Part shown: in pieces, positions 1-32,572 of the stretch
How positions within the stretch are numbered: the stretch's first letter is position 1
Layout of the letters: the number at the start of each line of letters is the position of its first letter
IMG/VR virus record: IMGVR_UViG_2802429232_000006
Length of the DNA: 32,572 bases
Source: a virus
Taxonomy: Duplodnaviria; Heunggongvirae; Uroviricota; Caudoviricetes
Direction: 5' to 3' (one strand)
The notes under the pieces: generated by a model
Databases searched by the model: none
The model's input: only the letters and a program-made list of their open reading frames with translations
What the model was told of the DNA's origin: nothing
Program-made: the position numbers and the translations under genes

Positions 1-900
1 TTACCTTAACAGCGGGCAATCTGGTGGTAGCCGGCAACGCAATGCTGCCGGAAGTATTTCGATATGAAAATGTTGTCCGCTTAACGGTTCGCCATCAAGA
101 TTAAAGGTGATTTCATGCGGCGCTTGTATTTCGAACCATGCTGAAGCGCCGTCAATAATATTCGGGTTTTCTTCGTCAGGTTTTAAGGTTGAGAAGAGAG
201 CTGGAAGAATTTCATCGCCGGTGAAAATACGCAGTTGTAATAAACCATCATTGATCAGCGCATTTGGGCACAGTTGTTGACCTCCACCGGCTTGACGCCC
301 GTTGCCAATACCAATAACCAGCGCATCGCCTTGCCAGTGAAAATTTTCACCACGGATTTCACAGCGATCCGGTTGCAGCGTATCCATGCGCATTAAGCCG
401 TGAATGATGTAAGAGACGCCACCTAGCGCGGCTTTTAATTTCTCGGGTGTTTCCGTGGTGATGCGCGTACCAAATCCGCCCGTCGCCATGTTGATAAAAC
501 AGGTTTGTTTGTTGACCTGTGCCATATCAATCGCAATAGCGTTACCAGCAATTGCCAGTTTAAGTGCCTTATCCAGCGCCTCAGGAATACCCACACTGGT
601 GGCAAAATCGTTCGCTGTACCTAGCGGCAATATCCCCAAAGCAGGAATTTCATTGCCCTCACACTGAATCAACGCCGTGGAGACTTCATTAATAGTGCCA
701 TCGCCACCGCCGGCAATCACCGTTGCAACGCCAAGCTGGCGGGCTTCCTCAACAAAACGCGCAGCATCACCTTTCTCCCAGGTAACCCGCACATGGATAG
801 TCATTCCTTCCTCACGCAGCAGCATAATTGCTTCGCGTAATGTTTCATTGTCAGCACTTTTGCCGTTAAGAATCAGTAAGCTGGCGGGAAAATCTGCCAT
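1..900 (-). CDS. yegS: Lipid kinase YegS (diacylglycerol kinase-like), host gene
   Basis: 299-aa ORF with the GGDGT nucleotide-binding motif of DAGK-family kinases; recognised as enterobacterial YegS from memory; higher G+C than the cargo islands. Confidence 0.85.
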
Positions 901-986
901 GGTCGTATGCCTTTATGATTGGTCTGTAGATAGTGTAGAGCAGAAAAGAAAAGGCGGTGTCAGAACAGGATGAAAGTCGTAGTACA

Positions 987-1013
987 AAAAAATAAGCCCG
1001 TGTAAGGGAGATT
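987..1013. other. attL: Prophage attachment site attL core (P2-type 27-bp core)
   Basis: AAAAAATAAGCCCGTGTAAGGGAGATT lies between the yegS start and the int stop; matches the P2 att core as I recall it; no second copy inside the window. Confidence 0.6.
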
Positions 1014-1092
1014 TAGGGTGTCACCAGTAGGGGCTTTCAACGGTACAATGCGGGTTTGAGCGGCATAAATTACCACTGAAAGCCCTTAAACG

Positions 1093-2106
1093 TTACTCTA
1101 CTGTGGACACTATGTGGACACTCTCGGCCTCAGTACCACCTCTTAGCGGATTAAGAGAAATGGCGTCCTGAAGGTACTCTGGCGCAAAATGAGCGTAAAC
1201 CATAGTTTGCTCAATCCGCGTGTGACCTAGTATCCGTTGTAGCGTGATAATACTTCCTCCATTAATCATGAAATGAGTGGCAAAGCTGTGCCTTAGTGCA
1301 TGTGTGGCTTGCCCCATTGGCAAATCCGGTTTTATTGCTTTCATTGTTCGTCTGAAGCGAGGGTAATCAGCATCAGGGAATAAAAAACCTCGTTTGTTAT
1401 CCGCGATCATTTTGGCAACAGCCTCTGAGATCGGGACGGTGCGTGGTTTGTTTGTTTTCGTTTTAACAAACGTGACGCGGTTATGGATGATATTTTCTGC
1501 TTTCAAACGAGCTGCTTCTCCCCAACGTGCTCCAGTACTCAGGCAAAGAATCGCAATCTTTTTGTTGTCGCCGTCAAGAGCAGCAAGCAGTAAGGCAATT
1601 TCTTCCTGCGTGAGATAGCCTGTGTCTGGTTTTTCCTCCTTAAGCCTTTTTGTCCCTCTGATAGGGTGCTCACCAAAGAATAACTCCGCTTCAATCAGGG
1701 CTGTAAACATGCCGCTAATACATGTTAAATCACGATTGATACTCGAAGGTTTAATACCCTGACTTCTTCGGGTGGCGCAGTACTGGCTGATAAGCGATTT
1801 CGTAATTTGAAATGCGCATGGGTCATTCGTTATTTTTGTGAAGATTTCAATTTTTCCAAGATTAGATTTCCCATGCTCTTCGTGTTTACCCTTTAAATCC
1901 CACCAGATCTGTGTCAGCTCCGACAGACGTCGCTTGTCTGTTGGTTTTGATAGCCATTCTTTATTGTGGTGGTTGTACAACGTGTATTTCTCGAAAGCGA
2001 CAGCTTCGCTTTTCTTATCAAACTTCCTACGGATGCGTTTTCCATTACGTCCAGTAGGGCGGATGTCCACTTCATATCGACCATCATCGAGTTTTTTGAT
2101 TGCCAT
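1093..2106 (-). CDS. int: P2-type tyrosine integrase
   Basis: 337 aa, the P2 Int length; C-terminal R...HxxR...Y catalytic region (HALRHSFATH, MVYAHF); adjacent to att core and C repressor. Confidence 0.93.
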   Translation of the reverse strand: MAIKKLDDGRYEVDIRPTGRNGKRIRRKFDKKSEAVAFEKYTLYNHHNKEWLSKPTDKRRLSELTQIWWDLKGKHEEHGKSNLGKIEIFTKITNDPCAFQITKSLISQYCATRRSQGIKPSSINRDLTCISGMFTALIEAELFFGEHPIRGTKRLKEEKPDTGYLTQEEIALLLAALDGDNKKIAILCLSTGARWGEAARLKAENIIHNRVTFVKTKTNKPRTVPISEAVAKMIADNKRGFLFPDADYPRFRRTMKAIKPDLPMGQATHALRHSFATHFMINGGSIITLQRILGHTRIEQTMVYAHFAPEYLQDAISLNPLRGGTEAESVHIVSTVE

Positions 2107-2221
2107 CAGAAAACCCTCCGAGTGGTATGTTTTTTTGCGACTACTAATCGCTTTTTTCGTGGTGGCTGAAATTTAGCCACCAATAGTAGGCACTTGTGAT
2201 GAATATATTCACGATGAATTG

Positions 2222-2521
2222 TTAACCAGTCTTTTGACCGGAGTGGGGCGACGTTGTTTCGTTTTGCCCAAAGTGTGCGAGAGCGGGCGCAATTTGCCCG
2301 GACTCAGGAGCGATCTGATTGGTCATGAACCATAAAGTGTATTTGGTGAATTGTGGGGTCTGCAGGATGTTCATCATGACATCTGTTGGAGGTGTTGAAC
2401 GACCACTTTCATAGTAACTCAGCGTGCCATACGGAACCCCTGTTAAATCAGCAAGTTGTTGTCTGCTCAAATACTCTGATTTTCGCATTAAGACTATCTT
2501 CTCGCTTATCGTGTTTGACAT
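2222..2521 (-). CDS. C: Immunity repressor C
   Basis: 99 aa (P2 C length), HTH-like segment LSRQQLADLTGVPYGTLSYYE; divergent from cox across the operator region. Confidence 0.9.
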   Translation of the reverse strand: MSNTISEKIVLMRKSEYLSRQQLADLTGVPYGTLSYYESGRSTPPTDVMMNILQTPQFTKYTLWFMTNQIAPESGQIAPALAHFGQNETTSPHSGQKTG

Positions 2522-2635
2522 GGTGTTTAGATCTCAATAGTATTTAGTTTAGATGTAGATTGTTTAGTGCTTGGATGTGGGCACTAAAAGGCATTATAAG
2601 ACATTAAACGCAATTCATGAGGGCTAGAGGACGAC
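2522..2635. promoter_or_regulatory. Pe/Pc divergent early promoter-operator switch region
   Basis: Intergenic between divergent C and cox; direct repeats GTTTAGAT at 2525-2532 and 2547-2554 (22 bp apart) plus partial GTTTAG at 2562-2567, consistent with P2 C operator half-sites. Confidence 0.6.
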
Positions 2636-2911
2636 ATGAGCAAGCAAGTAACACTCATGACTGATGCGATTCCTTATCAGGAGTTCGCAAAACTAATAGG
2701 AAAATCGACAGGAGCGGTTCGTCGGATGATTGATAAAGGAAAGCTGCCTGTAATTGATATGACCGATCCACAATCAGCTTCAGGTCGTGCAGGTGAATAT
2801 TGGGTATACCTTCCGGCATGGAATAACGGACTAAAACTGGCTTATGAAAGCCGCCCTAAAGAGATTCGTGACGGCTGGTTGATGTGGTTAGGTCTCGGTG
2901 AACCACGTTAA
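2636..2911 (+). CDS. cox: Cox excisionase / transcriptional regulator
   Basis: 91 aa (P2 Cox length); first gene of the rightward early operon. Confidence 0.9.
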   Translation: MSKQVTLMTDAIPYQEFAKLIGKSTGAVRRMIDKGKLPVIDMTDPQSASGRAGEYWVYLPAWNNGLKLAYESRPKEIRDGWLMWLGLGEPR

Positions 2912-2921
2912 GGAGAACCGT

Positions 2922-3092
2922 ATGAATGAGCCTCGTTGTATTGCTCAGTTACTGCGTAACGAAAGCCCCAGGGCGATTGACTTCACCATCACCCACGGTA
3001 AGGGGCGTAAGGGAATCATTATCCGCACCAAAAAACAGAGTCCGTTAAAAAAGGCTCTGACCTTTCTGAAAAGCCGGAGGGTATGGAAATGA
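2922..3092 (+). CDS. Small early protein (P2 orf78 position), hypothetical
   Basis: ORF track gives a GTG start at 2898; an in-frame ATG at 2922 preceded by AAGGAG (2909-2914) is more plausible; basic 56-aa product. Confidence 0.5.
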   Translation: MNEPRCIAQLLRNESPRAIDFTITHGKGRKGIIIRTKKQSPLKKALTFLKSRRVWK

Positions 3093-3589
3093 CAGTGATG
3101 ACGCTCAATCTCGTTGAAAAACAGCCAGCAGCTATGCGCCGGATAATTGGTAAGCATCTTGCCGTTCCTCGCTGGCAGGATACATGTGATTATTATAATC
3201 AGATGATGGAGCGCGAACGGTTAACGGTTTGCTTTCATGCGCAGTTAAAACAGCGTCACGCAACGATGCGTTTTGAAGAAATGAACGACGTCGAACGTGA
3301 ACGGCTGGTTTGTGCAATTGATGAATTGCGTGGGGCATTCTCAAAACGCCGTCAGGTTGGTGCAAGTGAGTATGCATATATTAGTTTTTTAACAGTCAGT
3401 CAGCGTCGTACTTTATTTATGCATGCGGGATTGACTGAAAAAGAATTCAACCAGCCATACTGGCGAATTAATGAAGAATCATGTTACTGGCGTGATGCTT
3501 TATTCCGTGCATTACGTGAATTATTCAGCCTGTTTGAGTATGCACCGACAATTCTGACGTCGGTAAAACCAGAGCAATATCTGCATTAA
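3083..3589 (+). CDS. B: Replication protein B (helicase-loader-associated)
   Basis: 168 aa (P2 B is about 166 aa); GGAGGG RBS upstream of ATG 3083; position between cox and A. Confidence 0.8.
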   Translation: MEMTVMTLNLVEKQPAAMRRIIGKHLAVPRWQDTCDYYNQMMERERLTVCFHAQLKQRHATMRFEEMNDVERERLVCAIDELRGAFSKRRQVGASEYAYISFLTVSQRRTLFMHAGLTEKEFNQPYWRINEESCYWRDALFRALRELFSLFEYAPTILTSVKPEQYLH

Positions 3590-3652
3590 GTAATTAACCA
3601 GAGTTTTTAACGCACTTAATTGTGCGGGGCTTCTTTTTGCCTGGAGAAAGTC

Positions 3653-3877
3653 ATGCATACAGTTTCTGAAAATCAGTGCGGTAAATACGCATTACTGCTG
3701 CAACAGGCCAGAACCGAAGCACAGGCCGACGCAGCGACGCGCTTTTCTTCTCATCTTGACGCCATGATTCGCCACATCACAAAGGCGGAGTTATCCCGCG
3801 TGGAGATAGTCGAGCTGCTCAGTCAGGAGTCGGAAAAATTTCACAATATCGGATTGTCTCGCGGGGAGGTGCTTTGA
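3653..3877 (+). CDS. Hypothetical early protein (P2 orf80 position)
   Basis: ORF 3620-3877 has a TTG start; ATG at 3653 with GGAG 6 nt upstream is preferred; 74-aa product. Confidence 0.55.
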
Positions 3878-4179
3878 TGTCCTGTTCTCGTTCAGTTGTA
3901 TTACTGAATAACGCCTTAAAAATCGCCGTTATGAAAAATGGCGATTTATCTCTTATTCAACTTGGTCTTGATAAAGAAAAACGCGAAATAACTGAGTCTG
4001 TTATCGCGATTTATCAGAACGAATTAAATCTCCTGTCTGATGTGGTCAATTTACTTGTTAAACGCGCTGTATTTCACAAGCAAATCTCCTCCGTGGATGA
4101 ACTGACGAAATTAACGACAGAAATTGCCAGCTATTGCGCTGATGAATTTAAAAAACTTAACGACAAAAGGAGCTGGTAA
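3874..4179 (+). CDS. Hypothetical early protein (P2 orf81 position)
   Basis: 101-aa ORF, start overlaps the upstream stop (ATGA coupling). Confidence 0.6.
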
Positions 4180-4403
4180 TGCCGGACAACGTAGATTTTA
4201 TTCAGGAACAACAGGCTGAATTACTGGAGCGCCAGATTAACGCGGCAAGGGTAAAGCATTGCGGTGTTTCTGCGCTGGTTTGCGAAGAGTGTGACGCGCC
4301 AATACCTGCTGCCCGTCGTGCGGCTTATCCGTCAGCCACGCGTTGTGTTTCCTGCCAGTCAGTCTTTGAAGCAAAAAACAAACATTACCGGAGAACGGCA
4401 TGA
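4179..4403 (+). CDS. TraR/DksA-family C4 zinc-finger protein (P2 orf82 position)
   Basis: 74 aa with CxxC...CxxC (CEECDAPI ... CVSCQ) typical of TraR/DksA-like phage proteins. Confidence 0.7.
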   Translation: MPDNVDFIQEQQAELLERQINAARVKHCGVSALVCEECDAPIPAARRAAYPSATRCVSCQSVFEAKNKHYRRTA

Positions 4404-4675
4404 GTATTCGTATTGAAATTGGCGAACGTTATGTCGTTACCAGTGACAGCTTTCAGTTTATTCTCCACGAGAAAAAGAGAGCTGAAAGCGGTAAAAACGC
4501 CGGTCAGGAATGGCTGGCGGTGGTTGGTTATTACCCGAAATTAAGCCAGCTCGTTTCCGGCCTGATGCATCACGATATTCTTACCGGAAGCGCAAAGTCT
4601 TTTGCTGATTTAAACGCGCAGGTTGAGCAACTCAGCAAGCGTTGTTCAGAGGCTTTTAGCTCATATGGCCGTTAA
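4400..4675 (+). CDS. Hypothetical early protein (P2 orf83 position)
   Basis: 91-aa ORF, 4-nt overlap with the upstream gene. Confidence 0.6.
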   Translation: MSIRIEIGERYVVTSDSFQFILHEKKRAESGKNAGQEWLAVVGYYPKLSQLVSGLMHHDILTGSAKSFADLNAQVEQLSKRCSEAFSSYGR

Positions 4676-6785
4676 AGCCTCCGGGCGTTTTGTCCCTCCG
4701 TCAGCATTTGCCGCAGGCACCGGTAAGACGTTTACCGGTGCTTATGCATGGAACGCGCCACGCGAGGCCGTCGGGTGCGAAAGACCCCTTACACGTGACG
4801 AGATGCGTCAGGTGCAAGGTGTTTTATCCACGATTAACCGCCTGCCTTACTTTTTGCGCTCGCTGTTTACTTCACGCTATGACTACATCCGGCGCAATAA
4901 AAGCCCGGTGCACGGGTTTTATTTCCTCACATCCACTTTTCAGCGTCGTTTATGGCCGCGCATTGAGCGTGTGAATCAGCGCCATGAAATGAACACCGAC
5001 GCGTCGTTGCTGTTTCTGGCAGAGCGTGACCACTATGCGCGCCTGCCGGGAATGAATGACAAGGAGCTGAAAAAGTTTGCCGCCCGTATCTCATCGCAGC
5101 TTTTCATGATGTATGAGGAACTCAGCGATGCCTGGGTGGATGCACATGGCGAAAAAGAATCGCTGTTTACGGATGAGGCGCAGGCTCACCTCTATGGTCA
5201 TGTTGCTGGCGCTGCACGTGCTTTCAATATTTCCCCGCTTTACTGGAAAAAATACCGTAAAGGACAGATGACCACGAGGCAGGCATATTCTGCCATTGCC
5301 CGTCTGTTTAACGATGAGTGGTGGACTCATCAGCTTAAAGGCCAGCGTATGCGCTGGCATGAGGCGTTACTGATTGCTGTCGGGGAGGTCAATAAAGACC
5401 GTTCTCCTTATGCCAGTAAACATGCCATTCGTGATGTGCGTGCACGCCGCCAGGCAAATCTGGAATTTCTTAAATCGTGTGACCTCGAAAACAGGGAAAC
5501 CGGCGAGCGCATCGACCTTATCAGTAAGGTGATGGGCAGTATTTCTAATCCTGAAATTCGCCGGATGGAGCTGATGAACACCATCGCCGGTATTGAGCGT
5601 TACGCCGCCGCAGAGGGTGATGTGGGGATGTTTATCACTCTGACCGCGCCGTCAAAGTATCACCCGACACGTCAGGTCGGAAAAGGCGAAAGTAAAACCG
5701 TCCAGCTAAATCACGGCTGGAATGATGAGGCATTTAATCCAAAGGATGCGCAGCGTTATCTCTGCCGTATCTGGAGCCTGGTGCGCACGGCATTCAAAGA
5801 TAATGATTTACAGGTCTACGGTTTGCGAGTCGTCGAGCCACACCACGACGGAACGCCGCACTGGCATATGATGCTTTTTTGTAATCCACGCCAGCGTAAC
5901 CAGATTATCGAAATCATGCGTCGCTATGCGCTCAAAGAGGATGGCGACGAAAGAGGAGCCGCGCGAAACCGTTTTCAGGCAAAACATCTTAACCGGGGCG
6001 GTGCTGCGGGATATATTGCTAAATACATCTCAAAAAATATCGACGGCTATGCACTGGATGGTCAGCTCGATAACGATACCGGCAGGCCGCTGAAAGACAC
6101 TGCTGCGGCTGTAACCGCATGGGCGTCAACGTGGCGTATCCCACAATTTAAAACGGTTGGCCTGCCGACAATGGGGGCTTACCGTGAACTACGCAAACTG
6201 CCTCGCGGCGTCAGCATTGCTGATGAGTTTGACGAGCGCGTCGAGGCTGCACGCGCCGCCGCAGACAGTGGTGATTTTGCGTTGTATATCAGCGCGCAGG
6301 GTGGGGCAAATGTCCCGCGCGATTGTCAGACTGTCAGAGTCGCCCGTAGCCCGTCGGATGACGTTAACGAGTACGAGGAAGAAGTCGAGAGAGTGGTCGG
6401 CATTTACGCGCCGCATCTCGGCGCGCGTCATATTCATATCACCAGAACGACGGACTGGCGCATTGTACCGAAAGTTCCGGTCGTTGAGCCTTTGACTTTA
6501 AAAAGCGGCATCGCCGCGCCTCGGAGTCCTGTCAATAACTGTGGAAAGCTCTCCGGTGGTGATGCTTCGTTACCGGCTCCCACACCTTCTGAGCACGCCG
6601 CAGCAGTGCTTAATCTGGTTGATGACGGTGTTATCGAATGGAATGACCCGGAGGTCGTGAGGGCGCTCAGGGGCGCATTAAAACACGGGCTGAGAACGCC
6701 AAATCGTCAGCAAGGAAACGGAAGCCCGTTAAAACCACATGAAATAGCACCGTCGGGCAGATTGAACAGGTGGGAACGATTGTAA
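4665..6785 (+). CDS. A: Replication initiation protein A (rolling-circle nicking endonuclease)
   Basis: ORF track starts at 4623, but ATG at 4665 (MAVKASGRFVPP...) matches the P2 A N-terminus as I recall it; HWHMM motif resembles HUH-type initiator; phage ori expected inside the 3' part. Confidence 0.88.
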   Translation: MAVKASGRFVPPSAFAAGTGKTFTGAYAWNAPREAVGCERPLTRDEMRQVQGVLSTINRLPYFLRSLFTSRYDYIRRNKSPVHGFYFLTSTFQRRLWPRIERVNQRHEMNTDASLLFLAERDHYARLPGMNDKELKKFAARISSQLFMMYEELSDAWVDAHGEKESLFTDEAQAHLYGHVAGAARAFNISPLYWKKYRKGQMTTRQAYSAIARLFNDEWWTHQLKGQRMRWHEALLIAVGEVNKDRSPYASKHAIRDVRARRQANLEFLKSCDLENRETGERIDLISKVMGSISNPEIRRMELMNTIAGIERYAAAEGDVGMFITLTAPSKYHPTRQVGKGESKTVQLNHGWNDEAFNPKDAQRYLCRIWSLVRTAFKDNDLQVYGLRVVEPHHDGTPHWHMMLFCNPRQRNQIIEIMRRYALKEDGDERGAARNRFQAKHLNRGGAAGYIAKYISKNIDGYALDGQLDNDTGRPLKDTAAAVTAWASTWRIPQFKTVGLPTMGAYRELRKLPRGVSIADEFDERVEAARAAADSGDFALYISAQGGANVPRDCQTVRVARSPSDDVNEYEEEVERVVGIYAPHLGARHIHITRTTDWRIVPKVPVVEPLTLKSGIAAPRSPVNNCGKLSGGDASLPAPTPSEHAAAVLNLVDDGVIEWNDPEVVRALRGALKHGLRTPNRQQGNGSPLKPHEIAPSGRLNRWERL

Positions 6786-7012
6786 ATACCCCATATAAGA
6801 GTTGTTCTTGCTCAACATGGCATCTGAACGCAAAGATAAAAGCCTGGGAGGCATACAGATAGTCCTGCTGTAAGTTAGTTGGAAAAAGATTGATTTACTT
6901 TATTACAGGAAGCCTCGATAAAATAATTCTAACGTGGATAAGGATATAAATTTATTATAATGAATCTGTCAATATTATAATAAATGTTATTTTTAAAGAG
7001 ATGAAAGGTAGG

Positions 7013-7042
7013 GTTGTTGTTTGTTGGTTTTTGTGATATAAT
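7013..7042 (+). promoter_or_regulatory. Putative sigma70 promoter for the cargo cassette (extended -10)
   Basis: TTGTTG (7013-7018), 18-bp spacer, TG-n-TATAAT (7034-7042); about 40 bp upstream of the cassette start. Confidence 0.45.
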
Positions 7043-7082
7043 ATTAAATTCATGTAACTAGTAAATGCAAATGGAAAAAAGC

Positions 7083-8219
7083 ATGAGAATAAAATCACTG
7101 GAGACATATAACTCTCACAGTAAATTGAAAATTAATAAAATAGAATTCAAATCACTGACCTTATTGGTTGGTGCTTCAGGTGTAGGGAAAACACAAATAC
7201 TTCGTTCTATCAATAAAATAAAGTCTATCGCACATGGTGATTCCGTTAGTGGGTTTTGCTGGAACGTTGAGTTTAATGCTGAAGGTAATGATTATCAATG
7301 GTCTGGTGAGTTTGAGGCGCTGGAGGATTATGATGATTTTACTTATGGAATGTTTCATTTTGATGATGACGACAAGGTTGAACCAAAAATTATAAAAGAA
7401 GAAGTTAAAATCAATGGTTCAATTATTATCACCAGAAGTGGCGATGATATCGTTTATAATGACAGTAAAACAGTTAAGCTGGCTTCTACAGTTAGTATAG
7501 TTCATCACTTGCGTGAGGAAGATGATATTTCGGTTATACACAAGTCATTTTCACGAATTGTGCAAGTTGATGATGATGAAATGCATAAGGTGTTTCCTAG
7601 AAAAAATAAAGATGCTTCAGAGGATGAAGAGCTTAGCATCAATGATATCAGAGAGAAGTCATTCTCTTTGAGTGCTAAGTTGTATTTGTGTCAAGAAAAA
7701 CAACCAGTCTACTTTCATCAAATTAAAAATTCATTTGTGGAGATTTTTCCATATATTGAAGATATAAAGGTGGTTAAGGTTGATACAAGAGGGATTCCTT
7801 TCTTTGTTCATTCTGTATATGCACTCAAGGTTAAGGAAAGAGGGATTGATGAGTGGATTTCGCACAATTCAATGTCTACCGGGATGTTGAAAACATTTGT
7901 CCAACTGGCATATCTGCATCTTAGCCCGACGGGAACTGTGTTCTTAATTGATGAGTTCGAGAATGGCTTTGGTGTTAACTGTATTAATGATATAACAGAT
8001 GTGCTACTACATCATGGTAATGATGTTCAGTTTATTTTGACGAGTCATCATCCTTATATTATAAATAACATACCGCTTGATAACTGGAAAATTATTTCAA
8101 GGAAGGCCGGGGTTGTTGATAACTATTCTGCGGATTTTTTTAATTTAAAAGAATCCAATCATGAGGCGTTTACTAAATTAATAAATTTAAGCGTTTATTT
8201 TGATGGTGCGGATAGATGA
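7083..8219 (+). CDS. ABC-type / AAA_21-like ATPase, candidate defense-system component
   Basis: Longest ORF starts at 7065; ATG at 7083 (MRIKSLE...) fits the family N-terminus. Walker A GASGVGKTQ, Walker B VFLIDEFENG, H-loop-like LTSHHP, signature-like SMSTGM; acidic inserts; AT-rich codon usage unlike flanking phage genes. Confidence 0.8.
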   Translation: MRIKSLETYNSHSKLKINKIEFKSLTLLVGASGVGKTQILRSINKIKSIAHGDSVSGFCWNVEFNAEGNDYQWSGEFEALEDYDDFTYGMFHFDDDDKVEPKIIKEEVKINGSIIITRSGDDIVYNDSKTVKLASTVSIVHHLREEDDISVIHKSFSRIVQVDDDEMHKVFPRKNKDASEDEELSINDIREKSFSLSAKLYLCQEKQPVYFHQIKNSFVEIFPYIEDIKVVKVDTRGIPFFVHSVYALKVKERGIDEWISHNSMSTGMLKTFVQLAYLHLSPTGTVFLIDEFENGFGVNCINDITDVLLHHGNDVQFILTSHHPYIINNIPLDNWKIISRKAGVVDNYSADFFNLKESNHEAFTKLINLSVYFDGADR

Positions 8220-8926
8220 ATTTGTATATTTTGGCTGAGGGGCGACAAACAGAGCGAAGAATCTATCCGGCATGGATAGGCGTTCTATCTCCATCTTTAA
8301 AGCAAGTTGAGTGTTTGTCTGCAATAGATAAAAACAACTATTATTTTATAAGCGGCGAGGGATATCCTCGTATGATTGATGTGACGCTTATTAATGCAAT
8401 TAAAGATATACATGATAACCCTAAATTTACCGATTTTTGGGTTGTGCTAGACTCTGAAGGAGAGGATGTTGAGGCAAGGAGAGAGCTTGTTAGAAATAAG
8501 ATTGATTCTTCTGGTATAGATATATCTCATTGTGAAGTAAATATAATAGTTCAAAATCCGTGCATAGAAACGTGGGGGCTAGGGAATCGAGTCATTATTT
8601 CGCCAAATAAGTTGACTGAATCTTTTTTGGACTATTATGAGCACTATGATGTGTCATCCAATGATCCAGAGGGTATGGGAAAGCCTCTTGCCTATGACGG
8701 ATCAATTGCTAAGTATCACGAGAGTTATTTAAAAAGTATGCTTGCTTTAAGAAATGCAATGTATACGAAAAAAAATCCAGCAGCATTGATGGAGCCTTCA
8801 TATTTGCAACAGCTTATATCCAGAGCTTATGCTGAGGATGGACATATACCAAGCTTTAGGCATTTTCATACGTTGGCTACTCAGCTTGAGGCTAAAGCGA
8901 AAATGTTGGAAAGCCGTGTAGCGTAG
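8216..8926 (+). CDS. Partner protein with TOPRIM/DUF4276-like acidic motifs, candidate effector
   Basis: 236 aa; ATGA overlap with ATPase stop; N-terminal LYILAEG..E, later VVLDSEGED and NPCIETW motifs. Confidence 0.75.
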   Translation: MNLYILAEGRQTERRIYPAWIGVLSPSLKQVECLSAIDKNNYYFISGEGYPRMIDVTLINAIKDIHDNPKFTDFWVVLDSEGEDVEARRELVRNKIDSSGIDISHCEVNIIVQNPCIETWGLGNRVIISPNKLTESFLDYYEHYDVSSNDPEGMGKPLAYDGSIAKYHESYLKSMLALRNAMYTKKNPAALMEPSYLQQLISRAYAEDGHIPSFRHFHTLATQLEAKAKMLESRVA

Positions 8927-8930
8927 AATT

Positions 8931-8977
8931 GACGACATCATGCTTTTTTGTGCATGATGTCGCATTTGTTTTTTTAT
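8931..8977 (+). terminator. Rho-independent terminator after the cargo cassette
   Basis: Stem GACATCATGC / GCATGATGTC (8934-8943 / 8952-8961), 8-nt loop, then a T-rich tract (8966-8976). Confidence 0.7.
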
Positions 8978-9060
8978 GTCCTCTCTAACCAATATTGCTC
9001 TGTTCGTTAGTATTTGTAGCGGGCATGCACCTGCATTAAAACCGACCCATGAAGTGGGCG

Positions 9061-9079
9061 GGCGAGGCGGGGAAAGCAC
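9061..9079. other. cos: cos site (19-nt cohesive end sequence)
   Basis: GGCGAGGCGGGGAAAGCAC matches the P2 cohesive end as I recall it; lies between the accessory region and Q as in P2. Confidence 0.7.
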
Positions 9080-9221
9080 TGCGCGCTGGCGGTGGTGCTG
9101 ATTTTATTTTTTCAGCGTCTGAGCGCGTCGTGATGGCGTTTAGATTGTGCGCCGGGGTGTTGGTGTGTCTGCGGGATGTTTTGTGCGGTGGTGAGCGTGT
9201 GAGGGCGTGATGACGGGGGGT

Positions 9222-9243
9222 AAAAAAGCCGCCCGCAGGCGGC
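9222..9243 (-). terminator. Rho-independent terminator downstream of Q (minus strand)
   Basis: On the minus strand: GCCGCC-TGCG-GGCGGC hairpin followed by U6 (plus-strand A6 at 9222-9227), immediately after the Q stop. Confidence 0.7.
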
Positions 9244-9248
9244 GATGT

Positions 9249-10283
9249 TCAGCCGTTGTCAGTGTCCAGTGAGTAGTTTTTAAAGCGGATGACCTCCTGG
9301 CCGAGCCAGCCGTTTATTTCCCGAATCCTGTCCTGTAGCGGGATAAGCTCATTGCGGACAAAGACCTTTGCCACTTTCTCAATATCACCCAGCGACCCGA
9401 CGTTCTCCGGCTTGCCGCCCATCAACTGAAAGGGGATGCGGTGCGCGTCCAGCAGGTCTGCGGCACTGGCTTTTTTGATATTAAAAAAATCGTCCTTCGT
9501 TGCCACTTCACTGAGCGGGATAATTTTAATGCCGTCAGCTTTCCCCTGTGGGGCATAGAGAAACAGATTTTTAAAGTTGTTGCGGCCTTTCGATTTAACC
9601 ATGTTTTCGCGGAGCATTTCGATATCGTTGCGATCCTGCACGGCATCGGTGACGTACATGATGTATCCGGCATGTGCGCCGTTTTCGTAATACTTTCGGC
9701 GGAACAGCGTGGCCGACTCATTCAGCCAGGCAGAGTTAAGGGCGCTGAGGTATTCCGGCAGGCCGTACAGCTCCTGATTAATATCCGGCTCCAGCAGGTG
9801 AAACACGGAGCCGGGCGTGAAAGGTGTCGGCTCGTTGAAGGAAGGCACCCACCAGTAAACATCCTCTTCCACGCCACGGCGGGTATATTTTGCCGGTGAG
9901 GTTTCCAGTCTGATGACCTTACCGGTGGTGCTGTAACGCTTTTCCAGAAACGCATTACCGAACACCAGAAAATCCAGCACAAAGCGGCTGAAATCCTGCT
10001 GGGACAGCCACGGATGCGGGATAAATGTCGAGGCCAGAATATTACGTTTGACGTAAATCGGGGAGCTGTGATGCACGGCAGCACGCAGGCTTTTTGCCAG
10101 ACCGGTAAAGCTGACCGGCGGCTCATACCATCTGCCGTTACTGATGCACTCGACGTAATCCAGAATGTCACGGCGGTCGAGTACCGGCACCGGCTCACCA
10201 AAGGTGAATGCCTCCATTTTCGGGGCGCTGGCGGTGATTGTTTTTGCCGCAGGTTGCGGTGTTTTCCCTTTTTTCTTGCTCAT
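9249..10283 (-). CDS. Q: Portal (capsid portal) protein Q
   Basis: 344 aa, the P2 Q length; start overlaps the P stop. Confidence 0.93.
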   Translation of the reverse strand: MSKKKGKTPQPAAKTITASAPKMEAFTFGEPVPVLDRRDILDYVECISNGRWYEPPVSFTGLAKSLRAAVHHSSPIYVKRNILASTFIPHPWLSQQDFSRFVLDFLVFGNAFLEKRYSTTGKVIRLETSPAKYTRRGVEEDVYWWVPSFNEPTPFTPGSVFHLLEPDINQELYGLPEYLSALNSAWLNESATLFRRKYYENGAHAGYIMYVTDAVQDRNDIEMLRENMVKSKGRNNFKNLFLYAPQGKADGIKIIPLSEVATKDDFFNIKKASAADLLDAHRIPFQLMGGKPENVGSLGDIEKVAKVFVRNELIPLQDRIREINGWLGQEVIRFKNYSLDTDNG

Positions 10284-12055
10284 CAGTAAAACTCCAGAAT
10301 GGTGGATGTCAGCGGGGTGCTGATACCGGCGGTGAGAGGCTCATTTAACAGGGCGTGCATGGTCGCCCAGGCGAGGTCGGCGTGGCTGGCTTCCTCGCTG
10401 CGGCTGGCCTCATAGGTGGCGCTGCGTCCGCTGCTGGTCATGGTCTTGCGGATAGCCATAAACGAGCTGGTGATGTCGGTGGCGCTGACGTCATATTCCA
10501 GACAGCCACGGCGGATAACGTCTTTTGCCTTGAGCACCATTGCGGTTTTCATTTCCGGCGTGTAGCGGATATCGCGCGCGGCGGGATAGAACGAGCGCAC
10601 AAGCTGGAACACGCCGACACCGAGGCCGGTGGCATCAATACCGATGTATTCGACGTTGTATTTTTCGGTGAGTTTGCGGATGGATTCCGCCTGGGTGGCA
10701 AAGTCCATGCCTTTCCACTGGTGACGCTCAAGTATTCTGAATTTGCCACCGGCCACCACCGGCGGTGCCAGTACCACGCATCCGGCGCTGTCGCCACGGT
10801 GTGACGGGTCGTAACCAATCCATACCGGGCGGGAGCCGAACGGATTGGCGGCAAACGGCGCATAGTCTTCCCATTCTTCCAGCGTGTCGACCATGCAGCG
10901 TTGCAGCTCCTCGAACGGGAACACCGACGCCTTGTCGTCAACAAATTCACACATGAACAGGTTTTTAAAATCGTCGGCGCTGTTTTCGCGTTTAAGCTGC
11001 TCAATGTCGAACAGCGTGCAGCCACCTTTCAGGGCGTCCTCAATGGTGACAATCTGCCGCCACTGGCCGTCCGCACAGAGAAGCCCACCGGCAAGGGCGT
11101 TATGACTGACGTCGATTTCCACGCGTTCGGCGGCGCTGGCGCGTCCCCGGTTAAACAGTTCACCCGACCAGAACGGGTAGGCGTCGTGCGCCAGCGTGGA
11201 CGGGGTGGAGAAATAGGTCGAGCGCAGGTGACTCTGTGAGGCCATACCTGATGCCACCTTACGCAGTACCTGAAAATTCGGGATCCAGAAAATCTCGTCG
11301 ACGTACAGGTCGCCGTTATGGCTCTGCGCGGTGTTGGAGTTGGTGCCGAGAAAAATCAGTTTTGCGCCGTTATTGCCCAGGACAATCGGGTCACCGGTCA
11401 GGTCAACGTCAACCAGACGGGCAAAGGCGATGATGTATTCACGGAACACATACGCCTGCGTTTTACTGGCCGACAGAAAAATCTGGTTATGACCGGTTTT
11501 CAGGGCGCGCAGCAGCGCCTCGCGGGAAAAATAAAACGTCGCGCCAATCTGGCGGGATTTCAGGATATCGCGAATGCGGTGCTCAAGCCCGGCGCGATAC
11601 CAGTGCAACTGATAGTCGAAAGACTGCTCAAAGAAAATCTGCTCCAGCTTTTCGATGGCCTCGTCACTGAAAAAATTCTTTTTCGGTTTGCGACGCCCGC
11701 CTTTGTTGCGGTTAGCGACGTTCGGATTAAGGTCTGCCTCGTTGCCGGTCTGGCTGTAACGGTTTACCCGTGCCAGTCGTTCAATCTGGCGTCCCAGCAG
11801 GTCAATTTCCTTGAAGTCACCACCGGTTTTCTGCGGTTTGATGATGAGCTGGGTCAGCCGCGCTTCCAGACTCATTTCGACACGGCTGATGGGGGCAACG
11901 CTGTCCCAGCCGTCGCGCTGTTTCCAGCTCTGCACCGTCGGGCGTTTCATCTGCAACATGGCGGCAATCTGCGGCACGGAAAACCCCTGCCAGTACAGCA
12001 GCGCCGCCTGACGACGCGGGTCGTGTAAAAGAGTGGTGTCTGTGGTGATGGTCAT
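10283..12055 (-). CDS. P: Terminase large subunit (ATPase) P
   Basis: ORF track gives 600 aa from 12085; an internal Met (MTITTDTT...) gives 590 aa, the P2 P length; Walker-like and nuclease regions present. Confidence 0.9.
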   Translation of the reverse strand: MTITTDTTLLHDPRRQAALLYWQGFSVPQIAAMLQMKRPTVQSWKQRDGWDSVAPISRVEMSLEARLTQLIIKPQKTGGDFKEIDLLGRQIERLARVNRYSQTGNEADLNPNVANRNKGGRRKPKKNFFSDEAIEKLEQIFFEQSFDYQLHWYRAGLEHRIRDILKSRQIGATFYFSREALLRALKTGHNQIFLSASKTQAYVFREYIIAFARLVDVDLTGDPIVLGNNGAKLIFLGTNSNTAQSHNGDLYVDEIFWIPNFQVLRKVASGMASQSHLRSTYFSTPSTLAHDAYPFWSGELFNRGRASAAERVEIDVSHNALAGGLLCADGQWRQIVTIEDALKGGCTLFDIEQLKRENSADDFKNLFMCEFVDDKASVFPFEELQRCMVDTLEEWEDYAPFAANPFGSRPVWIGYDPSHRGDSAGCVVLAPPVVAGGKFRILERHQWKGMDFATQAESIRKLTEKYNVEYIGIDATGLGVGVFQLVRSFYPAARDIRYTPEMKTAMVLKAKDVIRRGCLEYDVSATDITSSFMAIRKTMTSSGRSATYEASRSEEASHADLAWATMHALLNEPLTAGISTPLTSTILEFY

Positions 12056-12228
12056 GAATACCTCGCCGTGATGAATACACGGCAAGGCTACTGAGTCGCG
12101 CCCCGCGATTCGCTAAGGTGCTGTTGTGTCAGTGATAAGCCATCCGGGACTGATGGCGGAGGATGCGCATCGTCGGGAAACTGATGCCGACATGTGACTC
12201 CTCTAATCACTATTCAGGACTCCTGACA
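12056..12228. promoter_or_regulatory. Divergent late promoter region (PP leftward, PO rightward), Ogr-dependent
   Basis: Intergenic between divergent P and O; by P2 analogy it holds the two Ogr-activated late promoters; I could not pinpoint the TGT-N12-ACA dyad. Confidence 0.5.
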
Positions 12229-13083
12229 ATGGCAAAAAAAGTCTCAAAATTCTTTCGTATCGGCGTTGAGGGTGACACCTGTGACGGGCGTGTCATCAGT
12301 GCGCAGGATATTCAGGAAATGGCCGAAACCTTTGACCCGCGTGTCTATGGTTGCCGCATTAACCTGGAACATCTGCGCGGCATCCTGCCTGACGGTATTT
12401 TTAAGCGTTATGGCGATGTGGCCGAACTGAAGGCGGAAAAGATTGACGACGATTCGGCGCTGAAAGGCAAATGGGCGCTGTTTGCGAAAATCACCCCGAC
12501 CGATGACCTTATCGCGATGAACAAGGCCGCGCAGAAGGTCTACACCTCAATGGAAATTCAGCCGAACTTTGCCAACACCGGCAAATGTTATCTGGTGGGG
12601 CTGGCCGTCACCGATGACCCGGCAAGCCTCGGCACGGAATACCTGGAATGCTGCCGCACGGCAAAACACAACCCCCTGAACCGCTTCAAATTAAGCCCTG
12701 AAAACCTGATTTCAGTGGCAACGCCCGTTGAGCTGGAATTTGAAGACCTGCCTGAAACCGTGTTCACCGCCCTGACCGAAAAGGTGAAATCCATTTTTGG
12801 CCGCAAACAGGCCAGCGATGACGCCCGTCTGAATGACGTGCATGAAGCGGTGACCGCTGTTGCTGAACATGTGCAGGAAAAACTGAGCGCCACTGAGCAG
12901 CGCCTCGCTGAGGTGGAAACCGCCTTTTCCGCACTTAAGCAGGAGGTGACTGACAGGGCGGATGAAACCAGCCAGGCATTCACCCGCCTGAAAAACAGTC
13001 TCGACCACACCGAAAGTCTGACCCAGCAGCGCCGCAGCAAGGCCACCGGTGGTGGCGGTGACGCCCTGATGACGAACTGCTGA
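12229..13083 (+). CDS. O: Capsid scaffolding protein O
   Basis: ATG at 12229 (MAKKVSKFF...) gives 284 aa, the P2 O length; ORF-track start at 12163 is an upstream extension. Confidence 0.9.
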   Translation: MAKKVSKFFRIGVEGDTCDGRVISAQDIQEMAETFDPRVYGCRINLEHLRGILPDGIFKRYGDVAELKAEKIDDDSALKGKWALFAKITPTDDLIAMNKAAQKVYTSMEIQPNFANTGKCYLVGLAVTDDPASLGTEYLECCRTAKHNPLNRFKLSPENLISVATPVELEFEDLPETVFTALTEKVKSIFGRKQASDDARLNDVHEAVTAVAEHVQEKLSATEQRLAEVETAFSALKQEVTDRADETSQAFTRLKNSLDHTESLTQQRRSKATGGGGDALMTNC

Positions 13084-13141
13084 CCGGCGTCAGTCAGTCC
13101 GGGAAAACCTTCACGATTAACCCTTAATTTCAGGAAAAACT

Positions 13142-14215
13142 ATGCGCCAGGAAACCCGCTTTAAATTTAATGCCTACCTGTCCCGTGTTGCCGAACTGAA
13201 CGGCATCGACGCCGGTGATGTGTCGAAAAAATTCACCGTTGAACCGTCGGTCACCCAGACCCTGATGAACACCATGCAGGAGTCCTCTGACTTTCTGACC
13301 CGCATCAACATTGTGCCGGTCAGCGAAATGAAAGGGGAAAAAATTGGCATCGGTGTCACCGGCTCCATCGCCAGCACCACCGACACCGCCGGTGGCACCG
13401 AGCGTCAGCCGAAGGACTTCTCGAAGCTGGCGTCAAACAAGTACGAATGCGACCAGATTAACTTCGATTTTTATATCCGCTACAAAACGCTTGACCTGTG
13501 GGCGCGTTATCAGGATTTCCAGCTCCGTGTCCGTAACGCCATTATCAAACGCCAGTCCCTTGATTTCATCATGGCCGGTTTTAACGGCGTGAAGCGTGCC
13601 GAAACCTCTGACCGCAGCAGCAATCCGATGTTGCAGGATGTGGCGGTCGGCTGGCTGCAGAAATACCGCAATGAAGCTCCGGCGCGCGTGATGAGCAAGG
13701 TCACTGACGAGGAAGGCCATACCACCTCTGAGGTTATCCGCGTGGGTAAGGGCGGTGATTATGCCAGCCTCGATGCACTGGTGATGGATGCGACCAACAA
13801 CCTGATTGAGCCGTGGTATCAGGAAGACCCTGACCTTGTGGTGATTGTGGGACGTCAGCTACTGGCGGACAAGTATTTCCCCATCGTTAACAAGGAGCAG
13901 GATAACAGCGAAATGCTGGCCGCTGACGTCATCATCAGCCAGAAACGCATCGGTAACCTGCCGGCGGTGCGCGTCCCGTACTTCCCGGCAGATGCGATGC
14001 TCATCACGAAGCTGGAAAACCTGTCCATCTACTACATGGATGACAGCCATCGCCGCGTGATTGAGGAAAACCCGAAACTCGACCGCGTGGAGAACTACGA
14101 GTCAATGAACATTGATTACGTGGTGGAAGACTACGCCGCCGGTTGTCTGGTGGAAAAAATTAAGGTCGGTGATTTCTCCACACCGGCTAAGGCGACCGCA
14201 GAGCCGGGAGCGTAA
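13142..14215 (+). CDS. N: Major capsid protein N
   Basis: 357 aa, the P2 N length. Confidence 0.93.
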   Translation: MRQETRFKFNAYLSRVAELNGIDAGDVSKKFTVEPSVTQTLMNTMQESSDFLTRINIVPVSEMKGEKIGIGVTGSIASTTDTAGGTERQPKDFSKLASNKYECDQINFDFYIRYKTLDLWARYQDFQLRVRNAIIKRQSLDFIMAGFNGVKRAETSDRSSNPMLQDVAVGWLQKYRNEAPARVMSKVTDEEGHTTSEVIRVGKGGDYASLDALVMDATNNLIEPWYQEDPDLVVIVGRQLLADKYFPIVNKEQDNSEMLAADVIISQKRIGNLPAVRVPYFPADAMLITKLENLSIYYMDDSHRRVIEENPKLDRVENYESMNIDYVVEDYAAGCLVEKIKVGDFSTPAKATAEPGA

Positions 14216-14218
14216 CCG

Positions 14219-14962
14219 ATGACGAGTCCCGCACAGCGCCACATGATGCGGGTCTCGGCAGCGATGACCGCGCAGCGGGAAGCCGCCCCGCTGCGACATG
14301 CAACTGTCTATGAGCAGATGCTGGTCAAGCTGGCCGCAGACCAGCGCACACTGAAAGCGATTTATTCAAAAGAGCTGAAGGCCGCGAAAAAACGCGAACT
14401 GCTGCCGTTCTGGTTGCCGTGGGTGAACGGCGTGCTGGAGCAGGGCAAAGGTGCACAGGATGACATTCTGATGACGGTCATGCTGTGGCGTCTGGATACC
14501 GGCGATATTGCCGGTGCGCTGGAGATTGCCCGTTATGCCCTGAAGTACGGTCTGACCATGCCGGGTAAACACCGCCGCACCCCGCCGTACATGTTCACCG
14601 AGGAGGTGGCGCTCGCGGCCATGCGCGCTCACGCTGCCGGTGAGTCTGTGGAGCCCCGCCTGCTGACGGACACCCTTGAGCTGACCGCCACAGCTGACAT
14701 GCCTGATGAAGTGCGCGCAAAGCTGCACAAAATCACCGGTCTGTTTCTGCGTGACGCTGGTGATGCCGCCGGTGCGCTGGCTCACCTGCAACGTGCGACA
14801 CAGCTTGACTGTCAGGCAGGCGTCAAAAAAGAGATTGAACGACTGGAGCGGGAGCTGAAACCGAAGCCGGAGCCGCAGCCAAAAGCGGCCACCCGCGCCC
14901 CGCGTAAGACCCGGAGCGTGACACCGGCAAAACGTGGACGCCCGAAAAAGAAAGCCAGTTAA
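14219..14962 (+). CDS. M: Terminase small subunit / endonuclease M
   Basis: 247 aa, the P2 M length; basic KR-rich C-terminus. Confidence 0.9.
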   Translation: MTSPAQRHMMRVSAAMTAQREAAPLRHATVYEQMLVKLAADQRTLKAIYSKELKAAKKRELLPFWLPWVNGVLEQGKGAQDDILMTVMLWRLDTGDIAGALEIARYALKYGLTMPGKHRRTPPYMFTEEVALAAMRAHAAGESVEPRLLTDTLELTATADMPDEVRAKLHKITGLFLRDAGDAAGALAHLQRATQLDCQAGVKKEIERLERELKPKPEPQPKAATRAPRKTRSVTPAKRGRPKKKAS

Positions 14963-15061
14963 CAACCGAATGCGCCCCGCGCCAGGGCGGCACGCCGGTC
15001 AGTGAGGGTGAATCACCTGACACTGCACCGGCGTCCACCGCCCGACTTTTCAGAGGTAGTC

Positions 15062-15571
15062 ATGATGACGCTGATTATTCCGCGAAAGGAGGCTCCCGTG
15101 TCCGGTGAGGGTACGGTGGTCATCCCGCAACCGGCAGGCGACGAGCCGGTGATTAAAAACACGTTCTTTTTTCCCGATATCGACCCGAAGCGCGTCCGGG
15201 AACGTATGCGCCTTGAGCAGACCGTCGCCCCCGCCCGTCTGCGTGAGGCCATCAAGTCAGGCATGGCGGAGACGAATGCGGAGCTGTACGAGTACCGCGA
15301 ACAGAAAATTGCCGCCGGTTTTACGCGTCTGGCGGACGTTCCGGCGGACGACATCGACGGTGAAAGCATCAAAGTTTTTTACTACGAGCGTGCCGTGTGT
15401 GCGATGGCGACCGCGTCGCTTTATGAGCGTTATCGCGGCGTGGATGCCAGTGCGAAAGGCGACAAGAAGGCTGACAGCATTGACAGCACCATTGATGAAC
15501 TGTGGCGGGATATGCGCTGGGCGGTGGCGCGTATCCAGGACAAGCCGCGCTGCATCGTGAGTCAAATCTGA
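15062..15571 (+). CDS. L: Head completion/stabilisation protein L
   Basis: ATG at 15062 with GAGG RBS gives 169 aa, the P2 L length; ORF-track start at 15002 is GTG. Confidence 0.88.
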   Translation: MMTLIIPRKEAPVSGEGTVVIPQPAGDEPVIKNTFFFPDIDPKRVRERMRLEQTVAPARLREAIKSGMAETNAELYEYREQKIAAGFTRLADVPADDIDGESIKVFYYERAVCAMATASLYERYRGVDASAKGDKKADSIDSTIDELWRDMRWAVARIQDKPRCIVSQI

Positions 15572-15774
15572 TGAAGACCTTTGCGCTACAGGGCGACACG
15601 CTCGACGCCATTTGTGTCCGGTATTACGGGCGCACTGAGGGCGTGGTTGAGACCGTGCTCGCCGCAAATCCGGGACTGGCTGAACTGGGTGCGGTGCTGC
15701 CACACGGCACCGCCGTCGAACTGCCTGACGTTCAGACCGCGCCCGTGGCTGAAACTGTCAATCTGTGGGAGTAA
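15571..15774 (+). CDS. X: Tail protein X
   Basis: 67 aa from ATG 15571 (MKTFALQGDTLD...), overlapping the L stop; P2 X length. Confidence 0.88.
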   Translation: MKTFALQGDTLDAICVRYYGRTEGVVETVLAANPGLAELGAVLPHGTAVELPDVQTAPVAETVNLWE

Positions 15775-15777
15775 CGC

Positions 15778-16059
15778 ATGACAGCAGAAGAAAAAAGCGT
15801 CCTGTCGCTTTTCATGATTGGAGTGCTGATTGTTGTCGGCAAGGTGCTTGCCGGTGGTGAACCCATCACCCCGCGTCTGTTTATCGGGCGCATGTTGCTC
15901 GGTGGTTTTGTCTCAATGGTTGCCGGTGTTGTTCTGGTGCAGTTTCCTGACCTGTCACTGCCTGCGGTGTGCGGCATCGGCTCCATGCTGGGTATCGCCG
16001 GTTATCAGGTGATTGAGATTGCCATTCAGCGCCGCTTTAAGGGCAGGGGGAAACCGTAA
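15778..16059 (+). CDS. Y: Holin Y
   Basis: 93 aa, three hydrophobic segments, charged C-terminus; P2 Y length. Confidence 0.9.
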   Translation: MTAEEKSVLSLFMIGVLIVVGKVLAGGEPITPRLFIGRMLLGGFVSMVAGVVLVQFPDLSLPAVCGIGSMLGIAGYQVIEIAIQRRFKGRGKP

Positions 16060-16556
16060 TGCCGGTAATTAACACGCACCAGAATATCGCCGCCTTTCTC
16101 GACATGCTGGCGGTGTCCGAAGGGACGGCGAATCATCCGCTGACGAAAAAACGGGGCTATGACGTGATAGTCACCGGACTGGACGGAAAGCCGGAAATCT
16201 TCACCGACTACAGTGACCACCCGTTCGCGCATGGCCGACCGGCGAAGGTGTTTAACCGTCGCGGTGAAAAGTCCACGGCCTCCGGTCGCTATCAGCAGCT
16301 TTACCTGTTCTGGCCGCACTACCGCAAACAGCTTGCCCTGCCGGATTTCAGTCCGTTGTCACAGGACAGACTCGCCATTCAGTTGATCCGCGAACGCGGT
16401 GCACTGGATGACATCCGGGCGGGACGCATTGAGCGCGCCATTTCACGCTGTCGCAATATCTGGGCGTCCCTGCCGGGTGCCGGTTACGGTCAGCGTGAGC
16501 ATTCACTGGAAAAACTGGTCACCGTCTGGCGTACCGCTGGCGGCGTACCGGCTTAA
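16059..16556 (+). CDS. K: Endolysin K (lysozyme-like)
   Basis: 165 aa, the P2 K length; E-x8-D/T-like catalytic region near the N-terminus. Confidence 0.9.
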   Translation: MPVINTHQNIAAFLDMLAVSEGTANHPLTKKRGYDVIVTGLDGKPEIFTDYSDHPFAHGRPAKVFNRRGEKSTASGRYQQLYLFWPHYRKQLALPDFSPLSQDRLAIQLIRERGALDDIRAGRIERAISRCRNIWASLPGAGYGQREHSLEKLVTVWRTAGGVPA

Positions 16557-16570
16557 ACGGAGTAAACACC

Positions 16571-16996
16571 ATGAAGAAATTATTCCTTTCACTGATGCTG
16601 AACGTGTCGCTGGCGCTGATGCTGGCACTGTCCCTGATTTACCCGCAGAGCGTGGCCGTCAGTTTTGTCGCCACCTGGGCGATTCTGGCGACGGTTATCT
16701 GTGTGGTTGCCGGTGGTGTCGGCGTGTATGCCACGGAGTATGTACTGGAACGCTACGGGCGGGCGCTGCCACCGGAATCGCTGGCCGTGAAGATTGTCAC
16801 GTCGCTGTTTTTGCAGCCGGTGCCGTGGTGCAGACGGGCGGCGGCTCTGGTGGTGATGGTGGCGACGTTTATCTCGCTGGTCGCTGCCGGGTGGATTTTT
16901 ACCGCGTTGATTTACTTCGTGGCGTCGGTGTTCTTCCGGCTGATACGTACGGCCTGCCGTCAGCGTTTTGAGGGGCGGGAATCATGTCAAAGCTGA
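16571..16996 (+). CDS. lysA: Lysis timing membrane protein LysA
   Basis: 141 aa, multiple TM segments; P2 LysA length. Confidence 0.85.
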   Translation: MKKLFLSLMLNVSLALMLALSLIYPQSVAVSFVATWAILATVICVVAGGVGVYATEYVLERYGRALPPESLAVKIVTSLFLQPVPWCRRAAALVVMVATFISLVAAGWIFTALIYFVASVFFRLIRTACRQRFEGRESCQS

Positions 16997-17409
16997 TGAT
17001 TGTGCTGGTTGTGTTGTTATCACTGGCGGTGGCCGGTCTGTTTCTGGCGAAGCATGAAAACGCCAGCCTGCGCGCCTCGCTGGACAGGGCGAACAACGTC
17101 GCCAGCGGTCAGCAGACGACCATCACCATGCTGAAAAATCAGCTTCATGTTGCGTTCACCAGGGCAGACAAAAACGAGCTGGCGCAGGTGGCACTGCGTC
17201 AGGAACTGGAGAACGCCGCGAAGCGTGAAGTACAGCGCGAGAAAACCATCACGAGGTTACTCAATGAAAACGAAGATTTTCGCCGCTGGTACGGCACTGG
17301 CCTGCCTGATGCTGTGCGCCGGTTGCACCAGCGCCCGGCCTGCACCGACGCCAGTGATTGTCCACAACGCCTGCCCGAAAGTGAGTCTTTGCCCGATGCC
17401 GGGCAGTGA
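16984..17409 (+). CDS. lysB: i-spanin (Rz-like) LysB
   Basis: 141 aa, N-terminal TM anchor then coiled-coil-like periplasmic domain; P2 LysB length. Confidence 0.85.
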   Translation: MSKLMIVLVVLLSLAVAGLFLAKHENASLRASLDRANNVASGQQTTITMLKNQLHVAFTRADKNELAQVALRQELENAAKREVQREKTITRLLNENEDFRRWYGTGLPDAVRRLHQRPACTDASDCPQRLPESESLPDAGQ

Positions 17410-17554
17410 CCCGCAGAAGAACGGTGATTTAAGTGCCGATATCCGGCAGCTTGAGAACGCGCTGGCACGCTGTGCCAGCCAGGTAAAAATGATTAAACAC
17501 TGTCAGGACGAAAACGATGCTCAAACCCGACAGCCTGCGCAGGGCGTTGACTGA
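17264..17554 (+). CDS. lysC: o-spanin (Rz1-like lipoprotein) LysC, embedded in the lysB/R overlap
   Basis: ATG at 17264 in the +1 frame of lysB gives 96 aa with lipobox LCAGC; runs across the lysB stop into R. Confidence 0.8.
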   Translation: MKTKIFAAGTALACLMLCAGCTSARPAPTPVIVHNACPKVSLCPMPGSDPQKNGDLSADIRQLENALARCASQVKMIKHCQDENDAQTRQPAQGVD

Positions 17555-17984
17555 TGCCGTCACGGTACTGAAAACCAGTCCCGAGATGCTGCGGATATTC
17601 GTTGATAACGGGAGTATTGCCTCCACACTGGCGACGTCGCTGTCGTTCGAAAAGCGTTACACGCTCAATGTCATTGTGACCGACTTTACCGGTGATTTTG
17701 ACCTGCTCATTGTGCCGGTGCTGGCGTGGCTGCGGGAAAATCAGCCCGACATCATGACCACCGACGAAGGCCAGAAAAAGGGCTTCACGTTTTATGCAGA
17801 CATCAACAATGACAGCAGCTTTGATATCAGCATCAGCCTGATGCTGACCGAGCGCACGCTGGTCAGAGAGGTGGACGGCGCGCTGCATGTGAAGAATATC
17901 CCGGAACCTCCGCCGCCAGAACCGGTCACCCGCCCGATGGAGCTTTATATCAATGGCGAACTGGTGAGCAAGTGGGATGAATGA
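17517..17984 (+). CDS. R: Tail completion protein R
   Basis: 155 aa, the P2 R length. Confidence 0.9.
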   Translation: MLKPDSLRRALTDAVTVLKTSPEMLRIFVDNGSIASTLATSLSFEKRYTLNVIVTDFTGDFDLLIVPVLAWLRENQPDIMTTDEGQKKGFTFYADINNDSSFDISISLMLTERTLVREVDGALHVKNIPEPPPPEPVTRPMELYINGELVSKWDE

Positions 17985-18429
17985 GTTTAAGCGTTTTGAA
18001 GACCGGCTGACCGGACTGATTGAATCGCTGTCACCGTCAGGGCGTCGGCGACTGAGTGCCGAACTGGCGAAACGCCTGCGGCAGAGTCAGCAGCGTCGGG
18101 TGATGGCACAGAAAGCTCCGGACGGCACACCCTACGCGCCACGCCAGCAGCAGAGCGCCAGAAAAAAGACTGGTCGTGTTAAGCGAAAAATGTTTGCGAA
18201 ACTTATCACCAGTCGTTTTTTGCATATCCGCGCCAGCCCGGAACAGGCATCAATGGAATTTTACGGCGGGAAGTCACCGAAAATAGCCAGCGTGCATCAG
18301 TTCGGTCTGTCGGAAGAAAACCGGAAAGACGGTAAGAAAATTGATTATCCGGCTCGTCCTCTGCTCGGCTTTACCGGTGAGGATGTGCAGATGATTGAAG
18401 AGATTATTCTGGCTCACCTCGACCGTTAG
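17977..18429 (+). CDS. S: Tail completion protein S
   Basis: 150 aa, the P2 S length. Confidence 0.9.
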   Translation: MNEFKRFEDRLTGLIESLSPSGRRRLSAELAKRLRQSQQRRVMAQKAPDGTPYAPRQQQSARKKTGRVKRKMFAKLITSRFLHIRASPEQASMEFYGGKSPKIASVHQFGLSEENRKDGKKIDYPARPLLGFTGEDVQMIEEIILAHLDR

Positions 18430-18495
18430 TTGTGCCATTCCCGACACCTCATCGTCACATTGCCGCCGGTATGACCCGGCGGCATCCTTCCCGTT
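18430..18495 (+). promoter_or_regulatory. Late promoter PV region (Ogr-dependent)
   Basis: Intergenic upstream of V; partial dyad TGTG-N10-CAC at 18431-18447; assignment by P2 analogy. Confidence 0.45.
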
Positions 18496-19137
18496 ATGAA
18501 CACTCTCGCAAATATTCAGGAACTCGCGCGCGCACTGCGCAACATGATCCGCACCGGCATTATCGTCGAAACCGACCTTAACGCCGGTCGCTGCCGTGTG
18601 CAGACCGGCGGCATGTGCACTGACTGGCTTCAGTGGCTGACCCATCGCGCCGGGCGTTCGCGCACATGGTGGGCACCTTCCGTGGGGGAACAGGTGCTGA
18701 TTCTGGCCGTGGGCGGTGAACTCGACACGGCGTTCGTTCTGCCGGGGATTTATTCCGGCGATAACCCCGCGCCGTCTGCGTCGGCGGATGCCCTGCATAT
18801 CCGTTTCCCTGACGGGGCGGTGATTGAATATGAACCCGAAACCAGTGCACTTACGGTAAGCGGAATTAAAACGGCCAGCGTGACGGCTTCTGATTCTGTT
18901 ACTGCCACGGTGCCGGTGGTCACGGTGAAAGCATCAACCCGCGTCACCCTGGACACACCGGAAGTGGTCTGCACTAACAAGCTGACTACCGGCACGCTGG
19001 AAGTGCAGAAGGGCGGGAAGATGCACGGCAACATCGAGCATACCGACGGGAAATTCACGTCTAACGGCGTTCAGGTGGATGACCACGGTCACGGTGGTGT
19101 TAAGTCAGGAGACAACTGGACACAGGGGACAAAATGA
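18496..19137 (+). CDS. V: Baseplate spike/assembly protein V
   Basis: 213 aa (P2 V about 211); C-terminal histidine-rich apex (HGHGG). Confidence 0.9.
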   Translation: MNTLANIQELARALRNMIRTGIIVETDLNAGRCRVQTGGMCTDWLQWLTHRAGRSRTWWAPSVGEQVLILAVGGELDTAFVLPGIYSGDNPAPSASADALHIRFPDGAVIEYEPETSALTVSGIKTASVTASDSVTATVPVVTVKASTRVTLDTPEVVCTNKLTTGTLEVQKGGKMHGNIEHTDGKFTSNGVQVDDHGHGGVKSGDNWTQGTK

Positions 19138-19481
19138 CAGCACGTTATCTCGGAATGAATCGCAGTGATGGCCAGACTGTCACTGACCTTGAGCATATCA
19201 GCCAGAGTATCGGCGATATCCTGCGCACGCCGGTCGGCTCACGGGTGATGCGTCGTGATTACGGCTCGTTGCTGGCGTCAATGATTGACCAGCCGCAGAC
19301 CCCGGCGCTTGAGTTGCAGATTAAGGTCGCCTGTTACATGGCGGTGCTGAAATGGGAACCCCGCGTCACCCTGGCATCCGTCACCACGGCGCGCAGCTTT
19401 GACGGGCGAATGACGGTCACGTTAACCGGCCAGCATAACGACACCGGCCAGCCACTTTCGTTAACCATCCCTGTGAGTTGA
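19134..19481 (+). CDS. W: Baseplate wedge protein W (gp25-like)
   Basis: 115 aa, the P2 W length; ATGA overlap with V. Confidence 0.9.
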   Translation: MTARYLGMNRSDGQTVTDLEHISQSIGDILRTPVGSRVMRRDYGSLLASMIDQPQTPALELQIKVACYMAVLKWEPRVTLASVTTARSFDGRMTVTLTGQHNDTGQPLSLTIPVS

Positions 19482-19485
19482 AACC

Positions 19486-20394
19486 ATGCCGATTATCGAC
19501 CTGAACCAGCTACCCGCACCGGATGTGGTTGAGGAGCTGGACTTTGAAACCATTCTTGCCGAACGCAAGGCGACACTGATTTCCCTTTACCCGGAAGACC
19601 AGCAGGAGGCGGTCGCCCGTACCCTGACGCTGGAATCCGAGCCTCTCGTCAAACTGCTGGAGGAAAATGCTTATCGCGAGCTTATCTGGCGTCAGCGTGT
19701 GAATGAGGCCGCACGGGCGGTGATGCTGGCCTGTGCCGCCGGTAATGACCTTGATGTGATTGGTGCCAATTACAACACCACGCGCCTGATTATCACCCCG
19801 GCAGATGATTCGACTATCCCGCCGACACCGGCAGTGATGGAGTCTGACACCGATTATCGTCTGCGTATTCAGCAGGCGTTTGAGGGCTTAAGCGTCGCCG
19901 GGTCGGTGGGTGCCTATCAGTATCATGGCCGCAGTGCCGACGGGCGTGTCGCGGATATCTCTGTCACCAGTCCGTCTCCGGCCTGCGTCACCATCTCTGT
20001 GCTGTCACGTGAAAATAACGGTGTCGCATCCGAAGACCTGCTGGCGGTGGTGCGTAACGCTCTTAATGGCGAGGACGTCAGGCCGGTGGCCGACCGCGTG
20101 ACCGTGCAGTCTGCCGCCATCGTTGAATACCAGATAAACGCCACGCTTTACCTTTACCCTGGTCCCGAAAGCGAACCCATTCGCGCTGCTGCTGTGAAAA
20201 AACTGGAAGCGTATATCACGGCACAGCACCGGCTGGGGCGTGACATCCGTCTGTCTGCCATTTATGCCGCTTTGCATGTGGAAGGCGTGCAGCGTGTCGA
20301 ACTGACTGCTCCGCTGGCCGACATCGTGCTCAACAGTACGCAGGCGTCTTTCTGTACCGAATACAACGTCGTGACCGGAGGCTCGGATGAGTGA
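19486..20394 (+). CDS. J: Baseplate protein J
   Basis: 302 aa, the P2 J length. Confidence 0.9.
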   Translation: MPIIDLNQLPAPDVVEELDFETILAERKATLISLYPEDQQEAVARTLTLESEPLVKLLEENAYRELIWRQRVNEAARAVMLACAAGNDLDVIGANYNTTRLIITPADDSTIPPTPAVMESDTDYRLRIQQAFEGLSVAGSVGAYQYHGRSADGRVADISVTSPSPACVTISVLSRENNGVASEDLLAVVRNALNGEDVRPVADRVTVQSAAIVEYQINATLYLYPGPESEPIRAAAVKKLEAYITAQHRLGRDIRLSAIYAALHVEGVQRVELTAPLADIVLNSTQASFCTEYNVVTGGSDE

Positions 20395-20917
20395 TTCGCG
20401 ACTGCTGCCGACCGGCTCATCACCGCTTGAGGTCGCCGCCGCAAAAGCCTGTGCGGAAATTGAAAAAACGCCGGTCAGTATTCGTGAGCTGTGGAATCCG
20501 GACACCTGCCCGGCAAATCTGCTGCCGTGGCTGGCGTGGGCGTTTTCGGTCGACAGGTGGGATGAAAAGTGGCCGGAAGCGACAAAACGCGCCGTTATCC
20601 GCGATGCCTATTTCATTCACTGTCATAAGGGCACTATAGGCGCAATCCGACGCGTGGTGGAGCCGCTCGGCTATCTCATTAACGTAAAGGAATGGTGGGA
20701 GACAAACGACCCGCCCGGCACTTTCCGGCTTGATATCGGCGTACTGGAAAGCGGTATCACAGAGGAAATGTATCTGGAAATGGAACGGCTGATTGCCGAT
20801 GCCAAACCCGCAAGTCGCCACCTTATCGGTCTGAACATTATCCAGGACATTCCCGGCTATCTGTATACAGGCGGTGTGGTCTGTGATGGTGATGTTATTA
20901 CTGTTTATCCCGGATAA
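20387..20917 (+). CDS. I: Baseplate protein I
   Basis: 176 aa, the P2 I length. Confidence 0.9.
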   Translation: MSDSRLLPTGSSPLEVAAAKACAEIEKTPVSIRELWNPDTCPANLLPWLAWAFSVDRWDEKWPEATKRAVIRDAYFIHCHKGTIGAIRRVVEPLGYLINVKEWWETNDPPGTFRLDIGVLESGITEEMYLEMERLIADAKPASRHLIGLNIIQDIPGYLYTGGVVCDGDVITVYPG

Positions 20918-20927
20918 GTGAGAAACA

Positions 20928-23549
20928 ATGAGCACGAAATTTAAAACCGTTATCACTACTGCCGGAGCCGCAAAGCTGGCTGCCGCCACTGTCCCCGGCG
21001 GGAAAAAAGTAACCCTGTCTGCAATGGCCGTGGGTGACGGAAATGGCAAATTGCCGGTGCCGGATGCCGGTCAGACGAAGCTGGTGCATGAGGTCTGGCG
21101 TCACGCTCTGAATAAAGTCAGCGTGGATAATAAGAATAAAAACTATATCGTGGCTGAACTGGTTGTACCGCCCGAAGTGGGCGGTTTCTGGATGCGTGAG
21201 CTTGGTCTGTATGACGATGTCGGAACACTGATTGCGGTCGCTAACATGGCAGAAAGCTATAAGCCTGAACTGGCTGAAGGCTCCGGACGTGCGCAGACCT
21301 GCCGCATGGTCATTATTGTCAGTAACGTGGCGTCCGTTGAGCTGAGTATTGATGCCAGCACAGTGATGGCGACACAGGATTACGTCGATGACAAAATCGC
21401 AGAGCATGAGCAGTCCCGCCGCCATCCTGACGCCACGCTGACAGAAAAAGGTTTTACCCAGTTAAGCAGTGCAACAAACAGCACCAGTGAAAAGCTGGCA
21501 GCAACGCCAAAGGCAGTAAAAGCAGCCTATGACAATGCTGAGAAACGTCTGCAGAAAGACCAGAACGGTGGTGATATTCCAGATAAGGGCGCTTTTCTGG
21601 ACAATGTTGGCGTTACCAGCCTGACGTTTATGAAACACAATGGAATGATTCCAACCACTGACAATCTTGACTCCTATGGCCCAGAAGAAAAATATCTTGG
21701 AACGTGGTCATGCCCGTCACAATCCACTGCAAAACCAGAGTCTGGTTACCCTGAAGATAAAGGCAATGGGGTTCTGGAAGTATTCAATGCTGGTCGCTTT
21801 CACTGCACACAACGCTACACTACCCGAACCGGTAATATTTACATTCGGATGCTTGATGCAGAATGGAACCCTGTCAGTCCTGTATGGAGTGCATGGAGAG
21901 TTATTACAAGCGGGACTCGCCCATTAAGCACGCCAATTGACCTGAATTCTTTAGGTGGTGCGGAACACCTGGGAATATGGCGCAATAGCAGTACATCAAT
22001 AGCCTCATTTGACCGTCATTTCCCGGAGGAAGGGAGTTTTGGGCAGGGTATTCTGGAAGTCTTTGAAGGCGGTCTGTATGGGAGGATGCAACGTTACACC
22101 ACCCGTAGTGGGACTATGTACATTCGTGGACTGACTGCCTCATGGGATGCAGAAAATCCACAATGGGAGGACTGGATTGCTGTTGGGTATCAGTCCACGG
22201 GATGGACTTATTCAGGGGATCTTGATGACCTTTTAAAGCCTGGTATTTATAGCGTTACGAAACAGGCCACAAATGCACCTGTCACCGACTCTAAAGATCT
22301 TGCTGTTGGCTCAATAGTTGAAGTGAAAAAACGTTGTGATATTGAATCGTATATCCAGACATACACGACTGTTTCAGCAACGGATGCCTATAAAAACCGG
22401 ACATTTCAGCGAACCCGCGCCAGCGGTGAAACTGACTGGGGGGAATGGGCGGAAGTATACAACTCAAAATCATTACTCACTAAATTAGGTGTCGGCGGTG
22501 TTACCGACAGGTTATCCAGTCTGGACTGGCAGACCTACGACTTTATACCGGGCAGCATGATAACTGTCAGGCTTTCAGATATGACCAATATTCCCGATGG
22601 GATGGAATGGGGCGTCATTGATACTAACCTGATAAATATCACTGTTGGCCCCAGTGAAGGCGGAGGTGTCGCCCGTTCAATGCAGGTATGGCGCAGCACT
22701 TCAAACAAAACCAACTATCGTTTTTTTACAGTCCGCTTATATGGAAATCCTGGGGAGCGTAGCTTCAATATTCGTCGGCTACCAATTATCGACGAAGCCC
22801 AGACATGGGAGGCAAAACAGACATTCAGTGCAGGCCTTTCTGGTGAACTGTCCGGCAATGCGGCTACAGCAACAAAGCTGAAAACGGCAAGGACAATTAA
22901 CGGCGTAAAATTTGACGGCTCGGCAAATATTGAAGCATTTCCGCCTGGTGTTCCGCTGCCGTGGCCATCAGATACACCACCTGCGGGCTATGCAATTATG
23001 CAGGGGCAGACGTTTGATAAGGCAGCATATCCGAAACTGGCTATAGCCTATCCTTCTGGTGTTATTCCAGATATGCGCGGCTGGACAATCAAGGGCAAAC
23101 CCGCCAGTGGGCGTGCCGTATTGTCACAGGAACAGGACGGGATTAAATCGCATACTCACAGCGCCAGTGCGTCAAATACGGACTTAGGAACGAAAACGAC
23201 CAGTTCATTTGATTACGGCACGAAGACGGTCAGTACATTTAACCACGGCACAAAATCAACGAACAGTACGGGCAATCATACGCACACTGTCGGTGGTGTT
23301 TATGGCGGCGACTCTGTCGGTGGAAAACAGCGTGTACAGGCTTCAGGAAACAATCAGGTGTCCAGCACCGCCGGAGCGCACGCCCATACGGTGGATATTG
23401 GTCAGCATAACCACACTGTAGGTATTGGTGCCCATGCACACACTGTGGCCCTGGGTGCGCACGGACACACCATCACGGTAAATGCTACGGGTAATACCGA
23501 AAACACCGTCAAAAACATCGCATTTAACTATATTGTGAGGCTTGCATAA
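20928..23549 (+). CDS. H: Tail fibre protein H (mosaic, extended C-terminal receptor-binding region)
   Basis: 873 aa versus about 669 in P2; N-terminal ~200 aa P2-H-like, then lower-GC region with tandem ~70-aa repeats and HxH-rich tip. Confidence 0.88.
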
Positions 23550-24127
23550 TGGCTTTCAGAATGAGTGCAGAAGCACAAACTATCCGCGTTTTCAATTTAC
23601 TTGATGGAACCAATGAATTTATTGGTGAAAGTGACGCATATATTCCGCCGCATACAGGTCTGCCTGCAAACAGTACAGATATTGCACCGCCTGATATTCC
23701 GGCGGGTTTTGCTGCCGTTTTCAATGCAGCTGAAATGAAATGGGAACTGATGGAAGACCATCGCGGAAAGACCGTCTACGAAACGAAAACGGGAGCAGCC
23801 ATTTATATTTCTGAACTTGGCGCATTACCTCCAGACGTGACAGCCATTTCCCCGGATGGGGATTATCAGAAATGGAACGGAAATGCGTGGGTGAATGATG
23901 AGAATGCAGAGCGTGATGCGCTTGTCAGAGCGGCTGACTCTCAGAAGAAAGAGCTGATTGCATATGCAGGTGAAATTATTGCCACGCTGCAGGATGCTGT
24001 CGATTTAGATATGGCTACCGAGGAAGAAAAGTTAAGCCTGACACACTGGAAAAAATACCGTGTGCTACTGAATCGCGTTCAGCCGGAAAATGCTCCGGAT
24101 ATAGAATGGCCAGAAATGCCGCAATAA
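23549..24127 (+). CDS. G: Tail fibre assembly chaperone G (Tfa family)
   Basis: 192 aa; 1-nt overlap with the H stop; Tfa-like sequence. Confidence 0.85.
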
Positions 24128-24455
24128 ATCGTATTAGCTCTGGTGTGAGATTACTCATCTATGGCACAGAGTAAAACCTAATCTGACTGTCCGCTCTGTG
24201 CTAGGAGCGGACGTGATGCATATCTGTCACCAAATTTAATGTGCCACTACAAACAGAGTATATAGTTGAATATTATAGTGCACCCCGGCCTCATGAATAT
24301 AACGGTGGATTACCGCCGAACGAGTCGGAAAATAGATACTGGAAAAACTCTAAAATCGAGGCCAGTTTTTGTTGTTCTCTACAATAATAATCGGATTTTC
24401 CCATGACAAGTTTAATAGTATTTAGGTGCCTGAAGTGAAGTTGAAGAAGCTATTG

Positions 24456-25535
24456 ATGAAAGTTGTGAAAGTGGTAAAGGAGCAGGTTCTAAGTACCGTT
24501 ATTTCGGGAATAATAGGCATAGCGGCTACAGTAGGGCTTTTCCATTTCACTTCACAGCCAATACGATCTGCTGATGTTCGCGAAAAATTAGTTGAAATGG
24601 CTCGGGAGTGCATCCAGCAGCAGCTTGCCACACATTTGGACTCAGTGGCGTTTGACTCAGTGGCTAGCGAGTCTCTCGATCTAAGCACCTCAAACTCCGT
24701 TGTAGTCTACGGAAGAGCTGTGAGCACAAATGGTGCCCTTAGCCGTTTCCTGATGGTCTTCGAGCCCTCTGGACAGAGTTTGATAGATAAGGTGGTTGGC
24801 AGACCTGGATTCTACGATATTGGGTATTGGGCAATCATCCCAGACGCAGGGGACGACGAGGTTGTGGCTTCTTCAGTAAACATTGAAGACCTCGACAAAG
24901 ATGGTAACAAGGACATACTAGTCCGCTTAAAGTCAACTTACGCGGATGGTGTATCCAAAGGGCTTCTTATACTTAAAAAGGATATCCATGATGTATGGCA
25001 TTTGATGGGGCTTCCATCAATGACAGAGATCATGCATTCCATTGCTGCAGGTCAGCCTCCCCAGCCGGAAGGTCTTCACCTTCCACTTCCGGCAATACAA
25101 TGGTTTAGTAATGACGAAAAACTCAAACCAAAGTCTGATATCAAACAATATCTTAATTGGGAAATTGACGAAGATAACTTGCAGGTCGCTGATTCCACTG
25201 GAAATCATTCTTTTTGGATGTTCAGAAACGGCACCAAGATAAAAATGTTCGAGAATGGACAAGCCGGCTACAAGCACTTTGGTGTACTGGTCAACATCAA
25301 TGATGAAGAGGCGATACAGGGAAGGCATCATCTCATGGTCAGCTTTTTCAAGATAGAGAATAATAGTTTGGTTCCTGATCCGAATTGGAACTGGGCCTAT
25401 CCCATGTTCTCTATCGGATTAGAGGATAGCCAAGAAGTTGAATTGAGTGACATGCAGGAAGCGGGCTTACAAGCTCATGTTTCTGGTAGCTCCGTTTTCG
25501 GCCTGACAGAGTTTGGGAAAATGGACTCAGATTAA
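24456..25535 (+). CDS. Hypothetical membrane-anchored protein, cargo at the Z/fun hotspot
   Basis: ATG at 24456 (359 aa) preferred; longest ORF starts at GTG 24426 (369 aa). Single N-terminal TM helix (VLSTVISGIIGIAATVGLFHF), then soluble domain with no recognisable catalytic motif; AT-rich relative to flanks. Confidence 0.7.
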   Translation: MKVVKVVKEQVLSTVISGIIGIAATVGLFHFTSQPIRSADVREKLVEMARECIQQQLATHLDSVAFDSVASESLDLSTSNSVVVYGRAVSTNGALSRFLMVFEPSGQSLIDKVVGRPGFYDIGYWAIIPDAGDDEVVASSVNIEDLDKDGNKDILVRLKSTYADGVSKGLLILKKDIHDVWHLMGLPSMTEIMHSIAAGQPPQPEGLHLPLPAIQWFSNDEKLKPKSDIKQYLNWEIDEDNLQVADSTGNHSFWMFRNGTKIKMFENGQAGYKHFGVLVNINDEEAIQGRHHLMVSFFKIENNSLVPDPNWNWAYPMFSIGLEDSQEVELSDMQEAGLQAHVSGSSVFGLTEFGKMDSD

Positions 25536-25846
25536 TATTCGCTAACCTTACCAACGAAGAGCAGGTCACAGGTATGGCCTAATTATGTTTTCAGAGGAGT
25601 CAGGGCTCAAGAATGCCCCCAGATAAGCCGTAAATCCTGTAGCGCAAAATCGTCTCAGATGACGCAGAGATATTAAAAACGCCTCAACCTGTTCATCAAT
25701 TAATTGATAGGTTGAACTGTTAGTTAAACTTTCACCAGCAGAAAGGTATGAACTTTTTCGACTCGCTCAAAGCTGGCTGTCAGAGCTGATAGCGTTTTGG
25801 CTACGTAAATTGTCAGTTGGAAACTGAGCGAGTACAAATCAAGACT

Positions 25847-25873
25847 GGCGGGCTGATTGCCCGCCTTTTCTTT
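25847..25873 (+). terminator. Rho-independent terminator
   Basis: GGCGGGC-TGATT-GCCCGCC followed by TTTTCTTT. Confidence 0.8.
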
Positions 25874-25969
25874 ATCTGTTGTTTCATCCACTGACCAGTC
25901 AGGTCAAATAGCGTCTCATGCACTGCCCAACAGAAAATAGTTGCACCCATTAACCACGGAGTTAAACGG
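25874..25969 (+). promoter_or_regulatory. Late promoter PF region (Ogr-dependent) upstream of FI
   Basis: Between a strong terminator and the FI start; contains palindrome CTGACCAGTCAG (25891-25902); assignment by P2 analogy. Confidence 0.45.
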
Positions 25970-27160
25970 ATGAGTGACTATCATCACGGCGTGCAGGTGC
26001 TGGAGATTAACGACGGCACCCGCGTCATTTCCACCGTATCCACCGCCATTGTTGGCATGGTCTGCACGGCCAGCGATGCGGATGCGGAAATCTTCCCCCT
26101 CAATAAACCGGTGCTGATTACCAATGTGCAGAGCGCAATTGCAAAGGCCGGTAAAAAAGGCACGCTGGCGGCGTCGTTGCAGGCTATCGCCGACCAGTCA
26201 AAACCGGTCACTGTTGTCGTGCGCGTGGAAGACGGAACCGGCGACGACGAAGAAACGAAACTCGCGCAGACCGTTTCCAATATCATCGGCACCACCGACG
26301 AAAATGGTCAGTACACCGGACTGAAAGCCCTGATGGGGGCTGAATCGGTTACCGGCGTTAAACCGCGCATTCTCGGTGTGCCGGGGCTGGACACCAAAGA
26401 GGTTGCCGTCGCACTGGCATCGGTATGCCAGGAACTGAATGCATTCGGGTATATCAGCGCATGGGGCTGTAAAACCATTTCCGAGGTGAAAGCCTACCGC
26501 CAGAATTTCAGCCAGCGGGAGCTGATGGTCATCTGGCCGGATTTCCTCGCATGGGATACGGTCACCAGTACCACCGCCACCGCGTATGCCACCGCCCGTG
26601 CGCTGGGTCTGCGTGCTAAAATCGACCAGGAGCAGGGCTGGCATAAAACGCTGTCCAATGTCGGGGTAAACGGTGTTACCGGCATCAGCGCATCTGTATT
26701 CTGGGATTTGCAGAAGTCTGGCACCGATGCTGACCTGCTGAACGAGGCAGGCGTCACAACGCTGGTTCGCCGCGACGGTTTCCGTTTCTGGGGTAACCGT
26801 ACCTGCTCTGATGACCCGCTGTTCCTCTTTGAAAGCTACACACGCACCGCGCAGGTACTGGCTGACACGATGGCTGAGGCGCACATGTGGGCTATTGATA
26901 AGCCTATCACCGCAACGCTGATCCGCGACATCATTGACGGCATCAATGCCAAATTCCGCGAACTGAAAAACAACGGTTATATTGTGGATGGCACATGCTG
27001 GTTCAGTGAAGAATCCAACGATGCGGAAACCCTCAAGGCCGGAAAACTGTATATCGACTACGACTATACACCGGTGCCTCCTCTCGAAAACCTGACCCTG
27101 CGCCAGCGTATTACTTCAAGATACCTGGCAAGTCTGGTCACCTCGGTTAACAGCAATTAA
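25970..27160 (+). CDS. FI: Tail sheath protein FI
   Basis: 396 aa, the P2 FI length. Confidence 0.93.
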   Translation: MSDYHHGVQVLEINDGTRVISTVSTAIVGMVCTASDADAEIFPLNKPVLITNVQSAIAKAGKKGTLAASLQAIADQSKPVTVVVRVEDGTGDDEETKLAQTVSNIIGTTDENGQYTGLKALMGAESVTGVKPRILGVPGLDTKEVAVALASVCQELNAFGYISAWGCKTISEVKAYRQNFSQRELMVIWPDFLAWDTVTSTTATAYATARALGLRAKIDQEQGWHKTLSNVGVNGVTGISASVFWDLQKSGTDADLLNEAGVTTLVRRDGFRFWGNRTCSDDPLFLFESYTRTAQVLADTMAEAHMWAIDKPITATLIRDIIDGINAKFRELKNNGYIVDGTCWFSEESNDAETLKAGKLYIDYDYTPVPPLENLTLRQRITSRYLASLVTSVNSN

Positions 27161-27172
27161 GGAGCCTGACCG

Positions 27173-27691
27173 ATGGCAATGCCGCGCAAACTCAAGTTAA
27201 TGAACGTCTTTCTGAACGGCTACAGCTATCAGGGCGTTGCAAAGTCCGTCACGCTGCCAAAACTGACCCGTAAGCTCGAAAACTATCGCGGTGCGGGGAT
27301 GAACGGCAGCGCACCGGTAGACCTCGGCCTTGATGACGATGCGCTGTCAATGGAGTGGTCGCTCGGGGGCTTCCCTGATTCGGTTATCTGGGAGCTTTAC
27401 GCCGCAACCGGCGTGGATGCCGTACCGATTCGTTTTGCTGGCTCTTACCAGCGCGACGATACCGGTGAAACGGTGGCCGTCGAAGTGGTCATGCGTGGCC
27501 GTCAGAAAGAAATCGACACCGGCGAGGGTAAACAGGGAGAAGACACCGAGTCGAAAATCTCCGTGGTCTGCACCTATTTCCGGCTGACGATGGACGGTAA
27601 GGAGCTGGTCGAAATCGACACCATCAACATGATTGAGAAGGTGAACGGCGTCGACCGGCTGGAGCAACACCGCCGCAATATCGGCCTGTGA
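27173..27691 (+). CDS. FII: Tail tube protein FII
   Basis: 172 aa, the P2 FII length. Confidence 0.93.
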   Translation: MAMPRKLKLMNVFLNGYSYQGVAKSVTLPKLTRKLENYRGAGMNGSAPVDLGLDDDALSMEWSLGGFPDSVIWELYAATGVDAVPIRFAGSYQRDDTGETVAVEVVMRGRQKEIDTGEGKQGEDTESKISVVCTYFRLTMDGKELVEIDTINMIEKVNGVDRLEQHRRNIGL

Positions 27692-27747
27692 TTTTCATCC
27701 GGTCAGCCAGGCTGACCGGTTAACCCTGATTCAGAAGTGAGAAAACC

Positions 27748-28023
27748 ATGAACAAAGAAAATGTGATTACCCTGGACAACCCGGTCAAGCGTGGTGAGCA
27801 GGTTATCGAACAGGTCACGCTGATGAAACCCAATGCCGGGACGCTGCGCGGTGTCAGTCTGGCTGCGGTCGCAAACTCCGAAGTCGATGCACTGATTAAA
27901 GTGCTGCCGCGCATGACGGCACCGATGCTGACTGAGCAGGAGGTCGCCGCGCTGGAGCTGCCTGACCTTGTGGCGCTGGCCGGTAAGGTGGTCGGTTTTT
28001 TGTCGCCGAACTCGGTGCAGTAA
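27748..28023 (+). CDS. E: Tail assembly chaperone E
   Basis: 91 aa, the P2 E length; slippery T6G run near the 3' end. Confidence 0.9.
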   Translation: MNKENVITLDNPVKRGEQVIEQVTLMKPNAGTLRGVSLAAVANSEVDALIKVLPRMTAPMLTEQEVAALELPDLVALAGKVVGFLSPNSVQ

Positions 28024-28175
28024 CGTTTCCGAAAAATCTCTCGGTCGATGACCTGATGGCGGATGTGGCAGTGATATTTCACTGGCCGCCATCAGAACTG
28101 TATCCCATGAGCCTGACCGAACTCATCACATGGCGCGAAAAGGCGCTCCGGCGAAGCGGAAACACGAATGAGTAA
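27748..28175 (+). CDS. E': Tail assembly chaperone E+E' fusion via programmed -1 frameshift
   Basis: T6 run at 27996-28001 followed by G; the -1 frame from there is open to TAA at 28173-28175, giving about 142 aa and overlapping the T start. Confidence 0.75.
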
Positions 28176-30615
28176 CAATGTAAAATTACAGGTATTGCTC
28201 AGGGCTGTTGACCAGGCATCCCGCCCGTTTAAATCCATCCGCACAGCGAGTAAGTCGCTGTCGGGGGATATCCGGGAAACACAACAATCACTGCGCGAGC
28301 TGAACGGTCACGCATCCCGTATTGAGGGATTTCGCAAGACCAGCGCACAGCTCGCCGTGACTGGTCATGCACTTGAAAAGGCACGGCAGGAGGCCGAAGC
28401 CCTTGCCACACAGTTTAAAAACACCGAACGTCCGACCCGTGCTCAGGCGAAAGTGCTGGAATCCGCAAAGCGTGCGGCGGAGGACTTACAGGCGAAATAT
28501 AACCGCCTGACGGATTCCGTTAAACGCCAGCAGCGGGAACTGGCCGCTGTGGGAATTAATACCCGCAATCTTGCACATGATGAGCAGGGACTGAAAAACC
28601 GTATCAGTGAAACCACCGCACAACTTAACCGTCAGCGCGACGCGCTGGCGCGTGTCAGTGCGCAACAGGCAAAACTTAACGCAGTAAAACAGCGTTATCA
28701 GGCCGGAAAGGAACTGGCCGGAAATATGGCCTCGGTGGGCGCTGCCGGTGTGGGGATTGCGGCGGCGGGAACGATGGCCGGAGTTAAGCTGCTGATGCCC
28801 GGTTATGAGTTTGCGCAGAAAAACTCAGAATTGCAGGCCGTGCTAGGAGTGGCAAAAGACTCCGCCGAAATGACCGCACTCCGCAAGCAGGCGCGCCAGC
28901 TCGGCGACAATACCGCCGCCTCGGCAGATGATGCAGCCGGTGCACAGATTATCATTGCGAAAGCGGGTGGAGATGCTGCGGCTATTCAGGCGGCAACGCC
29001 GGTCACGCTGAATATGGCACTGGCGAATCAGCGGTCGATGGAAGAAAACGCGCAACTGTTGCTGGGGACTAAGGCATCCTTTCAACTGTCAAATGATGAT
29101 GTCAGCCATGTGGGCGACGTGTTGTCGGCAACGATGAATAAGTCGGCGGCTGATTTTCAGGGACTCAGTGATGCACTGACTTACCTCGGGCCGGTTGCGA
29201 GGACGGCAGGTGTAAGTCTTGAGCAGGCAGCAGCCATGACAGGTGTGCTGCATGACAATAACATCAGGGGGTCAATGGCGGGGACGGGTAGCAGTGCCGT
29301 TGTCACCCGATTACAGGCACCGACTGGAAAAGCATGGGATGCACTCAAAGAGCTTGGCGTTAAGACCTCGGACAAAAAGGGAAATATGCGTCCGTTGTTC
29401 ACCATTCTGAAAGAGATTCAGGCCAGCTTTGATAAACACAAGCTGGGAACGTCTCAGAAGGGGGAATACCTTAAAACCATTTTTGGTGAGGAAGCCCTGA
29501 AATCAGCGAACGTTTTACTGGCAGCGGCAGCAAGCGGAAAACTGGATAAGCTGACCGCCACGCTGAAAGCCTCGGACGGTAAAACGGAAGAGCTGGTTAA
29601 AATCATGCAGGATAACCTCGGCGGTGACTTTAAGGAGTTTCAGTCCGCTTATGAGGCGGTGGGGACAGACCTGTTTGACCAGCAGGAAGGCGCACTGCGT
29701 AAGCTCACTCAGACGGCCACAAAGTATGTGTTAAAACTCGACGGCTGGATCCAGAAAAACAAATCACTGGCGTCAACCATCGGCCTCATTGTCGGTGGCG
29801 CGCTGGCGCTTACTGGCATCATCGGTGCCATTGGTCTTGTAGCCTGGCCGGTTATCACCGGCATTAATGCCATCATCGCGGCAGCAGGCGCAATGGGGGC
29901 AATCTTCACGACGGTTGGCAGTGCTGTTATGACGGCCATCGGGGCGATTAGCTGGCCGGTTGTGGCTGTGGTGGCCGCCATTGTCGCCGGGGCGTTACTT
30001 ATCCGTAAATACTGGGAGCCTGTCAGCGCATTCTTTGGCGGTGTGGTTGAAGGGCTGAAAGCTGCATTTGCGCCGGTGGGGGAACTGTTCACGCCACTTA
30101 AGCCGCTGTTTGACTGGCTGGGTGAAAAGTTACAGGCCGCGTGGCAGTGGTTTAAAAACCTGATTGCCCCGGTCAAAGCCACCCAGGACACCCTGAACCG
30201 TTGCCGTGACACGGGCGTCATGTTCGGGCAGGCACTGGCTGACGCGCTGATGCTGCCGCTTAATGCGTTCAACAAACTGCGCAGTGGTATTGACTGGGTA
30301 CTGGAAAAACTCGGTGTTATCAACAAAGAGTCAGACACACTTGACCAGACCGCCGCCAGAACTCAAGCCGCCACGTATGGCAGCGGTGGTTATATTCCGG
30401 CGACCAGCTCTTATGTAGGTTATCAGGCTTATCAGCCGGTCACGGCACCGGCTGGCCGCTCTTATGTAGACCAGAGTAAAAACGAATATCACATCAGCCT
30501 GACGGGGGGTACTGCGCCGGGGACACAGCTTGACCGCCAGTTACAGGATGCGCTCGAAAAATACGAGCGGGATAAACGTGCGCGCGCCCGTGCCAGCATG
30601 ATGCATGACGGTTAA
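28168..30615 (+). CDS. T: Tail tape measure protein T
   Basis: 815 aa, the P2 T length; N-terminal coiled-coil, central hydrophobic G/A-rich segments. Confidence 0.93.
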   Translation: MSNNVKLQVLLRAVDQASRPFKSIRTASKSLSGDIRETQQSLRELNGHASRIEGFRKTSAQLAVTGHALEKARQEAEALATQFKNTERPTRAQAKVLESAKRAAEDLQAKYNRLTDSVKRQQRELAAVGINTRNLAHDEQGLKNRISETTAQLNRQRDALARVSAQQAKLNAVKQRYQAGKELAGNMASVGAAGVGIAAAGTMAGVKLLMPGYEFAQKNSELQAVLGVAKDSAEMTALRKQARQLGDNTAASADDAAGAQIIIAKAGGDAAAIQAATPVTLNMALANQRSMEENAQLLLGTKASFQLSNDDVSHVGDVLSATMNKSAADFQGLSDALTYLGPVARTAGVSLEQAAAMTGVLHDNNIRGSMAGTGSSAVVTRLQAPTGKAWDALKELGVKTSDKKGNMRPLFTILKEIQASFDKHKLGTSQKGEYLKTIFGEEALKSANVLLAAAASGKLDKLTATLKASDGKTEELVKIMQDNLGGDFKEFQSAYEAVGTDLFDQQEGALRKLTQTATKYVLKLDGWIQKNKSLASTIGLIVGGALALTGIIGAIGLVAWPVITGINAIIAAAGAMGAIFTTVGSAVMTAIGAISWPVVAVVAAIVAGALLIRKYWEPVSAFFGGVVEGLKAAFAPVGELFTPLKPLFDWLGEKLQAAWQWFKNLIAPVKATQDTLNRCRDTGVMFGQALADALMLPLNAFNKLRSGIDWVLEKLGVINKESDTLDQTAARTQAATYGSGGYIPATSSYVGYQAYQPVTAPAGRSYVDQSKNEYHISLTGGTAPGTQLDRQLQDALEKYERDKRARARASMMHDG

Positions 30616-30629
30616 GGAGGTGACGAAAA

Positions 30630-31109
30630 ATGATGCTCGCGTTAGGTATGTTTGTTTTTATGCGCCAGACGCTGCCACACCAGACCATGCAGCGTGAATC
30701 AGATTATCGCTGGCCGTCAAATTCCCGTATCGGTAAACGGGATGCCTACCAGTTTCTCGGTGTGGGTGAGGAAAACATCACGCTTGCCGGTGTGCTTTAT
30801 CCCGAACTGACCGGCGGAAAGCTGACGATGTCCACGCTCAGGCTGATGGCAGAGGAAGGCCGGGCGTGGCCGTTGCTGGATGGCACCGGCATGATTTACG
30901 GTATGTATGTCATCAGCAAGGTGAGTGAAACAGGGAGTATTTTCTTTGCAGACGGCACACCCCGGAAAATTGATTTTACGCTGTCGCTCACCCGCGTTGA
31001 TGAATCACTGGCCGCGCTTTATGGCGATATCGGTAAACAGGCGGAGTCGCTCATCGGTAAGGCTGGCAGTATGGCGACTAAATTCACGGGTATGACGGGG
31101 GCGGGATAA
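30630..31109 (+). CDS. U: Tail protein U
   Basis: 159 aa, the P2 U length. Confidence 0.9.
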   Translation: MMLALGMFVFMRQTLPHQTMQRESDYRWPSNSRIGKRDAYQFLGVGEENITLAGVLYPELTGGKLTMSTLRLMAEEGRAWPLLDGTGMIYGMYVISKVSETGSIFFADGTPRKIDFTLSLTRVDESLAALYGDIGKQAESLIGKAGSMATKFTGMTGAG

Positions 31110-32272
31110 TGCTGGATGCGCTGACATTTGATGCAGGCAGTACGCTGACGCCGGATTACATGCTGATGCTCGACAGCAGGGATATTACCGGCAATATCAG
31201 CGACCGTCTGATAAGCATGACCCTGACGGATAACCGGGGCTTTGAGGCTGACCAGCTTGATATTGAACTGAACGATGCCGACGGGCAGGTCGGGCTGCCG
31301 GTTCGTGGCGCTGTCCTGACGGTGTATATCGGCTGGAAAGGTTTTGCCCTGGTATGCAAAGGGAAATTTACCGTTGATGAGGTTGAACACCGGGGCGCAC
31401 CGGATGTGGTCACCATCCGCGCACGGAGTGCAGATTTTCGCGGGACGCTCAATTCCCGCCGTGAAGGCTCCTGGCATGACACCACGCTCGGTGCGATTGT
31501 TGAGGCAATAGCCTCCCGTAACAAGCTGGAAGCCAGTGTCGCTCCGTCACTGGCCGGAATTAAAATCCCGCACATCGACCAGTCGCAGGAGTCTGATGCG
31601 AAATTCCTGACCCGTCTTGCAGAACGCAACGGCGGTGAGGTGTCGGTAAAAATGGGAAAACTGCTGTTTCTCAAAGCGGGGCAGGGGGTGACGGCCAGCG
31701 GTAAAAAAATCCCGCAGGTCACCATCACCCGCAGCGACGGTGACCGTCATCATTTTGCGATTGCTGACCGTGGAGCCTACACCGGTGTAACGGCAAAGTG
31801 GCTTCACACCAAAGACCCGAAGCCGCAAAAGCAGAAGGTAAAACTGAAACGCAAAAAGAAAGAAAAACACCTGCGCGCACTGGAGCACCCGAAAGCGAAA
31901 CCAGTCACGCAGAAGAAAGCGCCAAAAGTACCGGAAGCGCGCGAAGGTGAATACATGGCCGGTGAAGCTGACAACGTTTTTGCCCTGACTACGGTATATG
32001 CCACGAAAGCGCAGGCCATGCGCGCCGCTCAGGCGAAGTGGGATAAACTGCAACGAGGCGTAGCGGAGTTCTCCATCAGCCTGGCTACCGGTCGGGCAGA
32101 TATTTACACGGAAACACCGGTTAAAGTGTCAGGCTTTAAGCGCGTCATAGACGAGCAGGACTGGACAATCACTAAGGTGACACATTTTCTGAATAATAGC
32201 GGCTTCACGACGTCCTTAGAGCTTGAGGTCAGGCTTTCTGATGTGGAGTACGAAACAGAAGATGATGAGTGA
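31109..32272 (+). CDS. D: Tail protein D (late control gene D)
   Basis: 387 aa, the P2 D length; lysine-rich internal segment. Confidence 0.9.
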   Translation: MLDALTFDAGSTLTPDYMLMLDSRDITGNISDRLISMTLTDNRGFEADQLDIELNDADGQVGLPVRGAVLTVYIGWKGFALVCKGKFTVDEVEHRGAPDVVTIRARSADFRGTLNSRREGSWHDTTLGAIVEAIASRNKLEASVAPSLAGIKIPHIDQSQESDAKFLTRLAERNGGEVSVKMGKLLFLKAGQGVTASGKKIPQVTITRSDGDRHHFAIADRGAYTGVTAKWLHTKDPKPQKQKVKLKRKKKEKHLRALEHPKAKPVTQKKAPKVPEAREGEYMAGEADNVFALTTVYATKAQAMRAAQAKWDKLQRGVAEFSISLATGRADIYTETPVKVSGFKRVIDEQDWTITKVTHFLNNSGFTTSLELEVRLSDVEYETEDDE

Positions 32273-32353
32273 TGTTTTTATTTTATCTGTTTGTTTTATA
32301 AGGATAAATTAACTAAAATGACATCATCAACAAAACCGGAAGAGGTGCTCGCG

Positions 32354-32572
32354 ATGTTTCATTGTCCTTTATGTCAGCATGCCGCACATGCGCGTACAAG
32401 TCGCTATATCACTGACACGACAAAAGAGCGTTATCACCAGTGTCAGAACGTGAATTGCAGCGCCACGTTCATCACTTATGAGTCGGTACAGCGATACATC
32501 GTGAAGCCGGGAGAAGTCCACGCCGTAAGACCGCACCCGTTGCCGTCAGGGCAGCAAATTATGTGGATGTAA
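32354..32572 (+). CDS. ogr: Late gene transcriptional activator Ogr (zinc finger)
   Basis: ATG at 32354 (MFHCPLCQHAAH...) gives 72 aa with CxxC...CxxC zinc finger; the ORF-track start at 32291 is an upstream extension. Confidence 0.9.
   Translation: MFHCPLCQHAAHARTSRYITDTTKERYHQCQNVNCSATFITYESVQRYIVKPGEVHAVRPHPLPSGQQIMWM

Follow-up and report, generated by a model that had tools for sequence, protein, structure and literature searches.

The DNA analysed here, a stretch of 32,572 nucleotides from a virus (the window in the following), begins in the host gene yegS and continues into a phage integrase gene, and between the two lies the 27-bp sequence AAAAAATAAGCCCGTGTAAGGGAGATT, which had been predicted to be the attachment-site core at the left junction of a P2-type prophage. 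The locus thus raises the question whether this sequence is the product of site-specific recombination, and if so, which host sequence was the target and where the second junction is located. In our reading, to which we assign a probability of roughly 0.93, positions 987-1013 are the attL core of a complete P2-type prophage that would have been integrated by Int-mediated recombination of attP with attB, the 3' end of cyaR between yegS and yegQ.

The left junction and the prophage

The 27-mer has a single exact match in the window, at 987-1013 on the plus strand; no other copy was found there with up to three mismatches allowed, the number expected in shuffled sequences being zero. In the GenBank record of phage P2 (AF063097) positions 24356-24382 are annotated as attP and Int core-binding site, and their letters are identical to AAAAAATAAGCCCGTGTAAGGGAGATT, which bears out the assignment as a P2-type core. 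At least 120 stretches in IMG/VR contain the exact core, which is found twice on some viral contigs. The features of the left end are as follows.

1-900, minus strand: yegS, lipid kinase, flanking host gene (299-aa ORF; Pfam DAGK_cat 3.5e-30, YegS_C 8.9e-11)
901-986, no strand: host arm (B) of attL, 86 nt of yegS upstream region, identical in the empty site of L042, core included
987-1013, minus strand as cyaR 3' end: attL core, 27-bp copy of the P2 attP core (exact unique match and P2 annotation)
1014-1127, no strand: P' arm of attL, with predicted Cox-binding stretch (1030-1103) and Int arm-type site (1101-1127)
1102 and 1113, no strand: TGTGGAC direct repeats (TGTGGACA-type) in the Int arm-type site
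1093-2106, minus strand: int, P2 tyrosine integrase, reading toward the core (337-aa ORF; Pfam Int_N 1.3e-24, Phage_integrase 8.7e-22)
2222-2521, minus strand: C, immunity repressor (99-aa ORF, collinear with P2 25591-25890)
2636-2911, plus strand: cox, excision directionality factor and Pc repressor (91-aa ORF, collinear with P2 26005-26280)

When positions 901-2200 were compared with phage records by megablast, the alignments to P2 and five close relatives (8 further records) started at query base 87, which is window position 987, with 99.3-99.8% identity. P2 similarity thus begins at the first base of the core, as expected for the left prophage junction that had been proposed, and host similarity ends at the other core edge, 1013. 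An ungapped comparison of 987-2200 with P2 revealed nine substitutions and no insertions or deletions (99.3% nucleotide identity); none of the nine falls in the core or in the annotated Cox-binding stretch, and within 1014-1127 a single base differs, 1112, which lies in the spacer separating the TGTGGAC repeats. The distances of 87 bp to yegS and 80 bp to int given originally hold as coordinate differences (987-900 and 1093-1013), the intervening DNA being 86 and 79 nt long.

Directly next to the core lies a P' arm that includes a Cox-binding stretch and repeats of the TGTGGACA type, followed by the gene of a P2-type tyrosine integrase. The sites in this arm were placed by projecting the protein_bind annotations of P2 without gaps (the offset is 386 relative to locus L001 and 23369 relative to the P2 record coordinates), and their protein-binding roles are therefore presumed from P2. 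The repeat consensus described for P2-type integrases is tgTGGaCa (PMC3448106). For cox, a Phage_Cox Pfam match was obtained on the counterpart of the gene in sister loci.

The remainder of the window is a P2-type prophage body (987-32572, plus strand; blastn against P2) arranged like P2 opened at attP, in the order core-int-C-cox-B-A, cargo, cos, Q P O N ... T U D ogr, and this gene order is P2-like and uninterrupted from int to the stop codon of ogr. The blastn segments and the features of the body are listed below.

987-6814: P2 24356-30183, 98.2% identity
9061-18431: P2 1-9369, 97.5% identity
18496-21533: P2 10308-13339, 90.4% identity
25762-32572: P2 17440-24254 (ogr stop), 93.5% identity
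7065-8219, no strand: cassette gene 1, AAA_21 ATPase (PADLOC AbiLi match, 8.3e-19)
8216-8926, no strand: cassette gene 2, 236-aa protein (weak AbiLii match, 8.5e-6)
9061-9079, no strand: cos 19-mer (P2 comparison)
32354-32572, plus strand: ogr, 72 aa, last prophage gene in the window, with its TAA stop at 32570-32572, the final window bases

The two-gene cassette (6815-9060) replaces the P2 orf91/tin/old region, and sister prophages at the same junction (L002, L004-L006) have HNH_2 or SIR2_2 genes at its position. P2-like phages reportedly possess a variable hotspot of anti-phage genes, and we take the cassette to occupy this known position. No alignment to P2 was obtained for the C-terminal part of the tail-fibre gene H, gene G and the fun(Z) position (21534-25761), where a 369-aa ORF (24426-25535) showed no Pfam or PADLOC match. 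The P2 gene orf30 is absent between S and V, and positions 18432-18495 are likewise not alignable.

The 3' end of cyaR as attachment site

An exact scan for the 27-mer in one genome per species yielded 21 loci. About a dozen Kluyvera species have the sequence in a single copy, as do prophage-free E. coli and Shigella loci. At cores that are not part of an attL (in Escherichia, Shigella, the approximately 12 Kluyvera species and two Enterobacter records) the next bases are always ACACAGGCTAAGGAGGTGGTTCC...TTTTTCAGC, and on the opposite strand Rfam recognizes there the full-length small RNA CyaR/RyeE (RF00112), its 3' end overlapping the 27-mer, with scores of 100.7 bits for E. coli K-12 (L012 7408-7493), 100.7 for Escherichia ruysiae (L036), 98.5 for Kluyvera georgiana (L024) and 100.7 for the metagenome contig L042. 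The window itself contains no match to full-length CyaR at the RF00112 gathering score of 47 bits. According to the structure line of RF00112, the terminator of CyaR is an 11-bp stem, AGCCUGUGUAA / UUACACGGGCU, with the loop UCUCCC; read as RNA, the core (AAUCUCCCUUACACGGGCUUAUUUUUU) comprises the final two bases of the 5' arm together with the loop, the entire 3' arm and the U tail. The core coincides with the 3' end of cyaR, an identity that the original prediction had left unrecognized. On this comparison attB consists of the final 27 bp of the sRNA gene cyaR (ryeE), and the copy in the window is a duplicated cyaR fragment, a non-functional stub rather than a cyaR gene. As the phage carries the same 27 bp, cyaR would be rebuilt at attR and the stub left at attL. 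It had also been considered that the 27-mer might be a common host sequence unrelated to prophage boundaries; common in hosts it is, but because it is the attB, and it is thus not unrelated to the boundary.

The stub also differs from the terminator in its predicted folding: the hybrid hairpin at attL folds at -3.6 kcal/mol, versus -15.9 kcal/mol for the full terminator at attR or attB, and a consensus scan for terminators found none in 800-1300. The idea that the attL stub terminates read-through from int into yegS was rejected on these grounds. A further observation concerns the run of A at the left core edge, which corresponds on the opposite strand to the U tail of CyaR and varies with context (window 983-993, L012 7400-7410, L042 4016-4026, and L034). 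There are seven A in the attL of the window and in the empty site and eight in the attL of the E. ruysiae reference; at attR and attP the run is six A followed by T, corresponding to a U6 tail followed by A in CyaR, whereas CyaR read from attB has seven U and then G. Lysogeny thus shifts the bases just past the CyaR U tract by one position.

Bobay et al. (PMC3603311) refer to ryeE as a "previously known" phage target in E. coli, citing Wassarman et al. 2001. cyaR (ryeE) as a phage target is thus already in the literature, and the arrangement of the junction is an ordinary, documented one. Other RNA genes serve phages in a similar manner: phage 186 is found in tRNA-Ile and Fels-2/SopE-phi in ssrA (PMC3448106), and phages are located at ryeB/sdsR in Salmonella and at ryeE in E. 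coli (PMC3603311). In all these integrations attB overlaps the terminator-proximal 3' end, one junction rebuilds the gene and the other keeps a stub. The window differs in that the target is an Hfq-dependent regulatory sRNA and not a tRNA or tmRNA, and in that the shared segment is short (27 bp), including solely the terminator loop, the 3' arm and the U tail.

The host flank (1-986) shows approximately 87% nucleotide identity to yegS of all 5,416 matching complete E. coli genomes, but 98.7% to the species representative of E. ruysiae (L034) and 100% to one contig of an SRA assembly (L003), the sole contig with such a match, which ends within the prophage. Within the host arm (901-986), conservation with E. 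coli reaches to about 979-982. The host of this prophage was thus tentatively an E. ruysiae-like bacterium and not E. coli, a species call that is based on a single locus. A P2-type integrase is found at this junction in all contigs that encode an identical YegS, together with at least three different sets of cargo genes, which suggests repeated lysogenization or exchange of cargo at one junction. As a source of an empty site these contigs were rejected, since every place read had a P2-type integrase or ended at the junction. Two records, CP112983.1 (L007) and NZ_CABVLQ010000001.1 (L034/L036), both start and end within prophage sequence of P2 type, approximately 3.7 kb in, right of attL and close to the replication gene A; these ends are probably an artefact of rotating circular assemblies.

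An empty site was defined as a window-type left flank, followed by the core and the start of cyaR, and this pattern matched one metagenome contig, L042. It matches window positions 13-1013 with 99.5% identity, the entire core included, and then continues with full-length CyaR and yegQ, with 99.3% identity to the flank of the E. ruysiae attR. The comparison with an unoccupied locus that had been proposed could thus be made within the same lineage: the order in L042 is yegS, 86 nt, core/cyaR and yegQ, with a single core between the two protein genes. The same empty layout with approximately 74 nt between yegS and core/cyaR is present in three Kluyvera species (L025, L029, L030). Recombination of attB with attP at an L042-type site would yield exactly the attL of the window.

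The right end and other explanations

As had been stated originally, the prophage extends to the end of the window with the ogr stop at 32572, where P2 similarity ends at P2 24254; the right junction with its attR copy lies outside, and no second core is visible in the window. The part of P2 beyond the window, P2 24255-24355, comprises 101 nt with the ogr terminator, an Int P-arm site and an IHF site. Projected onto the window, the following features are predicted from P2, K-12 and six loci encoding an identical D protein.

32573-32673 (virtual), no strand: predicted P arm, 101 nt
32674-32700 (virtual), no strand: predicted attR core

After the ogr terminator the P arm is predicted to read GTCGATGTGGTCAATGTGTGGACGTGACCAG..., and the core starts 102 nt past the last base of ogr in P2, in K-12 and in the six loci with identical D. 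The last 3.6 kb of these six loci are 99.9% identical to the window, and in each of them the core 101 nt past ogr is followed by cyaR-yegQ-yegP-baeR-baeS. All right flanks reached via the exact D protein of the window are of E. coli type and none is of E. ruysiae type. The contig of the E. ruysiae representative (4,651,588 bp) has an attL-type core at 4,647,905 and an attR-type core at 28,811, and the two are approximately 32.5 kb apart across the record ends. The attR of this very prophage can thus be inferred by pairing with conspecific and near-identical prophages on other molecules. The D protein of the window, together with ogr, is also found in L018 and L020 (~7465-8300), where neither a P arm nor the 27-mer follows the ogr terminator and the chromosomal site is a different one; one of the two adjoins a 170-aa gene and then fieF-pfkA-sbp-cdh. 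Since the P arm and the 27-mer are lacking at this other site, the same late genes appear to be combined there with a different integration module and site.

Because attR lies outside the window, the prophage might be a one-ended remnant in which the stretch from attL to ogr is present while the P arm and attR have been deleted or rearranged, so that there is no second core. Such remnants do occur at this locus, as in K-12, there with the left end lost. Against this stand the P2 gene order, which is unbroken from int to the ogr stop with cos present, and the conspecific reference and all near-identical right ends, in which P arm and core are found exactly 101 nt past ogr; in addition, loss of attR would deprive cyaR of its 3' end, which is otherwise kept in every locus examined. 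We thus regard a remnant as improbable. It is also very improbable that the prophage arrived ready-made, by homologous recombination or transduction of a lysogenic segment formed in E. coli instead of by Int-mediated integration. The right end of the window is indeed 99.9% identical to prophages in E. coli-type flanks, and chimeric-looking records with an E. coli-like yegQ exist in other genera (L021, L032), but the left host flank is of E. ruysiae type up to the core (98.7-100%), it lacks the yegR segment with which an attL imported from E. coli would have arrived, and the junction is the exact product expected from attP and attB at an L042-type site.

That 987-1013 is nothing but the native cyaR terminator of the host, with the prophage merely beside it, has hardly any probability left. 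This explanation draws on the 27-mer being a conserved host sequence, single-copy in the Kluyvera species and in the prophage-free E. coli and Shigella loci. Past the core, however, the next bases in the window belong to the P' arm of P2 (TAGGGTGTCACC...) and not to the body of cyaR (ACACAGGCTAAGG...), no CyaR is detected there by Rfam, and the core is contiguous with cyaR in the empty site, where the prophage is absent. The positions of the breakpoints already refute this explanation.

Integration of a complete prophage into the end of cyaR, as we propose, would proceed by the P2 integrase, a tyrosine recombinase, which together with the host factor IHF would recombine the 27 bp of attP with the 3' end of cyaR, located directly between yegS and yegQ in an E. 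ruysiae-like host. The resulting attL would consist of yegS, the B arm (901-986), the core (987-1013), the P' arm (1014-1127) and int; attR, beyond the window, would consist of the ogr terminator, a P arm with Int and IHF sites, the core as part of an intact cyaR, and yegQ. As the P' arm of attL has kept the Cox-binding stretch and the Int arm-type repeats of P2, excision is expected to occur as annotated for P2, by Int, IHF and Cox, with attR supplying the IHF site and the P-arm Int site. The near-identity to P2 leads us to infer that the recombination system may still be active.

The locus in E. coli, the K-12 remnant and the yegR segment

The preferred attachment site of phage P2 in E. coli is locI, and we take the attB at cyaR in the window lineage and in K-12 to be this site. 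The window resembles P2 at locI in the identical 27-bp core, in a P' arm that is identical but for the one spacer base (1112), in int (99% nucleotide identity) and in the neighbourhood, which extends from the yegS side to cyaR-yegQ with int beside yegS and ogr beside yegQ. It differs in its E. ruysiae-like host, in other cargo at the tin/old and fun(Z) positions, and in the host arm, which adjoins yegS directly (86 nt), whereas in E. coli a segment of approximately 810 bp containing yegR lies between yegS and the core. The order in an E. coli lysogen is yegS, yegR, attL, int (L011), and among 5,426 complete E. coli genomes at least 579 had yegS and a P2-type int in one matched place.

In K-12 the order is yegS, yegR, D' (213 nt), ogrK, P arm, exact core/cyaR and yegQ. 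This cryptic P2 remnant (yegZ/D', ogrK, attR) uses the same attB as the prophage in the window and is 97% identical to window positions 32060-32572. It differs in having lost everything from the middle of the attL core (...GCCCGTGTA, where the sequence breaks off) to within gene D, while the window keeps the left end and the whole prophage, its right junction being out of view. At the left joint of the remnant the truncated attL core, ...AAAAAAATAAGCCCGTGTA, is fused to GCAGAG... of gene D at the equivalent of window position 32060, and the bases GTA, in the middle of the core, are common to both partners (L012 6775-6795 compared with window 32030-32090). This hints at aberrant recombination at or near the strand-exchange region. 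The original prediction had pointed to a K-12 remnant consisting of ogrK, yegZ and yegR in this neighbourhood; locus, ogrK and yegZ/D' are confirmed, but yegR is part of a separate, older and far more decayed segment. The segments between yegS and the P2 core are located as follows.

L012, ~5975-6773: yegR segment
L011, ~1783-2591: yegR segment
L041, ~215-660: yegR segment

In E. coli this segment starts at the same host position as the core in the window, and it is absent from the window lineage (L042) and from Kluyvera. In L041 (Escherichia sp. MOD1-EC7003) it is shorter, its edges are less decayed and a piece of yegR is inverted. The left edge resembles a decayed core with P' arm (AAAAAATCAGTTCGAGTATGGGGGATTCAGTGGTTACCAGTAGGGCTTGCAATGG in L041, AAAAAATAAGCCCGTGTAAGGGAGATTTAGGGTGTCACCAGTAGGGGCTTTCAACGG in P2); its local alignment score in L041 is 45, compared with 16.0 +/- 2.2 for shuffled sequences, of which none out of 300 reached 45. 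The right edge, adjoining the intact core, resembles a decayed P arm, TCGATGTGGTCAATGGAAGA...ACCAGGGATAAATCCTTCTGTTTCA, with a score of 44 (shuffles 14.6 +/- 2.1; 0 of 300). The edges in K-12 score weaker but concordantly (left 22, reached by 3 of 300 shuffles; right 38, by 0 of 300). The longer spacers between yegS and core in other Kluyvera and Enterobacter loci were searched for decayed P2 arms as well and showed nothing above shuffles except a near-core repeat in L021 (Enterobacter hormaechei B56); the Kluyvera loci with spacers of 750-830 bp, which gave no such signal, serve as a negative control. In that record the near-core, AAAAAATAAGCCCGCGTAAGGG, lies 78 nt from the yegS start, and an exact core with cyaR and an E. 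coli-like yegQ (99%) follows at a distance of approximately 1.9 kb; its YegS has only 75% protein identity to YegS of the window, and L032 is listed alongside it. The arrangement points either to import of a segment from E. coli or to a further small element with core repeats at its two ends. YegR was also considered as a phage gene, but only two "phage" records contain it, one of them a 2.4-kb fragment, and both matches apparently represent host flank.

Judged by its edges, the yegR segment (roughly 450-810 bp, in E. coli and a close Escherichia species) is likely what is left, as a fossil, of an older P2-type prophage that had inserted into the same 3' end of cyaR. The right-hand core of this fossil would have survived because it is the cyaR terminator, which is kept perfect by selection. 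No paper stating this reading was found in the literature covered, which leaves out key older papers. If correct, the site preferred by P2 in E. coli would itself be an ancient attR, and the E. ruysiae-like host of the window would, like Kluyvera, have kept the ancestral, fossil-free site. Residual arm-type sequence (TCGATGTGGTCAATG...) beside locI might then influence site preference or excision in E. coli. The fossil around yegR would be a small evolutionary footnote that explains why the E. coli locus looks different.

For the prophage in the window, the left boundary is now fixed to the base, and the right boundary is predicted 102-128 nt beyond the window. The short "cyaR-like" 27-mer beside yegS in lysogens is a junction stub and not a second sRNA gene, and the well-studied cyaR gene of K-12 is itself in the attR configuration. 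P2-type phages use the same small-RNA terminator as a landing pad across Escherichia species.

Follow-up and report, generated by a model that had tools for sequence, protein, structure and literature searches.

AbiL, a validated abortive-infection system of two genes, has been placed together with PARIS among the systems that pair an ABC ATPase with a Toprim protein (PMC13064643; PMC11464382), and its second protein, AbiLii, can reportedly be superimposed on an OLD nuclease (PMC13064643). PARIS provides the best-understood model of mechanism, in which a sensor ATPase releases a tRNA-cleaving nuclease (PMC11464382). HEC-01, a candidate system in PADLOC, gave no protection against any phage in a single test (bioRxiv 10.1101/2024.01.29.577857). 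The Toprim motif consists of an invariant Glu after strand 1, a Gly after strand 2 and a DxD, and the two-metal site of the Burkholderia pseudomallei OLD nuclease is formed by E400, E404, D455/D457 and T506/E508 (PMC6755086). The gpA-gpQ region of P2-like phages has been described as a defence hotspot, for which 1,650 gene arrangements are on record (Rousset et al. 2022, Cell Host Microbe; PMC9122126, section 10), and P2 itself carries old/tin at this locus, annotated as lysogenic-conversion genes with their own mapped transcript starts (NC_001895). Table S5B of Rousset et al. 2022 lists system #127, labelled 'SMC_N/AAA_15/AAA_21' followed by 'RloB', with 21 occurrences; the entry consists of domain labels and this count alone (PMC9122126). 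No sign of a functional test of system #127 was found in that study, and the name AbiL is absent from the text of both hotspot papers, in which the only matches were to the word 'ability'.

We analysed a 32,572-nt stretch of a Caudoviricetes record (IMG/VR IMGVR_UViG_2802429232_000006; hereafter the window) that carries system #127 between gpA and gpQ; the coordinates of its features are collected in Table 1. Our overall reading, to which we assign a probability of about 0.7, is that acquired hotspot cargo with its own predicted transcription unit encodes a pair of proteins like those of AbiL, RloAB and HEC-01, which probably act by a mechanism like that of PARIS and OLD nucleases. The published hotspot, the catalogued ABC ATPase plus Toprim pair and the apparent loss of the 3′ end of gene A are observations that go beyond the initial annotation of this DNA.

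Table 1. Features of the gpA-gpQ locus, in coordinates of the window.
Feature	Position	Strand	Basis
Replication gene A (gpA), left flank; ends early at TAA 6783-6785	4623-6785	+	Pfam Phage_GPA, E = 8.7e-124
Degenerate remains of the 3′ end of the gpA coding sequence, left junction	6786-6832	+	Aligns with gpA of vB_YpM_50 and 569R9 to 6832
Foreign AT-rich island, hotspot cargo, 2191 bp	6833-9023		G+C 0.351; without homology to P2-like relatives
Promoter-like element: TTGTTG (7014-7019), 17-bp spacer, extended -10 TG-A-TATAAT (7034-7042)	7014-7042	+	Read from the sequence
Gene 1: ABC (SMC/Rad50-type, AAA_21) ATPase, 378 aa	7083-8219	+	Pfam, PADLOC, motifs, AF2 model
Gene 2: Toprim-fold, RloB/DUF4276/OLD-like putative nuclease, 236 aa	8216-8926	+	Start overlaps the gene 1 stop
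Intrinsic terminator: stem 8933-8943/8952-8962, 8-nt loop, T-rich tail 8963-8975	8933-8975	+	Fold and inverted repeat I17
cos cohesive-end core GGCGAGGCGGGGAAAGCAC, right flank	9061-9079	+	P2 core; backbone homology from 9024
Portal gene Q	9249-10283	-	Right of cos

The initial annotation had described an A/T-dominated island with its left end at 6786, and the island itself was borne out by sliding-window analysis. The G+C content of 6833-9023 was 0.351 versus 0.530 for the remaining window; all 500-bp windows from 6751 to 9000 lay between 0.32 and 0.38 and the flanks between 0.51 and 0.58, while the lowest 500-bp value outside the island in the 32.5-kb window was 0.41. The leader (6833-7082) had a G+C content of 0.28, and GC3 was 0.30 and 0.33 for the island genes versus 0.54 for gpA, 0.65 for the portal gene and 0.71 for the terminase gene. 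This composition points to a recent foreign origin. The proposed left end did not hold. When P2-like phages were aligned, homology on the left stopped at 6832 (6762 for pro483) and restarted at 9024-9026, leaving the island without homology to the relatives L002-L004; because gpA homology reaches 6832, the foreign DNA starts at 6833, 47 bp to the right of 6786.

The short stretch between the two positions records what happened to gene A. Codon 6783-6785, a stop here, is CAA in the relatives, whose gpA runs 20-58 codons further, and the remnant that follows it contains two further in-frame stops. The copy of the same gpA gene in E. coli 23CRST009 is annotated by PGAP as a pseudogene 'missing C-terminus', and the stretch 6700-6832 shares 80-87% identity with almost all of 516 other matching E. 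coli genomes. Judging from these alignments, the 3′ end of gene A was removed by the insertion.

With replication gene A on one side, portal gene Q on the other and cos next to it, the island occupies the position of the gpA-gpQ hotspot. The cos core was matched exactly in the window and in L001, L002 and L004, and the P2 record NC_001895 has cosR annotated at its end. In 88 P2-like phage records, matches were confined to the flanks, with 90-99% identity in 81 of them, and the cargo of P2-like phages at the same place was DUF3850, DUF4238, DUF4209, Fic or old/tin; these records thus combine conserved flanks with variable content. A search of 5426 complete E. coli genomes recovered the island from a single one, and the 50,697 phage records searched contained no copy. 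A repeat search of 6500-9300 detected neither direct nor inverted repeats flanking the island and hence no transposon or integron signature, making exchange through recombination in the conserved flanks more likely. Scanning the whole window against Rfam returned no RNA family at gathering score, and so no known RNA component. Foreign composition, conserved flanks, other cargo in relatives and the presence of the same cassette in other phage backbones support the reading that the island is horizontally acquired cargo of the gpA-gpQ hotspot, as the initial annotation had proposed for its origin.

The extended -10 element on which the claim of an independent promoter was built, TGATATAAT, is present at 7034-7042, with a predicted transcription start near 7049. 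TGNTATAAT has its sole occurrence in the window here, and it appeared at least once in 37 of 100 shuffles of the window and is not exceptional by itself. A generic promoter scan of the region returned 6 sites versus 9.1 ± 2.6 expected, and a generic sigma-70 scan missed the promoter because its -35 element, TTGTTG, matches at only 3 of 6 positions. These values are compatible with the alternative that TGnTATAAT arose by chance and that the cassette is silent in the lysogen, owing its transcription in lytic growth mainly to read-through from the early operon (cox-B-A). A terminator scan likewise found no + strand terminator between gpA and the cassette, so early-operon read-through may add to, or dominate, cassette transcription. 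We nevertheless regard transcription mainly by read-through as unlikely, as the block TTGTT...TGTG(A/G)(T/C)ATAAT is kept 44-49 nt 5′ of the start codon in the cassettes of Enterobacter 186-like and Klebsiella P2-like prophages, although the leaders around it have otherwise diverged. Moreover, the promoter-bearing cassettes reside in three different phage backbones, each downstream of a different neighbour (gpA, DinI or a small ORF). It is this conservation, not the rarity of the motif, that argues for a promoter, and comparison of the three leaders supports the view that the promoter block travels with the cassette. The mapped starts and lysogenic-conversion annotation of P2 old/tin at the same locus also speak against read-through, and by analogy with these genes expression of the cassette in the lysogen is plausible. 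DNA of 35% G+C is a typical H-NS target in E. coli and could be silenced.

At the other end of the island, the intrinsic terminator reported ahead of cos was recovered as a perfect 11-bp stem whose tail ends in a run of seven T residues. It begins 7 nt past the gene 2 stop, ends 86 bp ahead of cos, and has a free energy of -20 to -22.5 kcal/mol (z = -4.6 to -5.8), with none of 200 shuffles folding as well. All relatives keep a backbone motif, TGCAT(G/C)A-N4-5-GCA(T/C), to the left of cos, and the 3′ arm of the stem overlaps and reuses it. At the corresponding sites the relatives form only weak folds (z between +0.2 and -1.5), indicating that a hairpin of this strength belongs to this cassette specifically. 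With promoter, two coupled genes and terminator, the island is predicted to be a self-contained transcription unit. Compared with morons in the sense of Hendrix and co-workers, it shows patchy presence and deviant composition, and has its own promoter and terminator at the level of sequence only.

The two genes that had been noted in the island are both + strand ORFs, which share an ATGA overlap and are translationally coupled. For gene 1, a start at 7083 is favoured over the in-frame ATG codons at 7065 and 7071 because most close homologues are 378 aa long, the upstream ATG in Klebsiella is out of frame and the sequence in the published table begins with MRIKSLE. The protein matched Pfam AAA_21 (E = 3.4e-15, 57.3 bits against a cut-off of 27) and, in PADLOC, AbiLi (8.3e-19, the best match), AriA (1.1e-14) and HEC-01A (3.7e-14). 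Walker A (G30-x-S32-G33-V34-G35-K36-T37), the signature residues S265/G267, Walker B (D290-E291) and the H-loop (T320-S321-H322-H323) were invariant in 24 homologues; together with a D-loop and an ABC fold, gene 1 has the full set expected of an ABC ATPase, and all of its catalytic motifs are intact as read from the alignment. The AF2 model (pLDDT 81.9) was matched best by Foldseek to retron/Septu PtuA, the SMC head and Rad50 (E of 2e-12 to 1e-9), and by sequence the closest solved relatives were AriA (E = 7.5e-5) and PtuA. Neither NCBIfam nor PHROGs gave an informative name, the PHROG matches being of unknown function.

The partner encoded by gene 2 scored 19.3 bits against Pfam RloB (PF13707), under the curated cut-off of 31.5, and matched PADLOC AbiLii at 8.5e-6. 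When 29 members of the partner family were compared at E ≤ 0.01, 28 matched AbiLii and 18 matched RloB, with six matching DUF4276 instead; the partner is intermediate between RloB, DUF4276 and DUF3226 and reaches none of the curated family cut-offs. E8-G9, G49 and D79-x-(D/E)81 were invariant in the 29 sequences and correspond to the Toprim motif. E13, E118 and K185 were also invariant and T119 was kept in 28 of 29, an order that, by sequence position, is as expected for an OLD-type second metal site, in which a further Glu follows the Toprim Glu by about four residues, a T/E pair comes after strand 4 and the helical domain supplies a Lys. The set formed by E, G, DxD/E, E(i+5) and an E-T pair after strand 4, invariant or nearly so, appears to parallel the B. 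pseudomallei OLD site. The partner fold matched the C-terminal regions of OLD proteins and resembles their solved catalytic regions. A Foldseek search of the partner against the PDB gave nothing significant, the partner-family profile produced only chance matches to PDB sequences (S100, ISG15; E > 0.3), and there were no matches in NCBIfam or PHROGs.

The gene pair is not restricted to this prophage. A homologous cassette in an Enterobacter 186-like prophage is 78% identical at the DNA level, and the partner protein of a Klebsiella prophage is 75% identical. The genes for ATPase and partner stand side by side, in unchanged order, in P2/186-like prophages of Enterobacter, Klebsiella and Pantoea and in a degraded prophage remnant, as well as in Brevibacillus, Kamptonema and a Desulfococcaceae genome. 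Across phyla both proteins are ~40% identical (hhalign E = 1e-79 and 1e-74 for the partners), and the pair extends over Proteobacteria, Cyanobacteria, Firmicutes and Desulfobacterota, on phages, plasmids and chromosomes. Acinetobacter, Proteus and Methylovorus carry it on small plasmids (9.8-15 kb), one copy adjoins a Septu-like ATPase plus HNH pair, and other copies lie in chromosomes and plasmids without phage context.

This distribution bears on what the pair is for. Its presence on such small plasmids, and its retention in a prophage remnant from which most phage genes are gone, would suit a mainly addictive, toxin-antitoxin-like module that stabilises its carrier, with the Toprim protein as toxin and the ATPase as antitoxin. 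PARIS, too, has the behaviour of a type II TA pair (PMC13064643), and the Pfam description of AAA_21 reads 'putative AbiEii toxin, Type IV TA system'. While such a role would be compatible with defence, we consider it quite improbable as the main function, since the enterobacterial copies recur in the P2 defence hotspot, one copy neighbours the Septu-like system, and the relatives AbiL and PARIS have anti-phage phenotypes. The location beside gpA and cos, and the fact that SMC/Rad50-type ATPases and Toprim enzymes also take part in repairing and replicating DNA, could alternatively suggest that the pair serves phage DNA metabolism, for example by helping replication, recombination or packaging near cos. 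This is highly improbable, given that the cassette is missing from nearly all P2-like phages, from all phage isolates searched and from all but one of the 5426 E. coli genomes, that its composition is that of a recent arrival, and that the same pair occurs where there is no phage context.

Taken together, the ATPase and its nuclease-like partner are probably, by analogy with the systems described above, an anti-phage defence. Under the defence reading, and following PARIS and the OLD family, the ATPase in a lysogen would hold the nuclease inactive in a complex, and a product of a superinfecting phage would trigger its ATP-dependent release or activation. The two-metal Toprim nuclease might then cut nucleic acid, either tRNA, the target of PARIS, or DNA, that of OLD/Gabija, and cleavage would abort the infection, protecting both the lysogen population and the resident prophage. 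Complex formation, trigger, nuclease substrate and anti-phage phenotype are all drawn here from these analogies.

The locus makes a textbook case of a temperate phage carrying exchangeable, and by prediction self-expressed, defence cargo beside cos, and a composition scan alone places such cargo to within about 50 bp. The island opens no new question. The pair is compact (1.85 kb), widely distributed and, to judge by its motifs, catalytically intact, which makes it a cheap candidate to clone; a clear phenotype, if shown, would offer a tractable E. coli model for AbiL/RloAB-type systems.

Comparison with known systems places the cassette closely. Relative to system #127 the locus is the same, the ATPase is identical from MRIKSLE on, and the partner differs by one amino acid, N against S, four residues before the C-terminus; nothing of substance differs and the two are the same thing. 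Earlier publications cover the hotspot, this type of system and the cassette itself. A distinct, unnamed branch of ABC-ATPase/Toprim defence systems, possibly with its own phage trigger and a nucleic-acid target unlike those of PARIS, Old and AbiL, can be proposed only tentatively.

P2 Old, a Class 1 OLD nuclease, occupies the same hotspot, follows the same ABC ATPase plus Toprim logic and has a VEGxTE Toprim motif in common with the cassette. However, Old is a single 586-aa fusion on the opposite strand, whereas the cassette consists of two separate overlapping genes and lacks the fusion that characterises the OLD family proper (Class 1/2). A direct relation to P2 Old was considered and rejected: hhalign aligned only 11 residues of the partner family, the VEGxTE motif, with a probability of 2.7%, and BLASTP with the ATPase was not significant.

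HEC-01 (Hma-embedded candidate 01) has the same ATPase plus Toprim layout, and HEC-01B models match up to 6 of the 29 partner-family members, the cassette's own partner lying above E = 0.01; it differs in being embedded in Hma systems and not in phages. PARIS (AriA and AriB) likewise combines an ABC ATPase of the AAA_15/21 clade with a separate Toprim nuclease and is often found in P2/P4 hotspots. AriA is ~460 aa long compared with 378 aa for the cassette ATPase, which implies shorter insertions in the latter. Membership of PARIS was rejected, as neither the partner nor the 29 family members matched DUF4435/AriB at E ≤ 0.01.

AbiL (AbiLi and AbiLii, from Lactococcus lactis) and RloAB (from Campylobacter) likewise consist of an ABC ATPase gene and, after it, a gene for a small Toprim-like protein of the RloB family. 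The first gene of the cassette is of AbiLi type, and AbiLi and AbiLii are the best PADLOC matches of its two proteins. The sequence relation to both systems is distant, with the partner under the RloB cut-off, and AbiL resides on a lactococcal plasmid whereas the cassette belongs to a Gram-negative P2-like prophage, with unrelated host and target phages. Of the systems compared, the cassette most resembles AbiL/RloAB/HEC-01 and, by analogy, probably works like PARIS, as an ATPase sensor controlling a nuclease effector.

The segment between gene A and cos of this P2-like (Peduovirus) prophage was distinct in composition from its surroundings. G+C was 0.351 across the island (6833-9023), compared with 0.530 for the rest of the window, and 0.28 in the 250-bp leader. 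In 500-bp sliding windows it was 0.32-0.38 in all windows within 6751-9000, with flanking values of 0.56 at 6251-6750 and a return to 0.49-0.56 from 8751 on, and outside the island it never fell below 0.41 anywhere in the 32.5-kb window. Third-codon-position G+C was 0.30 and 0.33 in the two island genes, compared with 0.54 for gpA, 0.65 for portal and 0.71 for terminase. Both measures bear out the AT-rich island proposed in the initial annotation. From the breakpoints of homology with P2-like relatives (see table), the foreign segment spans 6833-9023; an insert is therefore confirmed, although its limits lie slightly rightward of the 6786-8990 first proposed. No direct or inverted repeats bracketing the island were found.

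Features of the island and its flanks (window coordinates)
Feature	Position	Detail
Replication protein A (gpA) ORF	4623-6785	Pfam Phage_GPA 8.7e-124
Homology break, pro483	stops 6762, restarts 9026	BLAST
Homology break, Yersinia vB_YpM_50	stops 6832, restarts 9024	BLAST
Homology break, Escherichia 569R9	stops 6832, restarts 9025	BLAST
-35 element	7014-7019	TTGTTG; spacer 17 bp
Extended -10	7034-7042	TG-A-TATAAT
Gene 1, ABC ATPase	7083-8219	+ strand
Gene 2, Toprim-fold partner	8216-8926	+ strand
Intrinsic terminator	8933-8975	11-bp perfect stem, 8-nt loop, T-rich tail ending in 7-T run
P2 cohesive-end core (cos)	9061-9079	GGCGAGGCGGGGAAAGCAC
Portal, terminase	rightward of cos	- strand

The gpA-gpQ region of P2-like phages is a defence hotspot (Rousset et al. 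2022, PMC9122126), for which a survey of 18,150 loci yielded 1,650 arrangements and 169 curated systems (PMC9122126). At the island's position P2-like phages carry DUF3850 with a hypothetical gene, DUF4209, DUF4238 or Fic, and P2 itself carries old/tin. System 127 of that catalogue (SMC_N/AAA_15/AAA_21 with RloB; Table S5B, 21 occurrences; PMC9122126) has an ATPase identical to the gene 1 product and a partner one residue off that of gene 2, while the second ATPase-RloB entry, system 90, is unrelated to it (PMC9122126). We put the probability that the island is foreign ATPase+Toprim cargo in a known hotspot well above 0.9.

The gpA stop codon is TAA (6783-6785) where relatives have CAA and read on for 20 to 58 codons; gpA is still recognisable over 6786-6832, with two further in-frame stops. 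Over 6700-6832, identity was 80-87% to almost all of the 516 other E. coli genomes that gave a match; it reached 99.5% only in the one genome likewise carrying the cassette. In the cassette-carrying E. coli genome, PGAP calls gpA a pseudogene with its C-terminus missing, and among complete E. coli genomes the shortened allele was found only alongside the cassette. The shortened gene, its decayed remnant and the tie between allele and cassette indicate that acquisition took away the end of gene A.

The ATPase and its partner constitute a conserved, mobile module. The partner is 81% identical in an Enterobacter 186-like prophage (L005), in the same slot, with further copies in a Klebsiella P2-like prophage (L017, 75%), a Pantoea prophage (L008, 51%), a degraded prophage remnant (L011, 55%) and adjoining an unrelated integrase (47%). 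In Brevibacillus, in Kamptonema (a cyanobacterium) and in a Desulfococcaceae genome, a partner 229-241 aa long comes immediately after the ATPase; the Kamptonema and Desulfococcaceae partners match the family at E 1e-79 and 1e-74 (hhalign) with identity of about 40%. Small plasmids of Acinetobacter, Proteus, Methylovorus and Nostoc also carry the module. On the Desulfococcaceae contig (L016, 4221-6282) a Septu-like combination, an AAA_21 ATPase of 599 aa with an HNH protein after it, is found 3 kb away from the pair, suggesting a defence-island setting. Only one of the 5426 complete E. coli genomes had the cassette, and none of the phage isolates did; the sole phage-collection match was a faecal contig of 4.2 kb bearing a copy at 39% identity.

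In the Pantoea prophage (L008, 6567-6615) and the remnant (L011, 6708-6770), comparison with window 9024-9086 places the cassette between a cos-like sequence and gpQ. Here 28-36 bp separate the partner stop from the portal stop, and the cassette is on the opposite side of cos from that in the window, L005 and L017; with both sides used, the cassette family occupies both hotspot halves. The nearest E. coli prophage, that of 23CRST009, is 97.4% identical in backbone and 99.8% in the cassette. It differs at the integrase/repressor end (window 1-2921) and in the tail-fibre region (window 20820-25944, G+C 0.41-0.49), and carries an additional PAPS-reductase-domain gene before gpA (window 4653-4692), indicating that the same cassette resides in mosaic backbones.

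The gene 1 product is an ABC ATPase (Pfam AAA_21, 3.4e-15). Its start is most likely ATG 7083, giving 378 aa, since most close homologues have this length, the upstream Klebsiella ATG is out of frame and the published sequence begins MRIKSLE. Walker A (G30-x-S32-G33-V34-G35-K36-T37), signature (S265/G267), Walker B (D290-E291) and H-loop (T320-S321-H322-H323) residues are invariant in 24 homologues down to 39% identity. By sequence the nearest solved relatives are AriA and PtuA. Structural matches of the AlphaFold model (pLDDT 81.9) were to retron/Septu PtuA and to the heads of SMC and Rad50 (E 2e-12 to 1e-9).

Gene 2 overlaps gene 1 through ATGA and encodes 236 aa with weak matches to Pfam RloB (19.3 bits, cut-off 31.5) and PADLOC AbiLii (8.5e-6). 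Across 29 family members, 28 matched AbiLii, 18 RloB, six DUF4276, and two each DUF3226 and OLD-like_TOPRIM. E8-G9, G49 and D79-x-(D/E)81, the Toprim Glu, Gly and DxD motifs, are invariant, as are E13, E118 and K185, with T119 in 28/29. In B. pseudomallei OLD, E404 and T506/E508 are second-metal ligands and K562 is the catalytic lysine (PMC6755086); judging from residue order, the remaining conserved gene 2 residues may be their equivalents.

TGNTATAAT occurs once in the window, at the extended -10, and at least once in 37/100 shuffles, so that the motif by itself is unremarkable. A generic sigma-70 scan did not pick up this promoter, as its -35 fits only 3/6 positions. However, a TTGTT...TGTG(A/G)(T/C)ATAAT block is conserved 44-49 nt upstream of the start codon in L005 and L017, despite leaders diverged past BLAST detection and different upstream neighbours (DinI; a small ORF), which argues that the promoter travels with the cassette. 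As no + strand terminator was found between gpA and gene 1, read-through in lytic growth may contribute; expression by read-through only is a less likely alternative. Downstream, the terminator has a free energy of -20 to -22.5 kcal/mol (z -4.6 to -5.8), and equivalent positions in relatives fold weakly. Promoter and terminator both hold up at the sequence level and, together with foreign composition and conserved flanks around variable cargo, make the moron reading sound.

Other signals lie nearby. A perfect 12-nt inverted repeat (ATTTATTATAAT / ATTATAATAAAT, 12-nt spacer, 6950-6985), 50-85 bp upstream of the -10 and without obvious conservation in L005 or L017, could be an operator or mere AT-rich chance. 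TGCAT(G/C)A-N4-5-GCA(T/C), overlapping the 3′ arm of the terminator, occurs in every relative about 100 bp left of cos. TGCAT-type motifs, including CATGCA-N-CTGCAT, lie at 8951-8966 and 9031-9043 and also in L005, L008, L011 and two P2-like phage relatives (L002, L004); such motifs persist left of cos in all P2-like relatives regardless of cargo and may belong to the packaging signal. Directly past the portal gene stop, a G+C-rich hairpin (GCCGCCTGCGGGCGGC, 9228-9243, - strand) followed by a T run is likely the Q-P operon terminator; it faces the cassette from the other side of cos.

The cassette probably has an anti-phage role. By analogy with PARIS and OLD, the promoter of the cassette would drive its transcription in the lysogen, with translational coupling fixing the ratio of ATPase to partner. 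The ATPase would act as sensor and keeper of a Toprim nuclease, and a product of the infecting phage would trigger its release or activation, whereupon cleavage of tRNA or DNA would abort the infection. Less likely, the pair is an addiction module, which is compatible with defence; a role in the phage's own DNA metabolism is improbable. The remnant (L011-L013, metagenome and Logan contigs), flanked by chromosomal genes, keeps only truncated gpA (475 aa), the cassette, portal and truncated terminase (365 aa); here the cassette outlived its phage, an outcome compatible with selection acting on the cargo or with addiction.

As the finding is ordinary for the locus and the cassette already catalogued, novelty is low; the remaining interest of this candidate anti-phage system is that of a compact, intact and widespread ATPase+Toprim family absent, as system 127, from the tables of tested systems in Rousset et al. 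2022 (PMC9122126). Pairs of ABC ATPase and Toprim proteins form a recognised class comprising Old, Gabija, PARIS, AbiL, MADS3-4 and RloAB (PMC11464382, PMC13064643, PMC10568477). HEC-01, which shares the layout of the cassette, gave no defence when tested (bioRxiv 10.1101/2024.01.29.577857), and AbiL, of the same class, is a validated abortive-infection system of lactococci.

Follow-up and report, generated by a model that had tools for sequence, protein, structure and literature searches.

A two-gene cassette encoding an ABC-type ATPase and a putative TOPRIM nuclease in the P2 gpA-cos hotspot: a candidate anti-phage module

The window analysed here, i.e. the whole 32,572-nucleotide stretch of the Caudoviricetes record IMGVR_UViG_2802429232_000006, is a P2-like prophage and carries a low-GC insert of 2.2 kb between its homologue of P2 gene A (product gpA) and cos, and this insert contains two overlapping genes, hereafter called A and B (Table 1). 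The gpA homologue shares 97% identity with P2 gpA across residues 1-706 and terminates at position 6785, which leaves it 55 codons shorter than the P2 protein; on the 3' side of the insert, similarity to other P2-like phages and prophages restarts at around 9009-9027, and the portal gene occupies 9249-10283 on the minus strand. The cos sequence itself lies outside the cassette and serves as a landmark of the hotspot boundary. Across positions 7001-9000 the GC content is 33-38%, as against 52-58% on both sides. The slot between gpA and cos is known from the literature as a defence hotspot, the home of tin and old (PMC9122126), and its tested cargo has been overwhelmingly anti-phage; here, the cassette stands in place of tin and old in this non-essential hotspot. 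An earlier note on this DNA, made from the letters alone, had proposed just such a tin/old position together with a foreign base composition, a promoter and terminator belonging to the pair, and a translationally coupled two-ORF layout. All of these proposals are borne out by the end of gpA and the position of cos, by the GC step, by the putative extended -10 element and the hairpin with its T-run, and by the presence of ORFs 7065-8219 and 8216-8926 sharing an ATGA.

Table 1. Cassette features and flanking landmarks, in window coordinates
Feature	Position	Strand	Basis or remark
Low-GC cargo segment filling the P2 gpA-cos hotspot	6786..9010	+	GC and flank comparison
Putative sigma-70 promoter: weak -35 TTGTTG (7014-7019), extended -10 TGaTATAAT (7034-7042)	7014..7042	+	read by eye
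Gene A: ABC-type ATPase, Rad50/SMC-like, Pfam AAA_21, 378 aa	7083..8219	+	alternative upstream starts 7065, 7071
Walker A of A, GASGVGKT	7170-7193	+	read from sequence
Variable acidic loop 1 of A, residues 81-100, DYDDFTYGMFHFDDDDKVE	7323..7382	+	conservation and pLDDT
Variable acidic loop 2 of A, residues 161-185, QVDDDE...ASEDEE	7563..7637	+	conservation and pLDDT
ABC signature of A, SMSTGM	7869-7886	+	read from sequence
Walker B of A, VFLIDE	7938-7955	+	read from sequence
H-loop of A, TSHH	8040-8051	+	read from sequence
ATGA stop/start overlap, A/B translational coupling	8216..8219	+	ORF list and sequence
Gene B: putative metal-dependent nuclease of TOPRIM fold, 236 aa, helical domain at C-terminus	8216..8926	+	ORF and model
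Intrinsic terminator-like hairpin, 11-bp stem followed by T-run	8933..8972	+	hairpin scan and sequence
P2 cos, 19-nt cohesive-end sequence	9061..9079	+	exact match to annotated cosR of P2 NC_001895

Hundreds of homologues of both ORFs mark them as real genes. The putative promoter was read by eye, with an extended -10 element that is perfect; a consensus promoter scan of the upstream region returned no convincing site, having missed it because the -35 element matches at only three of six positions. In Klebsiella and Enterobacter prophages the motif TGTGnTATAAT is kept ahead of the cassette; the Pantoea upstream region gave no useful alignment in this comparison. Tight coupling of the two genes is not peculiar to this phage, given that, of 80 loci from many phyla, 47 have A and B overlapping by 4 nt and 18 by 1 nt, the other 15 having 1-15 nt between the two genes.

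The longest ORF for A runs from 7065 to 8219 on the plus strand (384 aa). Because its homologues are nearly all about 378 aa long and begin with MRIK or MKI, the real start is most likely ATG 7083; in a sister genome, PGAP places the start at 7071. With 57 bits against Pfam AAA_21 (cut-off 27), a complete set of ABC motifs and at least 97% conservation of every one of these motifs across the family, A is an ABC/AAA_21 ATPase, as the earlier note had recognized, and structure comparison returns a Rad50/SMC-type fold. By fold, its nearest neighbours are the defence ATPases PtuA and AriA, the latter being also the nearest solved structure by sequence. The model contains short helices only, without a long coiled coil. 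Its two acidic loops are variable: the first is the least conserved, gap-rich segment of the protein (conservation 0.18-0.31; pLDDT below 50 at residues 90-94), and the second shows conservation of 0.24-0.32, with pLDDT below 50 at residues 170-172.

The sequence of B contains the motifs LYILAEG, VVLDSEGED and NPCIETW, and its invariant acidic residues are E8, D79-x-[DE]81 and E118. A high-confidence structure model shows the TOPRIM fold, defined by a four-stranded parallel beta-alpha core in which beta1 is followed by a conserved Glu and beta3 by a DxD-type acidic pair, and B thus joins the TOPRIM superfamily. Both A and B retain intact catalytic motifs. To which TOPRIM family does B belong? 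Its invariant Glu, D-x-D/E and Glu align with the motifs of bona fide RloB; against Pfam RloB (PF13707, which contains AbiLii), however, it scores 19.3 bits (E = 1.4e-3, residues 59-122 only), below the threshold of 31.5. The RloB model is matched by 20 of 33 B relatives at E < 0.01, and hhalign against bona fide RloB returns a probability of 55%. B is a remote RloB relative and not a member at the curated threshold. Its matches to RloB, AbiLii and DUF4276 are all weak and all below curated or coverage thresholds, and it has a conserved helical domain at its C-terminus, some 100 aa long, that is missing from the 172-aa bona fide RloB. Foldseek of B against the PDB yielded nothing significant, a PDB sequence search with the B profile gave only chance-level matches, and an NCBIfam scan of the 33 relatives gave no match. 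The TOPRIM/DUF4276-like fold suggested earlier nevertheless stands: B falls close to RloB, DUF4276 and DUF3226, and those acidic residues that had been singled out at that time are invariant.

In all 80 sampled loci A immediately precedes B in the same orientation, with stop/start overlap in 65, and the pairwise identities of A and B are correlated with r = 0.87, a value reached in none of 999 permutations; A and B are an obligate pair and co-diverge. Many of the 80 loci listed are cyanobacterial. No conserved third gene was found near the pair when 126 flanking genes at 32 diverse loci were screened with Pfam and PADLOC. Outside prophages, these flanks are heterogeneous and consist mostly of housekeeping genes with occasional defence genes, and there is therefore no clear defence-island signal outside prophages. 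An exhaustive profile search recovered a sharply bounded B family that comprises 806 clusters, of which 644 lie below 1e-10, and a genome scan showed B relatives to be spread patchily, in 395 bacterial species genomes out of about 185,000 species genomes; the tiny family of 47 clusters returned by a word-indexed search was a sensitivity artefact. In Klebsiella, Enterobacter and Pantoea, P2/186-like prophages hold the pair in the same gpA-portal slot, and the cassette occurs in one of 5,426 complete E. coli genomes. B relatives are also carried by seven plasmid records, and in both of the two small plasmids examined the ATPase gene sits directly upstream of B. The pair is mobile and has come to occupy this one prophage hotspot repeatedly, across several genera of enterobacteria.

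Could such a pair simply serve replication or repair, as a RecF/RecR-like or SbcCD-like accessory of the phage or its host, rather than conflict? RecF-RecR provides a precedent for pairing an ABC ATPase with a TOPRIM protein, and many chromosomal copies do sit among housekeeping genes. The patchy distribution just described, with a single occurrence among the complete E. coli genomes, the foreign composition and mobile contexts, the replacement of tin/old in a non-essential hotspot and the lack of a long coiled coil in A nevertheless make a role in DNA metabolism very improbable.

We consider it probable, on grounds of analogy, that A and B form a self-contained ATPase plus TOPRIM nuclease module, carried as prophage hotspot cargo, that is a candidate for anti-phage action in the manner of PARIS or Old; its defence role is suggested by the hotspot position and by what related systems do. 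In PARIS, AriA sequesters the tRNase AriB until triggered (PMC11464382; PMC13064643); P2 Old is likewise a tRNase (bioRxiv 10.64898/2026.07.10.737580), and pairs of AAA and TOPRIM_OLD proteins act as toxin-antitoxin pairs (PMC10440598). By analogy with PARIS and P2 Old, a lysogen would express the pair from its own putative promoter, and A would oligomerize and keep B inactive, acting as sensor and antitoxin at the same time. A phage-derived trigger, possibly read by the variable acidic inserts of A, would then lead to ATP-dependent release or activation of B, which would cut nucleic acid through a two-metal TOPRIM site (E8, D79/E81, E118). Its substrate would most likely be tRNA, as for AriB and Old, and less likely DNA, as for GajA; the outcome would be translation arrest and hence aborted infection.

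Alternatively, the pair may mainly be a toxin-antitoxin or addiction module in which A neutralizes a toxic nuclease B and thereby stabilizes a prophage or plasmid, with little or no anti-phage role. The small plasmids carrying B relatives would fit such a function, all the more so as the pair on plasmid pAV2 adjoins a RelE/ParE toxin-antitoxin pair, and so would those copies that form isolated two-gene islets among housekeeping genes, as well as the toxin-antitoxin behaviour validated for AAA and TOPRIM_OLD pairs. Moreover, HEC-01, architecturally the closest PADLOC candidate, gave no protection against any phage tried (Payne et al., bioRxiv 2024). One role does not preclude the other, though, PARIS being both toxin-antitoxin-like and defensive; a costly ATPase whose catalytic motifs are fully conserved while its surface loops vary is more in keeping with a sensor than with a passive antitoxin, and the repeatedly occupied hotspot is one whose tested cargo is overwhelmingly anti-phage. 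A function mainly in addiction is unlikely, albeit the most serious competitor of the candidate anti-phage module.

It is conceivable, if rather doubtful, that the pair constitutes a distinct, widespread defence system with its own trigger logic and nuclease target, for which Pfam, NCBIfam and PADLOC hold no model at threshold; the lineage-specific acidic loops of A, for example, may read a phage protein. A/B could also be the unnamed 'Nostoc two-gene ATPase + TOPRIM system' of reviews. The novelty implied by the earlier note did not survive, since the pair already has an entry, P2-hotspot system #127, 'SMC_N/AAA_15/AAA_21 | RloB', in the catalogue of Rousset et al. 2022 (Cell Host Microbe, Table S5B), which counts it 21 times in the P2 hotspots of E. 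coli. Protein 1 of that system is identical to A read from M7, and protein 2 equals B bar one residue (N for S near the C-terminus). The entry bears Pfam labels only, its notes column is empty, and #127 is absent from the table of tested systems in the same paper (Rousset 2022); in the literature searched we found neither a mention of accession WP_029396084 nor an experiment on the A/B family. If active, the pair would extend the ABC-ATPase plus TOPRIM abortive-infection group (Old, Gabija, PARIS, AbiL) by a further branch, with a compact ATPase as its sensor and a well-defined effector of 236 aa, and, once this activity was shown, it would merit a name of its own beside PARIS and AbiL. The pair is easy to test in E. 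coli, being native to a coliphage hotspot and accompanied there by its own promoter, and comparison with PARIS and Old would tell whether tRNA cleavage and the 'sensor sequesters nuclease' logic are general in the group. The practical gain would be modest: systems of this kind are known, the two genes have their catalogue entry, and no surprising feature emerged.

How, then, does the pair relate to the known systems? P2 Old occupies the same hotspot in P2, and its TOPRIM Glu motif, LLVEGK-TE, resembles ILAEGRQTE of B; Old, however, consists of one 586-aa chain encoded on the opposite strand, whereas A and B are two genes, and the fold of A is nearer to PtuA and AriA than to the ATPase domains of Old or GajA. 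When the two profiles were compared with P2 Old by hhalign, no more than 11 and 45 columns aligned, at the TOPRIM Glu motif and in the Walker B region, so that the idea of a 'split Old' put forward in the earlier note holds as an architectural analogy and fails as homology, there being essentially no sequence similarity beyond these two short motifs. Nor does the pair fall into OLD classes 1-3, which are defined by a fused ATPase-TOPRIM protein, with an adjacent UvrD-like helicase in class 2 and a retron reverse transcriptase in class 3: A and B are separate genes, the Pfam OLD-like_TOPRIM model is touched by only two of 33 relatives, and the window holds no helicase or reverse-transcriptase neighbour.

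PARIS (AriA and AriB) shares with A/B the two-gene layout of an ATPase and a TOPRIM protein, A matches the PADLOC AriA model at 1e-14, and AriA, as noted, is its nearest solved structure by sequence. These likenesses might suggest a divergent PARIS system. The published detection rule (Rousset 2022) nonetheless demands an AriB with DUF4435 (PF14491, at least 27 bits) beside an AAA_15/AAA_21 ATPase; the pair satisfies the ATPase half of it, but DUF4435, the defining AriB domain, is matched neither by B nor by any of 33 relatives. Furthermore, A is shorter than AriA (378 versus about 464 aa) and its model is devoid of a long coiled coil, and PARIS has fused forms, of which there are none for A/B among the best 150 B-family representatives (160-254 aa long). 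Assignment to PARIS is accordingly scarcely tenable.

Two further candidates were set aside. [quoted passage not shown] As for MADS (MAD3 and MAD4), A scores 21.4 bits against NCBIfam MAD3, where the cut-off is 420, and the mad4 model is touched by one of 33 B relatives; moreover, MADS is a multi-gene methylation-associated locus as opposed to a two-gene cassette. DUF3226 (PH0156, PDB 2p62) and DUF4276 (MAD4 of MADS) are among the closest known relatives.

The pair also resembles AbiL of Lactococcus lactis and Campylobacter RloA/RloB, where, as in A/B, an ABC ATPase gene precedes a small TOPRIM-like gene of the RloB family. Is the pair, then, a simple orthologue of lactococcal AbiL (AbiLi/AbiLii)? 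The best PADLOC matches of the two adjacent genes are to AbiLi for A (8.3e-19) and to AbiLii for B (8.5e-6), the AbiLii model is touched by 30 of 33 B relatives, and B was labelled RloB, the Pfam family containing AbiLii (Rousset 2022). These matches were obtained via the PADLOC profiles, however, and they cover only 32 of 170 AbiLii positions and positions 72-269 of 326 in AbiLi. With the Pfam RloB score of B below its cut-off, a B profile that recovers a bounded family without merging into RloB at large, and the extra conserved helical C-terminal domain lacking in bona fide RloB, simple orthology is improbable. The earlier note had left it open whether the pair belongs to AbiL, to PARIS or to neither; PARIS can be dismissed, AbiL/RloB stays below curated thresholds, and a distinct bounded family is what stands. 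Its host range also differs from that of AbiL and RloAB, extending over Gram-negative prophages, cyanobacteria and Bacteroidota. Judged by sequence, the pair thus appears to be a distinct subfamily of the AbiL/RloAB/HEC-01 kind, which by broad analogy would be related more distantly to PARIS and Old.

The window comprises a complete P2-like prophage, in which the integrase is followed by the early operon, gpA, cos, the portal and terminase genes, and the late genes. Between the end of gpA and cos, the hotspot is occupied by two co-directional ORFs joined by an ATGA overlap, the first encoding an ABC-type ATPase (A) and the second a putative nuclease of TOPRIM fold (B). This is the translationally coupled pair, at the same position, that the earlier note had described; every motif quoted there is present in the sequence, and the foreign composition it pointed to is seen in a GC content of 33-38% over 7001-9000 vs 52-58% in both flanks. 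The gpA of the window terminates 55 codons before the end of P2 gpA, and this shortening is why PGAP flagged a 'missing C-terminus' in the one near-identical E. coli genome (NZ_AP045766), where the same gpA is annotated as a pseudogene. This places the left recombination junction of the hotspot within the 3' end of an essential replication gene. Resemblance to other P2-like phages and prophages restarts at ~9009-9027, which together with the end of gpA delimits a variable segment of ~6786-9010; in P2 the corresponding slot contains orf91 together with tin and old, the last two on the opposite strand.

Coordinates of the cassette and of other prophage features in the window
Feature	Position	Strand	Remark
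Integrase	1093-2106	minus	
DUF5405 paralogue	3874-4179	+	early operon
DUF5405 paralogue	4400-4675	+	early operon
gpA	4665-6785	+	97% identical to P2 gpA, residues 1-706
Perfect extended -10, TGaTATAAT	7034-7042		read directly from the sequence; putative promoter
ORF of A	7065-8219	+	probable start at ATG 7083 (378 aa)
ORF of B	8216-8926	+	236 aa
11-bp hairpin, then T-run	8933-8972		immediately 3' of the second stop codon
53-aa ORF across cos	9049-9210	+	probably not a gene
cos, 19 nt	9061-9079	+	identical to annotated cosR of phage P2
369-aa ORF	24426-25535	+	candidate cargo

Elsewhere in the prophage, two DUF5405 paralogues lie upstream of gpA and a PAPS-reductase-domain gene found in the early region of the sister E. 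coli prophage is absent from the window, so the early region is mosaic too. At the Z/fun position, the second P2 hotspot, a single ORF lies between sheath gene FI and tail-fibre assembly gene G, with a GC content of 41-47% and a hydrophobic segment at its N-terminus; it has no match in Pfam or PADLOC and is uncharacterised. In the sister RefSeq genome, the ORF overlapping cos carries the label 'hypothetical protein'.

Homologues of A are nearly all ~378 aa long and begin with MRIK or MKI, hence the downstream start favoured in the table. The terminator and promoter that the earlier note had assigned to the cassette both have candidates, the former in the hairpin and T-run. A consensus promoter scan upstream of the cassette returned nothing convincing; the putative extended -10 has a conserved equivalent, TGTGnTATAAT, in front of the cassette in prophages of Klebsiella and Enterobacter. 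The stretch separating gpA from the cassette showed no terminator-like site, and read-through from the early operon may therefore occur as well during lytic growth.

Protein A matches Pfam AAA_21 from end to end (57 bits; cut-off 27) and, in PADLOC, AbiLi (8e-19), AriA (1e-14) and HEC-01A (4e-14), with weaker matches to PtuA, mad3 and NsnB. The solved structures nearest to it by sequence, using a profile of 35 homologues, are AriA (9e-6) and then retron and Septu PtuA. The Walker A, ABC signature, Walker B and H-loop motifs each reach 97% conservation or more (n = 73 sequences), and the ATPase site is intact. The acidic inserts remarked on earlier were located at residues 81-100 and 161-185, where conservation in A is lowest and gaps are most frequent, and coincide with low-confidence loops of the predicted model; they are lineage-specific surface loops and plausible specificity determinants.

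The direct profile matches of B are weak at the level of sequence: RloB in Pfam (19.3 bits, below the 31.5 cut-off), AbiLii in PADLOC (24.5 bits, spanning just 32 of 170 profile positions) and none in NCBIfam. Among 33 relatives of B, 30 match AbiLii, 20 RloB and seven DUF4276, with DUF3226 and OLD-like_TOPRIM matched by two each. The AlphaFold model, of high confidence (pLDDT 95.2, pTM 0.91), has the strand/helix alternation of a TOPRIM core and, after it, a helical domain. E8 (after strand 1), D79-x-[D/E]81 (after strand 3) and E118 (after strand 4) are invariant or near-invariant, and the model places this intact site where TOPRIM catalysis requires it; a second invariant cluster (P151, E152, H168, Y171, Y183, K185 and R203) falls in the helical domain. 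Profile comparison aligns residues 4-130, at a modest probability of 55% and with three acidic motifs in register, to the RloB of another P2-hotspot system, which has 172 aa and lacks the C-terminal domain of B. The initial domain reading of the pair was accurate.

How widespread is this module? A tiny B family of 47 clusters, obtained by word-indexed search, was rejected as a sensitivity artefact, for an exhaustive search with the B profile, covering 1.84 billion representatives, gave 806 clusters, 644 of them below 1e-10. The best 150 of these 806 are all 160-254 aa and include no ATPase fusion; the family is thus set off sharply from RloB and DUF4276 at large. Relatives of B occur in 395 species (scan of one genome per species), and the 80 loci listed include many from cyanobacteria besides Bacteroidota, Planctomycetota and Desulfobacterota. 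Many of the 80 come from filamentous genera (Nostoc, Microcoleus, Calothrix and Tolypothrix); a 2026 review mentions, for Nostoc, a two-gene ATPase + TOPRIM system lacking a name (Makarova 2011).

Pairing is obligate: an A-family ATPase lies directly upstream of B on the same strand at all 80 fetched loci, full length at 72 and split or cut by contig ends at the remainder, the junction being a 4-nt overlap (47), a 1-nt overlap (18) or a gap of 1-15 nt (15). Pairwise identities of A and B are correlated (r = 0.87, a value reached by none of 999 permutations), and the two are inherited as a single unit. The module is autonomous; the 126 genes flanking 32 diverse loci contain no conserved third gene, are mostly housekeeping (e.g. 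MnmG, AlaRS) with only occasional defence genes, and give no clear defence-island signal outside prophages. At the Xenorhabdus khoisanae locus (L016, 3838-4380), an RNA 2'-phosphotransferase (Tpt1/KptA, Pfam E = 2e-47) lies ~1.5 kb upstream of A/B; such an RNA-repair-type enzyme beside a putative tRNase may reflect coincidence or a functional link.

The nearest homologous pairs share the gpA-portal slot in P2/186-like prophages of Klebsiella, Enterobacter and Pantoea (B identities of 75%, 81% and 51%, respectively). Relatives of B are on seven plasmid records, and both small plasmids examined, Acinetobacter pAV2 and one from Proteus terrae, carry the ATPase gene directly upstream. On the latter (10 kb; L014, 3803-5669) the partner gene is divided between two overlapping CDS annotations ('ABC transporter ATP-binding protein' and 'AAA family ATPase'), suggesting that this copy is frameshifted; this record has two places matching B. 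Only 7 of 2.9 million viral contigs carry B relatives (six of them 20-33 kb), E. coli seldom carries the cassette (1 of 5,426 complete genomes), and no deposited phage genome has it.

What might the pair do? AriA keeps AriB, a tRNase, in check until a phage protein causes AriB to be released (PMC11464382; PMC13064643), P2 Old is reported to be a tRNase opened when its oligomer is destabilised (bioRxiv 10.64898/2026.07.10.737580), and AAA + TOPRIM_OLD pairs act as toxin-antitoxin pairs (PMC10440598). On these precedents it is proposed that A would restrain B and sense infection, and that B would then cut tRNA, or less likely DNA, aborting infection. A pure addiction role is an alternative; the pAV2 pair adjoins a RelE/ParE toxin-antitoxin pair, and we regard such a role as unlikely. 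As for abortive defence, HEC-01 gave no protection when assayed, which cautions against over-confidence in this reading of A/B.

The novelty implied by the earlier note did not hold, since the exact pair is in print as system #127, 'SMC_N/AAA_15/AAA_21 | RloB', recorded 21 times in P2 hotspots (Rousset et al. 2022, Table S5B): its first protein matches A residue for residue from M7 onwards, and its second differs from B by one residue. The notes column for this system is empty, the tested-systems table of the same study has no 'RloB' entry, and no experimental work on the family was found in the literature searched. System #90 of Table S5B, another 'AAA_15/AAA_21/SMC_N | RloB' pair (399 + 172 aa, 37 occurrences), fills this P2 hotspot in other E. 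coli and is unrelated to A/B, with only TOPRIM and P-loop motifs in common; the architecture has therefore been recruited there at least twice, or three times counting Old. ABC ATPase + TOPRIM defence modules are grouped in the literature as Old, Gabija, some retron systems, PARIS, AbiL, MADS3-4, Menshen variants and the candidate HEC-01. PARIS was ruled out because its rule requires DUF4435 in AriB and none of the 33 B relatives matches it; OLD classes 1-3 are fusions, whereas A/B is two genes, and the MADS and HEC-01 models do not fit the pair. The nearest named family is AbiL/RloB, yet the matches to it are solely below thresholds. A/B is a real, coherent two-gene module of a known kind, and constitutes a distinct, already catalogued subfamily with a putative role in defence.

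Follow-up and report, generated by a model that had tools for sequence, protein, structure and literature searches.

Mosaicism of the H gene is long established in the P2 family, and experiments on P2-like coliphages place host range in hypervariable C-terminal segments of the tail fibre (PMC5285337). According to a summary of the work of Garcia et al. 2008 (PMC7460101), gpH of Yersinia phage L-413C is a four-part mosaic with a 207-aa P2-like N-terminus. For distal fibre ends a "T4- and lambda-based RBP family" has been described, comprising more than 200 members, in which homology is limited to the last ~215 aa, divergence is centred on the specificity region, and a gp38/Tfa-like gene is always adjacent; the receptors characterised for this family are LPS GlcII, OmpC, OmpF and LamB (Magaziner & Salmond 2022, PMC9659904). 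For T4 gp37, the published domain limits are residues 811-881 and 1010-1026 for the collar (D10), 882-931 and 960-1009 for the stem, which belongs to a needle holding seven irons, and 932-959 for the tip subdomain, where the receptor-contact residues lie (PMC6957217). Tfa proteins are described, in the account of PMC9608196 citing North et al. 2019, as consisting of a variable N-domain that binds the fibre and a conserved C-domain that trimerises.

The window analysed here, a stretch of 32,572 nucleotides from IMG/VR record IMGVR_UViG_2802429232_000006, is a P2-like (Peduovirus) E. coli prophage that matches P2 and P2 relatives at ~96-97% DNA identity along most of the stretch and contains the complete structural operon. 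Its gene H (20,928..23,549, + strand, as are all features below), found in the list of open reading frames, encodes an 873-aa chimeric tail fibre, 204 aa longer than the 669-aa H of P2, in agreement with the excess of about 200 aa given by an initial sequence-only reading. Homologues of the P2 baseplate genes V, W, J and I lie upstream and a 192-aa tail-fibre assembly gene follows, giving the late-operon order V-W-J-I-H-G; this synteny is shared with P2, L-413C and P24A7b, with which the flanks of H are collinear at 87-96% DNA identity. With a probability of roughly 85%, we consider H to be the receptor-binding tail fibre of this prophage, recombined from three modules. The closest relative, the P24A7b tail fibre (YP_009877362; 874 aa), has the same three-module architecture and genomic position and is 95% identical over the full length of the protein, and its assembly protein is 96% identical to that encoded here. 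The exact 873-aa protein occurs in NCBI on 20 contigs under the label "phage tail protein", and it belongs to a 90% cluster of 37 members. At least 80% of the H gene is carried by 20 of the 5,426 complete E. coli genomes, the tip-plus-chaperone cassette is found in 116 of the same set, and partial matches to the query extend to roughly 3,800 E. coli genomes.

Pfam assigns four domains to H, namely PF12571 (aa 1-151), Phage_fiber_2 (aa 170-210), Collar (aa 674-721) and a weak Phage_fiber repeat (aa 737-750). The first of these, the P2 gpH-type baseplate-attachment domain (20,928..21,380; E 3.2e-57), and the second, the PF03406 repeat at the first junction (21,435..21,557; E 2.5e-21), fall within the 207 aa that are 84% identical to P2 H in BLASTP; no BLASTP match to P2 H was returned past aa 207 (nt 21533), and in the DNA breakpoint comparison the P2-like sequence likewise stops at nt 21533, just past the PF03406 repeat. 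Because no similarity continues beyond aa 207, H is counted as a mosaic, carrying the N-terminal domain of P2 gpH, and not as a full-length P2 H orthologue, whose C-terminal part would be collinear. P2 gpH and gpG thus share with the present locus the N-terminal 207 aa and the gene order, whereas the remainder of the P2 fibre is unrelated; P2 H aa 196-383 resembles lambda Stf 248-434 (76%) instead. The PF03406 repeat of H itself matches Mu S (PDB 5YVQ/8JU3) and, at 61%, lambda Stf 263-306. Module 1 (aa 1-207) would retain compatibility with the P2 baseplate, to which three H chains are predicted, from the families of the relatives, to be fixed by their P2-type N-termini. Base composition changes along the gene: GC is 0.576 in genes V-I, 0.528 over aa 1-207 of H, 0.478 over aa 208-655 and 0.512 in the tip, bearing out the observation that the sequence becomes AT-richer after the P2-like N-terminus.

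The AT-richer segment, aa 208-655, contains a cassette of knob domains. Although BLASTP of the whole protein against itself reported the identity match alone, comparison of separate segments aligned knob 1 (aa 246-337; 21,663..21,938) with knob 2 (aa 338-429; 21,939..22,214) at 38% identity over 87-89 aa (E 1e-19 to 2e-20), and profile-profile comparison by hhalign, with columns from 16-17 homologues, gave P 7e-30; as judged from these alignments, the relatedness of the two units is far past chance. A profile built from both units detected a degenerate knob 3 in register with them (aa 430-521; 22,215..22,490; E 0.002; hhalign P 2e-4 and 7e-4), and the sequence support for a third copy is marginal. 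The two tandem related repeats proposed in the sequence-only reading accordingly stand, and the motifs quoted for them map to nt 21768-21872 (aa 281-315) and nt 22047-22160 (aa 374-411), inside the ranges that had been given, whereas the unit length is about 92 aa and not ~70 aa, and there is a third copy besides. At the DNA level age has erased the trace of the duplication, and the one unit that Tandem Repeats Finder reports is 30 nt long and lies in the stem (see below). The all-beta segment that completes the cassette (aa 522-640; 22,491..22,847) was considered as a fourth knob, for which its sequence, unrelated to knobs 1-3, gives no support (hhalign P 0.3-0.5), and is left unassigned; it was modelled with low confidence in two AF2 runs (mean pLDDT 53 in one), and all homologues keep it alongside the knobs.

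An AF2 model of aa 230-660, computed as a monomer of a natively trimeric protein (mean pLDDT 68.7, pTM 0.32; 75-89 over model residues 10-280), shows three units in succession with five beta-strands each, the pLDDT being about 80-88 in knob 1 and 81-89 in knob 3, which repeats the strand pattern of knobs 1 and 2. In Foldseek, the knob model matched 5EFV (E 8e-6) and 6CL5 (E 1.4e-4), and the matches are largely proteins assigned the R1/R2 pyocin knob fold by Buth et al. 2018 (PMC6116203). The predicted units thus have the antiparallel beta-sheet fold, with five to six strands in about 80-90 aa, and the tandem arrangement by duplication that characterise such knobs, the third unit being weak in sequence but in register. 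The R1/R2 pyocin fibres (6CL5, 6CL6, 6CU2) are likewise P2-type contractile-tail fibres with duplicated tandem knobs (~83-92 aa) and downstream HxH metal sites; they differ in having two knobs instead of three and a distal lectin-like beta-sandwich in place of a gp37-type needle. Sequence similarity between H and the pyocin fibres was undetected in a PDB sequence search, which matched the tip and the PF03406 repeat of H and missed the knobs; kinesin matches in that search (E 0.3-0.7) were discarded as noise. NCBIfam likewise left the knobs unrecognised, returning zero matches for H, for G and for the next ORF after G. Escherichia prophage fibres that vary at both termini supply numerous homologues of aa 208-655, many of them named "pyocin knob domain-containing protein", and the cassette also occurs in L-413C gpH and in a gp37 from a T-even-like phage. 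If pyocin fibres are a guide, module 2, with its three ~92-aa knobs and one beta segment, may act as a rigid spacer, forming a beaded shaft, and possibly as a secondary site for binding surface sugars.

The cassette is followed by a conserved 26-residue linker (aa 643-668; 22,854..22,931), which DNA breakpoints identify as the second junction. L-413C gpH (NP_839867) is 95% identical to H over aa 1-675, a span that takes in the P2-like N-terminus, all of the knob cassette and the linker, and then differs in having a P2 H-like tip (51% identical to P2 H 472-669) with neither HxH motifs nor a gp37-like tip. At the DNA level, similarity to L-413C stops at nt 22900 and similarity to lambda stf-tfa and T4 gene 37 starts at nt 22935-22946; lambda-like DNA extends over 22935-24111, to the end of the chaperone gene, and P2-like DNA is back from 24104. 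The breakpoint analysis, suggested as a check when the fibre was first described as mosaic, therefore resolves three modules with borders at nt 21533 and nt 22900-22946, and these borders coincide with conserved linker motifs. In T-even-like phage JK23 the linker precedes the knob cassette of the distal fibre subunit; in H it comes after the cassette, and other prophage fibres have it on both sides. A 23-residue form of it was found ahead of the cassette, behind it or at both ends in fibres P0003, P0047 and P0103. Because the same linker flanks the cassette on differing sides across fibres, aa 643-668 are a plausible site of homologous recombination, and the pattern suggests that the knob cassette has been mobilised through recombination inside the linker motif.

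The last 219 aa of H (655-873) match the crystallised T4 gp37 tip, PDB 2XGF, with E 2.3e-76, and are 59% identical to gp37 785-1026 and 60% identical to lambda Stf (E 1e-94), so that the resemblance to T-even fibre tips noted at the outset proves to be stronger than stated, a true homology. Using the published limits of gp37 (PMC6957217), the tip can be subdivided into a collar (aa 669-740, corresponding to T4 D10 residues 811-881; 22,932..23,147; PF07484 E 7e-10; 54/71 residues identical to T4), an ascending needle stem (aa 741-791; 23,148..23,300), a hypervariable tip subdomain (aa ~792-810, corresponding to T4 932-959; 23,301..23,357, limits approximate in a gapped alignment), a descending stem (aa 811-856; 23,358..23,495) and a C-terminal strand back to the collar (aa 857-873, corresponding to T4 1010-1026; 23,496..23,546; 17/17 identical). 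The stems are identical to those of T4 at 32/50 and 30/50 residues, and the tip subdomain, which is indel-rich in a five-way alignment, at 3/28. With homology over the final ~215-240 aa, a collar followed by aligned HxH motifs, and an adjacent chaperone gene, H has the features of the T4- and lambda-based family: it shares with T4 gp37 and lambda Stf the final ~220 aa, an identical C-terminal strand of 11 residues, six aligned HxH motifs, a hypervariable tip and a gp38/Tfa-like gene. Everything upstream of the linker differs from both phages, and the tip subdomain of T4 gp37 is longer and unrelated in sequence.

In the ascending stem HxH motifs begin at aa 742 and 784, and in the descending stem at aa 818, 827, 836 and 845 (together nt 23151-23468); all five HxH strings first quoted for about 23150-23470 are present, together with SHTHSA. 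Their number is six in H, compared with seven in T4, eight in lambda, and none in P2 H or L-413C H. Six of the seven T4 motifs align in H, the rung at T4 929 being missing, and these six are invariant across five family members; the four of the descending stem align with T4 iron ligands 966, 980, 989 and 998. In module 3 (aa 656-873) the collar would be followed by an up-and-down needle stapled by six His-x-His iron sites, in which each HxH triplet is predicted to hold a single iron on the needle axis, presumably in octahedral coordination by three HxH pairs of a trimer. Needle geometry may differ from that of T4, one HxH rung being absent and the tip subdomain shorter. The ascending stem also contains a 30-nt tandem repeat (23,190-23,255; 2.2 copies, 75% match), which encodes three successive 10-aa units of the type GTKxxSxF, one unit more than in T4 gp37; the shorter T4 stem indicates that stem length varies through gain or loss of this repeat.

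Gene G, whose ATG at 23,549 overlaps the end of H, encodes a 192-aa tail-fibre assembly chaperone of the lambda Tfa type (23,549..24,127; PF02413, Caudo_TAP, E 1.7e-40). Its identity is 66% with lambda Tfa along the entire protein and 28% with T4 gp38 (E 1e-19), placing it in the lambda Tfa clade and outside the T4 gp38 clade, whereas its similarity to P2 G is confined to its last 70 aa (aa 123-192; 47% identical). The L-413C chaperone, by comparison, is a 175-aa P2 G-type protein unlike G. The full-length match to lambda Tfa, combined with a likeness to P2 G that is only C-terminal, fits the published modular model of Tfa proteins, and G was evidently exchanged along with the H tip. By that model, G would nucleate trimerisation of the tip, its N-domain being expected to match the tip type and its C-domain to drive trimerisation, and folding of the H tip probably depends on this chaperone. 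An exchanged receptor-binding module, as originally suspected, is hence borne out by the end of P2 H similarity at aa 207, the gp37/Stf-type tip and the lambda Tfa-like chaperone.

As to which part of the fibre determines specificity, the comparison with P24A7b points to the tip subdomain. The H gene is ~99% identical in DNA to that of P24A7b except for a sharp divergence at nt ~23178-23530 (48-83%), covering the tip subdomain and the adjoining stem, with a minimum of 48% at 23268-23350; this implies a different receptor-contact allele in P24A7b. Because divergence is so sharply localised, it argues that the tip subdomain is the present target of diversifying exchange. The same tip allele as in the window is carried by the E. 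coli prophage in NZ_CP070026, with 93-100% identity per 90-nt window over nt 23268-23530 and 91% at 23178-23267; in the phage records searched, the 25-residue allele at aa ~788-813 had no close counterpart. It is presumed that aa ~792-810 form the receptor contact, and the hypervariable subdomain would bind LPS core sugars and/or a porin, as in characterised relatives; the host range of H is expected to differ from those of P2 and L-413C.

A different assignment of roles, which we regard as improbable, is that the tandem knobs are the chief determinant of host specificity and that the gp37-type tip serves chiefly as a nucleus for folding or trimerisation and as a generic LPS anchor. It draws on the R-type pyocins, whose diversity and killing spectrum track Knob2 over the distal domain, so that Knob2 may dominate specificity there, and on the knob-like domains of K1F endosialidase, which bind sugars (PMC6116203); L-413C, moreover, has this knob cassette yet another tip. 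The knob cassette of H, however, is 99-100% identical to that of P24A7b, and the two fibres diverge in the tip subdomain alone, which is the signature of diversifying exchange and corresponds to the region where the receptor contacts of T4 map. A further reading, rather doubtful in our estimation but less so than specificity residing chiefly in the knobs, is that the short tip allele, lacking a close counterpart in the phage records searched and set on a needle with one iron rung fewer than in T4, specifies a receptor new to the T4- and lambda-based family and that the knobs provide a second, independent glycan site; if so, a single fibre could sense a pair of surface features ~100 Å or more apart, in the way proposed for pyocin fibres.

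It is very improbable that H is a decaying remnant or a product of chimeric assembly from a defective prophage, making no functional fibre. Fragmented H genes do occur in some related prophages, as in NZ_CP032265, where H lies in three pseudogene pieces, but the 873-codon frame here is intact up to the overlapping start of G, the structural operon is complete, 20 contigs carry the exact protein, whose 90% cluster numbers 37, and a 95%-identical gene is found in P24A7b, a phage classified in Peduovirus. In the fragmented case (NZ_CP032265.1, 5035-7653), which looks like decay or mis-assembly at the locus, the Tfa-type chaperone gene is intact and 91.6% identical to G. Finally, an ordinary P2 H tip lengthened and supplied with HxH by local expansions, for which the normal position of H and its P2-like first 207 aa might speak, can be dismissed, since the alignment with P2 H, run as the means by which collinearity would have come to light, is empty past aa 207, both P2 H and L-413C H are devoid of HxH, the tip is 59-60% identical to those of T4 gp37 and lambda Stf, and the chaperone resembles lambda Tfa from end to end. 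Nor do the tandem repeats fail to align, another outcome that would have told against the initial description. The three-module reading of H as a receptor-binding fibre is thus the one retained.

Two neighbouring loci may be mentioned. The interval from G to the sheath gene FI contains an AT-rich insertion (24,213-25,760; GC 0.436) that is missing from P2, L-413C and P24A7b and occupies the P2 Z/fun cargo hotspot, where other genes are found elsewhere, for example one for a RES-family protein in NZ_CP032265. Its ORF (24,426..25,535, + strand) encodes 369 aa, for which the sole match was phrog_15038 (unknown function; E 5e-259), Pfam, NCBIfam and PADLOC all returning no match. Far upstream, the gene pair 7,065..8,219 and 8,216..8,926 (+ strand) encodes an AAA ATPase resembling AbiLi and a partner resembling AbiLii (PADLOC E 8e-19 and 8.5e-6, respectively), and is a candidate AbiL-like abortive-infection system, a prophage-encoded defence (7,065-8,926).

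With H-gene mosaicism so well documented in the P2 family, nothing in the architecture of H is new; it is a known, ordinary case of phage tail-fibre shuffling, correct but unsurprising to a specialist, and the understanding of tail-fibre biology is unchanged by it. Its value is practical only. H offers a clean natural example of the points at which a P2-type fibre can be swapped, namely the PF03406 repeat (aa ~170-210) and the linker (aa ~643-668), and also shows a tip travelling with its Tfa chaperone; both are useful for engineering the range of hosts open to P2-like phages, pyocins and phagemid particles.

What the first reader, a model, noticed from the sequence alone, without database searches (positions are those of the whole stretch)
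24426..25535. Orphan membrane-anchored protein of unknown function in the Z/fun hotspot
Between tail fibre assembly gene G and tail sheath gene FI, where P2 carries the T5-exclusion gene Z/fun, lies a single AT-richer gene of about 359-369 aa (start ambiguity: GTG 24426 or ATG 24456). It has one N-terminal transmembrane helix and a large soluble domain with no Walker, HNH, HEPN, TIR or other motif I can recognise. It is flanked by roughly 300 bp and 430 bp of non-coding DNA, so it is not part of the late operons. A single-gene membrane protein in a known superinfection-exclusion hotspot is a strong candidate for an uncharacterised exclusion or abortive-infection factor.
Basis: partly seen in the sequence, partly recalled or inferred. 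Interest (0 to 1): 0.8.

Follow-up and report, generated by a model that had tools for sequence, protein, structure and literature searches.

The report
Membrane-anchored cargo protein in P2 hotspot
A P2-like prophage of E. coli carries, in a slot known to hold anti-phage genes, one intact gene for a rare membrane-anchored protein whose large domain probably faces the periplasm; it is a reasonable but untested candidate for blocking other phages at the cell envelope.

Summary
The ORF is real (24456-25535, 359 aa; alternative GTG starts at 24435 and 24426). It lies between G and FI of a complete P2-like prophage. The same locus occurs in 52 of 5,426 complete E. coli genomes, many of them ST131, and in E. 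albertii, always intact.

It is not a true orphan. It matches PHROG 15038 and belongs to a rare family of about 60 clusters at 50% identity. All members have one N-terminal TM helix and a roughly 320-aa beta-rich domain, and the family is under purifying selection (dN/dS about 0.2).

No Pfam, PADLOC, NCBIfam or PDB sequence match exists. A confident AlphaFold model (pLDDT 90) has only partial fold matches, to FG-GAP blades and to the periplasmic proteins PliI and CarG. Charge bias and an FG-GAP-type Ca2+ loop point to a periplasmic domain.

The flanks are not plain non-coding DNA. Upstream holds an IS3 transposase remnant. Downstream is a 240-bp tail that travels with the gene.

Relatives sit in defence islands and mobile elements, often directly behind restriction or nuclease genes.

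The best reading is an envelope-acting exclusion or protective factor (about 0.35). That function is inferred, not shown. This is a good experimental candidate, not a surprise.

The parts
24100..24212 (.). P2-core conserved segment (the 'left inverted repeat' of the Z region). It overlaps the 3' end of G and ends in the hairpin GTCCGCT-N10-AGCGGAC (24189-24212).
   Evidence: It aligns at 87-88% to AJ512683 and AJ512676 positions 7-115. The hairpin pattern has 1 match in the window against 0.01 expected by chance.
24213..24252 (+). Vestige of the left end of the imported cassette (GTGATGC...CCAAATTTAATGTGCCACTACAA).
   Evidence: Window 24188-24252 matches L005-L008 positions 6900-6970 at 76-79%. 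In those loci that segment lies upstream of a 245-aa gene that precedes the homologue.
24253..24387 (+). C-terminal remnant of an IS3-family transposase (pseudogene). It sits where relatives carry a 245/272-aa gene.
   Evidence: PGAP annotates it as 'IS3 family transposase, incomplete, missing N-terminus' in NZ_CP151026 and NZ_CP015085. tblastn with the 245-aa protein finds nothing in the window.
24402..24455 (+). Conserved leader that travels with the gene. It holds the Shine-Dalgarno region (AAGGAG in relatives, AAGAAG here) and the alternative GTG starts at 24426 and 24435.
   Evidence: DNA homology to all relatives begins at 24383-24404.
24456..25535 (+). Coding sequence of 359 aa (WP_001516654.1 / WP_001599801.1, 'hypothetical protein'; PHROG 15038).
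   Evidence: dN/dS is 0.15-0.26 against relatives. The gene is intact in all 11 P2-locus copies examined.
24486..24548 (+). Single transmembrane anchor, about residues 11-31.
   Evidence: Hydropathy analysis finds it in 31 of 31 aligned members and in 56 of 59 full-length family members. AlphaFold predicts a helix at residues 2-32.
24882..24917 (+). FG-GAP-type loop IEDLDKDGNKDI (residues 143-154), a putative Ca2+ site.
   Evidence: D145 and G150 are nearly invariant. The family profile hits FG-GAP repeat proteins only through this stretch.
25536..25762 (+). 3' tail co-inherited with the gene. In relatives it ends in a second copy of the boundary hairpin; here that end is fused to the P2 right repeat.
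   Evidence: The tail is 69-84% identical among the close relatives. No covariation supports an RNA structure.
25763..25969 (.). P2-core conserved segment: the right inverted repeat (about 25754-25844), a bidirectional terminator (25847-25865) and the region upstream of FI.
   Evidence: It is 91-94% identical to P2, Wphi, L-413C and the P2-EC Z-region records. The terminator scan is.

Best explanation
The gene is a self-contained, horizontally mobile single-gene cargo module. The module comprises a leader of about 55 bp, the 359-aa ORF and a tail of about 240 bp. It was captured in the Z/fun hotspot of a P2-like prophage.

The product is a bitopic inner-membrane protein. A short basic N-terminus sits in the cytoplasm, followed by one TM helix. 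A roughly 320-aa two-lobed beta-rich domain, with one FG-GAP-type Ca2+-binding loop, sits in the periplasm.

Most likely (inferred, not shown) it acts at the envelope of the lysogen. It would bind a periplasmic step of infection by other phages, for example the tail tip, a tail-associated cell-wall hydrolase, or the DNA-entry machinery. The effect would be superinfection exclusion rather than killing of the cell.

Shown here: the gene is intact and under purifying selection; the TM anchor and the architecture are conserved; the module is mobile and keeps defence-island company.

Inferred: the topology, expression in the lysogen, the target and the phenotype.
For: Location:
- The gene lies between G and FI of a complete P2-like prophage.
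- This is the fun locus, published as a second P2 defence hotspot with three validated systems (PMC9519451).

The gene is real and maintained:
- dN/dS is 0.15-0.26.
- All nearly invariant family residues are present in the window protein.
- The gene is intact in 11 of 11 P2 copies examined, and the full locus is present in 52 complete E. coli genomes.

Architecture:
- The TM anchor is found in 56 of 59 full-length members.
- The AlphaFold model has pLDDT 90.1 and pTM 0.84.

Periplasmic orientation:
- Mean net charge of the N-tail is +3.3, against +0.4 for the 25 residues after the TM. The N-tail is the more positive in 42 of 56 members, and distant members carry 10-20 Lys/Arg before the TM.
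- The DxDxDGxKD/E loop is of the type found in secreted FG-GAP proteins.

Mobility and company:
- The same module, at 80-85% DNA identity, lies in CP4-57-like islands, a conjugative element and other prophages of Erwinia, Pantoea, Klebsiella and Pluralibacter.
- More distant members lie next to GmrSD, NgoMIV, EcoRII and BamHI restriction-modification genes, DUF4238, HNH, AAA_13 and type I HsdR.

Not a virion protein:
- No match in 50,697 phage genomes.
- No BFVD fold match at E <= 1e-3.
Against: - No phenotype data exist, and there is no homology to any characterised exclusion or defence protein.
- Topology rests on charge statistics and analogy. For the window protein itself the bias is weak (+2 against +1).
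- One relative (P0040) has an extra N-terminal hydrophobic segment. If real, it would put that protein's domain on the cytoplasmic side.
- No sigma-70-like promoter was found upstream, so expression in the lysogen is unproven.
- Two of twelve contexts are ordinary metabolic neighbourhoods.
- The upstream IS3 scar shows that the cassette was damaged on or after capture.
Confidence: 0.35

Rival explanations
1. Envelope-protective lysogenic-conversion factor that is not aimed at phages. The periplasmic domain would bind or inhibit an incoming harmful molecule, such as a lysozyme, a bacteriocin, a T6SS peptidoglycan-targeting effector or a beta-lactam-like compound. It would act as an immunity or inhibitor protein that benefits the host.
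For: - The best compact structural matches are the periplasmic lysozyme inhibitor PliI and the carbapenem-resistance protein CarG.
- Pfam PliI and CarG-like models share the FG-GAP-like loop that this protein also carries.
- The domain is probably periplasmic.
- P2 hotspots also carry non-defence cargo such as cytolethal distending toxin (PMC9122126).
Against: - Neighbours of relatives are mostly anti-DNA defence genes. They are not toxin or effector loci.
Confidence: 0.22
2. Abortive-infection or effector protein. The anchor would tether a cytoplasmic sensor domain, or the protein would act as the membrane effector of the nuclease or restriction genes it often follows, and it would damage the membrane on infection.
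For: - In several relatives the gene lies 25-180 bp behind a co-directional defence-type gene: HNH at 25 bp, HsdR at 29 bp, Dcm at 123 bp, AAA_13 plus a 297-aa gene, and a 245-aa gene.
- Single-TM proteins are common Abi effectors (PMC9122126).
- P0040 has two hydrophobic segments.
Against: - The upstream partners all differ and none is conserved.
- The 245-aa neighbour occurs alone on 39 E. coli plasmids, beside a GIY-YIG nuclease, and is absent or frameshifted in other relatives.
- Family charge bias and the FG-GAP loop favour a periplasmic domain.
- A single TM helix with no amphipathic or pore-forming repeat is present, and there is no nucleotide-binding or nuclease motif.
Confidence: 0.15
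3. Functionless passenger in this prophage. It would be the surviving half of a larger cassette whose 5' part, including its promoter and the 245-aa gene, was destroyed by an IS3 insertion and deletion. It would persist only because the acquisition is recent.
For: - An IS3 transposase remnant sits exactly where L005-L008 and L015 carry the 245/272-aa gene, and the sequence upstream of that gene survives at 24213-24252.
- No promoter-like site was found upstream, and the SD is weakened from AAGGAG to AAGAAG.
- The P2 copies differ by only 0-3 nt, so selection within this lineage cannot be measured.
Against: - The ORF is intact in every copy seen, across E. coli, E. albertii, E. marmotae and Salmonella records.
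- The family is under purifying selection, and several lineages keep the gene without the 245-aa neighbour.
- Published work reports that pseudogenes are rare in P2 hotspots (abstract of PMC13586616).
Confidence: 0.15
4. Virion structural or tail-assembly protein of this P2 lineage.
For: The gene sits between tail genes and on the same strand.
Against: - It is absent from all 50,697 sequenced phage genomes, including P2 relatives that share the flanking genes.
- Homologues lie in non-phage islands and conjugative elements.
- It has a TM anchor, and there is no BFVD fold match.
Confidence: 0.02

Closest known systems
P2 Fun(Z) and the other cargo of the P2 Z/fun hotspot (second P2 defence hotspot of Vassallo et al. 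2022)
   Same: Same insertion slot between G and FI, bounded by the same conserved left and right repeats. It is a single cargo gene that is AT-richer than the late genes.
   Different: There is no sequence similarity to P2 Fun(Z) or to any gene in 50,697 phage records, and none to the PD-T4, PD-T7 or PD-lambda models in PADLOC. The function is untested.
Membrane-located superinfection-exclusion proteins of phages (T4 Imm and Sp, P22 SieA, HK97 gp15, T5 Llp, phi80/N15 Cor). This comparison is from general knowledge and was not tested by homology.
   Same: Phage-encoded, small single-gene systems located in the envelope. The proposed mode of action is blocking entry in the periplasm or membrane.
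   Different: No sequence or fold relationship was detected: BFVD gave no hit at E <= 1e-3. The protein is much larger than Imm, Sp or Cor, and has a two-lobed beta-rich ectodomain with an FG-GAP-type loop.
PliI (PF16743) and CarG-like (PF21955) periplasmic proteins
   Different: No Pfam or profile match, and only 10-13% identity. The protein here is membrane-anchored, three times larger, and has a second conserved lobe (RNGG, HxxVxFF and DxxWNWGYPM motifs) with no counterpart.
FG-GAP / VCBS repeat beta-propellers (PF01839, PF13517). UniRef labels one relative 'VCBS repeat-containing protein'.
   Same: One loop, I-E-D-L-D-K-D-G-N-K-D-I, matches the Ca2+-binding repeat signature. The family profile retrieves FG-GAP proteins through it.

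Membership tests
PHROG 15038 (phage protein family of unknown function) | Full-length match to the family HMM | tested here: met
   E 4.7e-259; residues 11-369 of the GTG form match profile positions 1-359 of 359.
P2 Fun(Z) | Sequence homology to the P2 Z/fun gene product | tested here: not met
   tblastn against 50,697 phage records, which include P2, found no match at E <= 1e-3.
P2 Fun(Z) | Position between G and FI, inside the conserved Z-region repeats | tested here: met
   Alignment to the Z-region records AJ512683 and AJ512676.
Known anti-phage defence systems (PADLOC-DB v2.0.0, 5,027 models) | HMM match to a component of a known or candidate system | tested here: not met
   0 families at E <= 10.
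FG-GAP / VCBS beta-propeller | Several tandem FG-GAP repeats recognised by PF01839 or PF13517 | tested here: not met
   No Pfam hit for this protein or for any of 31 relatives. Only one DxDxDG loop is present. True FG-GAP proteins match the family profile only over positions 131-177.
PliI / CarG-like periplasmic proteins | Match to PF16743 or PF21955, or a clear fold match | tested here: inconclusive
Superinfection-exclusion membrane proteins (functional class) | Encoded by a prophage and located in the cell envelope | tested here: met
   The gene lies in a complete P2-like prophage. The TM anchor is conserved. The location is predicted only.
Superinfection-exclusion membrane proteins (functional class) | Expressed in the lysogen, and blocks adsorption or DNA entry of other phages without killing the cell | not testable with these tools
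   This needs expression data and phage assays. No sigma-70-like promoter was found upstream.
Abortive-infection membrane effectors (functional class) | Toxic on activation, with protection lost at high MOI | not testable with these tools
The predicted periplasmic domain argues weakly against this class.
Two-gene cassette with the 245-aa upstream gene | The partner gene is conserved next to the family member | tested here: not met
   The partner is present in L005-L008 and L015 and frameshifted in L017. It is absent from the window, L009-L014 and L018. It occurs alone on plasmids.

The most novel reading that the evidence does not exclude
The gene may found a new family of periplasm-facing, Ca2+-binding, membrane-anchored phage-exclusion proteins. 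Such proteins would work at the entry step and would be unrelated to any known Sie protein. They would spread as a compact hairpin-bounded cassette that hops between P2 hotspots, integrative islands and conjugative elements, often docking at the 3' end of restriction or nuclease operons. This would pair an 'outside' barrier with an 'inside' DNA-targeting defence.
Probability: 0.15. Interest if true: 0.7.

Novelty: new variant of a known kind. Interest (0 to 1): 0.45.

Why it matters
- The P2 hotspots are a proven source of new anti-phage systems. This gene sits in the less explored one, the Z/fun locus.
- It is carried by a prophage found in many ST131 (O25b:H4) clinical isolates. Any exclusion activity would therefore bear on the phage susceptibility of a pandemic lineage.
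- Mechanistically, most newly described defences act in the cytoplasm. A periplasmic entry-blocking protein with a new fold would add to a thinly populated class.
- The family is small, compact at 1.4 kb with its flanks, and easy to clone, so the hypothesis is cheap to test.
- If it proves not to be anti-phage, a PliI/CarG-like inhibitor role would still be a new lysogenic-conversion function.

Tried and rejected
- **Sequence searches against Pfam, NCBIfam, PADLOC and PDB**, with the single protein, with all 31 relatives, and with whole-protein and domain-1 profiles. Only noise or the FG-GAP loop came back.
- **Fold libraries.** afdb50 was not available. BFVD gave nothing.
- **Obligate two-gene system with the 245-aa upstream gene** (it contains an RNIMAH stretch that looks like a HEPN motif). 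Rejected because the partner is not conserved, has no Pfam or PADLOC hit, and occurs alone on plasmids.
- **Conserved 3' tail as an sRNA or antitoxin RNA.**
  - Covariation term is +0.4, no ORF is conserved, and identity is only modestly above that of synonymous sites.
  - The Rfam PrrB/RsmZ hit at 25751-25873 is 22 bits against a gathering score of 44, and lies in P2-core DNA. It was treated as chance.
- **Literature search for the accession numbers.** No paper was found.
- **A second word-indexed homology search with the profile.** It added nothing new.
- **Nilsson et al. 2004 (doi 10.1093/molbev/msg223).** The paper is not held in the library.

Full report
**1. Observation**

The window is a complete P2-like prophage. 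It runs from the integrase at 1093-2106 through A, Q, P and the late genes to FI, FII, T and D.

The reported ORF exists. It spans 24426-25535 on the + strand, giving 369 aa from GTG or 359 aa from ATG 24456. It lies between the tail-fibre assembly gene G (23549-24127) and the sheath gene FI (25970-27160). GC falls to 0.39-0.47 across the insert, against 0.52-0.59 in FI and beyond.

PGAP calls the 359-aa form (WP_001516654.1 / WP_001599801.1, 'hypothetical protein'). PHROG 15038 matches from residue 11 of the GTG form. Relatives have AAGGAG 6 nt before that ATG, where the window has AAGAAG. GTG 24435 and GTG 24426 remain possible starts. The 369-aa relative P0009 begins MPTVTLKE, which resembles MPEVKLKK from the 24426 start.

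**2. Anatomy of the insert**

Alignment to the published P2-EC58 and P2-EC30 Z-region records fixes the borders of the foreign DNA:
- P2-core sequence ends at about 24212, in a hairpin GTCCGCT-N10-AGCGGAC.
- P2-core sequence resumes at about 25763.

The two flanks therefore hold the following:
- 24213-24252: a vestige of the cassette's original left end.
- 24253-24387: the C-terminal remnant of an IS3-family transposase (a PGAP pseudogene).
- 24402-24455: a 54-bp leader conserved with the gene.
- 25536-25762: a 227-bp tail that is inherited with the gene in unrelated genomes.
- 25763-25969: P2 core, comprising the right repeat, a strong bidirectional terminator at 25847-25865 and the FI upstream region.

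**3. Distribution**

- The whole locus, at 99.7-99.9% identity, is in 52 of 5,426 complete E. coli genomes. Many are O25b:H4/ST131.
- It is also in E. albertii NBRC 107761 and in eight IMG/VR P2-like contigs.
- All 11 copies examined are intact and carry the same IS3 scar, so this was a single capture event.
- The gene is absent from 50,697 sequenced phage genomes and from 72,556 plasmids. It is therefore not related to P2 Fun(Z).

**4. The family**

- A word-indexed search of 5.8 billion proteins found 15 clusters at 43-99% identity.
- An exhaustive HMM search of 1.84 billion representatives found 67 hits at E <= 1e-3. Nearly all are 310-420 aa with the same architecture.
- The close group (79-82% identity) is in Erwinia, Pantoea, Klebsiella, Pluralibacter, Enterobacter and Serratia.
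- dN/dS is 0.15-0.26.
- Nearly invariant residues are G86, D145, G150, D164, W181, F217, N258, D283, H291, D308, W311, N312, S319 and G337. All are present in the window protein.
- No member has a Pfam domain.

**5. Structure and topology**

With 31 diverse sequences, AlphaFold gives a confident model (pLDDT 90.1, pTM 0.84). Its elements are:
- a TM helix at residues 2-32;
- a helix at 38-57 packed on a beta-sheet;
- two beta-rich lobes, at about 60-185 and 214-355.

The loop IEDLDKDGNKDI is an FG-GAP-type Ca2+ signature. The family profile retrieves genuine secreted FG-GAP repeat proteins only through this loop.

The TM anchor is present in 56 of 59 full-length members. The N-tail carries a mean net charge of +3.3, against +0.4 for the 25 residues after the TM. 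Distant members have 10-20 Lys/Arg before the TM. By the positive-inside rule (established knowledge) the N-terminus is cytoplasmic and the large domain periplasmic. This is an inference, and it is weak for the window protein taken alone.

**6. Genomic company**

The same module recurs at 80-85% DNA identity, with homology starting at 24383-24404 and ending at 25755-25773. It is found in:
- CP4-57-like islands;
- an integrase-adjacent island;
- a conjugative element beside DUF4238 and EcoRII;
- a prophage region between unknown genes and GmrSD, near NgoMIV.

More distant members lie 25-140 bp behind HNH, type I HsdR, Dcm, or an AAA_13 gene plus a 297-aa gene. Two members lie among metabolic genes.

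DUF4238 was validated as a P2-hotspot defence by Rousset et al. (PMC9122126). The fun locus is described as a second P2 defence hotspot by Vassallo et al. (PMC9519451).

No upstream neighbour is conserved. A 245-aa gene precedes the homologue in L005-L008 and L015, and it is frameshifted in L017. The window keeps the DNA that lies upstream of that gene, but has the IS3 remnant in the gene's place. That 245-aa gene also occurs alone on 39 E. coli plasmids, behind a GIY-YIG nuclease. It is therefore a separate module and not an obligate partner.

**7. Interpretation**

Firm conclusions:
- The gene is real and maintained.
- It encodes a bitopic membrane protein.
- It is mobile single-gene cargo.

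Probable conclusion:
- The large domain faces the periplasm.

Inferred function, with my probabilities:

| Reading | Probability |
|---|---|
| Envelope-level exclusion of other phages | about 0.35 |
| Non-phage envelope immunity or inhibitor role, PliI/CarG-like | about 0.22 |
| Abortive-infection or effector role | about 0.15 |
| Silent passenger left by the IS3 event | about 0.15 |
| Virion protein | about 0.02 |

Expression is the weakest link. No sigma-70-like promoter was found upstream, and the hairpin after G has no T-run. Read-through from the late operon therefore cannot be excluded.

**8. Novelty and verdict**

The hotspot and the concept of defence cargo in P2 are known. The gene itself is catalogued, but it is unnamed and unstudied: no paper cites its accessions. 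The protein has no detectable relative among characterised families or solved folds.

I rate it a new variant of a known kind, namely prophage hotspot cargo that is probably an envelope-acting protective protein. Interest is moderate: it is a well-defined, cheap experimental candidate rather than a surprise.

Noticed in passing
window 7065-8926: The other P2 hotspot, between A and Q (the old/tin position), carries a two-gene AbiL-like pair. It consists of a 384-aa AAA_21 ATPase (PADLOC AbiLi, E 8e-19) and a 236-aa RloB-like protein (AbiLii, E 8.5e-6). This prophage therefore carries cargo in both hotspots.
   Followed up: partly
window 24189-24212; L005-L008 6902-6923 and 9298-9319; L007 4747 and 6862; L015 4653-4674: A hairpin, TCCGCT-N10-AGCGGA, ends the P2 'left inverted repeat'. 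It also brackets the homologous cassette in unrelated Enterobacterales islands. The P2 right repeat begins with half of the hairpin (TCGCTCAAAGC). It looks like a shared recombination or boundary element for cassette exchange.
   Followed up: partly
window 24253-24387: A C-terminal remnant of an IS3-family transposase, with no remaining IS ends, lies inside the hotspot. It is fixed in all copies of this P2 lineage that were examined.
   Followed up: partly
L005 7086-7823; L015 2360-3178; L032 4017-4745: A 245/272-aa protein of unknown function contains an RNIMAH (Rx4H, HEPN-like) stretch and has no Pfam or PADLOC hit. It precedes the homologue in some islands. On 39 E. coli plasmids it sits directly behind a GIY-YIG nuclease gene. 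It may be an uncharacterised defence component.
   Followed up: partly
window 25724-25891 (- strand): PGAP annotates a 55-aa 'hypothetical protein' here. It spans the P2-conserved right repeat and the bidirectional terminator, so it is probably a spurious gene call.
   Followed up: no
window 25751-25873: A weak Rfam hit to PrrB/RsmZ (22 bits against a gathering score of 44, E 0.016) covers the P2 right repeat plus the terminator. It is most likely chance.
   Followed up: no
L011 5921-7507; L009 5921-7507: In one group of relatives, a 275-aa protein and a 251-aa protein lie upstream of the homologue and next to GmrSD. The 251-aa protein has N-terminal hydrophobic segments. Neither has a known domain.
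   Followed up: no
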